Both the position numbers and the translations under genes were made by a program. The notes beneath the pieces are model-generated. The model had not been told where the DNA came from. It did no database searches and was given only the letters and a program-made list of their open reading frames with translations. 64,000 nt of DNA from positions 13,454,001-13,518,000 of the forward strand of contig OX597816.1 of the NCBI GenBank assembly GCA_951406725.2, written 5' to 3'. Below are positions 1 to 64,000 of the stretch, piece by piece (within the stretch, counting starts at the first letter, position 1; every line of letters begins with the position of its first letter). This DNA comes from Octopus vulgaris (taxonomy: Eukaryota).

Positions 1-389
1 AATGATATTTCCATTCAGCATCAACAATGGCGAAACATCAAGCAGTAACTTGGGGAAAATATGCATTGTTAAAATCTATAAAACTTTCCTTTAAAACGTT
101 CTTAGTACGTTGGTCTTTGAACATGTACACACTTGAATACACAAACACACGCACCCATACACACACATAAAATTTATACATATACGCACATAAATACAAT
201 CACACACGTATACACAGGTGCGTGTACACTTACACAAGGTCGCTAAGAAGTATGGATATTTCTGTAAATATGTATGAAGGAGTGTATACATGAATGTATA
301 TTTAAATTCATACAAACGTATAAAAGAACAAGATAGTCGCAATTATATACATAGACATATACATTGTTACATACATACACGTGTATATA

Positions 390-408
390 TATATTATATA
401 TGTGTGTA

Positions 409-460
<52 letters not shown>

Positions 461-467
461 TATATAT

Positions 468-501
<34 letters not shown>

Positions 502-642
502 TACATATATATACATATACATATATATGAATATTATATGAATAATATATATATATGAATATACATATATATGAATATTATATATATATATATATGTGCG
601 TATTTTCAGATGTATATGTATATATGTATATATATATGTATG

Positions 643-676
<34 letters not shown>

Positions 677-810
677 TGTATGTATGTATGCATGCATGTA
701 TGTATGCATATATGTATGAATGTATATTTATATATATGTATGTATATATATGTGTATGTATATATGAAGATTATATATATATATATATATACATACACAC
801 AAACATAAAT

Positions 811-885
<75 letters not shown>
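390..885. repeat. Compound microsatellite (TA)n/(GA)n/(TATG)n/(CA)n
   Basis: Directly visible dinucleotide and tetranucleotide runs; source of the YI/CV ORFs. Confidence 0.95.
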
Positions 886-886
<1 letters not shown>

Positions 887-1650
887 CCAGTGAGTACCGG
901 AGACAAGGGTATCATTGCCATACTTTGTAGATCGAAATATCAAAGACATCCGCTTGCTTAATGAACGTGAAACCATAATGTGAATTTAATACAGTGATTA
1001 TATAGTTATAATTGTGTATAAGTGTGATTATATGCGTGTAATTACATGTATATGAGTATGTGTGTACGTGTGTGTATGTTCGTATATGTAGGTGTCGATT
1101 TGAAACTCTGCATTTACGTATACGTATCTGTAAGTATACAAAGCTGTAAGTATATGTAGATAAAGGAACCGTTACACTATAAACAAGTATTTAGTACTTC
1201 TAATTATAATAGCGATGAATAATGATGTTAGTAGAGCCAGGGGAATACAGGGGAGTGCAGTTTCGTGTTTTCTTATGCCAGATGGAAACTTCTCGAAGGG
1301 AAATAAATACTGCAGTGCGTTTAATCTGGCATTGCCGCAGCCATTTACGCTACTTAGGACCACCAGGAAATATTATATTAAAGTTTCACATATTTGGTAT
1401 GAAGCCAAATTGTGTACTAGAGGTATACAGATGATTTAATTGGTCTTTCAATATTAGTCGTGCTTATTCTACTTTTGTTCAAGATCTGAGGGAGACAAAG
1501 TCCACTCCAGTGGAATTTAAACTTTGAGCTATGGAGGAGAAATTAAATGGCGCGATATAGTTTGTTCGACATCTTGCATATTCCACTTTAGGAAATGATA
1601 ATAAGTAATAGAGTTGGTTTTTAAGCATGCAATTATATTTATACATACAT

Positions 1651-1697
<47 letters not shown>

Positions 1698-1881
1698 ACT
1701 TAGATAACTTAGATTGATTTCGGCCGTTATCAGCCCAAGCCTTGACTAACTCAATAGCACCATCTGGGTATACATATACATACATACATACATACATACA
1801 TATACACACACACATATATATATATATGCACACAAATACATATTACATATATAGATATAATTACATACATTCATATGTATA

Positions 1882-1918
<37 letters not shown>

Positions 1919-1944
1919 TGTATATATGTGTAATGTAAATATAA

Positions 1945-1978
<34 letters not shown>

Positions 1979-3477
1979 TTTATATATTTATATATATACA
2001 CAACTCGCCGCCTTCATATTGATTATATGCAGTTGCTTCTCGAAAAATTTGGACTTACATTTCAGCTCTGTCCCCTATTTTAAAAACAAAACATATGTTG
2101 CTATATGCCCTCTCATTCACAGTAAAGATTTCATTTCGACTGTCAGGGTTATTTGTAATTCTTGCTTGAATGGAACAAAGAATTTAGCCTTTTTTGAAAA
2201 TTAACAGATCGGTTGCAGTCCTCTTCCCGTGAACCTCTGTCAGAGATTATGATAGGATGACGCCTAACTTGTGGGAAAATTCTGGCAGTCTTTGGATTTT
2301 GCAGCAAAAGGTTCCATATCTAGACAAATGGTTATTCAAAAGGACGATTTCAAACGATTATATTTTGTTAATGTTAACTATATTTTCAATGTTGGCATTG
2401 CATATGTAGAATATATATGTTTATGAAAGGAATTAAAGGTTCTTCTTCGTGACTGTATTTGTCGAGCTTTTGAGTAATTCTTCCTTGATCCATTCTCGTT
2501 TTACGAAGGATTTCTTCAAATCCGGCTATATAAGATTGTGCATGATTATGTTAAGAACTTTAAAAAGCCATTATAATAAAATGAAAGTAATTGTTATATT
2601 ACGAATCTTAGGAATTAAGAAATTATTAATTCTCTTTTATCTCTTCAAGTGAAGCTCCAACATTTAAAAAAAATATTATCCAAGCGTCAATCATTCTAAG
2701 ACGATTTTATTTAGTTATACCCATTCGTTTCAGAAACCCTTTACTAATTCCGCTTGTATATATACATATATTTACATTCATATACCCATATAGTTTTCAT
2801 ATGCTATGTAAACCTATGAAGTCTCTCTGGTTACTATAATCCCGTTCGGTACTCGAGATTGCCGTCAGATTCCACTCTGTCAAATCGTCTGATGAGTTGT
2901 CGACTCGCCAATTAGTCAGCACTCATATTACATCAATTAACTGCACGTACACAGTTTGATTGTTCAAACAAGACTTTTAATTAACAGAACACTTTTAATT
3001 CAAAGTAGCACTACTGCTATGCTAACGAACTCACGTTCAATCTAAGCATTAATGATTTTATCAACATTTTTCCTTGATGACCCCAACTTTATCACAGATA
3101 CATTTTATTGCCTTTTATTTTTCTTTTCGTCCATCTTGTCGTAGGAAAAGCTGTCACATGTAAAGCTGCAAGTATCACGTAGCAAATAAAAAAAAACTTT
3201 GCTTCAAATAAATATTTCAAATCACTTTCTTGAAACGCAAATATGAATTTTCTTGATTTCTTTGAAGATAAGAAATGTCAAATGATACCACCAGACCCCA
3301 GCCCCTGAGCGAAATGGAATCTGCTTTAAACAACTAATAAACGACCGTCTCGCTGCAACTCACACACCACTATTTCAAAAACAACACCAACACATTAATT
3401 TATATGTTACACACTTTAATGAACTCATGCTTTCCGATGCAAACTAGACACCATTCAGTTTTTATTTCCCCTATTTG

Positions 3478-3897
3478 ACTCTTTTACTATTTTACTTGTC
3501 TCAGTCATGTGACTGCGGCCATGCTGGAGCACTGCCTTTAGTTGATCGAGCAAATCGACCCCAGGACTTATTCTTTGTAAGCCTAGTACTTATTCTATCG
3601 GTCTCTTTTGCCGAGCCGCTAAGTTACGGGGACGTAAACACACCAGCATCGGTTGTCAAGCGATGTTGGTGGGGGGACAAACACAGACACAAACATATAC
3701 ACACACATAGATATATATACATATACATATATACGACGGGCTTCTTTCAGTTTCCATCTACCAAATCCACTCACAAGGCTTTGGTCGGCCAGAGGCAGTA
3801 GTAGAAGACACTTGCCCAAGGAGCCACGCAGTGGGATTGAACCCGCTACTATGTGGCTCGTAAGCAAGCTACTTACCACACAGCTACTCCTGCGCCT
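3478..3897 (-). mobile_element. tRNA-derived SINE, family A (full length)
   Basis: Minus strand reads GGCGCAGGAGTAGCTGTGTGGTAAGTAGC (A-box), GGTTCAATCC (B-box), an internal (CA)/(TA) tract and a TAAAAGAG-type tail; about 10 near-identical copies in the window. Confidence 0.9.
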
Positions 3898-6349
3898 ATG
3901 CTGCTTAAGAAATAACAACAACAACATCAAGAAAAGATGTCTGTAAAATTATGCAAGATTAATGTAATAGGAGGATCAAAGGCAACGAGCTGACACTACA
4001 CACACATATACATGAATATATATATTTATGTATATGTTTATACATATATATATATATGAACACACACATATATATAAATTTAAATAAATAAATATATATA
4101 TAAGTATATATATGTATATATGTGTGTGTATGTATGTATTTATATATGTATGTATGTATGTATGCATGTATGTATGTATACCCATTCAACTATCGCTGCA
4201 ACAACCGAAATCAAACTACCTACGCAATGAAGCGATCCCAACAATTCATAGCTGTGATGTGTAGGGCGATTCTCACTCTATCTGATGGTGTTCCAAATAT
4301 TCTACACAGAACATACAGCTGATGATATCGAGGTAGGGTTCACTTGTCACATATTCTACTTGAGGTTTACAAAAAGGAAATTACTTAACCCAGTATAATA
4401 AGGAGCATTCTCGAAAGTACCTACTCCCCTTTGCTTCGGATCCTCCTCTTTATTCGTCTGCAGCCTCGTCAATATTTTCCCGGGGCCTCCGCACAATTTG
4501 CCCCGATCTTTCTCACGTTTTACCAAGCGTGTCTTTCCTATTCACTCAGAGCTCAGAGCTTCCTTTTTCTCTCTCTGCGGAAAAAAGATACTCCACGTAT
4601 TACAAAAGTCAACCGTATCCTCTATCATGAAAACTGAACTATTATCCAACTACCACAAATACGTGTGTGATCTAACTTGGAAGTATGCAGTCCTGGCAGA
4701 CTTTTTTTCACGTAGTTTTCACTCCGGCGTGCTGGCTATAAGCAAGACCTATATATTCCCCATACATACGTATGTCTGTATAGGCGTATAAGATTGCAAG
4801 TAAGAATCAGTAGGAGTGTCTGTGAATTTGATCCAGGCTATAATATGTACGCATTTGATGCACGCAATGGTTTCCTTTAGACGCCATATATGTGCGTGTG
4901 AATAGACGCCATATATGTGCGTGTGAGTATGGAGTGAGTGGATGGGGAGTGCATGCACATGTTTCAGCCTCTGTAACAAATCTTGTGTGAGCAAGAGCCA
5001 TTTTGTTCAGGTTTTTATCTTTGTACATAGTTAACATTAGATATATGCATATGTAAATGTGTTGAGAGTATTCATTAGCAACTATCACGAAGGTACATAT
5101 GTCGTAGAGCCGATAGTCTGAATAGCAGTGGCCATATGCACGCACACTAAAACGTCTGCCTGTCTCCCCAAAGACCTATGTACTTAAATAGACATATACA
5201 CACACATTTGCGATTAACAGAATATCAATAGAAAATAGTAATGAATATATGTATATATATATGTATGTTTGTGCTTGTATGTGCGTCTATAGCTGCGTTT
5301 ATGTGTGTAATTATACCTCTGCGAGTTGGAGTGTGTAAAAGTATGAATATTTGTATTAATATCTGTGTATATTTATTGTAGGTATAATTATATACATACT
5401 TACACATTTATTTCTGCTTATGCTATAAATGAACAAATATATTCTTTGTATGTGTGTGTATGAGAGAGGGAGAGACAGAGATATAAAGAAAAGAGGAGAG
5501 AAACAGAGGGAGAGAGAGAAAGAGTGTATACATTCGTGTGCTTTATGTATATACATGTGCGTGCGTTTATGCGTGAATGTCCTTTTTATTGACGCCTGTA
5601 CATATTTCAACTCACCTATATTATCTCCAGATATATAAACACATTTTACACGAGTCCGTATGGTTGTTTCCTTCAGAGAAGCTTTATATATGCTCATGTG
5701 TGTTTGAGACAGAATGTGCATAGCTATGTAGAAAGATATAATTGTAATATGCCTATGCATTATTGATGTACAATTGCATGTCTGCAGGCATAAATCCATG
5801 ACTGACTGTGAAAACCATATCGGAAGCTGCTAATACATAGCAACAGTTCAGAAACTAAATTACAGACTTACTTGTGCCTACATTTGTCCGATTATAGCGA
5901 ATAAATATGCCCACCGTAATCATTAATATTTAATCAAATACTCCTCTAAACTTACATCATTTTCTCACCCCCCCTCCTTGTTCGATTTTCCTTCTTTTAT
6001 ATCATGGTATGAGATTGCAAACTGGCGGGGCCAATAGAGAACTTTGATAATCTAAGCCGAGAGATTCTCGATATTCGGTATTCGGTTACTTGCACCGTTC
6101 ATAACCAACACACCCGACTCCTCGCACTTCACATAATGGACAGAAGGCTTACGATATAATACGTTGTATATGATGGTGTGTGTGTGTGTGATGGAATAGG
6201 AATCTTGAAAATATCTTAAAAGCAAAAAGAGGAACCCATTCAACTACCAAACAGTGAATCTATATTATTTACAATAATGCAAAAATGTCTTGCCTAAGTC
6301 TAAGACATGGATAGAGCATTTGCAAATGTAGAAAATCATAGGTTTCTAC

Positions 6350-6411
<62 letters not shown>

Positions 6412-6415
<4 letters not shown>

Positions 6416-6758
6416 AATAGTAAAGAGTGAAAAAACGACAGAAGGCTTAAATGTTAAAAAATATATATATTTGTGTCAAAATGTCTGGAGAATATTGGAA
6501 AAATTTTTTCCTTTCCTTAAAATGACATAATTTTATAATTTTTAAAGAAATACCGGTTTCGCGTGTAGCTTTTCAAATTTCTTGTAAAAAATTTGAAAAG
6601 CTACACGCGAAACCGGTATTTCTTTAAAAATTATAAAATTATGTCATTTTAAGAAAAGGAAAAAAATTTTTCCAATATTCTCCAGACATTTTGACACAAA
6701 TATATATATTTTTTAACATTTAAGCCTTCTGTCGTTTTTTCACTCTTTACTATTTTCT
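6412..6758. repeat. Near-perfect 347-bp palindrome (two inverted Penelope-like ends)
   Basis: Arms 6412-6580 and 6588-6758 are reverse complements with very few mismatches, with a 7-nt loop. Each arm carries CGCGAAACCGGTA (3' half of a hammerhead-like motif). It abuts (TA)n. Confidence 0.85.
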
Positions 6759-6798
6759 TATATATTCACCCACGTGCTTTACCAAACAAACTTTCTTA

Positions 6799-6837
<39 letters not shown>

Positions 6838-7259
6838 GGCAGTTTGTCTGTCTGTGTGCCTGTGTGTCTGTCAGGTTGTACCCTCACCCTCACCTCGGCT
6901 TTCAACCGATTCTGATGAAACTTCACACACACATAGTCCAATGTCATAATTCAAAACTAACGCAGCGAAAATTTTGAAAAGTCCCCCCAGTTCTGAAAAA
7001 GATCGATAAATTCGACATGGGGTCGAGAATCTAAGCTTTTTATATGCAACACATTTTCTGTCTAGGGGACACAACTCGACCTTTTTATCGCCCAAAGGGA
7101 CAGCTAGGAACATCGCATACACAGAAGTATTCGAGTGAAGAGAAGACATTGCAACCTACACATGCGCCTTCGTTCCCTAGAGGGAAAGGACTAGATTGGG
7201 ATTAGTCGTTGCCTACTAGGGGCTCTTACATACCCGGGCAATGCTGGGCTATGCTGCTA

Positions 7260-7260
<1 letters not shown>
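6799..7260 (+). mobile_element. Non-autonomous Helitron-like element (family H2)
   Basis: A|TC 5' end, subterminal GC-rich hairpin CCCGGGCAATGCTGGG, CTAG|T 3' end; no flanking duplication seen. Confidence 0.75.
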
Positions 7261-7327
<67 letters not shown>

Positions 7328-7823
7328 ATATGTATAGATGTATATGTATGGATGTATATGTATGGATGTATATATATACATGTATGTATATATAGATTTA
7401 TATGTATATATATATACGTGTACATAAATATGTATGTGTATTTATATGTATATGTATATATGTATATATATATATATACGTGTACATAAATATGTATGTG
7501 TATTTATATGTATATATATATATGTATAAATATATACGTGTACATAAATATGTATGTGTATATCTATGTATATATATGTATGTATATAAATGCACATGTA
7601 TATACGTATATATATATGTGTGTGTATATATGTATGTATACATATATATGTATTATTGTGTATATATATATATATGTGTGTGTGTGTGTATATATATATC
7701 CATGTGTACATATATACACGTAAATATATATATGTATATGTATGTATATAATACATGTAGATATATATACATATGTATATGCATGTATATTTATATATAT
7801 ATACGTATATGTATGTATGTAAG

Positions 7824-7856
<33 letters not shown>

Positions 7857-7899
7857 TTCATATATATACATATATACTTACATATGTATATATGTTTGC

Positions 7900-7969
<70 letters not shown>
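7261..7969. repeat. Compound microsatellite (TA)n/(TATG)n/(TG)n with higher-order repeats of TACGTGTACATAAATATGTATGTG
   Basis: Directly visible. Confidence 0.95.
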
Positions 7970-7970
<1 letters not shown>

Positions 7971-8489
7971 AAGCCAATGAATTGCCTCGTTCTCACTCCA
8001 AATAATTTATCTTCTTTTCCTGTTACTGTTGTAATTTTTCTAAAGTAAAACCAGGCGCAGTCCGCCAAAAAAGAAAGTGACAAAGTATTTTCAGATACTT
8101 CATGCGATAGGTGCGTAGATCAAAGCAAAGGTTTTGTTGATAGCGTATACTTCAAGAGAAGTCATTGATAAAACTCAGTCGAATTGATAAACTATAGTGT
8201 TGGGAATGAAACTAATTTTTGTCAAATTGTTTTCATGCAGATATCTCATTCAGAGATATATCTATATTTTGTAGCTTCTTCTGAAAATCACAAAATAATT
8301 CATATTTATCATTGAAGTTTTTAGAAAAATATTCATTCAGATTTATCGGCCAAAAGGTGACGAGTGAATGCTAATAGATATTTATTCATTCAATATCGAA
8401 CATTTACAAGTTGAAATAGACATGTCATAATATCGATATATTATATTCTATATGATTCAATACCCTATTTAGCAAATGAACTTCTTTGA

Positions 8490-9148
8490 AAATCCAAAAG
8501 TTATTGGGTTACTGATAGACATGCAAACAGGATTTACAAAATACTGTTGCCTGTTATGTTTACTGTGCAACCGCGAAACCACAATCGACTCTATGTTATA
8601 TGATAGGCCACTAATAACTCTATGTTATATGATAGGCCACTAATATCAACACGTGTCCCAGTAACTAGCACTGTTAATTTTCTCTTAAGGTGATCCATAT
8701 TAAACTTGGTTTACTAAAATATTTTGGAATAGCAAGGGCTAAAATCTTCTCCAGATGAATTCCCAAATGTGAATACAGAAAGTTAAGGGGAAAAGTTTTG
8801 CTAAGGTGCGAATGAAGGAAGTTTTAGATACCATATTTGACCAAAACCGCCATACACTGGAATTATAAGTTTGGCTGACTTTTAACTGGTTATTCAAAAC
8901 CTCTCTGCTGAATAATAATTACCTGGAATATATGAGCGGAATGAGAATGTTTTTTATGCGTATAATGTCATGGTCTATCGAATGTTAATAACACAGTTTC
9001 TATTTTCTCATCTGGAATTTTTACAGATAATTTTAGTGCAGTTAACAGAGGACAAGAAGAACAGTTCCTTCAAGTTATCCATGTTATGAAAACATGGTGT
9101 CTGAGATTTCAGAATGAAAATGCAATGGCCGCCTATTGCAGGATGGAA
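8490..9148 (+). mobile_element. Decayed Chapaev3-like (CMC superfamily) transposase remnant
   Basis: Broken frames give KVIGLLIDMQTGFTKYCCLLC, IHIKLGLLKYF and LFSHLEFF..NFSAVNRGQEEQFLQVIHVM..NENAMAAYCRM. These match the recalled Chapaev3 motifs DLKV..LLGMQ.GFTKYCCFLC, LHIKLGLMKNF and HSHLDFFPENLGAVSDEHGERFHQDI..MMADYCW. Confidence 0.7.
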
Positions 9149-9149
9149 T

Positions 9150-9878
9150 GTTTGAGTTTAACCGCTCACTTCGAGATACAGAATCCCATCCTTATATCCT
9201 TGCTGCACATTTGCACAGTCTCAACCAGCCTCTCCATTTCAGGCTCTGATTTTGTGAACAGTTCTAAATCATCCATAAAGAAAAGGTTGTTGAGACGAGA
9301 TCCGTTCTTTCTCAGCTCACAGTGCACGTTGACTTTGCGTAGGACTAACGAAAAGTGGGATCAAGGTTATAACAAATGACAGTGGTAAACAAGAGTCTCC
9401 TTGGAAGATACCTCTTTTGATTGTTACCTCGACTAAGAGCTGGTTGTTACAGGAAAGACGTGTTTTCCAATAATTTTAAGGTGAAGGAGTACTTTGATAA
9501 CATAGCTCCTCGGTACTTGATCGAGTCTTTATTTTATCGACCCCGAAAGGAAGAGTGGTGATGTTTGGCTTTAGCAGGATTTGTGTATGGGTGGATGGGT
9601 GTGTTCTTAATCAGTGCACACACGTTCTCAACTATTCCACGCATGTCGAGTGTTTCTAAAATCCACGAATGCGGCAACATGTCGTAAGCCTTGTTTTAGA
9701 TTCTATCCAGGCCATGCATAAGTTTTTTGGGTACCGTTTACAGTTCTTCATTATAACCTTGTCTATGACAAGGTGATCCCTGGTGCTCTGGGATCCTTTT
9801 CGGCATCCTTTTTGTTCTACTGATAGTAGATTGTTTTCCGCAAGGAACGTATATATTTTCCCCTGCGAGGATACCTGC
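9150..9878 (-). mobile_element. R4/Dong-clade non-LTR reverse transcriptase fragment (pseudogenised, interrupted at about 9472-9603)
   Basis: Minus-strand translation: EQKGCRKGSQSTRDHLVIDKVIMKNCK..LCMAWI..KAYDMLPHSWI and IKRGIFQGDS..PL..LNNLFFMDDLELF..SKDIRMGF; frameshifts and stops present. Confidence 0.85.
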
Positions 9879-10469
9879 TAATATTTTCCTATTATTTGTA
9901 TTATTATTAATTATCAATTATTCATCTAAACGTGTCAAAAGTCCACGAAAATATTTTTAACAGGATTATTTTAGGGAAAAAGATCGGGGGACGGCGTTTG
10001 TGAGTGGGTGGATGGGTGTGTGTGAGTGTTCCAGTTTTACAAACAGAATTCTTCGGATCATTTAGTAAGTTTATCACATTTTTCTGAAATACGACGATTT
10101 ATCGTTCAGCATTTTAAGTATTTTATAAAACAGCTTGTAGCAATACGATACGTGATTCAAAATATTTTCAGAAGCGACAGGAAGCGATGCTTCCGATAGT
10201 GATAGCGGCATTTGCCTCAGTAATGTAAACAAACACGTCCCCCAAATAATTTTCAATTACCAAAATAGATTAAATATAAATAGACAAAGAAATTAGTACA
10301 AAGGCTACGTTCCAAGATTATTCGTTTGTATTTGTACAGTAAAGGGAAAAAAAGCACAAAGAAGGAGAATGTTTGTGAAAATAGAAATTTCAAGAGACGG
10401 AAACAGCATAAGCAGCGTCAATAACCCAACTTACTCCACCACCACCACCACCACCAATAATAATGGTTT

Positions 10470-10685
10470 TTAATGTTGGCACAAGGCCTGTAATTTTAAG
10501 GTGAAGGAGTACTTTGATAACATAGCTCCTCGGTACTTCACTGAGTCTTTATTTTATCGTCCCCGAAAGGAAGAATGGTGATGTTTGGCTTTAGCTGGAT
10601 TTGAACTCAGAATTCAAAACCAAGAAGAATTATTACTAAGTATTTTTCCATCGTTCTCAAGATTCTGCTAGTTTGTCACATTAAC
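10470..10685 (-). mobile_element. Old diverged SINE-B-related copy
   Basis: Degenerate TTTATCGxCCCCGAAAGGAxGAA..GGATTTGAACTCAGAA core. Confidence 0.6.
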
Positions 10686-10699
10686 AACGATAATAATAA

Positions 10700-11099
10700 T
10701 ACTTTCTACTATAGGCACAAGGCCTGAAATTTTGGGGATAGGGGCAAGTCGATGACATCGACCCCAGTACTCAACTGGTACTTAATCTATCGACCCCGAA
10801 AAGATGAAAGGCAAAGTCGACCTCGGTGGAATTTGAACTCAGAACGTAACGGCAGACGAAATACCTATTTCTTTACTACCCACAAGGGTCTCAGCACAGA
10901 GGGGACAAACAAGGACAGACAAATGGATTAAGTCGATTATATCGGCCCCAGTGCGTAACTGGTACTTATTTAATCGACCCCGAAAGGATGACAGGCAAGG
11001 TCGACCTCGGCGGAATTTGAACTCAGAACGTAACGGCAGACGAAATACGGCCACGCATTTCGTCCGGCGTGCTAACGTGTCTGCAAGCTCGCCGCCTTA
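10700..11099 (-). mobile_element. SINE family B, head-to-tail dimer
   Basis: Head AAGGCGGCGAGC..AGAxxCGTTAGCACGCC, B-box GAGTTCAAATTCC, central GTCGACTTTGCCTTTCATCCTTTCGGGGTCGAT domain (resembles the MetaSINE/Sauria-type core); internal junction AAAGAAATAG|GTATTTCGTC near 10865. Confidence 0.88.
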
Positions 11100-11801
11100 A
11101 ACAGCAATAATAATAATAATGATACAATTTTCTATCTTTTCCAAATGTTTCTGTGTTTAAAAACAGCGATTCAATATGAGCGAGTGCAAAGAAATTGAGA
11201 AGGAATGAGCGAAGTGTGTCGATAAAAACAGGTTTACTTGCCTGATTTTATCGACTCACTTTGCTTAGGAAAAAGCGAGAAGCTGACATGCCACACTTCT
11301 TCAAATTTAAGGTTGGCTTTCCTAATGCTTTCTAAAGAAGAGTTCGACGGTGTCTTACAGACGTACAATATAATGTGTACTCTCTCAACCGAGGCAGAGC
11401 ATATTGAAATTCGTACGTGGTGTTAAAGATCGACAATCAGATTATGAAGGAAGTCAAGCAAGTCCTAATATGTACCAGGTCGATACCAAATTGCCATATG
11501 CATGTAAAACAGTGGAATTCAAAATCCTGTACATATTCATTCGCATCAGCAAATAGTTTTTCCTGAATTCTATTAGCAGTAGTGGTCATTCTTGATTAAC
11601 TGCATTGATCGGGAAGAGTTTTCGCTGAAGAGACACAATCAAGTTGAAACGCCAGTATCGCAAAGTTCTTTCACGTAAATGAATCCACATCGGTCATCAG
11701 CACATCTGAAAAGATCAGTTTGTTTTATAAGGGGAAATACGACAGCTATTAACATCCCTACATTCAAATCTGCAGGAACATATTCACAATATTTACGCCA
11801 T

Positions 11802-11967
11802 AGGCGTAGGAGTGGCTGTGTGGTAAGTAGCTTACTTACCAACCACATGGTTCCGGGTTCAGTCCCACTGCGTGGCACCTTGGGCAAGTGTTTTCTACTA
11901 TAGCCTCAGGCCGACCAAAGCCTTCTGAGTTACGGAAACTGAAAGAAGCCCGTCGTATATATGTATG

Positions 11968-12043
<76 letters not shown>

Positions 12044-12255
12044 TGTGTCTGCGTTTGTTCCCCCAACATCACTTGACAACCGATGCTGGTGTGTTTACAT
12101 CCCCGTAACTTAGCGGTTCGGCAAAAGATACCGATAAAATAAGTACTAGGCTTACAAAGAATAAGTCATGGTGTCGATTTACTCGACCAAAAGGCGGTGC
12201 TCCAGGATGGCCACAGTCACATGACTGAAACAAGTGAAAAGTAGAGTAAAAAAGA
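11802..12255 (+). mobile_element. SINE family A (full length)
   Basis: GGCGTAGGAGTGGCTGTGTGGTAAGTAGC head, GGTTCAGTCC B-box, internal (TA)(TG) tract, GACTGAAACAAGT tail. Confidence 0.9.
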
Positions 12256-12719
12256 AGTATCGTTTTGGTTCCCGCTCTTTTACGTGCACATGATAATTAA
12301 TTATGGACTTTTAGTACTAAATGCTTACATCAACCGAATACACTTTCCATTATCCAAACATATATTGCCTGCATTCCAGTCTATGAATTTATTATGTTCT
12401 TCTTTATATTAAATATTGCGAAAAAAGCTATCATGCTTTTATTAAAATTTTCTTTTCTTAGAATTAGAATACATCTACGCATAATGTACTCTACTTATAC
12501 AAGCTGTTCTTGTAAATTAATTACAATATATTTAGTCTAGACCTGCAGCTAAATAATTCAAACACGATTTCGTAATTGACAAAAAAAATAAAATAGTTCA
12601 AATACGAAAGAACTTGTTAAGATGAATAAGACGTACTCAACAAATATAATTTTATTAAACTATCCATACCAAGTAAATGTCAGGAATACCCATAAACTTT
12701 TCAAATCTTTTAAATATGC

Positions 12720-13018
12720 ATATATATATATATATGTATGTATGTGTGTGTGTATATGTGTGTGTGTATATGTATATATGTGTGTGTGTGTGTGTATATG
12801 TATATATGTGTGTGCGTGTGTATGTATGTATGTATATATGTGTGTGTATGTGTATATATGTATATATATATATGTGTGTGTGTATATGTATATATGTGTG
12901 TGTGTGTATATGTGTGTGTGTGTATATATATGTGTGTGTGTGTATATATATATGTGTGTGTGTATATGTGTGTGTGTCTATATGTGTGTGTGTGTATATG
13001 TGTGTGTATATATGTATA

Positions 13019-13087
<69 letters not shown>

Positions 13088-13098
13088 ATATGTATATG
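12720..13098. repeat. Compound (TA)n/(TG)n microsatellite
   Basis: Directly visible. Confidence 0.95.
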
Positions 13099-13315
13099 TT
13101 ATCATCCAGACACCGATACACGTCTTAATTTACAAAGATATTTGTGTACGCAAAAATACTATGAACTAATAAGATTACCAACTATTTTTAGTGGGAGGAA
13201 ATATTTTAATATGTTATATCATTAAATCTTATATGTTTATAAACTTACTACGATTCTAATTAAATCAGAATATTTTATAGAATTATTTCTAAACTAAGCT
13301 GAAACTATCATTGCT

Positions 13316-13533
13316 CTTTGCTCTTTAACTCTTTTACTTGTTTCAGTCATGACTGTGGCCAGGCTGGAGTACTGCCTTTAGTCGAGCAAATCGACCCCAG
13401 GACTTATTCTTTGGAAGCCTAGTACTTATTCTATCGGGCCCTTTTGCCGAACCGCTAAGTTACGAGGACGTAAACACACCTAGCATCGGTTCTCAAGCGA
13501 TGTTGGGGGACAAACACAGACACACAAACATAT

Positions 13534-13578
<45 letters not shown>

Positions 13579-13721
13579 TACGACGGACTTCTTTCAGTTT
13601 CCGTCTATCAAATCCACTCACAAGGCTTTGGTTGACCCGAGGCTATAGTAGAAGACATTTTCCCAAGATGCCACGCAGTGGGACTGAACTTGGAACCATG
13701 TGGTTGGTAAGCAAGCTACTT
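13316..13721 (-). mobile_element. SINE family A lacking its first ~23 nt (A-box), fused to the 3' end of an ORF1-like element
   Basis: Match to SINE-A stops at AAGCTACTT (13721), where ACCACACAGCCACTCC is expected. Confidence 0.88.
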
Positions 13722-14090
13722 TGTTTCATTTCATTTGCCATAGAGGCAGTACAAAGATGGGTAGCTTTGCGGACTGGACAAGACATTGATGAGGCGAATG
13801 ATAATAATACAAGATGATAAGGATGGGAGAAAACAGAAAGCGCCCGCCGACCTTCTGCTTCTCTATAACATTGTTCTTTTAATAACCCTCTTACAATTTA
13901 CAATATTTTACAATTTTTTGGACTAAGAAGTCCATTACAATTTAAAACACAATAAGACACATATTGAGGCGAAGAACCTCTTACCTCAAGTCCCCGATTA
14001 ATTCTCTTGCAACCTGCAGGCATCCCTGCATCTGCAAGTCGGGGTCCCAAGAAAGTAATCTATAATCTTCCCTTGGGAAGGAACCTGATG
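13722..14090 (-). mobile_element. 3' end of a gag/ORF1-only retroelement, copy 1 (ORF C-terminus plus 3'UTR)
   Basis: Minus strand encodes SGSFPREDYRLLSWDPDLQMQGCLQVARELIGDLR* (stop at about 13981-13983), homologous to the end of the ORF at 24286-24400. The 3'UTR shares blocks with 24034-24285. Confidence 0.7.
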
Positions 14091-14565
14091 TGTGAAATGA
14101 ATCATACTACATTGAGATTTGACTCATTCTTTCTTGTTTCAAGTTTTCTTTCATTACTGATTTCATTAATGACAGTCATAACCATTTTCCTCTTTCCAGT
14201 CTTTTTGTGTTTTTCCATTTTTATTTACTCGGTTTTCCTATTTCTATGTGAATAGAACTGAGGAGTTATCAACTTTTCTTTTGAACTGTTTTATTTCGTT
14301 TGAATCTGATGATTCTGATTTAAGTCTCTATTTTCATCAAATCTGTAATAAAAAAGCAGCCTAGCTTTTGTATGATCATGGTTTCGATTCTCGCACCGGT
14401 AGTGTGTTGTATTTTTGAGAAAATCATTTAACTTCATGTTGTTCCAGCTTACTGAACTATATATGGGTTCCAGCAATAGCTGGAGATTTAAGCCTACGAT
14501 GGACATTCAGGGGGAATGCGTTATAGTCTCATTCCCTCATACTTTATGAAACCCAAGGTAAACTC

Positions 14566-14796
14566 CTATTTCTTTATTGCCCACAAGGGGCTAAACACAG
14601 AGGGGACAAACAAGGACAGACAAACGGATTAAGTCGATTATATCGACCCCAGTGCGTAACTGGTACTTATTTAATCGACCATGAAAGGATGAAAGGCACA
14701 AGTCGACCTCGGCGGAATTTGAACTCAGAACGTAATGGCAGACGAAATACCGCTAAGCATTTCACCGGGCGTGCCAGCGTTTCTGTCAGCTCGCCC
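14566..14796 (-). mobile_element. SINE family B
   Basis: Family-B body; imperfect TSD CCA(A/G)GGTAAACTC. Confidence 0.88.
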
Positions 14797-15442
14797 AGGG
14801 TAAACTCTGGTCGTATGAATCCTAGGGCACATGACGGGCCAGTGTATAAGTCTGTTATTACTTTATCGCCTAGTTTTATTAATTATAATAGGGTCATCTT
14901 CGTTGATATATAGAAAAAAAACCTGCTGTTATTTCATTCCATATTTCCACCTTTAAAAGCTCCTATTCATTGCTCTTCCATGAATAAAGTTTTGTACATA
15001 TTTTCTATTCGCGTCGTTCTAATTGTGTTTTTTGTTTGCTAGTATTCTGTACTATTTCAAAAGATTATTTTTATGTTTTGCTATTTTTTTTTTACATTGT
15101 TTTGAATGTATTAGGCCTATCTTCGTGACTTGCCTTCTATTTTTTACTGTTTTCTTTGAATTTGTCACATGTATTTTCCTTATATATACTTTTTTCTAAG
15201 TTTTCTTTATAGATCTATGATATTCTTGGCTTGCCGCTTTAAGTTAACTTTTTTGTGAGGATCCAACATCTTATTTAGACTCAGGCTATTTTTTCTCCAA
15301 ATTTTACAGGACTAAAACTAATGAAACTAGGTTAATATGGATATTACCACCAAATATTTATGAAGGAAATATTGCTCCGTTTATAATTGAATTATATATT
15401 TTGTAAAGTGTAGTTGTAAATTATGCATGTATAATAGCAACA

Positions 15443-15742
15443 TGGAGGTACAATGGCCCCAGTGGTTAGGGCAGCGGTCTCGTGGTCATAGGACCGCGGT
15501 TTCGATTCCCAGACCGGGCGTTGTGAGTGTTTATTGAGCGAAAAACACCTAAAGCTCCACGAGGCTCCGGCAGGGTGTGGTGGCGATCCCTGCTGTACTC
15601 TTTCGCCGCAACTTTCTCTCACTCTTTCTTCTGTTGGCCTGCTCGCTTAGCCAGCGAGATGGCGTCATTTTAAGGCTAAAACAATGCGAAGCGCATTGTG
15701 ACCAGCGATGTGTAGCAACATCTGATAGCCTGGTCGGTCACG
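15443..15742 (+). mobile_element. tRNA-derived SINE family C
   Basis: TGGAGGxxCAATGGCCCAGTGGTTAGGGCAGCGG head and GGTTTCGATTCC B-box; related to 17000 and 56894-57273. Confidence 0.85.
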
Positions 15743-16725
15743 TCTTCTGTTCATTTACCCTTTTTAATTTATTCTTCAGGCCTGAGGACTAACGTGTGGC
15801 TTTATTCATCAGACGATGTCGAAAACTGCATCCTCCGGGTTTCACATATTTAATGCATTCGAATCTTTGACATTGGATATGGTGGTAATATGTATTCCCC
15901 AATTAGCTTTGACTGTATGATATGGCTTTTATTTGCTTGGTTTGTTCTTATGTGATTGGAGAACAGAATCACACTGGTGTGGATTCGAACCCTGCTCCGA
16001 TAGACTGTTGACAGGGGATGTCAAAGAGCAAAACACGATCAACATTGTAATTCATTGTTTATGTGGTAAATATCAATGAATTTTATGCGTATTACTTGCA
16101 TAGTTAGCCTTCAACATTTCACTTCATATTAATCAACCACATCGCTGTTCTTCATATTTTTTTCTATCTTCTTCCATTTCTTCCTCTCCTTTTTCTCTTT
16201 CCTTTCTTCTTCTTGTTGTTGTAGCAATTTATTTGTTGTTCCTTCATAAATATTTGGTGGCAATATCCAATATTTACCTAGTTTCACTACAAACCTCAAT
16301 TAAATGTAGATTTTAGATGCTTAGATGTTTCAAAGAGATTTTATCAGTCTATATAGACATTGCCTTGTAATATTGTCTTCGATGTCTCTCATCGTAGTTT
16401 TTATTCCGTCGCCAAATTACTCACAAATCCTGCAATTAGCATCGATCTCTTGCTTTAATATCTTTGTAATATCTAGTCTTTAGTGTGTGATTTAGGAGCA
16501 ATCTCTTTCTATTTAGTCCTGCACTGTTCAACCATGCAATATTTTATGTTGTTTTTATTTCCTTGTCAATAAGTACTTTAAGTTCGCTGTAGGATTTTTT
16601 TTAAATACGTTATAAGTGCAGGCATGGTTGTTATTGTTTAGGAGTTTGCTCTGTAAACATGTCCTACAGGGTTCCATATGACCTCGAAACAGCATGGCCA
16701 TGTATAGTCTATTACGGTCTTCGAT

Positions 16726-16958
16726 AAGGCGGCGAGCTGGCAGAACCGTTAGCACGCCGGGCGAAATGCGTAGCCGTATTTCGTCTGCCGTTACGTTCTG
16801 AGTTCAAATTCCACCGAGGTCGACTTTGCCTTTCATCCTTTCGAGGTCAATAAATTAAGTACCAGTTACACACTGGGGTCGATGTAATCGACTTAATCCG
16901 TTTGTCTGTCCTTGTTTCTCCCCTCTATGTTAAACCCCTTGTGGGTAATAAAGAAACA
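16726..16958 (+). mobile_element. SINE family B
   Basis: Full family-B sequence; imperfect TSD TCTATTAC..TCTTCG. Confidence 0.88.
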
Positions 16959-16999
16959 TATATATTCTATTACACTCTTCGGTTGACTAATAAAATATC

Positions 17000-17382
17000 G
17001 TGGAGGCGAAATGGCACAGTGGTTAGGGCAGCGGACTCGCGGTCGTAGGATCGCGGTTTCGATTCCTAGACCGGGCGTTGTGAGTCTTTATTGAGCGAAA
17101 ACATCGAAAGTTCCACGAGGCTCCCGCAAGAGGGGGGAAGTGAAAACTGCTGTACTCTTTCAACACAACTTTCTCTCACACTTTCTTTCTGTTTCTGTTA
17201 TACCTGTATTTCAACGGGCCAGCCTTGTCACATACTGTGTCACGCTGAATCTTCCCGAGAACTATATTAAGGGTACACGTGTCTGTGGAGTTCTCAGCCA
17301 CTTGCTCGTTAATTTCACGAGCAGGCTGTTCCGGTGATCGGATCAACTGGAACCCTCGTCATCGTACCCGACGGAGTTCCAC
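17000..17382 (+). mobile_element. SINE family C with alternative 3' module
   Basis: C head; the 3' part (GGGCCAGCCTTGTCACA..CACGCTGAATCT..) is shared with 55890-56060 and with 60850-61010 (-). Confidence 0.8.
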
Positions 17383-17432
17383 GTAATAATATGTCAATGG
17401 AATTTGTTTGGCGGACTTTGACTAGTGTGTGT

Positions 17433-17647
17433 AAGGCGGAGAGCTGGCAGAATCGTTAGCACGCCAGGCAAAATGTCTAACGGCATTACATCTATCTTTA
17501 TGTTCTGAGTTTAAATTCCGCCAAGGTCGGCTTTGCCTTTCATCCTTTCGAGATCGATAAAATAAGTACCAGTTGTGTACTGGGGTCGATACAATCGACT
17601 TAGTCACACCCCCGAAATTGCTGGCCTTGCGCCAGAAATTGAAACCG
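17433..17647 (+). mobile_element. SINE family B, variant tail (GAAATTGCTGGCCTTGCGCC..)
   Basis: B head and core with a tail resembling 10700-10760 and 38715-38760. Confidence 0.8.
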
Positions 17648-17684
17648 ATATATATATATATATATGCGTGTATGCATTTATATA

Positions 17685-17734
<50 letters not shown>

Positions 17735-17737
<3 letters not shown>

Positions 17738-17880
17738 CAAAATAAGCAACAAGGATATCCAGAGGCATTGCAGTACGATCGTTTCATGCAACTCCATTAA
17801 ATTGTACAATGCAATAATTTCATTACATCAATTTAAAATGTAGAGCAGTAGAGCAATATCAGCTGCACAAAGTCATAGAA
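17735..17880 (-). mobile_element. Penelope-like terminal repeat with degenerate hammerhead motif
   Basis: Homologous to 41583-41702; minus strand TGCAG-CTGATA..GAAA-CGATCG-TA-CTGCA; adjoins (TA)n. Confidence 0.55.
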
Positions 17881-17978
17881 TTTAATTAAATTAGAGGGTC
17901 ACATTTGTATAATTTTACCCCAAATCTCCAAGAGGATAAGAAAACAGATAAAGAATATGTTTTGTCAACAGCATCACA

Positions 17979-18029
<51 letters not shown>

Positions 18030-18034
<5 letters not shown>

Positions 18035-19250
18035 AAATATTAGGGAATAAATCCAAACTTACAGGGAAAAATCAGATTTAGGATTAAATCCAATTTTATA
18101 GTATAAATATATTATATTATATTATATTATATTAAATTAGAGATAAAACCACTATTAGGCAAATCAAACAATGAAAAACATAAGCCAATACATAAAATTA
18201 ATAAATTTATATTATTTTAAATATATATCAAAAGTATTAAAAGTTTAATAAAAGATAAAGAGTAAAACACTACGATCGTTTCATGGCTGTATAATTCGTA
18301 ATAATTCGAGTTATGGTTACAGTCAATCTTCAGGTTAATTGAAATATCTAAAATATAATCAGAAATATTTAAACAATATTTTTAAGATATAAATAATATA
18401 ATAATTTTACTTATAATAAACTCTATTATCAAACTAGAAACATAAAACTTAACAATTATGATTATATCAAAATCGACTATAATGTTAAATATCAATTTCA
18501 ATTTATAAGGTAGGAAACCCACCAATAATCTAATATCGGTATTAGTCTATATCTAATTACATAAATATTTAAAAATGACTATTATATATAAATTATCAAT
18601 GAAAATATATAAATGTATATAAATATTAAGATCTAAAATAATCTCTATTAATAAATATATATGCACATATAATAAAAACCTAATAAATTAATTTTTCATA
18701 TTTAAAGATGAAATAGCTAATTTCAAAGTAGAAATAAACAAACTTAAGCGAACTTTCGGAAATCTTATGTAAAATACTTATAGAAATAATCAATTAGTAG
18801 TAATATAGTATCGAATAAATACTATTAATACTATAAATATAATTATCAATGGGAATAACTAGCGAATATCAATTTAAAGAAATAACTAAGTTATGCTATT
18901 AAATTAAACATGGCCTGGACCAATCTTTAGTCGAAACATATCTAAGTTTATCAAAGTTTATCTAATTTAATTATAAATTTAAAACTACAATTAATACTAT
19001 TAAAACATGTATATACAAAAGCCTAACTTAATACACCTCGTATGCTTGCTATCAAATAACAAATCTATCGCTATGTAGTATCTTACGAATAAACTTAAGT
19101 ATAATATCTAATTATAGAAAATTACAATAATTAGATCATTACATAAACAACGATATTTACATAAGGAAAATATTCTTACACCAAAGACTTATACAATATT
19201 AAAATTTACAATTTGAATATCTTAAATATAAATAAATACTTATCTTAGAG
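18030..19250 (-). mobile_element. Very AT-rich Penelope-like repeat with hammerhead-like motif at 18268-18336
   Basis: Minus strand CTGAAGA-T-TGACTGTA..TACAGCCAT-GAAA-CGATCG-TA; begins at (TA)n. Outer boundary uncertain. Confidence 0.45.
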
Positions 19251-19733
19251 ACAGAGAGTGTGGTAAGTATGTATGACTGTGTGTGCATACGACAATATTT
19301 GTGCCTATATGTGCACTGGTGTCAAAAAACTGAATCGTTTTATGTTGAGGCATCTTATACATTCTAACTTAGTGGTTCGAGAAGAAGGAAGCAATGTTTT
19401 TTAAGATCGATAATGATGCACTAAAAATTGAACGCAGTCCACAGCATATCTCCATGTCAGTGTGAGAATAAAAAAAAACTATCTCTCATTCGGTTTTAAA
19501 TGTCCTGTGATTCTTCGCTGTTTTTTGTCTGGAGATATTGAAAGATGTACTAGAGGCAGAATTGTTGAGGCAATAAATCTCTTCAGTTAATTACACTGTA
19601 ATCGCATAAATGGTATAGAATTTCTTACTGCTTTTTAAGTATTTCGCAACCATCCTTAAGCTGCCTCGTTGGAAGATTACGTTGCTGTGAAAGCCTGCCA
19701 CATCATAGCTAGAAGGTACGTGTAAGATTAGTG

Positions 19734-20390
19734 TTGAGTTGTCAGACAAATTCGTTAGTTTTTTGTTTTTTTCGATGTTATTTGAATTAACACGTAAATA
19801 TTTTTATCTTAGTGTTTTTCTGTTTTTCTTTTAATTCTTTTTTTTATTATTTTTAGTAATTCTTTTCTTCCTCGTCAACTTTTGTTTATCGTTTTTGAAA
19901 TTTGAATAATTTTTACCTCTTTGCAGACATCGGATAATGGAATGTCAAATAGGAGAAAAATGAACATTTTCAAAACCCACTTCCGTTCGCTTTCAGTCAA
20001 GGTTCCAAAGCTGTCAAAGCCTCGGTATTTCTGTTCAGCAGAGATAAGGCGAGATTAAGCGATTACGAAAAGAACAGCAGAGAAATGGTTTCCAGTCTTG
20101 AAAGAGGAAAATTTCGACTTTTAAAATTTCCAGGTTCCTGTTCAATTCAATTCAATGAGAATCATTTGACGAGCTCATCTACTGTGATCCGTACCAATTC
20201 GCTTGCGGATTAACCCAGCAAGTGGGATTTTCTCACGATGGCGTCGACTGTGACCTTCACTCGACGGCTAAGGACCAAACGACTCGAACTGCAACTCAGA
20301 ACGCTTGTTTAACACGACAAGGCTCTCCACCATTCTCACCATCATCACATTACTAATCTGATCAAAAATACTATTCAGTATTCGGGGTCA
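19734..20390 (+). mobile_element. Decayed mariner transposon (5' TIR plus transposase N-terminus)
   Basis: TIR-like TTGAGTTGTCAGACAAATTCGT. From the ATG at 19937, broken frames read MECQIGE.NEHFQNPLPFAFSQGSKAVKA..ITKRTAEKWF..LKEENFDF, like the mariner HTH region. Confidence 0.7.
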
Positions 20391-20686
20391 ATAAATTAAG
20401 TACCAGTTACGCACTGGGGTCGATGTAGTCGACTTAATCCGTCTGTCTGTCCCTTGTTTGTCCCCTCTGTGTTTAGCCCCTTGTGGGTAGTAAAGAAATA
20501 GGCATTTCGTCTGTGGCTACGTACTGAGTTCAAATTCCGCCGAGGTCGACCTTGCCTTTCATCCTTTCGGGGTCGATAAATTAAGTACCAGTTATGCACT
20601 GGGGTCGATGTAATCGACTTAATCCGTCTGTCTGTCATTGTTTGTCCCCTCTATGTTTAGCCCCTTGTGGGTTGTAAAGAAATCGG
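20391..20686 (+). mobile_element. SINE family B, 5'-truncated dimer
   Basis: Junction AAAGAAATAG|GCATTTCGTC at about 20501. Confidence 0.85.
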
Positions 20687-20822
20687 TATAATAACATTCC
20701 CAAGACACAAGATTTGTTTCAACACTGAAATTCACTCCAAGAATCGTTCAAACATTATCCAAAACCGAAATATTATTAAGTGATTTATTTAAATTATCGA
20801 TAAAAAAAAGGATGAAAACAAA

Positions 20823-21120
20823 TCTTTATATATAAAAGTCAAGTTGTGTGTCTGTCTCCTACAATTTAGATTCCTAACTACTCCCACATTTTTCGGTGCA
20901 GTGTAACCAAAACCGGATATCTTATAGTCGTGATTCATATCGAGCCCTTCTGGGTATTAGCGCGCTTCTACAATGAGTCTACGATTTAAAAAAAAATTTA
21001 CCATTATTTTTTGCCATTTTAATGCATTTTTTTGCTATTATATAAGGGAAGTAACTCTCTAAAAATGCTTATATAGTTATTTCCCTTACAAACCCGAGCA
21101 ACGCCGGGCGATACTGGTAG
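20823..21120 (+). mobile_element. Non-autonomous Helitron (family H1), copy 1
   Basis: A|TC start, subterminal hairpin CCCGAGCAACGCCGGG, end GTAG|T (CTAG in the other copy); near-identical to 33327-33710. Confidence 0.8.
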
Positions 21121-21964
21121 TTATCGATAAAAAAAAAGGATGAAAACAAATGGAAGATAAAGCGAAAGAATTTATCTGACAATCCAATAAATGACATGGC
21201 TTCGAATGAAATCGAACTCCAGTCATTCATATAACCACCGACCTCACCCTCTCACTCGGTTATTTGTATTCTACTACCACAAGTTGCTTCTAAACAGACC
21301 TTCCTTTCAAATACGGTGCAAGGACAATTTTGTTGGAAATCGATTCAAGCATTCTTAATATATCGATTTCTAACTTCGGTACAAAGCCAGGAAATTGATT
21401 AAATCGCCCTTGTAGTTATTTCAACGATTCCCAAAGGAGCAGAAATAAAGCCAACGGCGCTGAGATTTTATCTCAGAACGCACACTGACGTAACTAATTA
21501 CTTGAAGGTATTTTGTCCAATGCTTTACCATTCCCCCTCCCTCCGTCCTATCATATATTAAGAACGCTTATATCATTGAAGTCAGTTCAAATGCAGGCGA
21601 AATTCTTTCAGCTGGGAATTATTTAAACACAGAATCAGACCGTTGTGGATATGAACAGCGTTCAGATAGTTTGTTGGCACGAGATGTTAGAGAGAAGAGC
21701 ACTATGAACTTTCTAATTCATTATTTATATGTGGTAAATATCAATAAATTTTACGAGCATTACTTACACTGCTTCCCAGATTTTCTTGTCATGTTAAACA
21801 AACCCGTTATTATAACATTTGTTATTGCGTTGATTCTTATTCTTCGACCTTTTCCACTTATTTTCTTTTTTCCCTTTATTTTCTTTTTTCTTTATCATTG
21901 TTTCAAGTTATTTATTTGTAGTTCCTTCATAAATATTCGTTAGTAATATTCATACTTGTGGAGA

Positions 21965-22197
21965 ATGGCGGCGAGCTGGCAGAATCGTTAGCACGCCGGG
22001 CGAAATGTGTAGCCGTATTTCGTCTGCCGCTACGTTCTGAGTTCAAATACCGCCGAGGTCGACTTTGCCTTTCATCCTTTTGGGATCTATTAATTAAGTA
22101 CCATTTACGCACTGGGGGGTCGATGTAATCGACATAATCCGTGTCTGTGCTTGTTTGTCCCCTCTATGTTTAGCCCCTTGTGGGTAATAAAGAAACA
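21965..22197 (+). mobile_element. SINE family B inserted at the head of a SINE-D
   Basis: Exact 19-bp TSD AATATTCATACTTGTGGAG at 21945-21963 and 22198-22216. Confidence 0.9.
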
Positions 22198-22210
22198 AAT
22201 ATTCATACTT

Positions 22211-22478
22211 GTGGAGGCGCGTGGCTTAGTGGTTAGGGTGTTGAACTCATGATCGTAAGATTGTGGTTCCGATTCCTGGACTAGGGTGACGCGTTTATTC
22301 TTGAGCAAAACACTTCATTTCACGTTGCTCCACTCCACTCAGCTGGCAAAAATGAGTAACGCTGCGATGGACTGGCGTCCTGTCCAGCTGGTGGGGAACA
22401 CATACTCCATAGAAACCGGGAAATCGAGCCCATAAGCCTGGCTAGGCTTTAAAAATGGGCGCATTTTTTTATTTTTTT
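22211..22478 (+). mobile_element. tRNA-derived SINE family D
   Basis: GTGGAGGCGCGTGGCTTAGTGGTTAGGG head and CTTGAGCAAAACACTTCATTTCACGTTGCTCCAxTCCACTCAGCTG core; TSD AATATTCATA(C/T)TTG. Confidence 0.85.
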
Positions 22479-22583
22479 AATATTCATATTTGCACTACAA
22501 ACCTCTAATAAATGTAAGTTTCAGATGCATAGATATTTCAAATAGATCTTATAAGTACACACACACAAACACAAGCATACACA

Positions 22584-22879
22584 CATGGGATTGCACCTAG
22601 ACACAAGTCCAGGCAAGATTGTTTATGGAAGACCAGCAGTCGCCCATGCATACCGGCCTCCCCTCCCCACGCCACCAGTGTTATCCAAGGGAAAGGCAAA
22701 GGCCAATATAGCTTGGCACCTGTGACGTCGCAACTCATTCCTAGAGCTGAGTGAACTGGAGCAACGTGAAATAAAGTATCTTGCTCAAGAACACAACACG
22801 CAGCCCGGTCCGGGATTCGAACTCACAACCTCCCGAACGCAAGCTCGACGCTCTAACCACTGAGCCATGCGTCTTCACT
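22584..22879 (-). mobile_element. tRNA-derived SINE family E
   Basis: Minus strand GTGAAGACGCATGGCTCAGTGGTTAGAGCG head; same family as 53797-54144. Confidence 0.85.
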
Positions 22880-23215
22880 TTAGACATAACGATATTAATA
22901 ACCTGGTGTTGGAACTCAATATAGATATGCTTCAGAACAAAGCGCCAGTCGAGTACTGAGCATTAATAAGAAAATAAAATGAAAAAGGAATAAGAAATTA
23001 TATAATGAACTTCATTAGCCTACTGTTGTTTCCGCTGAGAGATGCAATGCACTCATAGAAGATTGCTTGTGTGTCACCCTATAGTTTCATCAGAGCTCTT
23101 TAAAGCTTCGATGTAAGGTGATAAGCAAACATTCAACTATGAATGCATTACAACTTATAATAGAAACAGTTTTACGCTAATGACATTATTTCTTGTTCCC
23201 TTGTCGTTCTAATTC

Positions 23216-23276
<61 letters not shown>

Positions 23277-23644
23277 TGTGTATATTTAGGGATAAACTAC
23301 TAGGTGGATAACCAATATGCTAGAAGTAGATATTCAGATTTTTTTATATAGGCTAAGCTACTGGTTTTAAATTGGTATTAATTAAATTAATATTCAATTT
23401 ACCTCCCTCATTATTTAAATTTATATATATATATATATAAACTGTATTCAATTAATAGAAGAAAAGAAAATGGAGAGTTGAAAGTTAATGATTATTTATT
23501 AATAAACTGATAATTCTTACTTCCTACAGCTGTTTCCATTTCTGCTCACTAAAAAATTACAAATTTATGCTTTAAATCTGCATTTATAAGTTATGCAATT
23601 ATGAGCAGAATTTCATATTTATGTGCGTGTGTGTGTTGTAGTAT

Positions 23645-24033
23645 ACTCTTACTCTTTAGTCTTTTACTTGTTTCAGTCATTTGATTGTGGCCATGCTGGA
23701 GCACCGCCTTTTAGCCGAGCAAATCGACCCCAGGACTTGTTCTTTGTAAGCCTGGTACTTATTCTATCAGTCTTTTTTGCCGAACCGCTAAGTTACGGGG
23801 ACGTAAATACACCAGCATCGGTTGCCAAGTGATGTTGGGGGACAAACACAGACACACAAACATATATACACACACATACACACACATATATATACGACGG
23901 AGTTCTTTCAGTTTCCGTCTACCAAATCCACTCACAAGACATTCGTCGGCCCGAGGCTGTAGTAGAAGACACTTGCCCAATGTATCACGCAGAGGGACTG
24001 AACCCAGAACCATGTGGTTGGTAAGTAAGCTAC
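23645..24033 (-). mobile_element. SINE family A lacking its first ~25 nt (A-box), fused to the 3' end of an ORF1-like element
   Basis: Match to SINE-A stops at AAGCTAC (24033), within 2 nt of the breakpoint at 13721. Confidence 0.88.
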
Positions 24034-24932
24034 ATTATTTGAAAAATGTTGCCACTAAGGCATTACACAGAGTAGCTTTGCGGGCTGGGCAGGAACATTA
24101 ATAAGATGAATGATAAAAAAGATGAAAATGATATTGATGGGAGAAGACAAAAATGCCCGCCGATTTTTGCTTCTCTAATATATTATTCTTTTTTTTAAAC
24201 ACAAAATGAGGTATTAAACCTCTTACGTTAATTTAACAAATCTTTTGTCTTTCACACGAAAATGAGGCAATAAACCTCTTACACTTTACTGAGACATTAA
24301 TAATCTTGCAGCCTCCTGGTAACGGTGCAGCCGCACTTCGGGTCTCCAAACAAAATAATTGAAATCTTTCTTCGAATAGCACGTTGCTATTCGAAGAAAA
24401 TCATCTTCTTTCATCAACAGTGCCACCACCTGCGGCGGCCAATGATAAGTACCAGTACAGGCCAATTCTATCAGGTCCTGCCCCACCAGAAAACTCCTTA
24501 CGAAGTTTTCAACAACCCCTCCCTTGAAATAGAATACCACATATTCTTTAATTTCACTGGGAAGGTCCACCTCTTCCGCTGTCGGTGGCACGATTCCCAC
24601 CGAAGAGACCTCGGGACATGCCGGAGGTGTGAAATGCACACCTCCGGCACTGTCTCATTCTTTTTTTCTTTTCTTTTTCAACTTTGTTGCGGGAGGGGCT
24701 GGCTCCTTCGCCATATCCTCAGGAACCTCGCCTCCACCCGCAACCTTGGGATCCCTCGGGGAGCAACCATTGTTGCTCCCATTCTTCCTCTTTCTTCCCC
24801 TTTTTCCGGGGGAAGTTACTCCCTCCTCATCCATCTCTCCTTCCGGAAGAGGAGGGGGAGTTCTGCCACAACTAACTGCTCCAGGACTCTGCTCTGGTCC
24901 TGGGGACAGTTTTTCTTAATGTGGCCAGATTC
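24034..24932 (-). mobile_element. 5'-truncated gag/ORF1-only retroelement, copy 2 (zinc-knuckle end, P/E/K-rich linker, ~100-aa C-terminal domain, 3'UTR)
   Basis: Minus strand reads ESGHIKKNCP (second half of a CX2CX4HX4C knuckle), one frameshift, PGPEQSPG..KKKRKKE*DSAGGVHFTPP..KDFNYFVWRPEVRLHRYQEAARLLMSQ* (stop 24286-24288), then a ~250-nt UTR with no endonuclease or RT ORF. Confidence 0.72.
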
Positions 24933-24959
24933 CTAGCCACTGGGCCATTGCGCCTCCAC
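24932..24959 (-). mobile_element. Isolated 28-nt SINE-C head (A-box only)
   Basis: Minus strand GTGGAGGCGCAATGGCCCAGTGGCTAGG matches the family-C 5' end and stops just before GCAGCGG. Confidence 0.8.
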
Positions 24960-25084
24960 ATGTGAATTAATAAGCAAAATATTATTAGTCATCTAATACG
25001 ACCTTCCATTTATTCCACTAGCTTCACGAGATCTGATCAAAGACTTAGATTGACGATGCATAACGAAAATCGGAACAAATATCA

Positions 25085-25275
25085 ATTCAGCTTTTAAACT
25101 CCTTCGATATAACCCACTTCTCAAGTCACACTTTCCCTTCAGTGCCATTTCCATTGTTGGAAGCATTCCTGGAACTCTTCTTATAGGATAGTGAGCAGCT
25201 GCCTCGTAGCATTTTCTTAGATTTCCTTGGCATCTTAAAATCTTCCTTTCGAGTGGAATTTTATTTTGGGAAAGA
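25085..25275 (-). mobile_element. Decayed mariner transposase C-terminus
   Basis: Broken minus frames give FPKIKFHSKGRF.DAKEI.ENATRQLLTI..EEFQECFQQWKWH..GYIEG. Confidence 0.65.
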
Positions 25276-25568
25276 TTCCTGTTCGTAATAACATTTAATC
25301 AATGTCTATTTCCACAAATGCACCCAGACACACGCACACACACACAAACACACAAACACACACTTATTTTCACACACACTATTTTCTTTGCCATAGTCAC
25401 TGATTGAACCTATATGGTGTGGTGAGACTGCCATACTCTACACACTTTTTTTTCAGGGCACTGACATATACAACCGAAGTGAACGTGAACGTTATAACTT
25501 AGTATGCGTGCGTAACAGAGTTCAAGGTCAGCTGTGCCAAGCAGCATCACTCTGCGTACTTTAGATCC

Positions 25569-25582
25569 GTTACCATAGCAAC
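25569..25582. promoter_or_regulatory. Candidate RFX X-box (GTTACCATAGCAAC)
   Basis: Matches the RFX consensus GTTNCCATRGNAAC in non-repetitive sequence; TCAAGGTCA nuclear-receptor site at 25522-25530. Motif match only. Confidence 0.3.
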
Positions 25583-26340
25583 AGACCTGATACCAATGAC
25601 AATTACATTTCCCAACACTCCAAAGTACAGACGATTTGGTCGACGTGGCATATTAATAACGGTTATTTTATTGGCAAAATTATTATGAATCACAATCAAT
25701 TTCAACGAAACTTTAAACTCGGAATTGTGAATCACTCAACCGTAAAGTATATATGTCGCTTATTCACCTTTCGTACCAAAACAAGAATTATTGATCCATT
25801 ATTTTCCTCATTCGAATTTCTATGTCTATCCGTTAACAGTCTGTATACGTGGCATCGGGGAACCTTTTTATCTTCAAATGCTATTGTTTTTGGAACAGAG
25901 TATTGGGAATTCCTTTTATATTTTGCAGACCTTCTGCGATCCTTTTGACGATATTACGATACGATAAACTATTTGAAGAAGAGGAATTGTTCTGATCATC
26001 TATTTAGAAATTATGAATCGGACATTTTAAAATTGTACAAACAAGAAAGAAACGATACAGCCTTTTCACTGTCTAGAAATGTTTTTCCATGTGTGTGTGT
26101 GTGAGTGTCTTGCAAGAGAGGTCTTGCAACTCTACCAGATAGATGGAAGAGCATTGTAGAAAATGAAGGAGAATATATTTTAGATTAAAAAGGAGCTTTG
26201 TTTATTTTGGTTGTATACTGTCAACTTAACGTGAAAGTCCCGTAAAGGGAATTACCCAACCGCTATTTAGCCCTAGGAAGCATCGACGCTTCCTGTCGGC
26301 CTTGACTCATTTCCTGTGTCCTTATATATTTACGAAGGGG

Positions 26341-26449
26341 AGACAAACACCCCCAACAGCTAGGCCTGCATCTAGAGACATGCATGTTTCTGGGTCTTGC
26401 CCATCATCAGTCTATGGTAGCAAGGCCTGCTAGCTGAAGATATTTGTCT
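26341..26449 (-). ncRNA. Type I hammerhead ribozyme
   Basis: Minus strand UAGA-CUGAUGA-UGGG(CAAGA)CCCA-GAAA-CAUGCAUG-UC^UCUA: intact core, stems I-III, GUC site between 26377 and 26376. Stem I extends about 30 nt with G-U pairs. Confidence 0.8.
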
Positions 26450-26623
26450 AGACTTCATAAATATATATATTTTCAGTGAAGTTTATTCACTGATCACCAA
26501 AATCAGAAATATTAAATTTCTAAATATCTCTATGAGATATTAAGAAATTTAATATTTCTGATTTTGTTTATTTTAATTTTGAAAAATAAAAGAAGTATGA
26601 AAAACCGCATTATTCATAAAATG

Positions 26624-26720
<97 letters not shown>

Positions 26721-26880
26721 CAATTTATAAAACAAGATGGAGCGAACAGATTTTAATCACAAGTCACAACAATTGTTTTTGTGCATTGGTAACAGCTATT
26801 AGTTGTCCTGCTGTATGATGTACATAGGAGCTTTGAAATGCACGCTATGAGGTATCATCGCAATGGTATCATATATATAT

Positions 26881-27113
26881 AAGGCGGCGAGCTGGCAGAA
26901 ACGTTAGCACACCGGTCGAAATGCTTAGCGGTATTTCGTCTGCCGCTACGTTCTGAGTTCAAATTCCACTGATCTCGACTTTGCCTTTCATCCTTTCGGG
27001 GTCGATTAAGTAAGTACCAGTTACGCACTGGGGTCGATATAATCGACTTAATCCGTGTGTCTCTCCTTGTTTGTCCCCTCTGTGTTTAGCCCATTGTGGG
27101 TAGTAAAGAAATA
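26881..27113 (+). mobile_element. SINE family B
   Basis: Full length; TSD GGTATCATATATATAT (26865-26880 and 27114-27129). Confidence 0.9.
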
Positions 27114-27119
27114 GGTATC

Positions 27120-27175
<56 letters not shown>

Positions 27176-27190
27176 GTGTATGTATGTATA

Positions 27191-27244
<54 letters not shown>

Positions 27245-27700
27245 ATACATACATGATATAGATACAAATATATAGACGCATAAATGCATATATATATGTG
27301 TGTGTGTGTACTTACGTGTGTGTGTATTTTGTCTTTCACGTATGTGTGAAAATGGAACGCAGAAAAATATGACAGGTGTGTTACAAATCAAGAATATGAG
27401 ATTTACAAAGGTGTGGCAGGTAAAAAGAATAATAATATGAACGAACCAACGAAGGATTGAACGAATGAATGAATGAATGAATGAATGAAAATGAGGGGAA
27501 GGCTGTGAGAGTGTTAGTGTGCCATAGATGAAAGCAGAGGAAGGGAGATTTCAAGTGATGTAAAGAAAAGTTTACTGTCATATCAACGAAAGATATAAAG
27601 TAACACAAAATGTTGTAAAGTAGTGATCGAGATAAGAGAGTGTAAAAGATAAGGAAGAAATCCATAATGATGATATGAGAGTGAGAAGAAGTTAAGAGAG

Positions 27701-27748
<48 letters not shown>

Positions 27749-28159
27749 AACACAGGATAGAAAAATAAGTCTTTTCTTTGTAAAAGTAGAATAACAAACG
27801 TATAGAGAGTTAAGTTGAAAGCACAAAGACAGGAAGGTGTGAGATAGAGAGTACGAGAGAAGTAAATAAAAGTAAGGGAAGATCATAGGAAGGAATTGCG
27901 ACAATATGGAGGAGAAAAGGGAGATAGATAAAGAGAGAGTAGGAGAGAAAAATATGTGTAGCAATGTATAAAGGAGAAGGAAAAGAAATTGGTAGAGAAA
28001 GGATGGGGAATACGGGAGACACCGTCAGAGAAAAGATGGTAAGGCATTGAGTGGAGAAAGAAGGGAAAGTGTGTGAGAGAGAGAGAGAGAGGGGGAAGAG
28101 AGCAAGAGATAGAGAGAAATCATGTATGTGCGTGTGTCAATACCCGTATACATACTTTC

Positions 28160-29620
<1,461 letters not shown>

Positions 29621-30180
29621 GTGGGTGTGTGTTCGTAAGTGTACGTATATATCCGTTTATAATTATGTGTGGATGTGATTACAACTCGGTTCTGTTTGAG
29701 CCACTCGAGCAGAATGACTTCAAGGCGAAACAGACGGCTCATCAGAAATCATAAAATAAGATAAAATCAATACTTCACGCCATCCTTACCGTTTTACCAA
29801 TTCCACTCCTCCTCCTCCTACCCCTCTAACTGACCTGTAGTGGCTTGCAGGAAGTGTTTGAGAGTTTCATTTTACCGACAATCTCGAAAAAACACTTTTC
29901 TTCATAGCTAAAAACGGTAACCTTCTATAAGGCTGTTCTGATCACTTTGTTTGCCGTACTTCCAAACTTGTAAAATTGTCTGGAGATTATTGTTAAAGTG
30001 ATACGGTATCGATATTTTTTTTTTTTTATTCAATCTGAAGTTGTAATTCTGTCATATACCGTTTCAAGTGGGGATACATAAAGTTGTGTTGTGAGTCGAT
30101 ATATTGTAACTGTTTCTCCGATATAATGAAAGGTACACTGCGCAGTATGCTTTTTATTCTGTCTTATCTCTTTTCATTGT

Positions 30181-30213
<33 letters not shown>

Positions 30214-30330
30214 TCAGTTTAGTCCAATGATTTATACCTATTATTTTTATTTATAAATAATTAATAATAGTTAATGAATACATTAAAATATTATTCCGAA
30301 AGAAATCAAACAAAAGTTTCCCATAGCTAT

Positions 30331-30496
30331 AGGCACAAAAGTGGCTGTGTGGTAAGTAGCTTGCTTACGAACCACATAGTTCCGGGTTCAGTTTCACTCC
30401 GTGGCACCTTCAGCAAGCGTTTTCTACTATAGCCTTGGGCTGACCAAAGCCTTGTGAGTGGATTTGGTAGACGGAAACTGAAAGAAGCTCGTCGTG

Positions 30497-30554
<58 letters not shown>

Positions 30555-30766
30555 TGTGCCTGGTTTTGCCCCCCCCCCACATCGCTTGACAACCGATGCT
30601 GGTGTGTTTACGTCCCCGTACCTTAACGGTTCGGCAAAAGGGACCGATAGAATAAGTACTAGGCTTACAAAGAATAAGTCCTGAGGTCGATTTGCTCCAC
30701 TAAAGGCGGTGCTCCAGCATAGCCACAGTCAAATGACTGAAACAAGTGAAAGAGTAAAAGAGAGTA
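30331..30766 (+). mobile_element. SINE family A
   Basis: Full family-A body and tail. Confidence 0.9.
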
Positions 30767-31091
30767 AGGACATGTTGATATTTTTTCTCTTTGGATAAAG
30801 GACCTTCATTACAATTTTCCATAAGGATATCATTACTAATATGGTACCCTCTACACGGTCATCATAGTCTTAGTAGTAGCACAAAGATTTTCACTCAAAT
30901 TACATCTTAAAGATAGGAACGAAACGTTGGGTAATGCAGTCTTGGATATCCCTGAAATAGATGGTGCGATCACGATAAGAATATTTTTTTTATCATAGAT
31001 CTATTTGATAAAAACCCGACCTAGAACGAAACAGCAACGAAAATAGCAATAAACAACAGCAACACCAGAAAGAACAACAACTATTATTTAT

Positions 31092-31484
31092 TACTCCTTT
31101 ACTCTTTTACTTGTTTCAGTTATTTGACTGTGGCCATGTTGGAGCACCGCCTTTAGTCGAGCAAATCTACCCCAGGACTTATTCTTTGTAAGCCTAGTAC
31201 TTGTGCTACCGTTCTCTTTTGTCGAACCGCTAAGTTACCGGGACGTAAACACAGCAGCATCGGTTGTCAAGCGATGTTGGGGGGACAAACGCAGACACAC
31301 AGACACACACACACACATACATACAGGTTTCTTTCAGTTTCCGTCTACCAAATCCATTCACAAGGCTTTGATCGGCCTGAGGCTATAGTAGAAGACACTT
31401 GCCCAAGGTGCCACGCAGTGGGACTGAACCCGGAACCATGTGGTTCGTAAGCAAGCTACTTACCACACAGCCACTCCTACGCCT
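31092..31484 (-). mobile_element. SINE family A
   Basis: Full family-A body, tail-to-tail with the previous copy ~330 bp away. Confidence 0.9.
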
Positions 31485-31865
31485 TATTCAAGGTTTCTCT
31501 TTGTGATTGATTGACCTCTTAGAAACAGTATACAAGTTTCCTTCAAATCAGACCCTATCGTCATAGAAAAAATAAACACGAAAGAGACATCGGAAATTAT
31601 AGAAAATATAATAGTGAAGAAAGTCTGAAAAGAACTCCTTTTGTCTGAGGGCTACCAAATAGTTGTGACCTGGACGTAAACAGTAAAAATATTATAAAAT
31701 AATAACTGTTGTTTCAGGAAATTTGAGCGAACTAAAGCAAGATTTAAATTCACAACAGTAAAACAATGTAATAAAAATACACTGAAATGCTTGAATCGAA
31801 ACAAATTTCGGTGTCTTCAAACTACTAAAAACGCCGCTGTCTGTCTGTCTATCTATCTATCTATA

Positions 31866-31932
<67 letters not shown>

Positions 31933-32046
31933 ATCTACCTACCTACCTACCTACCTACCTACCTACCTACCTATCTATCTATCTATCTATCTATCTTCTA
32001 TCTATCTATCTATCTAAGTAGCTATGTAGCTATCTTGATACTTGGC

Positions 32047-32109
<63 letters not shown>

Positions 32110-33326
32110 GATTGGCTTCAAACTTGGTAAAGTAGATTGTTGTGTGTATGTGTACGTACATACATACACATATATAAGCATATATGTATATACATTTATG
32201 TACATATATCATGTTGTGTCTCGAGAGGGTCATTACGCCAATGATAATAACACACGCACTGGTTCGATATCTCATCTTTCTTATTAGTCAATTAGTTAAA
32301 TATCTACCAACTAACTAATCGATTGTTTGTTTAATGTGCTGGGTAAACAAACGGTTGTTTGTTAGTCAAAGTCCTTACGTCGCAAGGTCTGGCTTGATTC
32401 CGTCTGGAAAGACTCGAGGCAGACCTTGAAGAGAGAGAGCAGGTCATTGAAGTGGTCGCGAATAGCAACGAAAGGGCTGTGATCAACATATATTTATATA
32501 TTCATATATTTAAAACTGAGTCCGTATAGTCACCACTCGGAGTTTGTTGTTTCTGATTTTTTCTGGGTAACTGTCACTGAGGAAACGCAGTATGCTGAAA
32601 TCACACGATCTCGTACTTCCGGAGCCCATACTCGTCTGCTAACGATATACGTCTTCTCTTAGTACCGTGCGTCTGTATGATCCATATTGAGCTAGGATAT
32701 AAAGATTGCTGTATTAATGATGCTTCCATCGCAAATATCTGTAATATATATTTATTTACATAGATGTGTGTGCATATCCACTCATACATATACACATGTG
32801 TGCGTATATATATATATATATTTATATATGTATCTATGTATATACATACATACATGCATACGTATATATACACACATATATATGTGTGTGTGTTTTGTGT
32901 ATATAATTTTCTTTTCCCATTTTCCCAAAGATATTTTTCATCCACATTTAGTCGCATATGACAGATCGTCTATAGATTATCGGAGTTGTATTGCCAAATA
33001 TTTACAAAGGTTTAGCAGAGATTAGGATAAATATCTGAAGCACTTATAAGAGTTGTATTTGTAACTTTATAAGATTAACTAAACAAATTTTGAAACCTTG
33101 CCAGTTACAACATCAAGATGGTTTTCACAATGGCTACAAAAATACGTTGATGGGATTTAGTGCCGAAGTTAAATAATACACATTGACTAAGTTCCTTAAA
33201 TATATTTGCATGATAGGAAATGTGTGTGTAGAACAGAAAATGAACGGTGTTGAATATTAAGGCGATGCTGGTGAACAGCGTTCGTGAGTTTATTCATATT
33301 TCAAATAAAATATCGTTATTACTATA

Positions 33327-33710
33327 TCTTTATATATAAAAGTCAAGTTGTGTGTCTGTCTCCTACGATTTAGATTCCTAACTACTCCCACATTTTGCGG
33401 TGCAGTTTAACCAAAACCGGGTATCTTATAGTCGTGATTCATACCTTCTGGGTATTAGCGCGCGTCTACGATGAGTCTACTATTTAAAAAAAAATTTACC
33501 ATCATTTTTTCCATTTTAATGTATTTTTTCGATAAGGGAAGTAACTCTCTAAAAATGTCTACGATGAGTCAACGATTTTTAAAAAAATTTACCATCATTT
33601 TTTTTCCATTTTTAAGGCATTTTTTTGCTATTTTTTGGCTATAACTCTCTAAAAATGCTTATATAGTTATTTCCCTTACAAACCCGAGCAACGCCGGGCG
33701 ATACTGCTAG
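33327..33710 (+). mobile_element. Non-autonomous Helitron (family H1), copy 2
   Basis: A|TC..CCCGAGCAACGCCGGG..CTAG|T; internal ~90-bp tandem duplication relative to copy 1. Confidence 0.82.
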
Positions 33711-34240
33711 TTTCAAATAAAATATCGTTATTACTATATTATGAATATAATTACTTTATTATCAATATTACTTATTTTCAAGAAGCAGTACCAGTGAAAG
33801 TTCCTTGGCCCATTTTGTTGCACAGTGTCAGATATAAACCTTCTCCCCCACTCGGGAATTATACATTGTTATTTCTTTCATAATCCTTTGACTAGTTTCT
33901 AGGAAAACTTATCTATTTCGTTTTCTCACCTAGCTCATTATCTCATTGTGACTTGTACAAAATATTCTTGTCTTCCATCAACGTCCATAATTTGCCTTTT
34001 TTCTTGATTAACAATCCTTGTACGTTCTCACTCTTAATTTCAGCTTCCTCGTTCTTCATGCGATACCTTCTATCTTCCTTTGTTAGTAAGATTTTTTCTG
34101 ACCTAGTATCTCAGTTCAAATATCACCATGATCGACTTAGCTTTTCATCTTTTTTCAGATCGAGAAAATAAACCTCTAATCGAGGTAAATGACAAGCACC
34201 ATCACCAAACCTTTTCGGCGTTGCGCCTATAAATAAAAGG

Positions 34241-34450
34241 ATTGTTGTGGTTGTTGTCGTCGTTGTTGTTGTTATTTTACTTCTCAGACCGCCTGGCCTT
34301 GTTTGCTCTGGTTGATTCTGTGAAAGCGGACGGCAGCCTCTTGTCAGAGGTCTCACAGGGTATCTGCGCTCTGAACAGGCCGTACTTTTCACATAGCCTC
34401 CAGTCAACAAATTTGATCACGTTATCGTGCCGCCTTTTGTAGTGCTTTTG
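34241..34450 (-). mobile_element. Internally deleted R4/Dong-type LINE remnant
   Basis: Minus strand QKHYKRRHDNVIKFVDWRLCEKYGL (RHD motif preceding the restriction-like endonuclease), followed directly by a 3'UTR and an (AAC/AAT)n tail. Confidence 0.7.
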
Positions 34451-34454
34451 GGTC

Positions 34455-34697
34455 AGACAAACACACAGACAGGCAAAGAGATAGATAGATATATAGACAG
34501 ACAGACAGACAGATAGATAAATAAATAGATAGATAGATAGATAGATAGATAAGTTTCTTTATTGGCCACACAGGGCTGCACACAGATGGACAAATTAGAA
34601 AGTAGAGATTTTCTTTTGGGAGAATGAAAAAAAAAGAAAGAAAAAAAAGTGGCGTAGGTTTTCTATCAAAAGGGATAGGTAAATAGATAGACAGAGC

Positions 34698-34728
<31 letters not shown>

Positions 34729-34740
34729 CGACAGACAGAC

Positions 34741-34810
<70 letters not shown>

Positions 34811-34888
34811 GTAGAGAGATAGACAAAATGTATTATTATCTTTATCATCATCATCATCATCATTATTTATTATTATTATTATTATTAT

Positions 34889-34932
<44 letters not shown>

Positions 34933-34997
34933 ATGGTAGCAGCAGTAGTCGTAGTAGCAGTAGTAGTAGTAGTAGTAGTAGTAGTGATGGTAGCAGC

Positions 34998-35048
<51 letters not shown>

Positions 35049-35109
35049 GGTGGTGGTGGCAGGAATAGTAGTGGTAGCAGCAGCAGCAGCAGTGGTAGTA
35101 GTAGTAGTG

Positions 35110-35149
<40 letters not shown>

Positions 35150-35649
35150 AAGTAGTAGTGGTAGTGGTGATGGTAGTGTTGGAGGGAGTAGCAGCAATAG
35201 CAGTAGTAACAGCAGCAGCAGTGGTCATAGTAGCTGTGGTAGCAGCAGCAGTAGTAGTGGTAGTAGTAGTAGTAGTAGGCATAGTAGAAGGAGTAGTAGT
35301 AGTACCCAGAGGGGAGAGAATTTGTTTGGACTAAGACTTCAATGGGGAAAAAAAGGGGAAAAAAAACATCAAATACAAATTTAGGGGAGAAGGATACTTT
35401 TCTGGGAATAAATGTCAAACAGAGAAGGAGGATAAGTGGGTTTTATGAAAGTGACCCTTATATATATATAATACCCTACATATATACGTATGTATATGTA
35501 TATATATATATATGTGTGTGTGTGTGTATTATATATGTGTGTATATATATATATATATATAGCGACGGATTAGACAGAGAAACAACCAGCCAGATAGATA
35601 GATACATACATACAGACAGACGGACAAACAAACACACAGACAGGCAAAA

Positions 35650-35698
<49 letters not shown>

Positions 35699-35702
35699 GG
35701 TA

Positions 35703-35758
<56 letters not shown>

Positions 35759-35875
35759 GGATTAGACATATATACATATATATATATATATATATACATA
35801 CAGACAGACGGACAAACAAACACAGACAGGCAAAATACAGACAGATATACATATATATATATATATATACGTATG

Positions 35876-35913
<38 letters not shown>

Positions 35914-36041
35914 TGTGTGTGTGATAGTGTATATATATATATATATTTATATATAGCGACGGATTAGACAGGGAAACAACCAGCCAGATAGATAGATACA
36001 TACATACAGACAGACGGACAAACAAACACACAGACAGGCAA

Positions 36042-36116
<75 letters not shown>
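34455..36116. repeat. Compound (GATA)n/(GACA)n/(TAG)n/(GTG)n/(GCA)n/(TA)n satellite block with ~110-bp internal duplication (35556-35665 / 35950-36060)
   Basis: Directly visible. Confidence 0.9.
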
Positions 36117-36117
<1 letters not shown>

Positions 36118-36337
36118 GAGAATCGACAGAGTCACTAGAGTGTTAGACTCTCGCGCCTTGTTTGTTTTGCTCTCTATTTTCTATGTTCAAATTTCTCTAA
36201 GGTCAACTTTCCTTTACTTCGTTTTGGAGGTTGGTAAAAATTACTTTGGGCATACGACAGTTTAACATAATAGCAACGATACATACATACATGCATACAT
36301 ACATACATACATACATACATACATACATAGGCTTAGC

Positions 36338-36908
36338 ATTGGATTGTCCAGAAAGTTCGTGCCGATTTTTGAAGGGAAGAAAAAGGTCAATAAAAACTTG
36401 CCATTACATTTTTAATCAACCAAATATGAACCATTTTCTTGCACACTACGTCTCCATCTTTCCTTTAATTTGAAAATACTCACTTCCCAGAATTGAGGTG
36501 GTTTCATGGCAAAGAATTCATCAAGATATCTTTTTATAACATCGTGCAAGGAATTGTAAATTTTTACCATTAAAACTATTCTGCAGAGACCTGAATAAGT
36601 GGAAATCCGAAGGAACAATATCTGGTGAATATGGAGGGTGGGGTAACACATCCCAGCTGAGCTGCAGCAATTTTTGTCTGAATTCCAAAGCACCAAGTGC
36701 CGAAAATGAACTTTCTTATCTTCCACTTTAAAGGGTTACAGAATTAACACAGGTTATAGGAACATAAACCTTCTTCCACGAAAAGATAGCTTAAACTGTG
36801 CTCTAAATGGAGGTGTAGTTAAATCTTATTTTATGGACTCTACCATGTTCTAAAATAAGTCGAAAGGTTAGCTACTATAAATCGGCACGAACTTTCCGGA
36901 CAACCCAA
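36338..36908 (-). mobile_element. Internally deleted mariner element with both TIRs
   Basis: TIRs TTGGATTGTCCAGAAAGTTCGTGCCGATTT and AAATCGGCACGAACTTTCCGGACAACCCAA. Minus strand MEDKKVHFRHL is fused to PHPPYSPDIVPSDFHLFRSLQN..LKERWRRSVQENGSYLVD. Confidence 0.9.
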
Positions 36909-38681
36909 ATTATTTTAAGTGACAGAAAGGTTACTAGCTGGCAGGATCATTGGTGCGGCGAACAAAATGCAGCTCTTTACTTTCTGCGTCAAATGCCACC
37001 GATGTCCCTTTTTCATGCTGTCGGGTTTCGATAAACTATGCACCGATTGAGCACTGATATCAATGTATCTGATTTGACGTGCCAAAATTTGAAATCAATA
37101 TCCCAACCATAAGACCGTACAACCCGAAGGGCCAACTTGCTACTAGATCCCGTACCTACCTCTATAAAATGTCTATATCTATGAACTTAGCATGATATAA
37201 TCGACTGTGACAGAATCTCTTCACGGATGTTTCACTCTCGTCAAAACCTGCTGCCTTAAAGAATGAAGTTCACACTGGATAACAATGTCGTTCGAGATAT
37301 ACTAGCCTAGGAAAGGACGGGACGGTCACAGATGGAACGCCTTTCATCTTGGTTCTGCTTGACCGAGTCTGACCTGGATACAGACGACCACAAGACCAAC
37401 AAGCAAATACCATTTCTACTGTCATTTTCAATGGTTGACTGCTCCTACTCTGTTTCAGCCTTCACACTTTCAGCTTGGAAAATTATTTCCTGATAATGGA
37501 CCTAACATCTCTGTCGTCTCTCGTGTGCACGTAGCGTCCGGGGCAGCCCTTGTGTTTGTATCCCACAGCCCACCCTGGGCCGCAGCCTATGTAATCTTAT
37601 AGAGCAGACTGAAAAATGCCACCTCCACAAAAAGCTTCGTCCATGGATATTATAACCCTCGCCACACCCTCTATCTACTCCCCTTCATAACTTAGCAGCT
37701 GGCATCGTGTCATCTGCTTAGTTGTTCAGTTGTTACCACTGGCCGAGTATTGATTAAACACCACCATTTTTCAACTAAAATTTTAAATAAAGCATTACAA
37801 CTTCCAAACAGGTTGGGTGAGAATAACCATTGCTAACCCTCTTATCGAGGTCAAATACACAATATACTTTTGATAAACATGTTTATTTTAGTACTTGTTT
37901 TTGTTTTCCAGTTTTATTTTTACAATTCATAAATAACTTGTTGACCAAAGCAGTTTACACCGAAAATGTTTTAAGCGAAAATATCCAAGTATAGTTAATT
38001 GAAATATGTGATAATAGAAACGCTACAGAATTGAAAGAAAGCTGAGCTTAGCACCTAAAAGCAATAGTTTTTTTTCTGGTCGTCGAACGAGATATTATAT
38101 TTATTCAAATCAATTACTGAGACCTGGCTATTACTCTTCCATTTTTCTCTGCATTCTCTTTTCTTTTTTCATTTTTTTTTTACGTTTTTGCCTAAAGAGG
38201 TAGAAGCCGTGTATTACCTCCCCTTTGGGGTTTTTCCAATGATGAAAAGTTAGCGATTCAGTTTCATACAATATATTGAATCTCTAACTGCAAATAGAAC
38301 GAAAAGCAGTTGCACGCTGAGTTGCAGAAATACAGAATACAAAAAAGAAAAAGGAAAAAAAAATTAAAAGCTATTACAGCAATTAATGAATGCGAAATAA
38401 TATTAATGACATTTGATTTCAGCCAAAAAAGAACTGAAGCAAAAATAAACACACAAGCATTTGGAGGAAGAAAGAGAGAGCTAATTTAAATCAACTAGAG
38501 TACTTGGGAAGCACTAGCTTTATCGATCTTGGAGTAATTAAAAGCAAAGTCAATTTTGGTAAAATATTGTCTCGGGACATAAATAAGTCATAATTAAGTA
38601 TCCAAAGGCATTTTGGTTCGAATGAAATACTGAACGGCCTTAATAATGATGATAATAATAATAATGATAATAATAATAATA

Positions 38682-38714
<33 letters not shown>

Positions 38715-38716
<2 letters not shown>

Positions 38717-38922
38717 CCTTACTGTAATAGGCACAAGGCTGGCTGTTGGGAGGAAGAGGATAGTCGATTACATCGACCCCCAATACTCAATTGGTACTTA
38801 ATTTATCGACCCCCGAAAGGATGAAAGGTAAAGCCGACCTCGGTGCAATTTGAACTCAGAACATAGCGATGGGTGAAATACCGCTAAGCGTTTCATCCAG
38901 CGTGCTAACAATCTTGCCAAAT
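38715..38922 (-). mobile_element. SINE family B variant embedded in (AAT)n/(GAT)n
   Basis: B core; flanked by trinucleotide arrays 38641-38715 and 38925-39116. Confidence 0.8.
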
Positions 38923-38923
38923 C

Positions 38924-39001
<78 letters not shown>

Positions 39002-39027
39002 TAATAATAATAATGATAATAATAATA

Positions 39028-39115
<88 letters not shown>

Positions 39116-39130
39116 CACGACGACGACAAT

Positions 39131-39766
39131 TTCTTTTACTGGCCATAAAGTCAATATGAAAGAACGAGATACAACACGCAAAAACAGGTGGGGTTTACAC
39201 CGAGCAAAGGGATACACTACAATATTAAAGGATATAACAAGGGTATATATATAAATAGGTATTAGAGAAATGAATCATTAAGGTAATTCGGAATAAACCC
39301 AATGCAAAAGACCCGGATTACTATGTCATCCCTAAGGCACGGGGCGTGACATCTTTCAATTTCTTTCCTCCTAGTTAGAAAAGCATTCTCAAAATAGATC
39401 CATTCAGTCTTACCAGACTTTCCACTCCCGACCACATTTTGATAAACACACTAAAAGCCAGCACCTCTTTTTCTACCCTCATCTTTCTCTTCAAACGATA
39501 TTTCAATGAATTGATGAGAACTTGACCAGATAGGAAAGTGCCTGTGTTCACACCTTTCAGACGGGTCCACCACACGGCCTCTTTTGCCACAGCTACTAAA
39601 CAGAAAAAGATCTGCCATCCCTCTCTACTAAAAGAAAGTGGTGCGTCGATTCCACGATACGCTCGGCGGACATCTCGATTCGTCTTACACGAAACAGCAA
39701 CTGCTCAACACAAGCCCACAACACTCTAATGCACAGAGACTGAATGACTGCATGCAGGGCGATTTC
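39131..39766 (-). mobile_element. 5'-truncated Tx1/L1-clade LINE (ORF2 C-terminus plus 3'UTR)
   Basis: Minus strand EIALHAVIQSLCIRVLWACVEQLL..(frameshift)..FFCLVAVAKEAVWWTRLKG..FIKMWSG..RMLF*, like the post-zinc-finger ET..H....C....W and AK..IW..R region of L1/Tx1 ORF2. Confidence 0.7.
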
Positions 39767-39770
39767 CCCT

Positions 39771-40210
39771 CTGAAGTTTTCAGTCTCTAGTAGAGTCGAG
39801 TGCTGTAATTTCAGCCATTTATACGCCAGGGAAACCGAATTTATCTGGAGTTTTCAGTCCTCAGGTTAGCAACAGATATAACTCTACGTCTCTAGTAGAG
39901 TCGAGTACTGTAATCTCAGCAATTTATACGCCAGGGAAACCGAATTTATCTGGAGTTTTCAGTCCTCAGGTTGGCGACAGATCTAACTCTACGTCTCTAG
40001 TGGAGTCGAGTGCTGTAATCTCAGCCATTTATACGCCAGGGAAACCGAATTTATCTGGAGTTTTCAATCCTCAGGTTGGTAACAGATCTAACTCTACATC
40101 TCTAGTGGAGTCGAATGCTGTAATCACAGCCATTTATACGCCAGGGAAACCGAATTTATCTGGAGTTTTCCAGTCCTCATGTTGGCAACAGATCTAACTC
40201 TACGTCTCTA
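39771..40210. repeat. Minisatellite, four 105-bp units
   Basis: Units start at 39784, 39889, 39994 and 40099 (TCTCTAGT(A/G)GAGTCGA..). Confidence 0.95.
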
Positions 40211-41190
40211 ATGCTTCTGTCAACAGTCCATCAACGTCGGAAACGACAATAAGATTTTATTGGGAAATAGAAACACATTTTCGTATCACACACACAAAAT
40301 CTCATCAATGGTAAAAAGCAAGCAACTCTTTTCTTGTTTTTGTTTCTTTGCTGTTTTTTTGTTTTTTTTCAATTTCGGAAAATCCGTAGAGATTGGGGAA
40401 TAAAATAGTTGAGCTTAGTTTTAGTTTATTTAACCTTTTGCAAATGATATAATAGTGATAGGAATAAGAAAATCAAGAGCGACATAGAAACACAGCGAAA
40501 AAAACGACACAAGCATTTTTTTTTCTTCTTTTTCTCGCCGCATCGACTAAATAATTGAAAGGGGTAGAAAGAAGGAAACAAAAACAACCGTTAACTAATA
40601 TTAGAGAGAACAATATTGTCCACCCAGCTTTAACTCTGTTCTCGGAAAATTGAGTCAGTCTCTATAGATTCAACGTAGCAAGCAAAAGAGACAGTGAAAA
40701 CTTCAAACAAATTCCGATCTCTTTGCTCGTCAGATAACAATTTTCCTAGTCATACATTGAGCAAATAAACACAGTTTCTACGTTGTTAAAATTTTCCGAA
40801 TCGACAGATTTTCTTGATTTCCCAACGCGAATATTAAAGCATTCATCAACTTTTGTACATATATAATATGTATAGCTATACGTGTTTTCTTTTTTTTTCT
40901 TTTTTAGGCTTCGTATGAAGTCGAGAATATGTGACGCTTATTTTTTTTTTTCACTTGACAATGCGAAAATGTGTTCTATACAAATGAATACGTACAAGTA
41001 TGGTAAATAAAATTTACCTACGTGTTCTTTATTTTTTTATTCTGGTCCAACATAATTGCTTTTCCTGTGATGTTTTCTTGATGTGGTGTGCGCATGTTTG
41101 TATATAGTATGTGCACATCTAGATAAGTATATGGCTGTGTATTCATTTACACATAGAAATATATATACACTTATACATATATACATATAC

Positions 41191-41235
<45 letters not shown>

Positions 41236-41249
41236 TGTATGTATGTATT

Positions 41250-41300
<51 letters not shown>

Positions 41301-41614
41301 GTATATATATATATACATATATATATATGTATACATATGTATATATCTATATATATATTTGTCTGTATATATGTATATATATATACATATATTTATGTGT
41401 GTGAATGTATGTGTATATATATATACAGAGAGAGAGAGAGAGAAGGAGAGTGAGAGACAGAGGGAGGAAATGTGAAGCCTATAATTATACATGTGATTTC
41501 ATGTTATAGAAATAAAGCACAGTTCTAAAATGAAGACACGGTGAATCCTTGCATTGCCTCTATGGATTTTTATATATATATAATCAAAATAAGCAACAAG
41601 TTATCCAAAGGTAG

Positions 41615-41702
41615 TGTAGTACAATCGTTTCATACTACTTCATTTAATTAAGCAATGTAAGTATTACATCAGTTTTAAAATGTAGAGCACTCTTCAGCCA
41701 CA
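41615..41702 (-). ncRNA. Hammerhead-like ribozyme with long stem II in a Penelope-like end
   Basis: Minus strand UGUGG-CUGAAGA-GUGCU..AGUAU-GAAA-CGAUUG-UA^CUACA; homologous to 17769-17867. Confidence 0.6.
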
Positions 41703-42093
41703 TATAGACAATGCTCATTTCTATACTTATTCTATTTGCCAACATTACAAATAGGGTAGATATATAGACAGAGAGGTTAATTTCATCATTAAGAACATGG
41801 TACTAGAAGGTCCTTCTCCATGGGCAGATTTTTTTATCACTGAGTTCACTTTGTTATTTAGATTTATCAATGGGGAGGAGTGGTTTTTTATATTTCGTTC
41901 AGTGGAGACAAACAATAATTTTTTTCTATTTATAGATAGAGGAAGGGGTAGTACAAATGTCAGAGCCATAAATCCAACACTATTATTTCATAATAGGGTT
42001 GGATTTATGGCTCAGAATTATTAATATAAAGCTTAATTGGAAGAGGATGTGTGGCGTTCAATCATATAACAATATAAATAATATATATATTAT

Positions 42094-42380
42094 AGCCTGG
42101 ATTTCAAGGGGCCACAGCTTTTTAATATTCTCCCGAAGAGTCTGAGGAACTTGCACAAAGTAGATGTAGCAGTTTTTAAATCAAAGCTGGACATCTTCCT
42201 GTCAAGAGTCCCAGATGAAACTACCTCACGGCAAGAGGTGCAAATGAGAGTAGCTATATCAAACTCCATTCTTCACCAAGTGCCACATATTAGACGAGTT
42301 TCTTCGCAATAACAGTGTAGCACAAAACGGCGGTGCATCAGCATGGCCGCAGCACTGAGCTGAAACTAGATAAAAAAAAT
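42094..42380 (+). mobile_element. 3' end of a CR1/L2-type LINE
   Basis: SLDFKGPQLFNILPKSLRNLHKVDVAVFKSKLDIFLSRVPDE..SNSILHQV..* (stop 42310-42312), then a 3'UTR GGCGGTGCATCAGCATGGCCGCAGC..CTGAAAC. Confidence 0.8.
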
Positions 42381-42381
42381 A

Positions 42382-42423
<42 letters not shown>

Positions 42424-42616
42424 GTGTGTGTATGTATGTATGTATGTATGTATGTATGTATGTATGTATGTATGTATGTATGTATGTATATGTGGGCATA
42501 GGACCTCATGAAACGTGTACAATAAAAAATACGTAGTGCGAGTACATGGAATATGAACAATTTTTTTCGAACAACGAAAGACACAAATGGAAAACAAGAC
42601 AAAGAATATGAAGAAC

Positions 42617-42728
<112 letters not shown>

Positions 42729-42732
42729 CATG

Positions 42733-43610
42733 GCAGTTTAAGCCGAACTCCAACGTGCCGAATAGCCGTTGTTTTAAAATAAAATTAAAATAAGAACAAA
42801 CGAACTTTTCTCCTTGGTACGAACATGATGTAAGGCGAGCTATCTTACCTTTTTCAATATACTGAATACCTTGGGTTACGAACTGATATGGATAGATAAA
42901 GGTAAATATATTTTATAGTTATTATTTTTTTCTTAAAATATGGTATATACAACCGAAGATCGGAAAATGTGCTTCTAAATTAAGTTTATTTTTTAAGAAT
43001 TACTCTTTTACTCTCTTTTACTTGTATCAGTCATTTGACTGTGGTCATGGTGGAGCACCGCCTTTAGTCGAGAGAATCGACCCCAGGACTTATTCCTTCT
43101 AAGCCTAATACTTATTCTATAGGGCTCTTTTGCCGTACCGCTAGGTTACGGGGTCATAAACACACCACCATCGGTTGTCAAGCGATGGTGGGGGGACAAA
43201 CACAGACACACAAACATATACGCACGCACACATATATACATATGCATATATACGACGGGCTTCTTTCAGTTTCCATCTACCAAATCCACTCACAAGGCTT
43301 TGGTCGGCCTGAGGCTATAGTAGAAGACACTTGCCCAAGGTGCCACGCAGTGGGACTAAACCCGGAACCATGTGGTTGGTAAGCAAGCTACTTAGCACAC
43401 AGCCACTTGTGCGCAGCATATTGATTTATTTAGTTTGTACATTATTCGTGAAACTAGTTTTGTATTTACCGCAGTAACTAAAAAATAGACTTGATCTATT
43501 TCGCTCGCCTTACATCATGTTCGTACCAAGGAGAAAATCCATTTATTTTTATTTCATCTTTATTTTAAAAACAACGGCCGTTCAACACGTTGGAGTCTGG
43601 CTTTAACTGC
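42733..43610. mobile_element. Fold-back/MITE-like element with ~110-bp inverted arms
   Basis: 42733-42840 versus 43503-43610; perfect 35-bp inner core TTTTCTCCTTGGTACGAACATGATGTAAGGCGAGC; a SINE-A sits in the spacer. Confidence 0.65.
43001..43414 (-). mobile_element. SINE family A
   Basis: Full family-A body. Confidence 0.9.
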
Positions 43611-43739
43611 TCTTTCTCCCTTTCTTTTACTTTATATATATATTTTTATATGTATATATACTTAATTTGCGCTATGTGGATGAACAAGTATGTTTCTTCT
43701 CCCTCCTTTACTTATAAATGTGTATACATATTCAAAATG

Positions 43740-43950
43740 TGACCGCGTGTGTACCGTTGGCGATTTTTTTCCTCCATCTTCCCTTCCTCGGATCTTTCCT
43801 TTTCCTATGTTTCTGACGAAGAGCTCCGCTCGAAACGTTAAATCCTCCTTCTTTCTTTCCTTTCCTGAGCGTCCAATAACACTATACTTGTTCCACGTCC
43901 TCGCGTTGTTGTGTTTTCTCTTTGTGTTTTCATGTTTGGATTAACTATAT
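43740..43950 (+). mobile_element. Penelope-like terminal repeat with minimal hammerhead motif (43808-43843)
   Basis: GTTT-CTGACGA-A-GAGC(TCC)GCTC-GAAA-CGTT-AAAT; ends in ACTATATATA. Confidence 0.6.
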
Positions 43951-44187
43951 ATATACATACATACATACATACATACATACATACATACATACATACATAC
44001 ATACATACATACATACATACAGTAGAATAAGAAATAAAAAAATCTTTGGTACAGTATTATATATTTTTTTTAAATGAATAGATATGGCTTTTCTGATAAT
44101 TCTTCCACTTTAATAATTAGATGTTTATAAGTTTATTAACGTGGAAAATTTATCAGAAAAGCCATTTTTATTCATTGTTTCAAACAC

Positions 44188-44218
<31 letters not shown>

Positions 44219-44540
44219 TACACATACACACACACACATATGTGTATATATATATGTATATTTACGCATATTTTTATGATACGTATATCAGGAAATGATT
44301 TACAAATATATATGTGTGTGTGTCTGCTGTCTACCTGACTGTTTCTGCTGTCATTTAAATTTATATATTATTTAACATATCTTCCTGAAACAGATGAGCT
44401 GGTGTCTGATAAAGACACAACGATTGCTGGGATGTAGACAGCGAAAACAAATTCAAGACTTGAACATGAGACTGGCATATTTCTTTCCGATCAACTTCGA
44501 GATAGTATTTGTAAAATATTTATGCTTTCTCTCAGATATT

Positions 44541-44770
44541 TCTTTTACGCTTTTACTTGATACCAGTCAGTTGACTGCGGCCATGCTGGAGTATTACTTT
44601 AAAGGGTTTTCTAGTCGTAGAAATCGACTCCAGGACTTATTTATCGGTCTCTTTTGCTAAACCGCTAACTTTTGCTAAACACACCAAACTCGAATCCTCA
44701 AGCGATTATGAGGAGACAAATTCGGGCACAACGACATTATATATATGTATGTATATATATATATATATAT

Positions 44771-44834
<64 letters not shown>

Positions 44835-44996
44835 GACAGGCTTCTTTCAGTCCCTGTTTATCAAAGCCGCTCACAAGACCTTAGTCGGCCTGTGGCTATT
44901 GTAGAAGACACTCGCCCAGGGTGCCATGCAATGGTACTAAACTAGAACCATGTGGTGGGCAAGCAAGCTTCTTACCACACAGCCACACCTGCGCCT
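44541..44996 (-). mobile_element. SINE family A (more diverged)
   Basis: Family-A head and body with many substitutions. Confidence 0.8.
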
Positions 44997-45046
44997 ATAA
45001 ATATACGAGGGCTCACCGAGATATATGCCAGTTCTTTTCATTTACG

Positions 45047-45407
45047 TACGAGGATGAGTCAAAAAGTAATGCCATTTTATTTAGGACAGGTATAATTACA
45101 AACACAGGAATATGTATCATACATCAAAATGAAGCTGGTCTTCTGTGGATCACATCCCTACTTCTCAACAGAGTCACCGTTTCTCTCAATAGCAATGTTC
45201 CAACTTCAAAAGAGAGCATGTATCCCAGCCCCGTAAAATTCTGATGACTGTTCTTTGAGCCACTTCTTCACTACCTCCACACTCACTAGATTTAGCGCCT
45301 TCAGACTATCATCTCTTCGGCGCCACGAAAGAGGGTTTGAGAGGCAAACATTATTCCAGTGACGAGGAAGTGGAAACTGTAGTGAAGAAGTGGCTCAAAG
45401 AACAGTC
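45047..45407. mobile_element. Rearranged mariner 3' fragment
   Basis: TIR-like TACGAGGATGAGTCAAAAAGTAATG; minus strand VVKKWLKEQSSEFYGAGIHAL..RNGDSVEK*; plus strand PPHSLDLAPSDYHLFGATKEGLRGKHYSSDEEVETVVKKWLKEQS. Confidence 0.85.
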
Positions 45408-47736
45408 TATTTTCTTAGTTACTGTGGTCACTAGAAAGAAATGACAAAAACAAATAAAAGAATAAAAGAATACACCATCCATAGCATTTAAACACAATAT
45501 ATTTGCTGTACACGGTATTATGTAAATAGACTAATTAAATAAATAACATAATGTACTACTATAAAGTTTTCTAAATTTCAGGACATCTCAGATAAGTATA
45601 AAAAGTAAGTTACGATTCAATATTCTAGCTGTCTCATTAATATGTTATAGTTATAATATACGCAACTAGACAGAAAGCGAGTTATCAAGACTGTTGCAGA
45701 AAAACAAGATAAATAATGCATGTAGCGAGAATATATCACCGAAAATCTGACGCAGAATAATAGATTGTATTTACTACGAACATAGTGAGACATTGGCCAG
45801 GATATTATTATATGACATCAAGTGTAGAAGTAGAAAATTAACATTAATGGAAAACTAATATAAACAGCGATAAATCTTAAACAAGTCAAACAACTTTTTT
45901 TGTCTTTGGTTAAACACAATAAATAAAAAGGACCATTGAAAAGCGAAACATCGTGTAAATATCTGGTGACTTATGGTCATGTGATAAGTGAACTTAGGTC
46001 ATGTGATTTTACGGAACCGATTCTCAGTATCGGCATATTACGGGATAAATAAATAAATAAATAAATAAATGGAAAAGTTCATTTACTTGTATCAGGATTA
46101 AAGTGAGAAAATTGTTTTTTTGGCGATTCTCAATAGACCGTAACATTGGTTCGATTGTTTTAAGTTTGAATGGAAAAACCGTGACAGCAAATATTTACAG
46201 ACCTCTGGCCTGGTCTTCGCCAGAAGTGTCTTTTGTCGGTTTTGAGAATGTTTCCGGGACGCCCTTTCTTCTATATATTGCTTTTACGCTTTGCTTTTTT
46301 TTTTTTTCAAACTCCATCAACTTTATATACTTTATACGCACTTTTGACAAGTTGTGGTGTCCCTGAGCACTATATACAATAATTTCATTATTATTATTAT
46401 TTATTTAACTCAGCATTCTAATTGGAGAAAACTACGAGGTTGAAGAGTATACCTGTGTTTTATAGGTTGTTGGTGTTCTGGTTCTTGTTTTGTTACTTTC
46501 GTTTTTTTGGGTTTTTTTGCCCCTGTGCTAACTGCTGGTTGTTGCTGTTGCTTAAGTTTTGCTGAATAATTTCTTGTAATGGGCGTGGGTTATTTGTTGT
46601 TTCTGATGTTGTTGTGGAGGCTTTGCTAATAGACCAATGAGCTGTAGGATCCATGGCGTATCGTTGCCCTTGCTAAATGTTTTGATTAGGTGACGGTCAT
46701 TCATTGCTTCCTTCCGCTTATCTCTCATTACTTAATTATTTCCAGCTTCACCTCATTTGACGAAGAGCAGGATGAAGAGCGCAGACTATGATGGATGCTG
46801 TAGTGCGCATGTGCTATTTTTGTCATTGTTATTGTTGGAGTTTTAGCGATGATGACATTCCTGTGAAATTTCCTTTTCAAAGATGGAAATGCAATCCTTT
46901 GATGATTTGGTTATAGCTTTCTGTTTCTTGCATTTGCTGTTACTATTCGTGTTTCTGTTGCTGTTGATTTTACTTATATTGCTCATGTTTATATGGCTAC
47001 GGTGTTGGCAGCAAGGAGATCACACCAGGGAAGTGCGGTGAAAACCAAAGCAACACGTAAAACGCCAAAGGCGTTTACGGCCATTTTCTAACCTAAAGCC
47101 ACTCGGGTTGAGGTGGCTAGTGCAACCACATTTATGAAGCCTAGGTCTCCTACTCTTCAACACAAATTTTATCGAATGCCCATTCTTCAAATACATGAGG
47201 TGCGGGTTGGATAATCAGATTGTTTTTAGGTTTTATTAGCATTTGCACCTCTAATTTAAACTAATTATGATGTGAGGTTGTTCTCGAGTTGCCAGTCTCC
47301 CATGTTCCTTCAATGGCATTAAACTTATTTCTGGTAAAACATCGTTAGCTATCACCTTGGTCAATTACTGCTTTATAAAGGACGACTGTAAAACAGTTCA
47401 AACGAGCATTTTTTAAGGTTATTTCCTTGGAGTCCTTTTCATTGAGGCATAAAATCAGTCACTCTATATTACCCCATTTTTTGACACACGGTATGGAACT
47501 CCAAACATCCTTCGTACTCTTTCAATCTGTGCTGGGAGTAGAGTGCTCAAGCTTTCTAATTCTTTTGCTCACGTATCTAGCAGATTGGTGTCAGTGAATA
47601 TTTTTCGTTTTCAACAATTGATAAAGTAATTACGCGATAATAAAATGCCGTCTTTATTTTTGCTCAATGTCTTTTCATTTTCAAGCGAATAATTCAGCCA
47701 TGACATTGTAGACTGAGAGCAAGGTATTGTCTTATG

Positions 47737-47968
47737 AAGGCGGCGAGCTAGCAGAATCGTTAGCACGCCAGGCGAAATGCGTAGCTGTATTTCGTCTGCC
47801 GTTACGTTCTGAGTTCAAATTCCGCCGAGGTCGACTTTGCCTTTCATACTTTCGGGGTCGATAAATTAAGTACCAATTACGCCCTGGGGTCGATGTAATC
47901 GACTTAATCCCTTTGTCTGTCCTTGTTTGTCCCCTCTGTGCTTATTCCCTTGTGGGTAGTAAAGAAAT
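47737..47968 (+). mobile_element. SINE family B
   Basis: Full length; TSD AGGTATTGTCTT (47722-47733 and 47969-47980). Confidence 0.9.
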
Positions 47969-49559
47969 AGGTATTGTCTTGTGTATGGTGGGGGCCGATG
48001 GTTACGCTAGTGTAGCAATTTTTCACGGCAGCGATCCTGTTCTAATAACTGATCCCGTAGTTGATATCGTAGTTTTGTCTGCACGTATTCCAATACTTGT
48101 AATGATAATAACATTGGAGGGAGCAGTTGTCGTTGTTCCTGTTATTGGATGTGTTCATGGTGGTTGCGGTGATTCTGATAGTTTTTGTTGTTGTTGTTAC
48201 TGCACTATGTCTGCTAGATTTATTACAGTTGTTGGTGGTTTTTGTTGCTGCCTGCTTAGCTGAGAGGATGGCGATGCAATTTATTTTATATCATGTTATT
48301 ACATCTTCTTCTCAACTTTATTTGGTGAATGAAGATCTTGCTTGTAATAATAAAGGGCACGTCCATAATTCGTTTTCCCCCATTCTCCCACTTTCTCTTA
48401 CAAACCTCACTTTTCATTCTCAAGATACTGTTTAAAAAATTTGGTTATTTTTAAGAAAATAAGCGGATTGACTCCTTATAGAGTCTGGAAAAGAAATTAT
48501 CGTTCTATTCTCCGAGTGACATAAGATATTCACTCCTTGGACGAGCTCACATTCTAAGAAAGGTGGTTTCTGTCCAACACCTTTTGTCAAAGTTTGATAG
48601 TTAATATTAAACAAAAAACAAAAGAAAAAGTGTTTTATTTCCATACTGTGCAATGACATAAGAACAATAAATAATGAAAATTATAACAATAAAATGATGA
48701 TAGCGATAATTATAGTTATAGTTTAATTAAGAATCAAATAAATTGAAAAGACAAAACAGAAAAGCGCAAACAAAATGGCTGCATTTAGCAAAGGTCTGCC
48801 GAAATCTGACCGAGAAAGATTGTATTTATAGTGAATAAGCGGAAGTAGAAGAGTGTGCAACTAGAAAATTGTTAATATCCAGTGTACAACTAAACAATTA
48901 TCTATTAAGAATATTTAAAAATTAATACAAATACTGACAAAACATAAGCAAAAAAGGCATTGTCTTCTGCTTTCAAGGAAACCAATAGACTGAAATGTTA
49001 GACAGATGTAAAGACAAAGGCTAAAACAACGGCAGAAATTATGAAAACGCTAACGAGTAAGGTAAAATGGGGCTACTGAATGTCTACTGGAGCTACTGGT
49101 GCTAAAATTGCGCTAGGAAAAGCCACTTCATGACCATTATGTTAAAAATAAAGATTAGATAGAAAAAGGAAAAGAAAATTTACACTACTGGTTGACAAAC
49201 TTTCAATTCAATGTTTGGATTGGCAGATTTTTGATCACGGAAACTGATTAAAGTATTTCCAACCGTGAACAGAAACAGCATTGAATGAGACAGAGTATAT
49301 TAGGTGAAGTATATGAGGAGGTGGAGGAGGGAACATTTCACCACATAGACTAAAGCTGCCCAATCTTAAGTAAGACTCATTACAACTACAGGTTGGGCAG
49401 AGCATGGGACTGGTCGATGTGCCCAAATAACAACGTCACCATATTCTAAGATATGCTAAACTAACGTAATGGAAAATCAACGTTGATCTATTTGATCTAT
49501 TTGATGTGTGTGTGTCTGTTTGTGTATTCTGTATGTGTGTGTATATATTTGTATGTATG

Positions 49560-50035
49560 TATGTATTTAGGTATGTGTGTCTTTTGTGTCTGTGCTTGTC
49601 CCACTACCATCGCTTCACAACCTATTTCTTTATTACCCACAAGGGGCTAAACATAGAAGGGACAAACAAGGACAGACATAGGTATTAAGTCGGTTACATC
49701 GACCCCAGTGCGTAACTGGTACTTAATTTATCGACCCCGAAAGGATGAAAGGTAAAGTCGACCTCGGCGAAATTTGAACTCACAACGTAACGGCAGACGA
49801 AATACCGCTAAGCATTTCGCCCGACGTGCTAACGTTTCTGCCAGCTCGCCGCCTTCACAACCGATGTTGATATGCTTACGTCCCCGTAAACTACCGATTC
49901 GGCAAAAGAGACTGATAGAATAAGTACCAGGCTTACAAAGAATAAGTCCTGGGATCGATTCCTTCGAGTAAAAAAACCTTCAAAGCGGTGCTCCAGCATG
50001 GCTGAAATCACATTACTGAAACACGTAAAAGAATA
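49560..50035 (+). mobile_element. 3' half of a SINE-A interrupted by a SINE-B (49623-49855, minus)
   Basis: TSD CTTCACAACC at 49613-49622 and 49853-49862 inside the A body. Confidence 0.85.
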
Positions 50036-50220
50036 AACAAATAAAAATGTAGAGACGGATAACCCGAAATGTTACGTATATTAATTTATTAATGGCTATT
50101 TTACTAAAGCTGGAGAATGAAGGGCAACATTATGTCCAGTAAGGTTTGAACTAAGAACACAAAGAAGCGTAACTAAAGACTAACTGATATTTCGTTCAAA
50201 TATGTTATTTTTATTCATAA

Positions 50221-51100
50221 AAGGCGGCGAGGTTGCAGAATCGTTAGCACGCCGGGCGAAATGCGTAGCCGTATTTCGTCTGCCGTTACGTTCCGAGTTC
50301 AAATTCCGCCGAGGTCGACTTTGCTTTTCATCCTTTCGGGGTCGATAAATTAAGCACCAGTTTCGCACTGGGATCGATGTAATCGACTTAATCCGTTTGT
50401 CTGTCCTTGTTTGTCCTCTCTGTGTTTATCCCCTGTGGGTAGTAAAGAAATAGGTATTTCGTCTGTCGGTACGTTCTGAGTTCAAATTCCGCCGAGGTCG
50501 ACTTTGCCTTTCATCATTCCGGGGTCGATAAATAAAGAACCAGTTTCGCACTGGGATCGATGTAATCGACTTAATCCGTTTGTCTGTCCTTGTTTGTCCT
50601 CTCTGTGTTTATCCCCTGTGGGTAGTAAAGAAATATGTATTTCGTCTGTCGGTACGTTCTGAGTTCAAATTCCGCCGAGGTCGACATTGCCTTTCATCCT
50701 TTTGGGGTCGATAAATTAAGAACCAGTTTCGCACTGGGATCGATGTAATCGACTTAATCCGTTTGTTTGTCCTTGTTTGTCCTCTCTGTGTTTATCCCCT
50801 GTGGGTAGTAAAGAAATAGATATTTCGTCTGTCGTTACGTTCTGAGTTCAAATTCCACCGAGGTCGACTTTGCCTTTTATCCTCTCGGGGTCGATAAATT
50901 AAGAACCAGTTACGCACTGGGGTCGATGTAGTTGACTTAATCCCTTTCTCTGTCCTTGTTTGTGCTCCCTGTGTTTAGCCCCTTGTGGGTAGTAAAGAAA
51001 TAGATATTTCGCATTGGGGTCGATGTAATCGACTTATTCCCTTTCTCTGTCCTTGTTTGTCCCCTCTATGTTTAGCCACTTGTGGGTAGTAAAGAAATAT
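50221..51100 (+). mobile_element. SINE-B concatemer: one head, four ~183-bp units and one deleted unit
   Basis: Unit starts at about 50271, 50454, 50637, 50820 and 51004. Confidence 0.92.
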
Positions 51101-51869
51101 ATATTATTTTTATTCATAAGGTGTGGTAATTAGAAAATATGAATTGAATTGATCTCATAACACAGAATTCAATACGCTAAAGTTGTTGCCATTTGTGAGT
51201 TACATCAACACAACGTACACACATCAATATGACATTTCAGATATTCTGGAAAGGATGGAGATACGCTCATTACTTTGTGATTCAGTATTAACGATCCAGC
51301 ATCATCAAAAGTGGATCATAAACTCAGCTAAACGAAATATAAGCAGCAGAGCCACCGTAAGGGACGAATGTGCAATATTTCCTCATACAATTCGCAGTGG
51401 ACTTGACTTTGATAAGAAAATGGCGTTATATTTCAAGTGGACAATAGAGATGAGGAAATGCAAACGAACCATGAGAGAGGAACGTTCAATAAACGTGCAT
51501 GTAAAGCTGGGCTTCTTTCTCCGAACTGAAAAACACTAAAAAACACATATTAGTGATTTCTGTAACTGAAATAAGGTAGAAATAACAACGTACCTGAATA
51601 TTCAATGATAATAATTATGAAATGCCTTACGTAGGCATATTGAATGATAGCTTATAGCATCTATATTTCGTATTGTGTTCTATATTTATTTATTGGACAT
51701 TTCTCCAATATTGCAGGTTTACTTAAAAGCAACGAATATATTAATGCTTTGTGCCGAAATATGCTGAGCTCATAAACTAATACAGAAATCTACAGAGGCG
51801 CAAATCCTGCTCCTCCGCACATCCCTACGGTCGACACGAGTATCTGAAATTTAAAGTCTGTTTTGCGCG

Positions 51870-51948
51870 CGTGTGTGTGCGTGTAGCTACATAATATATG
51901 TGAGTGTGTGTATATATGTGTGAATGTGTGTGTGAGTGTGTGTGTATA

Positions 51949-52000
<52 letters not shown>

Positions 52001-52222
52001 TGTATGTATGCATGTATGTATCATGTAATATATGTACACATATATACATATATATACACACACACACATTTGTAGTTATGCGTGTACATTCACACGCACG
52101 CACACATACACACACACATGCACACATAAATATATGTATACATATATATATGTATATCAATATATGTCTATATATATATATATGTGTGTGTGTGTGTCTA
52201 TATATATATGTCTATATATATA

Positions 52223-52262
<40 letters not shown>

Positions 52263-52286
52263 TATATATATTCATCCATATATATG

Positions 52287-52344
<58 letters not shown>

Positions 52345-52356
52345 TCCATATATATG

Positions 52357-52424
<68 letters not shown>

Positions 52425-52430
52425 TGGATG
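51870..52430. repeat. Compound (TG)n/(TA)n/(CA)n microsatellite
   Basis: Directly visible. Confidence 0.95.
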
Positions 52431-52881
52431 AATATAATATGCAAGCATACATAATTATATATTTGTATATAATTGTGCTATGGATACGTGGGCAAGTGCG
52501 TAAGTGCGTGTGTGGCGGTGAGAGGTATATTTGCATGTGTTTGCAACTGAGTGACACATCCTCTATGATGGTTCCTGCATTATATTACCATTCCACCCTT
52601 GGAGCAAGAGAAGTATTTCTATTGATATTTGGGTCAACCAAAGAATTTTCAGTATCAATGCCCGAGAATTATTCTTCCTGCAAATCTTCTGTTTATTCAA
52701 GCAACATCATTCTTGATGGGCAAAAAATACTTTCATTCAACTCGTATATCATCTTAGCTATTCAATTCAGTTTTAACAGTAGAAGCAAATAATTCGCCGT
52801 CGTACATTCATCTTATTTCGAAGAAAAAAATCTGCGTAATACGATTCTCTTCAAACTGAGTCCGACAAAAGTTTGTGGATT

Positions 52882-53301
52882 TACTCTTTTACTCTCTTTT
52901 ACTTGTTTCAGTCATTTGACTGTGGCCATGCTGGAGCACCGCCTTTAGTCGAGCAAATCGACCCCAGGACTTATTCTTTGTAAGCCTAGTAATTAGTACT
53001 TATTCTATCGGGCTCTTTTGCAAAACCGCTAAGTTACGGTGACGTAAACACACTAGCATCGATTGTCAAGCGATGTTGGGGGAGACAAATACGGACACAC
53101 AAACATATATACACACATATATACATATACATATATACGACGGGCTTCTTTCAGTTTCCGTCTGCCAAATCCATTCACAAGGCTTTGGTCGACCCGAGGC
53201 TATAGTAGAAGACACTTGCCCAAAGTGCTACGCAGTGGGACTGAACCTGGAACCATGTGGTTGGTAAACAAGCTACTTACCACACAGCCACTCCTACGTC
53301 T
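52882..53301 (-). mobile_element. SINE family A
   Basis: Full family-A body. Confidence 0.9.
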
Positions 53302-53796
53302 GTTTGTTTTAAAATATAAAATATATAATGTATAATGTGTTTGTGTGTGTGATTGTGTATATGTGTGTGTGATTGTGCGTATGTGTGTGATTGTGTATAT
53401 ATGTGTATGATTGTGCGTGTGTGTAGTATTAGAGATAAATACAAATAGGCTTGATATAGATATATTTCCATGGAGCATAAAAAATACAGAACAAGATATA
53501 TAAAAAAATATATTATTTGCTAACTCGACAGCTGTTTCAGGAAACTCAGAGTTAAGTAGTAATCATAATAATCCTGATTTTCCCATGACTTCTGCAAAAG
53601 GTCGCATGTATGCAACTGGAAACCAATCACATGACAATTTAAAAATAAATCTGGCTTCCCTTGTCAAGAGAAGATTAGCAAATGCCAAAACCAAAATTAA
53701 TAATACATGTACATACATATGTGCAGAATTGTTGGCACAACTGAGAGCAAGGGAGTGTGGAAAATGTCAATATAATCGACTTACCCATAAGCATTA

Positions 53797-54144
53797 AAGG
53801 GTAAAGACCCCCTTCGGTCATGAATGACCATGGGATTGCACCTAGAAAGTTACCCTCCTAGACACAAGTCCGGGCAAGGTTGTTTATGGAAGACCAGCAG
53901 TCGCCCATGCATACCAGCCTCCCCTCTCCACGCCATCAGTGTTATCCAAGGGAAAGACAAAGGTCGATACAGCTTGGCACCAGTGACGTCTCAACTCATT
54001 TCTACAGCTGAGTGAACTGGAGCAACGTGAAATAAAGTGCCTTGCTCAAGAACACAACACCCAGCCCGGTCCAGGATTCGAGCTCACAACCTCACGATCG
54101 TAAGCTCGACGCTCTAACCACTGAGCCATGCGCCTTCACTTGCG
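53797..54144 (-). mobile_element. SINE family E (full length)
   Basis: tRNA-like head; TSD CCATAAGCATTA at 53785-53796 and 54145-54156. Confidence 0.9.
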
Positions 54145-55599
54145 CCATAAGCATTATAACTGTAAATATATTGCTACGGTCACGAAGCCCTCAGATTTTA
54201 GGATAGGTGTGCTTTATTATTAAATACCCCTCCAGTACTTCAGTGTTGTTTATGATTCGAACCCCCAACGGATGAAAGGCACAATCAACTTTGGTAAGAT
54301 TTGAAATTTGGGGCCAGAATTGACAAATATTTAACTAAAGATTCTAAAATCGATTTTTCCGTATCACTCCACCGAATTTGTCCTCAAACTCATTTGGATT
54401 TTATTAAATTACAATATGAGTTCATAGGCTCGCCTTTTATTTTCGTTTCATCTATTCGGCTTGGATTTCAATATTTCGAACAGCAGTTAAAAAAAAAACA
54501 TCAACCAACTCATTTCACTCCGCAGATGCTCCTTTTGCAGCATCCTATGTCTTTTTATACAAACCAGTTCTCCATTGTGAATTTCCAGCATCCATTGAAA
54601 TAGATGGTGTTTTTTCGTTCATGTCCTAACACAATATCTCTTTTTAACCATCTGAAGGATTCCTTGGAAATAAAGAATCCTATTCTCTTTGAATAAAGTT
54701 CGCCGAGTGTGTTTCAGATGTTTTTTATGGCAAGTATCTTCAGAATGTATAATTAAGCATGTCAAGGCATTGCACATCAAACAATTATTGTAAAATCCAC
54801 GTTTCTTCTACAAAGGAAAGTATTGCCTTTGTAATACCGTTAGCAATACCATATTACGATTTCTATTGAGTTTTGTGTAAAGCTTAGAAGTAAAATAAAA
54901 AAGACCCTCGTACATATCCATTTCTTCTTTTATGTATGTAAATACATATTTCCACACACTCGCAAGTACACACACATACACACACACAGATATATACATA
55001 TATTTGTAAATGGCTTCGACTCGATTTCGAGCAAGGCCATCGCTTGGTTGTTCAGTTAAATCAGCATGGTCATGGCCCTGTACCCTTTCATATACAGATG
55101 TGCCAACGATGCGCGCTTCATGCAGCAAGTGTTAAGAAAGCTTACCACCCCTGATGACCCATGCTTTTTTTATACCATCAAAATATTTTCTGTTGCGTGT
55201 TTTACTTTGTTTTCAGCAAACAGCCTGCCATCGGATGCAATTCATAATAAAGCTGTTCTAAATGAAGCGATGCATGTGTCTGAATCGTTATAAAAGTGGG
55301 GAAAGACCGTACACGGACTAGGTCCCGCTTTTTAAACAACATGTGTATTTGCCACAATAGAAAAAACTAATCTGCATCATTGGATGCAAGCGAAGTCGAC
55401 GGTGTTACATCAGAGTTTTCCGACAGAGTACTTAGTCCTTGCTTAAGGTGCAATCGGTATGCATGAATGTGCTTCGTAAATTTTATTCACCAGTGTTTTC
55501 ATCGCTCATCTATCTGGATTATCTACCGCAAAATCATGCGTTACATATATTATGATAGATCGCCATGATAGATCGCTATGATAAATCGCTAGCCATTAA

Positions 55600-55770
55600 A
55601 CCTTTTTCTATTTTCTCTCCCTGTTTATTTCTGTGTTCCTTTCTGTTGAAGAGCGTAGGCTCGAAACGTAAAAACTTTCTCACTTCTCGAGCGTTAAACT
55701 AATACATCTGTTTGTTGTTTATACGCCTGTCTTCATCTTTTGTTTTCTTTTTTGTAAATTTTCACTATAT
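55600..55770 (+). mobile_element. Penelope-like terminal repeat with variant minimal hammerhead (55638-55675)
   Basis: CTTT-CTGTTGA-A-GAGC(GTAG)GCTC-GAAA-CGTA-AAAA; same layout as 43740-43950; ends in ACTATATATA. Confidence 0.5.
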
Positions 55771-55791
55771 ATATATATATATATATATATA

Positions 55792-56060
55792 AGGTGTTGA
55801 GTTCAATTCTCGGCGACGCGTTGTGCTCTTGAGCAAGACACTTCATTTCACGTTGCTCCAGTCCACTCAGCTGACGAAAATGAGTAGTACCTGTATTTCA
55901 AAGGGCCAGCCTTGTCACACTCTGAGTCACGCTGAATCTCCTTGAGAACTACGTTATAGGCACACGTGTCTGTGGAGTGCTCAACCACTTGCGCATTAAT
56001 TTCACGAGAAAATTGTTCTGTTGATCGTATCAGCTGGGACCCACGTTGTAGTAAACGACG
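55792..56060 (+). mobile_element. 5'-truncated D/C-related SINE
   Basis: CTTGAGCAAGACACTTCATTTCACGTTGCTCCAGTCCACTCAGCTG core plus the 3' module seen at 17200-17380. Confidence 0.75.
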
Positions 56061-56893
56061 TGGTGCTCTAATATATATATAACACCTCCACAGCATTATA
56101 ATGATACATGTAACCTTTTATATAAAATTCGTATATTTTTAATACGCTAAGGTCTTCAATTTTTTTAGTATAAACGCATAATGTGAAAGATGTCTTAATA
56201 ATCTAAAACTGAATGTAAAAAAAGTGGCGTTTATACTGCGTTGAAAATTTATCGTATTGTTTTGTAGAAAACCATATCGATGAAAGAAATGTCTTTTGTG
56301 AAACAGTAGTCTTTCCGGTGAAACTTTAACCCCCGAAGAATTTCTAATCATTAAAAAACGAGGTATCCAGAAAAATCGCTAATAAAACCGTTGAATTGTT
56401 AAAAAGACATTGGAAATCAATTTGAGATGCCACCTATTTTACACATTTTATAAAATAAAGAGATAGCAATTTTTATGAAGACAATGCTGCGTTATATGAG
56501 AATGCAAAAATCGTTGCAAAAAAATTGCAAAAAAAAAAGTGGCTGTGATAAAATTACTGAGAAGGTTATAAGGTCTATGTTAGAAACTAATATTTCAAAT
56601 ATGAAGTATGGAGATCATTCAGATAACTTGAAACGTTTAAGCAAAGATTCAATGCAAAGAGATATTGATGAAATATCTCTGAATATTGATGAGCAATTAG
56701 TTGAAAGATGGAAAACGTTTTTTCCCTCAATGCGAGCTGATGAGCCCAGAGTTTTCGATAACGATCTTCTCATGGCGTTTGTATGTTACTTAAATAATGG
56801 CGGTAAATTGAAAGACGATATTTTTTTATTCTATAGATACTGACACTGCAGGAATAACTTGCTTTTATTGCTTTAACCCTTTGCTTGTCCTGT

Positions 56894-57273
56894 TGCTGTT
56901 GCTGTTGAGCGAACAGTCTTCGTCCCAGAGCTCGCAAGATGGGAGAAGTCCGAAACGTGGTCCTTTGCTATTCGTAAAACCCGCAAAAGAGAAAGCAGGT
57001 CAACCCCCGACATCGAGAGCATCGACGGATGGATGAATGCGCATCCAGGCTCAGCGGTTGCATAGGAAGTCGGGGACAAGAAACAGGAAGAAAGAGTGAG
57101 AGAAAGTTGGAGCGAAAGAGTACAGCAGGGTCGCCACCACCCCCTGCCGGAGCCTCGTGGTGCTTTAGGTGTTTTCGCTCAATAAACACACACAACGTCC
57201 GGTCTGGTAATCGAAACCGCGATCCTCCGACCGCGAGTCCACTTCCCTAACCATTGAGCCATTGCGCCTCCAC
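56894..57273 (-). mobile_element. SINE family C (full length)
   Basis: C head at 57273, (CAG/CAA) tail; TSD TGC(T/C)TGTCCTGT. Confidence 0.88.
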
Positions 57274-57348
57274 TGCCTGTCCTGTGTATCACGTGTGATA
57301 TACATATATATTTCCCTAGCATCTGTGCATCATATATGATACACATAC

Positions 57349-57745
57349 AAGGCGGCGAGCTGGGCGAAATGCCTTGCGGTATTTCGTCTGCCGTTACGTT
57401 CTCAGTTCAAATTCCGCCGAGATCGACTTTGCCCTTCATCCTTTCGCGGTCGATTAAATAAGTACCAGTGAAACACTGGAGTCGATATAATCGATTTAAT
57501 CCGTTTGTCTGTCCTTGTTTGTCCCCTCTGTGTTTAGCCCCTTGTGGGTAGTAAAGAAATAGGTATTTCGTCTGCCGTTACATTCTGAGTTCAAATTGCG
57601 CCGGGGTCGACTTTGCCTGTCATCCTTTCGGGGTCGATAAATTAAATACCGGTTACGCACTGGGGTCAATATAATGGACTTAATCCTTTTATCTGTCCTT
57701 GTTTGTCCTATCTATGTTTAGCCCCCTGTGGGCAATAAAAAAAAG
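57349..57745 (+). mobile_element. SINE family B dimer
   Basis: Junction AAAGAAATAG|GTATTTCGTC near 57563; TSD ATATATGATACACATA. Confidence 0.88.
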
Positions 57746-58073
57746 ATAAAAATATATATGATACACATATCCATTTTTTAAAACCTCCACAGTAACTTTA
57801 GGCTTTTTGAAGGGAAGTTCTATTACACAGGACGTGTAAAACAAGGGCGAGCTAAAAGTCAGACAACAAGCATGGACGTTTATAACAAACTTATAAAAAT
57901 GCTTTGGACAGGCAAAGGTTTAAGGTTCCGGTTTGAGTAAAAGCTGCATTAGAACATTTCGTATTGACTGCCCCTGGGCTACCACAAATGTCGGAAGACA
58001 TGGATGCTTCATACGTAGCACATTTGATAAAACTTACTCTGGGATCATTGCAATGGATCGCTTTATTCACAGA

Positions 58074-58279
58074 CGGTTTCAATGGCGTATGCGTTCCCCA
58101 TCTGGACAGGACGCCAGTCCATCGCAGCGTTGCTCACTTTTGCCAGCTGAGTGGACTGGAGCAACGTGAAATGAAGTGTTTTGCTCAGGAACACAACGCG
58201 TCGTCCTGGTTCAGGAATCGAAACCACAATCTTACGATCATGATGCTGAAACCCTAACCACTAAACCACGCGCCTCCAC
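58074..58279 (-). mobile_element. SINE-D, 3'-truncated, part of a 410-bp local duplication
   Basis: Matches 59957-60162, and the match continues into flanking DNA. Confidence 0.85.
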
Positions 58280-58610
58280 AGCACTAAATATAGATATGAT
58301 AAAATAAGAAAGACTGGATTTTTGAAACACTGAACTCAGAGCGCAAAGACCCGGAAGAAACGTCGCTAAACATTTTGTCCGACGTTGTTAGGAGTCCGCC
58401 AGCTCACTGCCTTAGCACCAAATATAGATATGATAAAATAAGAAAGTCTAGATTTTGGCCATTAAAACACTCTAAAACACCATTTCAAAGTATACGCTAT
58501 CAAATAAATTCATAAATGAAAATCACACAAATAAGGCCACCTTCTTGTTTTGTGCAAATCGTAATAAATATTATATAAAATTTCTTCTATATACAGACGT
58601 CAGATGGTTA

Positions 58611-59035
58611 TGTAGTTAAGGCGCCACCTTCGCAACTTCGTTACTTTGAATTCAGTTCAATTGCGTACCACCTCGGGCAGATGTTTTCTATTTTAACCCC
58701 GAGATTACCAATTCTTCACGAAGGAATATATTTACAAAACGGAAACTGACTGGAAACCTTTTATGTGTGTGTGTTTGTGTGCGCGTGTGTGTGTGTACAT
58801 ACATACATGTATGTGTGTGAACATGTTATGTATATGTGTTTTTGTGTTTGTCAGCTTACTATATCGCAACCAGTGTTGTTTTATTTAGGGGCGCATAACT
58901 TAGTGGTTCAGCCAAAACACCGATAAAATAACTACTAGACTTTTAAAAATGTTAGAAATGAAGTCCATTTGTTTGATTAAACCGCTTCAAGCAGTGCCTC
59001 GGTATGGCCGCGCTCTTATGACTGAAACAAGCAAA
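58611..59035 (+). mobile_element. Old, diverged SINE-A
   Basis: Recognisable CACCTCGGGCAGATGTTTTCTA, GGAAACTGA, TAACTTAGTGGTTC and TGACTGAAACAAG blocks. Confidence 0.65.
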
Positions 59036-59901
59036 CCATTAGAAGTCAGATGTCTCTCCAAGAGAAACTACTTACTATGATTTATAAGCCTTTATGATAC
59101 GCTGGTTAAACTTTCTAGAAAGTAGGAGGCGTATGAATATCTAAAGAAAGTAAACAAATATAAAAATAGCATATATTATTTAGTTTGGATATTTTGAAAG
59201 TTTAATGAGGCATAATTTTAAATTCAGGGAAAATCTGTTACGTTGATTGATTGTAAAATAATATTGGAAGCATTTAGGTAAGGAAAAAAAAATGGAGAAA
59301 CTTTTTCAAGCAAATTTAATTCTAGAAATATTTTACAGCAAGCTTGAGATGGCGAAAAAAGTCTTTTACTTGACAAAATGGATCTTGAAATATATTCTGG
59401 ATACTTATTATCGTTAAAAATGAGTAAGAACAAAAAAATAAAAATTTCTTATGTGTTCCTTTGAAGTAAAACCATTCATGATAGACGTATTTTGTTGCGA
59501 TGATGGCGAATGTAAAAATATATATATATAAAAGAATTTATCGAATTACGATACTACGATAGCACAAAATATCTCTTTTTTTTATTTCCTGAGCACTAAT
59601 AAGGCTGGTTACCCAGTTTTCATGTATAAAACCGAGATCACAACATCCTCCAGCCCGAGCCCAGCGTCAGTCTCCTTCAGGTTCCAAAGCCAGTGGTTTT
59701 GCGCAGGAGGAGGCAAATCAATTACATCGACCCCTGTACTTCACTCATACGTTGTTTTATCGACCCCGAAGTGATGGAAAGCAAATTTGAGACCTCGGCG
59801 GGATTTGGACCCAGAGCGCAAAGGACCAAAAGAAATGCCGTTATGCATTTCGTCCGACGGTCAAATGATTCCGCCAGCTCACTGCCTTAGCACCAAATAT
59901 A

Positions 59902-60162
59902 ATAAATAGTAAATGCGCCCTTTTAAATCCTAACCAGGCTCGTGGGCCCGGTTTCTCGGTTTCAATGGCGTATGTGTTCCTCAGCTGGACGGGACGCCAG
60001 TCCATCGCAGCGGCGCTCATTTTTGCCAGCTGAGTGGACTGGAAGAACGTGAAATGAAGTATTTTGCTCAAGAACACAACGCGTCGCCCTGGTCCAGGAA
60101 TCGAAACCACAATCTTATGATCATGATGCTGACACCCTAACCACTAAGCCACGCGCCTCCAC
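59902..60162 (-). mobile_element. SINE family D (full length)
   Basis: TSD AGCACCAAATATA at 59889-59901 and 60163-60175. Confidence 0.88.
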
Positions 60163-60849
60163 AGCACCAAATATAGATATGATAAAATAAGAAAGACTGG
60201 ATTTTGGTCACACTGAACTAAGAGTGCAAAGACCCGGAAGAAACGCCGCTAAACATTTTGTCCGACGTTGTTACGAGTCCGCCAGCTCACTGCCTTAGCA
60301 CCAAATATAGATATGACAAAATAAGAAAGTCTAGATTTTGGCCATTAAAACATTCTAAAACACCATAACCAATGTTTTGGGTGGAAATTGCTAGAAAATA
60401 ATTGCGTTTGCCAACATCGTTGAAGCTGCGTATATTTTGGCGAAACAGTTCACTACATAACGAAATTGGACGTTATACAGAGTGACATAACAATGAAGTT
60501 CATGATATTGAACCGAAGAATCTATATTTAGCAGAAAAAGCATCAATCCCAAGGATATTAAATAAAAGTGTTTGAAGGAATTTCTTTAATTAATTTTTTG
60601 TGACAGTTGCCGTCTAAAAATATCGTGGACAAAAGGAAGCTGCCTTTGGAAAATTGTTACGAACCAGTGATGTATAAAATAAAGAAAGACTGAAATCCGA
60701 GTCGTTAAAAGACTCTAAAAGACTAACCAATGTTATGGAACGAAATGAGAACAAAATAATTGTGTTTTCCAGCATCATGTATAATTGAAGATTGGTTTGT
60801 TTTGGTGAATAAATTACTGAATAAACTAGATTACAGGACGTAAGTTACA

Positions 60850-61163
60850 GAAAAACAAAATGGGTCTCCGTCGGTTACGACAACGAGTCTTCCAGTTGAT
60901 CAAATCAATGGAACAAACTGGTCGTGGTATCAACGTGCAAGTGGCTGAGTCTTTAACGTAGTTCTCAGGGAGATTCAGCGTGGCACAAAATGGAACAAGG
61001 CTGACCCTTTGAATCACAAGAACAAAGCATTTTTACCTGCTGAGTGGACTGGAGCAACGTAAAATAGAGCCTCTGCTCAAGGACACACAGTGCTACCTGG
61101 AATCGAACTCACGACTTACAATTGTGAGCCGAATAATCTAACCATTAACCCACGCGTCTTCAC
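60850..61163 (-). mobile_element. Diverged D/E-related SINE
   Basis: GCTGAGTGGACTGGAGCAACGT core and tRNA-like head ending GCGTCTTCAC. Confidence 0.7.
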
Positions 61164-61405
61164 AAGAATGACTTAAGAATTAAAGTTGCAGCATGGAATT
61201 GAACATTCTGTTGGGCTGTCAAATAAATTCTTTCGCCCTCCATCCCACGCTTAATTTTAATCCTGTCCTAAGTTATTTGAAGTAATAAGAAAAACATTTA
61301 TTGTAGTGTTTTATGGTTTATTGCAGCACTACTATTACTCTACAACTCATGTTTGTTGTTTCTGAAGTGGAGGCGCAATGGCCCAGTAGTTAGGGCAGCG
61401 ATAGT

Positions 61406-61691
61406 CAGTGCGTAACTGGTATTTATTTAATCGACCCCGAAAGGATGAAAGGCAAAGTCGACCTAGGCGAAATTTGAACTCAGAACGTAACGGCAGACGA
61501 AATACCTATTTCTTTCTACCCACAAGGGGCTAAACACAGAGAGGACAAACAAGGACAGACAAACGGATTAAGTTGATTATATCGACCCCAGTGCGTAACT
61601 GGTACTTATTTAATCGACCCCGAAAGGATGAAAGGCAATACCACTAAGCATTTCGCCCGGCATACTAACGGTTCTGCCAGCTCGCCGCCTT
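61406..61691 (-). mobile_element. SINE family B partial dimer, preceded by a SINE-C head (61368-61400, plus)
   Basis: Junction GACGAAATAC|CTATTTCTTT near 61505. Confidence 0.82.
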
Positions 61692-64000
61692 ATGGATACA
61701 CTCAGCATAACAGAGTTCTTAGAGAAAATCAGCGTGACTCAGGTTGGTCCTTTGAAATAGAGCTTGTATTTATTTGTGCCAGCTGAATTAATTGGAGCAA
61801 CGAGAAATAAAGTGTCTTGCTCAAGGAAACAACGCGCCGCCGGGCAGCGAACTCATGATCTCATGATCGTGAGCCGAATACTTAACCACTAAACTATGCA
61901 CTCCTCGCGCATGTATATGTATATCTACACACTTCTTTTCATTTCCAACACATGCAAATTTGTTTAAATATTAGCTTCAAACGTTAGCAAAAGACCAGCA
62001 ATTTCGGAGGCGGGTTACGTCAATTACCTGGTAATTATTTTATCGACTCCAAAAGAATGAAAGAATTCCTCGGTAGAATTTGAACTCAGAGCATGAAGAC
62101 GGACGAAATGTCGCTCAGCATTTTAGCTTCAGCGGTAACGATTCTGCCAGCTCACCGTCCTAGAATCAGACAAAATACTGGTTTCAAATTTTGGCATAAG
62201 GCTATCGATTTCGGGGACAGGTGGTAAGTCGGTTACATATACCCCAGTGCTCAACTGGACTTATTTTATCGACCAGTTCTCTGCCCTAACCTTTATGATC
62301 ATATTACAATCACTAGTCTAAAGACCCATTCATTCCTCTCTTTGGTTTGTTTTGAAATGTTAGAACTGATATTTCAACAAAAAAAAAAACAAACAAACAT
62401 CATCCAATTCCACCTGATACATTAGTCACTCTTCTTGCCATCGCTGTTGTTATTCGCCAGCCAAAATTCATATCAAATACGTTTTTTCCTGATCTATTCT
62501 TAGTTCACAGACATGCAAATTTCTGATACTTCATCCATATTCGCATTTCCTTCTACAAACTTCACCATAAAAAATAAACGAGGGTTGAACTTCAATGACA
62601 TCAACCTCAGTCTGTTCTGAAAAACCAGAAAAAATCAAAAGGATTACAAATCCTACTCGTTCTTGTCTACATGATCAAAAAGAAAAATTCTAAGTCTTGA
62701 GACGAGGTAGTAGTGTCTTTATTGTTACTAATAAACAAGGGAATTTTTTGATAATATCTCAACTTGAAGATTTACGTTAGTAAAGTTTCATTATTTCTAG
62801 CATTGATTCATGGCTGAATATTTGTTAAAGGAAGACTAAATTGGAATAAATCGCCTCTTAGCTTCTTTCCTTTGTCGGTACTTTTGTTGTTAGCTGATCA
62901 AATTATTTAGTAATCAAATGATTACAAGCCCACCTGACCTGTAGCTGAAACGGAATCCAGTTTCTGTGTTGGCTTCGCCATTGAATTCAGCAGAGGAAAC
63001 TAATGAAATGCTTGTTAATTTTATTGTGCCCCCACCCTATGTAAACAACAATAACAACAGCATATTATTCCTATTCAGTGAGGGCCATCTGGAACACAAC
63101 GTATTAGAAATGACAGTGACAGGGGACGAATAGCCAACCTTTCCCATTATACTATGCAATAAACCATGTACGATTTCCCAGAGCAATGAACGTTAACGTT
63201 ATTAACTTCAGGAAAATTTGAGGGAAAATTTGATTTTGTGTTCAAATGTTACCGCACAGAAAATAGGAAAATGAAACAAAATTGTTTGGAATCTTCCTGT
63301 CATTGCCATTCTCCCACCTTTGAGCAATACTCAAACTGCCAGTCACTGTAGCAGAGAACAAAGTGTCACAGGCTATGAACTGCCAATTACTTAGGTTCAG
63401 AGATCATGCCTAACGCTATTTAGATTTCGTCTAGACGTTCAAAGACTATTTAAGCGTTTTGTTATTATTTTCAAGTCTTCTCCGCCATCTACTGGTTCAC
63501 TAATCGCTACAATACACGCCAATAATGTCTATACTTATAATAATCAAAAAGTATGTCTTTGTAAAATTACCTTCAGCGTTGATTAAGTTATACTGTGATC
63601 TGTTTAAGAAACAGCTAGACAATTATATGGGGGTCCTTGCTAACAAATTGTTCGTTTCGAGTAGATTACGTTTAAAATTTTTGTTGTTTTCCTGTGTTAT
63701 TAGAGAAAAATAGAGAGCAGAGCAGTGATTGAGTAAACAGAGGTAGAAGTTAGAACAGAGAGAGAGGAACAGAGAGAGAATGACAAATGAAACGAAGTTA
63801 AAAAGACTGTTAAGCTTCGTAGTTACAGACACTCAAGGAAAGGTCAAATTATATTTACACAAAAAATAAAGACAGCGCCAACAGATAAATATAGGAAAGG
63901 AAAAAAGGCGCAAATTAAGTTTGATATCGAGATGGGGATAAACGTGAAGAAAATTAGATTACAAGTTGGAACTGTAAACCTTGTTATCTTTATGTGTAAC

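Follow-up and report, generated by a model that had tools for sequence, protein, structure and literature searches.

The question raised by this locus is why a retroelement should carry, shortly before its 3′ end, a motif complementary to the sequence into which it is inserted. Two such copies lie in the analyzed stretch of Octopus vulgaris DNA (64,000 nucleotides, called the window hereafter). The sequence-only reading of the window had offered two answers: that the motif guides the element to its target by pairing with the displaced strand, or that the chimeric transcript rebuilds a tRNA D-stem. The features on which it was based are there, as inverted matches between motif and target and stem-loops with differing loops are present in both copies (Table 1), the end of the motif lying 41 nt from the junction in copy 1 and 38 nt in copy 2. 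Both copies have a broken 5′ end and only ORF1, and are passengers of a LINE family of L1/Tx1 type with a fixed insertion site in the head of a tRNA-like SINE. Copy 1 has lost its 5′ part, the matches to two other loci stopping at 14097, and neither a SINE head nor a duplication was found in its upstream flank; the last two A of its A-rich end are also the first bases of the target-site duplication. The ORF1 part of copy 2 corresponds to residues 192-357 of ORF1 (tblastn). At its 5′ end this copy is joined to the head of a different SINE (SINE-C), cut near the position that corresponds to the insertion site in SINE-A, whereas the 3′ end of the copy lies in SINE-A; a deletion, a template switch and a two-site event are all possible readings of the junction.

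Table 1. Positions of the two element copies and adjoining features in the window
Feature	Position	Strand	Remark
Target SINE (SINE-A) body without head, downstream of copy 1	13314..13719	-	
Copy 1, 3′ junction with target GTAGCTTGC	13711..13719	-	plus strand: GCAAGCTAC, 13711-13719
Copy 1, A-rich end	13720..13735	-	AACAAA here, AATAAA in the family
Copy 1, ORF1-only passenger: end of ORF1 and 3′ UTR	13722..14097	-	88% to L244
Copy 1, stem-loop TGCC-TCTAT-GGCA	13736..13748	-	
Copy 1, 3′ UTR motif CCGCAAAGCTAC	13761..13772	-	one bulged A against target GTAGCTTGC; plus strand: GTAGCTTTGC(GG), 13761-13770(72)
Target SINE body without head, downstream of copy 2	23648..24033	-	
Copy 2, 3′ junction with target GTAGCTTAC	24025..24033	-	plus strand: GTAAGCTAC, 24025-24033
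Copy 2, passenger: broken ORF1 from the zinc-knuckle region, and 3′ UTR	24034..24931	-	
Copy 2, stem-loop TGCC-TTAGT-GGCA	24050..24062	-	
Copy 2, 3′ UTR motif CCGCAAAGCTAC	24072..24083	-	plus strand: GTAGCTTTGC(GG), 24072-24081(83)
SINE-C head of 28 nt that adjoins copy 2 at its broken 5′ end	24932..24959	-	

The element family and its target SINE

A first look at family size gave 1836 candidates by the UTR (40 scored) and 12,312 by ORF1 (150 scored). The full-length passenger measures ~2.2 kb and has a single ORF of 413 aa, and the autonomous partner, of ~5.4 kb, has ORF1 and an ORF2 of 1150 aa with endonuclease, RT and zf-RVT domains. In the ORF2 of one autonomous copy (L111) these domains scored 5e-12 (Exo_endo_phos), 1e-27 (RVT_1) and 1e-8 (zf-RVT), and the top PDB match was human L1 ORF2p (8.5e-67; R2, 6e-20). 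With an N-terminal APE endonuclease and an RT, duplications, 5′ truncation and no LTRs, the autonomous partner is an L1-group non-LTR retrotransposon. Its Tx1 membership is likely, judging by its target specificity and by a domain layout that we take to be that of Tx1; searches for named Tx1 reference sequences returned none. The zf-CCHC knuckle of ORF1 scored 20.8 bits in the autonomous element (at the cut-off) and 16.7 bits in the passenger (below it). Protein searches with ORF1 gave two Octopus sinensis matches, the closest named protein being 64% identical, and no relatives among longer proteins, while ORF2 had one unnamed relative.

Passengers and autonomous copies share their 3′ end, which consists of TGCC-N5-GGCA and an A-rich tail. 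The stem-loop is intact in 101 of 114 passenger ends; its loops vary, and its stem is 99.5% paired and shows no covariation. Pair counts were limited to this small stem because the MAFFT alignment of 55 ends misaligns the motif through indels. The 3′ modules recombine between subfamilies (L276). Both kinds of element also occur together in head-to-tail arrays at the same site with a spacing of ~2 kb (L130, L113 and G000:C1:223694766-223706806). Several unrelated 5′ UTRs are found in one subfamily, and 5′ ends retain relic target bases from earlier donor sites (L342-L348, L032, L054, L062).

Both kinds of element insert in the SINE head at TGTGTGGT/AAGWAGCTTGC, where the slash marks the insertion point. 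The target 9-mer, or a near variant, was found at the 3′ junction of 30/30 young loci selected by ORF1, and the family has more than 20% of its flanks in one repeat, which is how target-specific families are delimited in PMC4494074. Many copies are 5′-truncated. The duplications begin at AAG and are mostly 6-18 nt long (50 paired junctions), against 14-25 nt in off-target insertions. Since they start at AAG, we infer that the bottom strand is nicked after ...GCTACTT; the motif would then match the primer in sequence and complement both the top strand and any RNA that reads through. The SINE exists in an older variant, GAAG (13 of 72 intact heads in the sampled loci; divergence 14.6% in GAAGC copies), and a younger one, GTAGC (54 of 72; divergence 8.2%). 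No tRNA was found in the sequence with ARAGORN or Rfam; an octopus CORE SINE, OR2, is mentioned in PMC4758252. Two T-type elements (L018 and L112) have a GAAGC duplication on the 5′ side and a GTAGC duplication on the 3′ side, possibly through overwriting by read-through RNA or through mutation. Overwriting of the 3′ duplication was unsupported in two other loci with hybrid flanks (L342, L343), which have GAAGC on the 5′ side too.

A second abundant SINE (14565-14795 in the window and other copies; L131-L147) ends in GCCCCTTGTGGGCAATAAAGAAAT, which is nearly the 3′ end of the non-targeting LINEs. Some of its copies occupy the SINE-A site (L164, L274), in L118 one is joined to the targeting tail, and tandem 183-nt repeats made of it occupy 50221-51104 and 57359-57743 of the window. 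The non-targeting relatives (L131-L159) end in AATAAAGAAAT, and the older target (L165) reads AATAAA/GAAGC. The insertion site may have been acquired through tail homology with the ends of these relatives. A sister LINE family whose endonuclease is 63-66% identical had three of its five seen copies in one other repeat, beside a short hairpin (L151, L338, L341, after AATAAAGAAAT), with no obvious complementary UTR motif, and is possibly a second target-specific family.

Conservation of the motif and covariation with its target

The sequence-only reading had ranked the motif among the best-conserved blocks of the UTR, and the family bears this out. CCGCAAAGCTAC is a 12-nt exact match between copies 1 and 2, among the longest exact blocks of their alignment. 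Its core, AGCTW(A)C, is present in 104 of 114 passenger 3′ ends, a count biased upward because many loci were retrieved with motif-containing patterns; ten other short patterns reached 68-99 of 114. The ends of autonomous ORF2s gave a tree with a targeting clade of 27 rows (SH-aLRT 99), of which 26 carry the motif, and nine outgroup rows without a junction at this site; AGCTWC was found in 0/13 of the non-targeting relatives within their last 300 nt. The distance from motif to stem-loop is ~10 nt in passengers and ~45 nt in autonomous copies. The match in single copies is less striking. For the 200 nt that precede the stem-loop, we compared the best duplex with the flank of the same copy against dinucleotide shuffles; its stability was matched by 12/200 for copy 1 and 27/200 for copy 2; fold z-scores were −0.87 and −1.15 for these two, and single-copy folds were not unusually stable (z −0.05 to −1.21). 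One copy by itself barely beats chance and the two together are weak evidence; it is the family-wide covariation that raises the match between motif and target above it.

A test for that covariation had also been proposed, with SINE-C as an example of an alternative target. The covariation held, whereas the alternative target did not: the SINE-C junction pattern had three exact matches in the genome, a search that diverged cases could escape, and none was an element or carried an element 3′ end. The covarying target is instead a variant of the same SINE, GAAGC or GTAGC. With the target base left free, elements with AGCTTC were followed by GAAGC in 87, GTAGC in 8 and another sequence in 4 of 99 cases, counted by eye among the 100 listed of 112 matches after one reverse-strand row was dropped. 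Those with AGCTAC were followed by GTAGC in 92 and GAAGC in 8 of 100, again by eye and among the matches listed (489 in total). Starting from the target, we found 236 GAAGC junctions, 30 of which were fetched and included 12 TTC-type copies, 3 TAC-type copies and 11 of a lineage without the motif. Autonomous copies with AGCTTCTT were in GAAGC in 10 of 11 cases. Among 40 diverged autonomous loci selected by likeness of the endonuclease, 14 had readable junctions, 13 in GTAGC and one in GAAGC, and none had TTC. We set aside a Fisher p of 9e-36 for the association, as it counts clonal copies as independent.

On the trees, a TAC/GTAGC clade is nested within a TTC/GAAGC clade (support 100). The passenger tree, built from 86 of 139 distinct ends and excluding short ends and all but four of the youngest subfamily, has four motif changes (one of them a recombinant) and seven target changes, and the autonomous tree has five and four, respectively. 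Independent switches are few, ~3-4 in passengers and 4-5 in autonomous copies. A contrast test on four independent pairs of these clonal copies, a number that cannot reach significance, gave 2.4 in the same way, 0.1 in the opposite way and 1.5 without difference (sign test p 0.5). Age or timing by itself is an unlikely cause of the covariation, because the lineages in GTAGC (end branches 0.03-0.08) are no younger than the GAAGC-inserted T1 copies and most C copies (0.01-0.04), and because GAAG heads make up 13 of the 72 intact SINEs. The compensatory evolution of motif and target concerns a single pair of bases and is strong when copies are counted; we regard it as probably real, if phylogenetically thin.

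Two explanations would account for this pattern without a function for the pairing. In one, no pairing is selected, and either base simply happens to be carried by a handful of lineages that differ in endonuclease preference or in period of activity. The few independent switches, the non-significant contrast test, the recombining 3′ ends, the coexistence of autonomous lineages and the weak single-copy statistics would all suit it, but the change is an exact compensation at the exact paired base, seen in passenger and autonomous UTRs that differ in sequence and spacing; the four plus five motif changes mostly come with matching target changes, and the motif was gained together with targeting. 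We consider this explanation unlikely. In the other, the motif was copied from the adjacent target by fold-back or quasi-palindrome template switching and tracks it without function. Motif and flank do form an inverted repeat ~40 nt apart in every genomic copy, and a snap-back of the reverse transcriptase would be a plausible origin for the motif. Such copying is nevertheless decidedly improbable: no TTC-corrected copy of C type was present among the 100 listed of the 112 AGCTTC matches, against 38 uncorrected copies, and bulges and extra bases persist through whole subfamilies.

The motif and the choice of site

From the strong association between motif and target, one might suppose that site selection works by pairing of the motif to the target's top DNA strand. 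Having the sequence of the primer strand, the motif would fit the displaced strand, and in duplex energy the intact target, which reaches across the nick into the upstream GGT, beats the 3′ junction for 24/24 autonomous motifs; for 80 passenger motifs the intact target is favored in 48 and the junction in 23. The extra pairing comes largely from TTCACC, which aligns with TTGACC in a non-targeting sister family, so this extension is older than targeting, and its value as proof of top-strand pairing is weakened by the homology. Two natural exceptions speak against a guide. Subfamily C has the mismatched TAC motif GCAAAGCTACTTTAC (38 matches), which fits GTAGC better by ~4.7 kcal/mol, and still 28 of the 30 fetched copies are in sites of GAA/GAG type and only two in GTAGC, the site of its nearest relatives. 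This subfamily accounts for six of the eight exceptions among the listed AGCTAC matches. The second exception is a lineage with AGCTWC in 0/30 copies within the 350 nt before the anchor (35 matches, 30 fetched). By script, 25/30 of its copies are at the site, and by eye two more; of the remainder, two lie in the SINE but have lost bases at the junction, and one is off target. It uses both variants, 12 GTA and 11 GAA, sorted by sub-lineage. A substitute pairing of this lineage with positions +12 to +28 of the SINE looked favorable in a single fold but was rejected: across 11 copies, 7-185 of 200 shuffles matched it, as did 10/200 for a non-targeting control.

The motif is thus neither needed nor sufficient for the choice of site, and the guide-like targeting proposed from the window alone was not supported; we consider it quite unlikely that top-strand pairing selects the site. 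The choice of SINE variant appears to be inherited by the lineage, through the read-through of the donor and/or the endonuclease of the partner, because subfamily C and the motif-less lineage sort independently of the motif. Autonomous lineages of both kinds coexisted, so the endonuclease may set the site. By eye, no endonuclease residues sorted with GAAGC and GTAGC, in a comparison with the one broken endonuclease found for the GAAGC lineage.

Proposed pairing in the read-through transcript

At a probability of about 0.5, the reading we favor is that, within the RNA of the element, motif and read-through target sequence pair as a stem under the TGCC-N5-GGCA hairpin. Pairing in a chimeric transcript had been suggested from the two copies, and the predicted folds agree with it. 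When 57 chosen 3′ ends were folded with 16 nt of flank, the target paired with the motif region in 52, and swapping the variable target base cost energy in 47, made no difference in 3 and brought a gain in 7, six of which had been chosen as discordant. In the mismatched subfamily C the predicted stem extends into its own tail, and in one autonomous copy (L259) the best fold lacks pairing between motif and read-through. Cleavage of transcripts takes place 10-30 nt downstream of AATAAA; with this signal at the end of the element, the target would stay in the RNA. Contigs from four sequencing runs, presumed to be RNA, gave thin cover of the element with no end or strand visible, and one crosses the 3′ junction.

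The transcript would then pass the terminal AAUAAA and run ~10-25 nt into the SINE, and motif and read-through would close a stem of 7-11 bp beneath the hairpin and so mark out or shield the end used for priming. Once the endonuclease had nicked the bottom strand, the read-through could swap the motif for a primer of identical sequence, and reverse transcription would begin at the end of the element. The variant used by a lineage would be set by inherited read-through and/or the partner endonuclease, and the motif would follow through selection for pairing. Any benefit must be modest, because subfamily C spread with a mismatch and the motif-less lineage without a motif. A later pairing with the displaced top strand, stabilizing in effect, is possible.

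The motif could also pair with target-derived sequence at the 5′ end of the RNA and circularize the transcript. There are 5′ junctions with RNA-templated target bases (CTAAC over a TTA-type 3′ flank in 5/7 such young copies), relic CTTCC or AGCTTGCTTCC at the 5′ ends of copies in GTAGC sites, a doubled AAGTAGCTTTGCTAAC in one copy (L036), and the upstream GGT is kept at the 5′ junction. Three 5′ relics (L370, L377, L379), on the other hand, reach +10 but leave out the covarying base at +2, which suggests that the start of the RNA often lies beyond that base, and the 3′ partner is 40-80 nt away while the 5′ one is at 2-5 kb. Both points make circularization distinctly improbable. Least credible is the rebuilding of the SINE's tRNA D-stem, the second of the original proposals. 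The target includes what we presume, from tRNA layout, to be the 3′ strand of that stem, and GCUA in the motif resembles the SINE's GCUG. The pairing of 7-11 bp, though, goes beyond a 4-bp D-stem and would consume the next arm, GCTG is identical in both SINE variants while the motif changes, and no tRNA fold was detected, all of which leaves the proposal very improbable.

Read-through that anneals to the nicked strand has precedents: it has been shown for R2Ol (PMC6530143) and for R2Bm, from its structure (PMC10499050), and has been proposed for SART1, through an internal GGUU/AGG, and for R1Bm (PMC7265360, citing work on R1Bm). In all four, the RNA segment complements the bottom (primer) strand. 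The octopus motif has the opposite polarity: it is the complement of both top strand and read-through and covaries with the target. Non-targeting relatives in this genome end in a similar hairpin (GCCC-CTTGT-GGGT). LINE reverse transcriptases recognize 3′ stem-loops, for example in UnaL2 and ZfL2. The octopus hairpin resembles these in its short stem and 5-nt loop just before the 3′ end, but the element differs from them in a second, longer predicted stem that requires flanking target sequence.

A more elaborate form of the read-through reading, which we hold to be rather unlikely, is that the RNA 3′ end acts at the nick as a hairpin copy of the target duplex in a double strand exchange. The primer strand would go to the read-through, and the freed motif would take the displaced top strand together with the upstream GGT, a swap that would run downhill. 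The bridge RNA of IS110, a bacterial recombinase system, sets specificity through a target-binding loop. The likeness is one of analogy only, in that an RNA has two segments able to pair with both target strands; unlike in that unrelated system, the octopus motif by itself does not set specificity. If the double exchange were true, an L1-type LINE would be retargeted by altering its motif and its read-through jointly, and an animal retrotransposon would contain a natural device for RNA programming with two arms.

Insertion into other transposons is known from Tx1 families with passengers, namely Tx1L in Tx1D, Tx1-Mar with SINEU, and Tx1-9_AMi (PMC4494074). The octopus family is like these in combining a LINE with APE endonuclease and RT, a fixed site in a mobile element and passengers that share the site; it is unlike them in that its target is a SINE head and its passengers retain the whole of ORF1. 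The available text of PMC4494074 describes no target-complementary UTR motif for those systems, and attributes the target specificity of APE-type LINEs usually to the endonuclease. The repeat annotation of O. vulgaris lists 13 recently active L1-Tx1 families, and the word "target" is absent from its available text (PMC13282606). In the open-access literature we found no target-complementary, covarying internal UTR motif of opposite polarity. The system may extend the biology of target-specific LINEs. Here, as the target changed by one base, a sequence in the RNA of the LINE changed with it, both among autonomous elements and among passengers. The same genome holds natural controls (a subfamily with a mismatched motif, a lineage that lacks the motif and sister families that do not target the site), which open to testing the long-standing question of how much the nuclease, and how much inherited read-through and RNA-target pairing, contribute to where a LINE inserts.

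What the first reader, a model, noticed from the sequence alone, without database searches (positions are those of the whole stretch)
20794..21150. Helitron flanked by a 29-30 bp direct repeat
Seen: TTATCGAT(A8/9)GGATGAAAACAAA lies immediately before the 5' TC (20794-20822) and immediately after the 3' end (21121-21150). Established: Helitrons insert between A and T without a target-site duplication. The duplicated segment both begins and ends at an A|T step. Inference: the 5' and 3' ends were joined at two different AT sites about 29 nt apart, a non-canonical resolution of rolling-circle insertion or mobilisation by another machinery.
Basis: partly seen in the sequence, partly recalled or inferred. 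Interest (0 to 1): 0.72.

Follow-up and report, generated by a model that had tools for sequence, protein, structure and literature searches.

The report
Helitron that duplicates its landing site
A small rolling-circle jumping gene, of a kind believed never to copy the DNA it lands in, sits between 28-30-base copies of its landing site at both places where it occurs in this stretch of genome, which may reveal how these elements insert.

Summary
The element at 20823-21120 is a non-coding Helitron1-type element (5' TC, subterminal hairpin, TAG end) flanked by a 29/30-nt direct repeat. The only other family copy in the window (33327-33710; 273 of 284 aligned bases identical) is flanked by its own unrelated, perfect 28-nt repeat. 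In both, the repeated segment starts and ends at an A|T step and skips internal A|T steps. Other repeats in the window carry flanking repeats of at most 21 nt, rarely A|T-bounded; a related complete Helitron from a public contig has none. So the family probably makes a near-fixed 28-30-bp target-site duplication, which canonical Helitrons are defined as lacking. Most likely mechanism (inferred): the Helitron's own RepHel nicks at A|T, peels about 28 nt, host polymerase refills, and the two ends join different copies; staggered opposite-strand nicks are nearly as likely. Limits: two copies, no empty site, no autonomous partner, no genome. Closest precedent: variable TSDs on truncated Fanzor-bearing Helitron2 copies in Chlamydomonas. 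Verdict: new variant of a known kind.

The parts
20794..20822 (+). Left copy of the duplicated target of copy A (29 nt); preceded by A, starts with T, ends with A
20823..21120 (+). Copy A: 298-bp non-coding Helitron1-type element, 5' TC ... GTAG 3'
   Evidence: stops in all six frames
21043..21088 (+). Internal 20-nt inverted repeat upstream of the terminal hairpin (85% complementary); rearranged by the internal duplication in copy B
   Evidence: (I1)
21093..21108 (+). Subterminal 16-nt hairpin of copy A, ending 12 nt before the 3' end
   Evidence: same motif ends a RepHel-coding Helitron in L007
21121..21150 (+). Right copy of the duplicated target of copy A (30 nt, A-run one longer); followed by T
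33299..33326 (+). Left copy of the duplicated target of copy B (28 nt); preceded by A, starts with T, ends with A
   Evidence: (D2)
33327..33710 (+). Copy B: 384-bp member of the same family, 5' TC ... CTAG 3', with an internal duplication at about 93-100 nt spacing (33464-33510 / 33557-33603)
33683..33698 (+). Subterminal hairpin of copy B, identical to that of A
33711..33738 (+). Right copy of the duplicated target of copy B (28 nt, identical to the left copy); followed by T
20779..20793 (+). Host DNA just upstream of the duplicated segment of A; resembles 33284-33298 upstream of B (T-rich stretch about 10 nt before the first junction). Possible target preference, weak
   Evidence: (shuffle p 0.003-0.005, post hoc among 13 tests)

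Best explanation
A non-autonomous Helitron1-type family whose insertion duplicates about 28-30 bp of target, through the Helitron's own RepHel acting in trans. Most likely route (same-strand nick, peel, refill): (1) RepHel nicks the target top strand at an A|T step and stays bound to the 5' T through a tyrosine. (2) Its 5'-3' Pif1-type helicase peels about 28-30 nt of that strand while a host polymerase extends the 3'-OH, re-making the same 28-30 nt. (3) The element's tyrosine-linked 5' TC is joined to the 3'-OH A of the new copy, at a second A|T (re-nicked, or a pause). (4) The element's CTAG 3'-OH is joined to the 5' T of the displaced old copy. The product is flank, copy, element, copy, flank. 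The length would be set by a protein footprint and then snap to a nearby A|T. SHOWN: the product structure at two loci, its length, A|T at all four junction steps, and internal A|T steps skipped. ESTABLISHED elsewhere (Helraiser): ssDNA nicking, A|T targets, plus-strand-only transfer, refill synthesis at donor sites. INFERRED: every step at the target, and that RepHel is the enzyme.
For: 2 of 2 copies carry the duplication, 29/30 and 28 nt, at unrelated loci: left-flank and right-flank alignments are matched by 317 and 313 of 500 shuffles. Both copies are full length, with the same first and last positions. All 8 junction bases fit A|T. Four are expected of any Helitron; the four extra ones have chance about 0.014 from local composition. 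Internal A|T steps are passed over (A: offsets 3, 7, 19; B: 7, 12, 14, 20, 26), so the distance looks measured rather than next-site. Of 40 other repeat segments in the window, 9 have an abutting repeat of 12 nt or more, the longest 21. The 3' end motif is shared with L007, whose frame has 46-57% identity to the 120 listed hits, which bear Helitron-type helicase Pfam domains (PF14214 on 119, PF05970 on all). Helraiser transfers and cleaves only the plus strand at the junction, and its donor site is refilled by DNA synthesis (PMC5876387). Its targets are AT-rich mainly on the 3' side of the nick (PMC4778049), which is the side duplicated here.
Against: Only two copies, and one was picked because it had the repeat. 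The one-sided 95% lower bound on the family's TSD frequency is 0.22 (2 of 2) or 0.05 (1 of 1). No empty site was seen; the decayed-SINE proxy for one was not significant. No RepHel lies in the window, so the mobilising enzyme is unknown. Helraiser makes no TSD, and a related complete Helitron (L003) has none, so the route needs a lineage- or host-specific change that was not identified. AT is self-complementary, so sequence cannot tell same-strand from opposite-strand nicks. The literature treats TSDs as the mark of staggered two-strand cuts. A T-rich stretch about 10 nt upstream with T as first TSD base also matches the RTE retroposon signature. Two lengths within 2 nt has a chance of about 0.11 under a flat 5-50 nt prior, so 'fixed length' is only suggested.
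Confidence: 0.4

Rival explanations
1. Same family-level TSD, but made by staggered nicks on opposite strands 28-30 bp apart, followed by gap filling. Either RepHel cuts both A|T steps (AT reads the same on both strands), or RepHel cuts the top strand and a helper endonuclease (APE-type as in Helentrons, or a Fanzor) cuts the bottom strand.
For: This is the usual origin of TSDs (PMC5876387). Both ends are A|T on either strand. Helraiser cut both strands precisely at its right end in vitro (PMC4778049) and needs dsDNA circles. HUH plus Fanzor cutting was proposed, tentatively, for the Chlamydomonas TSDs (PMC10288648). The shared upstream T-rich motif could be a second enzyme's preference.
Against: Only the plus strand of Helraiser is transferred and cleaved at the junction. 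The element encodes nothing and has none of the Helitron2/Helentron terminal inverted repeats. No helper nuclease was identified.
Confidence: 0.27
2. The element is a Helitron-derived RNA retrotransposed by a LINE, and the repeat is an ordinary TPRT target duplication.
For: SINE-like repeats with TSDs are abundant in the window, and a reverse-transcriptase fragment lies near 9169-9360 (below cut-off). Both TSDs start with T about 10 nt downstream of a T-rich stretch, the signature reported for RTE-related retroposons (PMC6007223). The two sites have 5 and 4 T in the 8-nt window, against a 9% background for 5 or more.
Against: RTE TSDs are mostly 7-15 bp and L1 TSDs 7-18 bp. This window's other TSDs are 12-21 nt, with 2 of 16 ends at A|T. 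There is no poly(A) or microsatellite tail, no Pol III A/B box match, and there are internal T-runs. Both copies start and stop at the exact Helitron termini.
Confidence: 0.12
3. The duplication is not made by the transposase. The element was captured at a staggered break or a fresh tandem duplication during host repair, or it inserted at the A|T junction of an existing tandem repeat.
For: No empty site was available to exclude an earlier duplication. Host-dependent TSDs are suspected in Chlamydomonas, where Helitron2 and Replitron-1 both show them.
Against: It needs two independent 28-30-nt tandem duplications, each hit exactly at the junction. Repair capture would not be expected to keep both termini exact and all four steps at A|T.
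Confidence: 0.1
4. Two separate canonical insertions 28-30 bp apart on homologous or sister chromatids, then a crossover within the element (or one event whose two ends joined different sisters).
For: It explains A|T at both sites with canonical chemistry alone.
Against: It would be rare per locus, yet it is seen at 2 of 2 loci with nearly equal spacing. The reciprocal product (a deletion) cannot be seen here.
Confidence: 0.05
5. Assembly artefact: an overlap of about one k-mer duplicated where an insertion allele and an empty allele were merged.
For: 28-30 nt is close to common k-mer sizes (general knowledge). Raw reads were not available.
Against: The two lengths differ and the two copies at A differ by one base. 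The outer steps are A|T at both loci. None of the 40 other repeat segments shows a repeat of that length. The window has no N.
Confidence: 0.04

Closest known systems
Canonical non-autonomous Helitron1 (e.g. the Helraiser/Helibat system; PMC4778049, PMC5876387, PMC4067079 passages)
   Same: 5' TC, subterminal 16-nt hairpin 12 nt from the end, CTAG (B) or GTAG (A) end, A before and T after the element, no terminal inverted repeats; 3' end motif shared with a RepHel-coding element (L007).
   Different: A 28-30-bp target duplication at both copies. Helitron1 elements are described as inserting into AT without any TSD; the related complete element in L003 has none.
Helitron2 families CRe-1, -2, -3 of Chlamydomonas reinhardtii (Bao and Jurka 2013, PMC3627910 passages)
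   Same: Helitron-superfamily elements flanked by TSDs (about 70%, 57% and 10% of loci), with the target preference kept.
   Different: Those are Helitron2 (asymmetric inverted repeats, insertion after TTTT) and encode Fanzor. Their TSDs are variable (about 7-19 bp, some 44-443) and occur mainly on 5'-truncated copies; copies ending at the consensus 5' end have none, and Helitron-1N1_CRe has 1 in 200. Here the copies are full length, Helitron1-type and non-coding, with 28-30 bp bounded by A|T.
Replitron-1 / Replitron-N1 (Craig 2023, PMC10288648 passages)
   Same: HUH-endonuclease transposon that makes TSDs.
   Different: No helicase, 6-bp direct terminal repeats, RG target, variable TSDs and fuzzy right ends; other Replitrons show no TSD.
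RTE-dependent SINEs (PMC6007223, named sections)
   Same: TSD begins with T about 10 nt after a T-rich stretch.
   Different: TSDs are mostly 7-15 bp, with a microsatellite or T-rich tail and an RTE-like 3' end. None of these fits here; sharing of a 3' end with a host LINE could not be tested.

Membership tests
Helitron1 (canonical) | 5' terminus TC | tested here: met
   Both copies start TC, where homology between them begins. The T could formally belong to the repeat, since each right copy is followed by T.
Helitron1 (canonical) | 3' terminus CTRR | tested here: met
   Copy B ends CTAG; copy A ends GTAG, one substitution. The five locus ends aligned end CTAG, but the search pattern required that.
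Helitron1 (canonical) | 16-20-nt palindrome about 11 nt from the 3' end | tested here: met
   16-nt imperfect hairpin ending 12 nt before the end, -4.5 kcal/mol. It is not stronger than shuffles (z -0.35 and -0.40), but is near-identical to the end of RepHel-coding L007.
Helitron1 (canonical) | Flanked by 5' A and 3' T | tested here: met
   2 of 2 copies.
Helitron1 (canonical) | No target-site duplication | tested here: not met
   29/30-nt and 28-nt flanking direct repeats. That they arose at insertion is inferred; no empty site was seen.
Helitron1 (canonical) | Mobilised by an autonomous RepHel element with the same ends | not testable with these tools
   No RepHel match in 132 window frames by Pfam or by tblastn with 120 RepHel proteins. 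The host genome is not among the collections; the family 27-mer found 0 loci in genome contigs.
Helitron2 / Helentron | [quoted passage not shown] | tested here: not met
   No inverted match of 4 nt or more between the first bases and the last 60 nt; 5' fold only -0.6 kcal/mol.
Helitron2 / Helentron | Insertion in T-runs (TT or T/TC) | tested here: not met
   Both copies are preceded by A.
SINE / LINE-mobilised retroposon | Pol III promoter boxes or RNA-gene head | tested here: not met
   No A or B box match on either strand with simple recalled consensus patterns; no Rfam or tRNA hit in the window.
SINE / LINE-mobilised retroposon | 3' poly(A) or microsatellite tail | tested here: not met
   The element ends at TAG, directly against the repeat.
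SINE / LINE-mobilised retroposon | RTE insertion signature (first TSD base T, T-stretch near -10) | tested here: inconclusive
   First base T in 2 of 2 (also required by the Helitron rule); 5 and 4 T in positions -13 to -6.
SINE / LINE-mobilised retroposon | 3' end shared with a host LINE | not testable with these tools
   No host LINE library or genome available.

The most novel reading that the evidence does not exclude
A Helitron1 lineage whose RepHel integrates through two A|T junctions a fixed 28-30 bp apart, so that most full-length copies genome-wide carry a long TSD. It would be a rolling-circle family with a fixed-length TSD, of which my searches found no earlier report, and a natural readout of how far the transposase unwinds or spans its target.
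Probability: 0.55. Interest if true: 0.85.

Novelty: new variant of a known kind. Interest (0 to 1): 0.72.

Why it matters
Absence of a TSD is part of the working definition of Helitrons, still repeated in 2024-2026 papers, and is read as a sign of single-strand integration. The target-side steps remain a model. A family with canonical ends that duplicates a near-constant 28-30 bp would show that the two ends can be joined at separate target positions. It would give a measurable footprint of the integration complex and make the step testable by comparing its RepHel with Helraiser. In practice, annotation rules that treat 'has a TSD' as 'not a Helitron' would misfile such families, and long TSDs would let single insertions be bounded and dated.

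Tried and rejected
More family copies: none beyond A and B in the window by blastn or nhmmer; 0 loci for the family 27-mer in genome contigs; no match in plasmids or phages. Other Helitron-like elements with a long flanking repeat in the window: 7244 NTRR ends were scanned on both strands; by eye only A and B gave a repeat followed by TC, and the rest were dispersed repeats, microsatellites or tandem units. Degenerate 3'-end scan: 8 loci. L001 and L005 were dropped as chance matches; they are 88% identical to each other over 3.3 kb, GC about 55%, probably a bacterial gene. L002, L006, L007 and L008 have no recognisable 5' end. L004 is a head-to-tail junction. Only L003 could be scored, and it has no repeat. 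Proxy empty site: the target of A resembles the tail of the window's commonest SINE, but 5 to 127 of 300 shuffles scored as well across six SINE copies, so it was not used. Segmental duplication of the two loci: rejected, flanks unrelated. Repeat being part of the element: rejected, the two repeats are unrelated to each other (175 of 500 shuffles as good) and score low against the element. Guide-like pairing between element ends and target: only 5-6-nt matches. Host identification: two protein searches with window frames found nothing; 'octopus' is my recollection of the SINE sequences only. No structure or complex prediction was run, as the feature is non-coding and no cognate protein is in hand.

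Full report
OBSERVATION. The sequence shows a 29-nt segment at 20794-20822 directly before TC at 20823. The same segment, with one more A in its A-run, lies at 21121-21150 directly after the element's last base. The chance of the 21-nt perfect core at a fixed place is 4e-12 from window composition. Of 1500 random placements of a 300-400-bp segment, 13 gave an abutting repeat of 27 nt or more, all in microsatellites or tandem arrays.

THE ELEMENT. 20823-21120 (298 bp) has one relative in the window, 33327-33710 (384 bp). They match at 273 of 284 aligned bases, the second has an internal duplication, and homology starts and stops at the termini. Both begin TC and carry the same 16-nt hairpin ending 12 nt before the end; they end GTAG (A) and CTAG (B). 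The hairpin is no more stable than shuffles (z -0.35 and -0.40), so it is identified by homology. A degenerate scan of genome contigs gave 8 loci, 6 of which look like animal DNA with this type of end. One of them, L007, has a 605-residue frame upstream; its 120 listed relatives (46-57% identity, of 1217 hits) carry Helitron-type helicase domains. All six frames of both window copies are interrupted, and there are no Helitron2-type inverted repeats. These are non-autonomous elements with Helitron1-type ends. No RepHel lies in the window. Pfam found none in 132 frames chosen from 308 of at least 62 codons, with low-complexity and SINE-derived frames left out. tblastn with the 120 proteins hit only 45274-45420, through two proteins that carry an extra transposase-type domain. 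The host was not identified by any search (searches found nothing); from memory the SINEs look like those of octopus.

THE SECOND COPY HAS THE SAME ANOMALY. Copy B is flanked by a perfect 28-nt repeat, 33299-33326 and 33711-33738 (chance 1.5e-15). Again it is preceded by A, starts with T, ends with A and is followed by T. The two loci are independent: their flanks and their repeats align no better than shuffles (317, 313 and 175 of 500 shuffles as good). Of the eight junction bases, four are expected of any Helitron; the other four fit A|T with chance about 0.014. Each duplicated segment contains A|T steps that were passed over, three in A and five in B, which points to a measured distance. 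With two values this is only suggestive: two lengths drawn from 5-50 fall within 2 nt 11% of the time. Because each right copy is followed by T, the repeat could also be read one base longer, with the element starting at C.

CONTROLS. Of 40 other repeat segments in the window, 9 have an abutting repeat of 12 nt or more; the longest is 21 nt. One of the 9, a (TA)n run at 55798, was dropped before counting ends. Of the remaining 16 ends 2 are A|T, against 4 of 4 for the Helitrons (p = 0.003); two of those eight are adjacent and share a repeat, so they are not fully independent. A scan of 7244 NTRR ends found, by eye, no further element with a repeat followed by TC. The one complete Helitron among the fetched loci (L003, 4634-5159, minus strand, 526 bp, similar ends) sits between A and T with no repeat. 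So the trait is not shared by all Helitrons with this end type (n = 1).

AGAINST, OR UNRESOLVED. There are only two copies and one was selected for the trait; the lower 95% bound on family frequency is 0.22 or 0.05 depending on whether it is counted. No empty site was seen, and a proxy based on resemblance of target A to a SINE tail was not significant. The 15-20 nt upstream of the two targets resemble each other (p 0.003-0.005, post hoc among 13 tests). A T-rich stretch about 10 nt before a TSD that starts with T is the signature reported for RTE retroposons (PMC6007223), which keeps a LINE-driven origin alive. Against that origin, RTE TSDs are mostly 7-15 bp, and the element has no tail, no Pol III box match and exact Helitron termini.

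MECHANISM. Shown: the product, flank-copy-element-copy-flank, in which the 5' end is joined at the downstream A|T and the 3' end at the upstream one. One nick on one strand cannot give this without DNA synthesis. Established for Helraiser: cleavage of single strands, A|T targets that are AT-rich mainly 3' of the site (PMC4778049), transfer of the plus strand only, and resynthesis at nicked donor sites (PMC5876387). Inferred, and favoured (0.40): RepHel treats the target like a short donor. It nicks at A|T and peels 28-30 nt while a polymerase refills; it then joins TC to the new copy's terminal A and CTAG to the displaced old copy's T. Nearly as likely (0.27): staggered nicks on opposite strands, by RepHel alone or with a helper nuclease, then gap filling. 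Sequence cannot separate the two because AT is self-complementary. Together, a RepHel-centred TSD stands at about 0.67. LINE mobilisation 0.12, repair capture or prior duplication 0.10, double insertion with crossover 0.05, assembly artefact 0.04. That a protein footprint sets the length is my conjecture; I saw the Helraiser structure paper (Kosek 2021) only as a reference entry.

COMPARISON WITH WHAT IS KNOWN. It works like a non-autonomous Helitron1 and meets the end and A/T criteria. It fails 'no TSD', which the passages I read give as a defining or general trait, so I file it as a variant rather than a plain member. Precedent for TSDs in the superfamily exists. Chlamydomonas CRe-1/2/3 are Fanzor-bearing Helitron2 elements with variable 7-19-bp TSDs, mainly on 5'-truncated copies and absent from copies ending at the consensus 5' end (PMC3627910). 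Replitron-1 makes variable TSDs (PMC10288648; PMC9977147). Ten literature searches showed no report of full-length Helitron1 copies with a 28-30-bp TSD. In one search (2023 onward) none of the 40 listed papers, of 1430, held the 28-, 29- or 30-bp phrases. The library lacks most subscription papers, Repbase and Dfam, and I read no supplements, so a curated note could exist.

PAPERS SEEN. Passages only: PMC4224331, PMC13565253, PMC4778049, PMC10294476, 10.1101/2024.02.08.579435, PMC4067079, PMC13286980, PMC10288648, PMC9977147, PMC3627910, PMC12001565, PMC5148889, PMC13085455. PMC5876387: passages and part 1 of 2 of the Discussion. PMC6007223: abstract, part 2 of 6 of the text, sections 15 and 18, passages. 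All others: search listing only.

VERDICT. A real feature, replicated once within the window, and most probably an insertion-made 28-30-bp duplication by a Helitron family. New variant of a known kind; interest 0.72, limited by n = 2 and the lack of empty sites. One genome-wide count would settle it.

Noticed in passing
window 20779-20793 and 33284-33298: Host DNA just upstream of the two duplicated segments is similar, with a T-rich stretch; the shared motif starts 43 nt before the 5' TC at both loci. Shuffle p 0.003-0.005, post hoc among 13 tests.
   Followed up: partly
window 33464-33603: Internal duplication at about 93-100 nt spacing in copy B, absent from A.
   Followed up: partly
window 6404-6765: 362-bp near-perfect palindrome (97% self-inverted match), single copy in the window; possibly a foldback element.
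   Followed up: no
window 50217-51100: Tandem array of about 183-bp SINE parts flanked as a whole by a 21-nt repeat; similar shorter arrays at 20374-20693 and 57348-57759.
   Followed up: partly
window 21945-22466: Two adjacent elements share one target: the 19-nt repeat around the first recurs, as 14 nt, after the second.
   Followed up: no
window about 8750-9450, minus strand: Decayed reverse-transcriptase fragment (Pfam RVT_1, E 0.002, below cut-off). R4/Dong-like by recalled motifs only; a protein search found nothing.
   Followed up: partly
window 39783-40213: About four copies of a 105-bp tandem unit lying in an open frame of 140 codons.
   Followed up: no
window 45274-45420: Weak tblastn match to the C-terminal part of two proteins that bear an extra transposase-type domain (PF01359); probably a mariner fragment.
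   Followed up: no
window 24289-24933: Overlapping open frames of 122-210 codons in unique, GC-richer sequence with no Pfam match.
   Followed up: partly
L002, L003, L004, L006, L007, L008: Contigs with Helitron-type ends, probably animal DNA, inside bacterial MAGs of the genome collection. L007 holds part of a RepHel gene and L004 a head-to-tail junction with a 986-bp unit.
   Followed up: partly

Follow-up and report, generated by a model that had tools for sequence, protein, structure and literature searches.

An ORF1-only retroelement lineage of Octopus vulgaris that targets one base of a tRNA-derived SINE and its probable mobilisation by an autonomous L1/Tx1-type LINE

The 64,000-nt stretch of the Octopus vulgaris genome analysed here (contig OX597816.1; hereafter, the window) harbors, at 24034-24932 on the minus strand, a 5'-truncated and frame-broken copy of a retroelement. 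This copy very probably represents a HAL1-like, ORF1-only lineage of L1/Tx1 type which is specific for the tRNA-derived SINE family SINE-A and is mobilised by an autonomous LINE with the same target. The relevant features of the window are as follows.

24932..24959, minus strand: SINE-C head, 28 nt, through the A box, joined to the shortened 5' end of the element
24286..24932, minus strand: 3' half of ORF1, frame-broken (half knuckle, basic low-complexity linker, C-terminal domain and stop)
24903-24932, minus strand: second half of the CCHC knuckle, part of the ORF1 piece
24289..24552, minus strand: family-specific alpha/beta C-terminal domain of ORF1p, 88 aa (model pLDDT 87.7)
24286-24288, minus strand: ORF1 stop codon
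24034..24285, minus strand: 3'UTR, 252 nt, with GAGG-loop-CCTC hairpin motifs at 24264-24278 and 24208-24222
24034..24075, minus strand: terminal ~40 nt common to the autonomous LINE, with a TGCC/GGCA stem-loop at 24050-24062
23645..24033, minus strand: SINE-A body and tail, the target, beginning GTAGC with the insertion base just past the A box
13720..14095 (end approximate), minus strand: second, older, 5'-truncated copy (end of the C-terminal domain and 3'UTR)
13318..13719, minus strand: SINE-A body and tail behind the second copy, with the identical insertion base
11803..12239, plus strand: empty SINE-A, an uninterrupted target used as reference
39131..39766, minus strand: 3' remnant of another L1/Tx1-type LINE, related to the partner but distinct from it, with a trinucleotide microsatellite at its end

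Much of the layout given in the preliminary description of this copy was recovered. The SINE-C head is 89-93% identical to three further heads of this family in the window, a basic linker lies between knuckle and C-terminal domain, the domain (described as ~100 aa) was found as ~90 aa with no significant Pfam, PDB sequence or fold match and is followed by the stop codon, and the headless SINE-A body starts at 24033, behind the UTR. The zinc-knuckle end (ESGHIKKNCP) is present, but comprises only the second half of a knuckle in an ORF1 whose coding pieces are interrupted by stops and distributed over two frames. No ORF2 follows ORF1, the only ORF2 match in the window being located at 39423-39766, and the divergent homologue noted near 13722-14090 spans 13720 to ~14095 with an identical 3' junction. 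An Rfam scan of window positions 22500-25200 returned no match above threshold, and the output of a repeat search of the whole window was dominated by microsatellites.

The 5' end of the window copy is a truncation, other copies extending ~1.15 kb farther upstream. The junction between SINE-C head and knuckle has a single match genome-wide (2.8 Gb) and sits where the SINE-C A box and the knuckle codons share a microhomology of ~10 nt. The SINE-C head is a one-off of this copy, probably produced by microhomology-mediated deletion or template switch, and the copy itself is a dead fragment in which a single event swapped the 5' part and the SINE-A head for a SINE-C head.

A DNA search of the 2.80-Gb genome (2200 candidates, of which 40 were scored, giving 56 matches) provided 30 loci, among which the 5' end of the longer copies is fixed and located directly behind the SINE-A head. 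Full-length copies are ~2 kb in length and consist of a 5'UTR, a single ORF1 encoding a whole CCHC knuckle, a basic linker and the family-specific C-terminal domain, and a 250-nt 3'UTR, with ORF2 absent; 39 elements, including 6 of autonomous type, are bounded by both SINE-A head and body, and are mostly 1.8-2.5 kb long. When 42 of the 150 listed ORF1 matches were examined (the 30 best and 12 picked for long frames or a shared signature), the 1133-aa ORF2 of the partner LINE described below had a match at none of these loci (0/42), which upholds the classification of the element as an ORF1-only non-autonomous retroelement, without an RT ORF in its full-length copies. The element end is visible within 2 kb in 32 of the 42, and SINE-A comes next in 29 of those 32. 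ORF1 is open over about 390-420 codons in L173, L174, L175 and L177, and a young subfamily comprises ORF1-only copies that are 97-98.5% identical at unrelated loci. As evidenced by this young subfamily, by 5' truncations and by target duplications, ORF1-only elements spread as their own family by retrotransposition.

Contigs of two presumed-RNA runs cover most of one young copy, whose ORF1 breaks at a homopolymer in the assembly; because these contigs carry an indel at that homopolymer, the break may be an assembly artefact. A poly-C run ahead of the knuckle in many copies (L181 and others) is highly variable in length and often breaks the frame, which may reflect slippage or homopolymer error in the assembly. 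Classification of the element as a tRNA-headed Pol III SINE was considered and rejected, as any head is either part of the target or unique to one copy, and the element has many T runs and encodes ORF1p; a substitute B box within its 5' end was likewise rejected on account of a poor match and many T runs.

A pattern taken from the element terminus, in which the two final A may derive from the target, gave 85 exact matches. Among the 70 examined (L084-L086 being three local near-duplicates), 54 ends are followed by a SINE-A body in register, 3 by only the first 13 target bases and 13 by sequence elsewhere, compared with 5 of 4200 random positions in SINE-A register. The insertion site is GGTAA^GTAGC, 2 nt past the A box, so that the A and B boxes of the SINE are parted; site-specific insertion just past the A box of a tRNA-derived SINE is thereby corroborated, and random flanks are not what is seen. 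The wider proposal that SINEs are targeted in general is not sustained, since SINE-A alone is used: 0/70 ends lie in SINE-C, and the SINE-C head is unique to the window copy. Target duplications reach about 13-15 nt, and truncated copies have duplications of up to 12-13 nt that include private variants of their own targets (13 nt in L045 and 10 nt in L063). The off-target ends begin with GT in 12 of 13 cases and with GTA in 10 of 13, resembling the target, and lie away from promoter boxes; L038 and L095 show the element's own terminus and their own duplications. Exact empty SINE-A sites number 57,456 (28,847 + 28,609) and exact occupied junctions 476, about 0.8% of exact sites. Tandem arrays, in which copies are separated by a target duplication, are common, and combine ORF1-only and autonomous elements at one site.

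The SINE-A head is undetectable in both window copies and in many older copies (49/85 bounded), a count to be read with the fact that the element library stopped short of the true 5' ends in part of the headless copies; incomplete boundary calling and later deletions would account for these cases. Outer duplications of at least 9 shared bases were seen in 0/18 headless copies versus 4% of shuffled pairs, and empty SINE-A copies are also without clear duplications.

Young elements favour a younger SINE-A variant, which is the target of 9/9 young autonomous copies (p 0.002) and 14/22 young ORF1-only copies, compared with 0/54 in an older sample and with 50% of the empty sites that match exactly. 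Any one of three factors, namely sequence recognition, RNA-target pairing and chromatin, could account for this preference. In the remaining 8 of the 22 young ORF1-only copies, the target is unlike the common young variant; no more than 0-8 nt of the 5' side match the copy's own target, and 7 of the 8 have there a variant common to siblings at other loci. Such departure from the local target, coupled with the variant shared among siblings, argues that the element's RNA starts within the duplicated bases and carries them, and these target-derived 5' bases would let the cDNA pair with the cut site. The SINE-A cut site lies within an imperfect palindrome, GGTAAGTA-GCT-TGCTTACC (for example, window 11820-11845, plus strand), which could form a hairpin and which is weakened in the younger variant.

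Nine of the 70 ends carry another UTR, with an L1/Tx1-type ORF2 lying ~300 nt upstream in those stretches that extend far enough, and 8 of these 9 autonomous-type ends are located at the SINE-A site. An autonomous element with the same 3'UTR had been suggested in advance as something to look for; the autonomous LINE found has the target and only the last ~40 nt in common with the ORF1-only element, whose supposed Tx1-type ancestry is supported. Decayed full-length autonomous copies are present in split SINE-A (L127, L128 and L138), and a search with the RT yielded many open ORF2 frames of 1140-1150 codons among the matches listed. The full-length copy L244 (5.45 kb) is inserted in SINE-A with a 14-nt duplication and has an ORF1 in two frames, with a zf-CCHC match of 23.1 bits, above cut-off, together with Exo_endo_phos (APE), RVT_1 and zf-RVT domains; the best solved relative of the partner endonuclease is human L1 EN (E 4e-10). 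On this architecture (two ORFs; APE, RT and zinc-binding domain), the partner is an L1/Tx1-type LINE and a putative member of the Tx1 clade; the RT relatives found are without clade names.

Long-ORF2 copies picked on the RT alone end at the SINE-A site in 9/9 cases, and in 8/9 young autonomous copies the 5' windows fell short of the junction. All of the 21 older autonomous copies also end at SINE-A, a count which is no measure of specificity, as the query behind most of them held ~30 flank bases. A single target accounts for more than 20% of the partner's flanks, the share used to define target preference (PMC4494074).

Other LINEs in this genome have other ends. A sister family (L261-L263; ~74% RT identity, 1138-codon open ORF2) ends in a (TC)n microsatellite, like Kibi. 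The remnant at 39131-39766 had been described as Tx1-like; it is of L1/Tx1 type, but belongs to a different family, being 44-50% identical to the partner ORF2, and stops at a run of GTC/ATC/ATT trinucleotides, thereby adding a third target preference to those seen in the genome. Adjoining it is a degenerate tandem repeat of ~120 nt (window 39775-40197, plus strand), seen as a repeating translation, and part of another SINE family is tandemly repeated in units of 183-184 nt at 50220-50942 and 57328-57862 (families D18/D20).

The 3'UTR of the ORF1-only element had been described as a structured region of 250 nt. It measures 252 nt and its short local hairpins are conserved, but the UTR as a whole is not significantly more structured than shuffled sequence (z -1.22). 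GAGG-loop-CCTC hairpin motifs are present in 44/52 ORF1-only UTRs versus 0/21 autonomous UTRs, and also in 25/52 upstream control windows. The shared terminus contains a 5-nt loop on a stem of 4 bp (TGCC/GGCA), each position of which is paired in 54-59 of 60 ends, these ends having been found without the pattern; two-sided changes are few and the loop is variable. The terminal ~40 nt with this stem-loop is a putative RT recognition element. Recruitment of RT by a terminal stem-loop is established for stringent LINEs, according to the accessible text of PMC3747384.

The ORF1 protein evolves under purifying selection. The median dN/dS is 0.22 in 55 pairs of ORF1 N-terminal regions (dS up to 1.2), calculated by a simple counting method from real copies picked for open frames; the C-terminal domain is less constrained (0.26-0.78). 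In a quick tree of 87 rows, the ORF1s of ORF1-only elements group in a single branch (SH-aLRT 100) that excludes the 9 autonomous ORF1s, and identity to the partner ORF1 is 31% over 196 aa. Because of this purifying selection and low identity, the ORF1-only elements are regarded as an old lineage and not as deletion debris. XP_029652367, an O. sinensis 'uncharacterized protein', falls inside the ORF1-only branch; the gene model XP_029652367-9, with three isoforms, is thus a branch member carried in the annotation as an uncharacterized protein. Named relatives of ORF1 are from Octopus and Argonauta, and the relatives retrieved by a profile search among 1.8 billion proteins are almost entirely confined to the N-terminal 280 positions. 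ZCCHC3-like clusters appeared as feature look-alikes of the ORF1-only protein, and are mentioned as a lead only.

The C-terminal domain is modelled with three strands plus helices (pLDDT 87.7), in contrast to a pLDDT of 38 for the whole ORF1. No Pfam family was found in more than 2 of 41 members and no PDB sequence match was obtained; Foldseek gave no fold match at E 0.001, the best VIA Z being 5.1, to generic alpha/beta folds. Comparison of its profile with the C-terminal domain of the partner's ORF1, for which only 4 partner-side sequences were available, gave no match (probability 0.1).

Mobilisation is proposed to proceed as follows. The 5' region of the element itself would drive transcription of a ~2-kb RNA by RNA polymerase II, with the first nucleotide among the duplicated target bases, and the ORF1p made from this RNA would package it in cis. 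The terminal ~40 nt with its stem-loop would recruit the ORF2p of the autonomous LINE, as the shared end and target suggest, and the APE endonuclease of the latter is presumed to nick SINE-A at GGTAA^GTAGC, 2 nt past the A box. Target-primed reverse transcription would then insert a copy in SINE orientation, often 5'-truncated and with a duplication of up to 13-15 nt. Three tiers would result, in which a CR1-type LINE spreads SINE-A, SINE-A harbors the Tx1-type LINE, and this LINE in turn carries the ORF1-only lineage.

The preliminary description favoured a different partner, with the element and the downstream SINE-A body forming one RNA that a CR1-type LINE moves via the SINE tail, so that the 3' junction is inherited. 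The tail is indeed CR1-like (83% over 45 nt to the 3'UTR of a CR1-type LINE), both window copies are without the SINE-A head, element distances in 20 young copies are correlated with those of the SINE bodies (Mantel rho 0.43, p 0.011), and young occupied bodies are more uniform than empty ones (mean distance 4.5% versus 9.5%). However, the empty set in the last comparison contained degenerate copies, and age alone yields an element-body correlation. Behind the copies of one young subfamily lie bodies of two SINE-A subfamilies, whose changes are all private except in one probable segmental duplicate pair; 13/70 copies stop at the element's own terminus with no SINE behind it, some with their own duplications (L038, L095), and truncated copies in split SINE-A duplicate private variants. 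Moreover, an autonomous L1/Tx1-type LINE with the same terminus, the same target and an open ORF2 exists. Borrowing of the SINE tail is accordingly judged very improbable and the model is largely refuted, although a few composite moves may occur; the CR1-type LINE is the partner of SINE-A and not of the ORF1-only element.

The absence of any lineage, each copy being a separate internal deletion of an autonomous LINE bearing this ORF1, is if anything slightly less probable still: deleted and chimeric copies do occur, L114 joining an ORF1-only-type 5' region to an autonomous 3' end, and, as the 42 loci examined are a part of the 150 ORF1 matches listed, an autonomous family with this type of ORF1 may exist beyond them, but none of the 42 has ORF2, the stop-to-UTR architecture is common to the copies with UTR hairpins that no autonomous UTR (0/21) shares, the young subfamily recurs at unrelated loci, and ORF1 is just 31% identical to that of the partner. 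That an ORF1 fragment once fused with SINE-A and that DNA-level duplication of this fusion gave rise to all copies has a probability bordering on the negligible and is refuted by the flanks. A few local near-duplicates (L084-L086; L208/L213) fit it, but each copy has outer flanks of its own, 5' truncation points and duplications differ between copies, and tandem arrays and off-target insertions occur, all of which speaks for the independent insertions that had been surmised. A further alternative accepts the same elements but has the site set mainly by tethering to RNA polymerase III factors or by open chromatin on active SINE-A, and not by endonuclease-read DNA or RNA-target pairing. The favoured youngest SINE-A subfamily (9/9 autonomous and 14/22 ORF1-only young copies versus 50% of empty sites) and a site adjoining the A box would suit it; insertion is precise to a single base, however, off-target ends begin as the target does (GT 12/13, GTA 10/13) at sites away from promoter boxes, and the equivalent SINE-C position is unused (0/70 ends), which makes this explanation unlikely. 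Mobilisation of a SINE-A-specific ORF1-only lineage by the co-targeting autonomous LINE therefore remains the preferred reading.

Several copies are mosaic at their 5' ends. ORF1-only L144, L155 and L163-L168 start with the autonomous 5' end (first ~35 nt; cf. L127, L128, L137, L138), autonomous L133 has an ORF1-only-like 5' region, and L114 combines both types in the manner described above; 5' modules have probably been exchanged between ORF1-only and autonomous elements, in tandem arrays. A splice-donor-like AG/GTRRG is located in the 5'UTR, ~90-150 nt from the start (L021, L107, L181), in 28/43 5' ends and in 0/5 autonomous ones. A GCATGCG-type palindrome, which we take to resemble an NRF1 site, opens 20/43 5' ends, the copies having been partly selected on that motif. 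A second ORF1-bearing family (L039, L044, L051 and L096; also L069, L071 and L112), with a different ORF1 and UTR, has the same terminal ~40 nt and SINE-A site, with no ORF2 seen beside its end, and may represent an independent ORF1-only origin.

Mammalian HAL1 (half-L1) is an L1 derivative that encodes ORF1p only and whose coding capacity was long kept, as set out in the accessible portions of PMC5753468 and PMC3627910. As far as those portions describe it, the octopus element is alike in being an ORF1p-only non-autonomous LINE derivative with its coding kept, which implies ORF1p acting in cis and ORF2p in trans. It differs in its origin from an L1/Tx1-type mollusc LINE, its knuckle-type ORF1, its sequence-specific target and an ORF1p with its own C-terminal domain, and it ends in a shared stem-loop, whereas HAL1 ends in poly(A). 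Because its ORF1 is of knuckle type with molluscan relatives, and is not derived from mammalian L1 as that of a HAL1 is, the octopus element acts like HAL1 but is not a member of it.

Known Tx1-clade targets, as given in the accessible text of PMC4494074, are Mariner, piggyBac, Harbinger and LTR elements, U2, U5 and 5S genes, satellites and microsatellites; in crocodilians SINEU-3 has a Mariner target in common with Tx1-Mar, and Tx1L sits in Xenopus Tx1D. The pair Tx1-Mar/SINEU-3, as portrayed there, likewise consists of a Tx1-clade LINE at a fixed transposon site and a non-autonomous passenger with the same target, with tandem insertions that sandwich a duplication and a partnership argued from the common target. 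That text names no SINE among the targets, and the SINEU-3 passenger is non-coding, whereas the octopus passenger encodes a conserved protein. Dada DNA transposons insert in tRNA gene A boxes and Dewa in a tRNA-Leu spacer (PMC3706591, accessible text), and thus resemble the octopus case in that they insert into multicopy sequence, in or next to the A box of a promoter of tRNA type. Dada is, however, a DNA transposon of real tRNA genes and Dewa uses a spacer, in contrast to a retroelement in a tRNA-derived SINE, just past the A box.

The published Octopus vulgaris repeat library contains 80 L1-Tx1 families, 13 of them recently active, with 421 insertions and 2.29 Mb, according to the accessible parts of PMC13282606. 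Because the mean insertion length given there (~5.4 kb) equals the 5.45 kb of the partner, the latter may well be among these families; a term search of that text and supplement returned no mention of a target, nesting or an ORF1-only family, and the accessible texts of PMC8967140, PMC9115989 and PMC4824008 contain nothing on SINE-targeting Tx1 or ORF1-only families. In literature outside Repbase, Dfam, Repbase Reports and subscription papers, no SINE-targeting Tx1 and no Tx1-derived ORF1-only family was found. Each component has precedent, and the combination appears to be undescribed.

A fuller account can be offered tentatively and is perhaps no better than one possibility among several. 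It holds that this is an undescribed, recently active octopod system in which a LINE specialised on one base of a tRNA-SINE carries an old and diversified ORF1-only parasite; that target-derived bases at the 5' end of the parasite RNA, perhaps with 3' read-through, pair with the cut site and thereby keep target choice in step with the SINE subfamily that is currently spreading; and that the parasite keeps its own ORF1p (31% identical to that of its helper), with a new C-terminal fold, while swapping 5' ends with the helper in tandem arrays.

The system extends ORF1-only parasites, known from mammalian L1, and transposon-targeting LINEs, known from DNA and LTR elements, to a new setting. It also provides a natural setting in which to test why an ORF1p of its own is retained by a non-autonomous element, as the ORF1ps of helper and parasite are 69% different, have one ORF2p and one site in common and are both represented by young copies. 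By cutting SINE-A in the interval from A box to B box, the LINE puts the copies hit out of use as templates (~0.8% of exact sites; 476 occupied versus 57,456 empty), and co-evolution with the target can be measured through the shift to the youngest SINE subfamily. Finally, a sequence-specific APE endonuclease with a ~14-nt footprint is of interest for site-directed insertion.

Follow-up and report, generated by a model that had tools for sequence, protein, structure and literature searches.

Helitrons are described as lacking target site duplications (TSDs) in the sections of the literature drawn on here (PMC11417382, PMC4778049, PMC5876387, PMC5397611, PMC10095026), and this absence is treated both as a defining feature of the group and as evidence of single-strand integration. 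For the canonical Helitron1 (HLE1) elements, represented by Helraiser and Helibat, the cited excerpts give a 5′-TC, a subterminal palindrome, CTAG-3′, no terminal inverted repeats, and insertion at one AT step without duplication that leaves the junctions A|TC and CTAG|T (PMC4778049, PMC5876387). HLE2 elements, as described in part of another account, insert between T and T, not between A and T (PMC11417382). There is precedent for HUH elements with TSDs anchored at a target motif (PMC3627910, PMC10288648). The Chlamydomonas elements CRe-1, -2 and -3, which are Helitron2-type and encode Fanzor1, carry TSDs with the left edge at the family target motif, but these TSDs follow TTTT, vary in length (about 7–19 bp, some 44–443) and lie mostly on 5′-truncated copies, copies ending at the consensus 5′ end being TSD-less in the portion of the source considered (PMC3627910). 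Replitron-1/N1 of Chlamydomonas, also an HUH transposon, has a TSD that includes the target dinucleotide (PMC10288648), together with a Y1 Rep without a helicase, terminal direct repeats, fuzzy right ends and a variable TSD length (PMC10288648, PMC9977147). Helentrons and HINEs, including DINE-1, are rolling-circle elements that depart from the canonical AT rule, having TT or poly-T targets, different termini and an AP endonuclease, and the part of their description used here mentions no long duplication (PMC4067079). Experiments have addressed what happens at the donor during Helitron transposition, whereas the opening and resealing of the target is much less clear. With AAV Rep78 at AAVS1, an HUH nick in the target primes synthesis and the target is partly duplicated, a likeness to the elements described below, although that integration is viral and site-specific and its duplications are long and imprecise.

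Here we describe two copies of an element, H1, that lie in a 64-kb window of the Octopus vulgaris genome (the whole stretch of DNA that was analyzed), together with a different element, H2, used for comparison. The features are as follows.

20794..20822, + strand: left duplicated segment of H1 copy 1, 29 bp, containing an A8 run
20823..21120, + strand: H1 copy 1, 298 nt, from 5′-TC to GTAG-3′
21121..21150, + strand: right duplicated segment of H1 copy 1, 30 bp, containing an A9 run
33299..33326, + strand: left-hand repeat of the duplicated 28-bp host segment at H1 copy 2, preceded by A, first base T, last base A
33327..33710, + strand: H1 copy 2, non-autonomous Helitron1-type element, 384 nt, from 5′-TC to CTAG-3′
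33464..33657, + strand: internal tandem duplication of a ~94–100-nt unit, 80% alike, in H1 copy 2 and single in copy 1
33683..33698, + strand: subterminal GC-rich palindrome/hairpin, ending 8 nt ahead of the terminal CTAG
33711..33738, + strand: right-hand repeat of the duplicated 28-bp host segment, next base T
6799..7260, + strand: H2, distinct from H1 but likewise non-autonomous and Helitron1-type, its hairpin related

The preliminary description of this DNA had reported an exact 28-bp direct repeat around the second H1 element, and this holds: positions 33299–33326 and 33711–33738 are identical over all 28 nt (28/28) and abut the 384-nt element. The identity extends by 0 nt to the left and by 1 nt to the right, the latter being the T common to the element's 5′-TC and the base after the right repeat. 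Around copy 1 the repeats are 29 and 30 nt long, and their sole difference is one A in the A-run. As was also claimed, the repeats of the two copies are near-equal in length (28 versus 29/30 nt) and unrelated in sequence, which indicates that the flanking repeats are host DNA. The copies themselves differ at 14/288 aligned bases (4.9% divergence), with which the repeat identity at both loci fits, and copy 1 is without the internal ~94-nt duplication seen in copy 2. Both have precise element ends, with no tail, no truncation and no microhomology beyond one T. No coding capacity was found in H1 copy 2, folding of the target segments gave nothing notable, a search of plasmids and phages returned no further H1 match, and the window holds no paralogous empty site for either flank. 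The observation is real and unusual, and its weight is limited by the number of H1 copies within the 64-kb window (n = 2 only) and by their having been picked for looking odd.

Judged by the sequence of its ends, H1 is a non-autonomous Helitron1 (HLE1). A 5′-TC follows a host A in 2/2 copies, and the CTRR-3′ end followed by a host T, which completes the Helitron1 pattern, reads CTAG|T in copy 2, where the 5′ junction is A|TC, and GTAG|T, one substitution away, in copy 1. The GTAG at 21117–21120 is the terminus of copy 1 and may be a post-insertion mutation of CTAG or a tolerated variant end. The palindrome that Helitron1 elements carry about 10–20 nt from the 3′ end is supplied by 33683–33698 in the predicted fold. 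Other classes fit less well: the junctions A|TC and TAG|T do not lie between T and T as in HLE2; the copies have no element-owned terminal direct repeats in common, as a Replitron would; and both show precise TC and hairpin-TAG ends in place of the 3′ tail, 5′ truncation or RNA-derived head of a SINE inserted by target-primed reverse transcription. Searches of the entire window for tRNA and Rfam families came up empty, a weak test, as the window's SINE-like repeats are unmatched too. What sets H1 apart from the Helitron1 pattern is the target, where 28 and 29/30-nt duplications stand in place of a single AT without a TSD. Because of this departure we regard H1 as a variant of Helitron1 insertion.

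The 3′ hairpin folds, yet its stability does not exceed that of shuffled sequences (z −0.4 and −1.1), and evidence on the hairpin type was therefore sought outside the window. GTDB bacterial and archaeal contigs, scanned once for the hairpin-plus-terminus motif, yielded seven loci (L001–L007), none of them H1. L001 and L005 look like chance motif matches in GC-rich DNA; the remaining five (L002, L003, L004, L006, L007) resemble eukaryotic Helitron pieces within MAG contigs, and such contigs are most likely host DNA binned into MAGs. L006 carries a 404-aa PIF1 helicase frame that ends ~200 nt ahead of the hairpin motif, and the best PDB match of this helicase is Helraiser (7LCC, E 1.5e-65). A helicase frame next to the motif and closest to Helraiser argues that the hairpin type belongs to RepHel Helitrons. 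These relatives match H1 over the terminal 30–40 nt only and are not members of the H1 family. As flank comparisons, L002 and L006 were dropped for having no visible 5′ end and L004 for being a head-to-tail CTAG|TC array of a 986-bp unit, so that L003 and L007 are the only GTDB loci with both ends visible, the 5′ end of L007 being uncertain (G before TC).

The arrangement of the target is the same at both H1 loci. The host segment between two A|T steps is present twice, the element 3′ end abutting the T that belongs to the upstream AT step and the 5′-TC abutting the A that belongs to the downstream one. In accordance with the preliminary description, all outer repeat edges of both copies (4/4) are A|T, versus 1/12 edges for six SINE-type TSDs of the window. 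The Helitron junction rule itself dictates half of these bases at H1; for the other two, a post hoc calculation from window frequencies (AT 0.089; A and T 0.31) gives a chance match of ~0.08 per copy and ~0.007 for both copies. Nearer AT steps were passed over, those at offsets 3, 7 and 19 inside the copy 1 segment, where 29 was used, and those at offsets 7, 12, 14, 20 and 26 inside the copy 2 segment, where 28 was used.

To gauge how often such repeats arise by chance, pseudo-elements were slid over unmasked window sequence and scored for an abutting exact repeat of at least 12 nt. At 384 nt, 11/40,318 pseudo-elements had one, of which 2 were the H1 copy 2 locus itself and 9 came from one reiterated repeat at 59894–60285. 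At 298 nt, 28/40,718 did, all from one tandem array, the H1 copy 1 locus being missed because of the indel in its repeat, and at 461 nt the count was 0/39,914. Among 35 repeat blocks checked, a flanking repeat of at least 20 nt was present at the two H1 copies only (0/33 others). H2, which resembles H1 in terminal motifs only, has no flanking repeat, the longest near its ends being 5 nt, so the earlier contrast between 2/2 H1 copies and H2 stands, with H2 a weak control because a (TA)n tract makes up its right flank. No flanking repeat was found at L003 or L007 either, where an offset-free scan of L003 gave at best 16/30. The count is thus 2/2 in H1 versus 0/3 in H2, L003 and L007, all with a like hairpin, which indicates that the duplication is not general to Helitrons with the H1 hairpin type. 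The family-specific character proposed in the preliminary description has these five elements as its basis. The six SINE-like blocks, chosen for their abutting TSDs, have TSD lengths of 8, 9, 12, 16, 16 and 19 nt.

Several other repeated structures occur in the window. A ~360-bp palindromic (fold-back) element at 6404–6765 ends 33 nt upstream of H2, and its arms are ~98% complementary over the 67 nt compared. Tandem arrays of a 183–184-bp internal unit of the SINE-like repeat lie at 50217–51103, 57348–57753 and 20374–20693; a single 16-bp TSD encloses each of the first two, which suggests that each array was inserted or expanded as one unit. At 39783–40210 a 105-bp unit occurs four times, 93% alike, with an open frame of 35-aa repeats. 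There is also a ~113-bp direct repeat at 9471–9583 and 10491–10603 (spacing 1020 bp) that resembles part of a dispersed repeat, and a duplicated microsatellite-rich block at 35554–35660 and 35948–36050 (spacing 394 bp).

We consider it likely that the H1 repeats are true TSDs, made as RepHel integrated the element using two A|T steps 28–30 nt apart. The description of the repeats as TSD-like and near-fixed in length fits both copies, and further backing comes from the A|T edges, from the nearer AT steps that were skipped, and from the contrast with the 8–19-nt SINE-type TSDs. Each join conforms to the RepHel target rule and has microhomology of at most one T, so both would be the work of RepHel. 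Weighing against an integration-made TSD are the relevant parts of the Helraiser and Helitron literature, in which these elements in general make no TSD (PMC4778049, PMC5876387), the three elements with a like hairpin and no repeat, the GTAG terminus of copy 1, and the element-free tandem duplications of like size in the window (below). H1 thus shares its ends with canonical HLE1 elements and differs from them in using two AT steps with the DNA between doubled; unlike CRe-1, -2 and -3, its copies are full-length Helitron1 elements with the target motif at both edges of a 28–30-nt duplication. Our literature search, with Repbase Reports, Dfam and subscription journals outside its scope, returned no full-length Helitron1 family with a near-constant long TSD and the target motif at both edges. 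A 2026 repeat annotation of Octopus vulgaris lists 84 Helitron families, 8 of them recently active (PMC13282606), and the terms 'TSD' and 'target site' are absent from its text and the one supplement considered.

A transposase acting on a single strand doubles the target segment only if that strand is copied again, which makes displacement synthesis the simplest route. Our tentative preference within the TSD reading is for a nick followed by strand displacement. At the first A|T, RepHel would nick the top strand of the target and so free a 5′-T, to which the element 3′-OH would be joined. The target 3′-OH would then be extended by strand-displacement synthesis, aided by a Pif1-type helicase, over a distance that protein would measure as >26 nt, near the size of an RPA-bound long flap. 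When the next A|T is reached, the 5′-TC would be transferred to the newly made strand, and the element together with the duplication would be fixed by replication or repair. Yeast Pif1 and Pol delta make ~30-nt RPA-bound flaps in vitro, according to the part of the report used here (PMC6409922); that such a flap could act as the ruler for 28–30 nt is speculation by analogy, with the ruler based on two lengths. A possible but less favored alternative is that RepHel nicks one strand at one AT step and the other strand at a second, AT being palindromic, and that a double-stranded element is joined before gap filling. This would be compatible with the double-stranded Helraiser circles reported in an excerpted source (PMC5876387), and the sequence fits the two routes equally and cannot tell them apart.

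Apart from integration by RepHel, the explanation that survives best, though we think it unlikely, is that H1 belongs to a TSD-less Helitron1 family whose two insertions here gained their flanking duplication through sporadic host flap or gap repair, or landed in existing tandem duplications. The window contains an exact 29-bp tandem duplication of unique sequence at 8588–8645 and a near-exact 25-bp one at 4878–4926, each with no element inside, so the host has other routes to double such segments. A rare TSD is also on record in otherwise TSD-less Helitrons, 1/200 in Helitron-1N1_CRe in the portion of the study used (PMC3627910), and n = 2, chosen after the fact, leaves room for rare events. 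The edges of both background duplications, however, are not A|T, and both of the two copies would have to have undergone a rare event that left lengths no more than 2 nt apart and outer edges that are A|T in 4/4 cases. A separate idea, that the 29-nt duplication at 8588 is a footprint of H1 excision, was discarded, since the edges of that duplication are not A|T.

The preliminary description had raised an extra endonuclease domain in the autonomous partner as a point to check, and this idea did not find support. An AP-EN, GIY-YIG or Fanzor activity of the partner would cut the second strand 28–30 bp from the HUH nick, an arrangement that we regard as quite improbable. Helentrons carry AP-EN (PMC4067079), and help from Fanzor has been proposed, as speculation, for Chlamydomonas Helitron TSDs (PMC10288648), but AP-EN is reported in HLE2 only in the consulted part of a further account (PMC11417382), while the ends of H1 are those of HLE1. 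The window holds no RepHel remnant or autonomous partner, with 0 tblastn hits from 120 RepHels as queries and no RepHel Pfam match in the 150/215 window ORFs scanned, the 65 shorter ORFs being covered by tblastn. Two protein-like open frames were noted along the way, one at 24289–24654 (−) with no Pfam match and an empty homolog search, the other at 56454–56840 (+) with no Pfam match and with weak, unnamed Atlas clusters. With the L006 helicase as query, 8,000 candidates were scored, and 2,545 proteins reached an E of 1e-50 or lower. The best 120 of these 2,545 relatives include none with a nuclease Pfam beyond Rep and none with an AP-endonuclease or GIY-YIG family in their Pfam listing. Here PF14529 stood for the AP-endonuclease family. 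Among the 120 listed, 116 extend at most 150 residues past the matched helicase stretch, and the four with longer tails show no nuclease on rescan. An AP endonuclease after the helicase is thus absent in L006, where the frame stops ~200 nt ahead of the hairpin, and in these best 120. Since no named match is a cephalopod, the idea is lowered only. In addition, an unrelated nuclease would leave the A|T at the second edge unexplained.

Very improbable, in our view, is a retrotransposon-style TSD, made either when LINE or Penelope machinery inserted H1 RNA by target-primed reverse transcription or when a LINE-type endonuclease cut the target. TSD-bearing SINE-like elements are abundant in the window and long TSDs are possible from LINEs, as part of one report describes (PMC9977147), but H1 has exact Helitron termini on both sides, is neither tailed nor 5′-truncated, and the SINE-type TSDs are short (8–19 nt) and rarely edged by A|T (1/12). 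More doubtful still is an assembly artefact, in which a merged heterozygous insertion or a contig overlap of about one k-mer gave doubled flanks. Lengths of 28–30 are close to common k-mer sizes; against this, the copy 1 repeats differ (A8 versus A9), lengths differ between the loci, the window is without N, 0/33 other repeat blocks are alike, and a merge would not select A|T edges. The least probable is allelic recombination between two H1 insertions at neighboring AT sites, giving the left flank through site 2, one element and the right flank from site 1, which would explain all A|T edges with canonical chemistry but needs two independent same-orientation insertions <30 bp apart, twice and at near-equal distance.

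On balance, we lean towards H1 representing a Helitron1 lineage in which the transposase, as a rule, leaves a 28–30-bp TSD set by a ruler between two AT cleavage sites. If this is true, a transposase of the HUH/helicase type would produce a long TSD of fixed length, and H1 would preserve a fossil record of the Helitron integration step, either a target nick with displacement synthesis or a double nick. The constant 28–30-bp duplication, edged on each side by the target dinucleotide, would be a measurable signature of the target step, testable against Helraiser, and annotation rules that assume no TSD would misdescribe such families.
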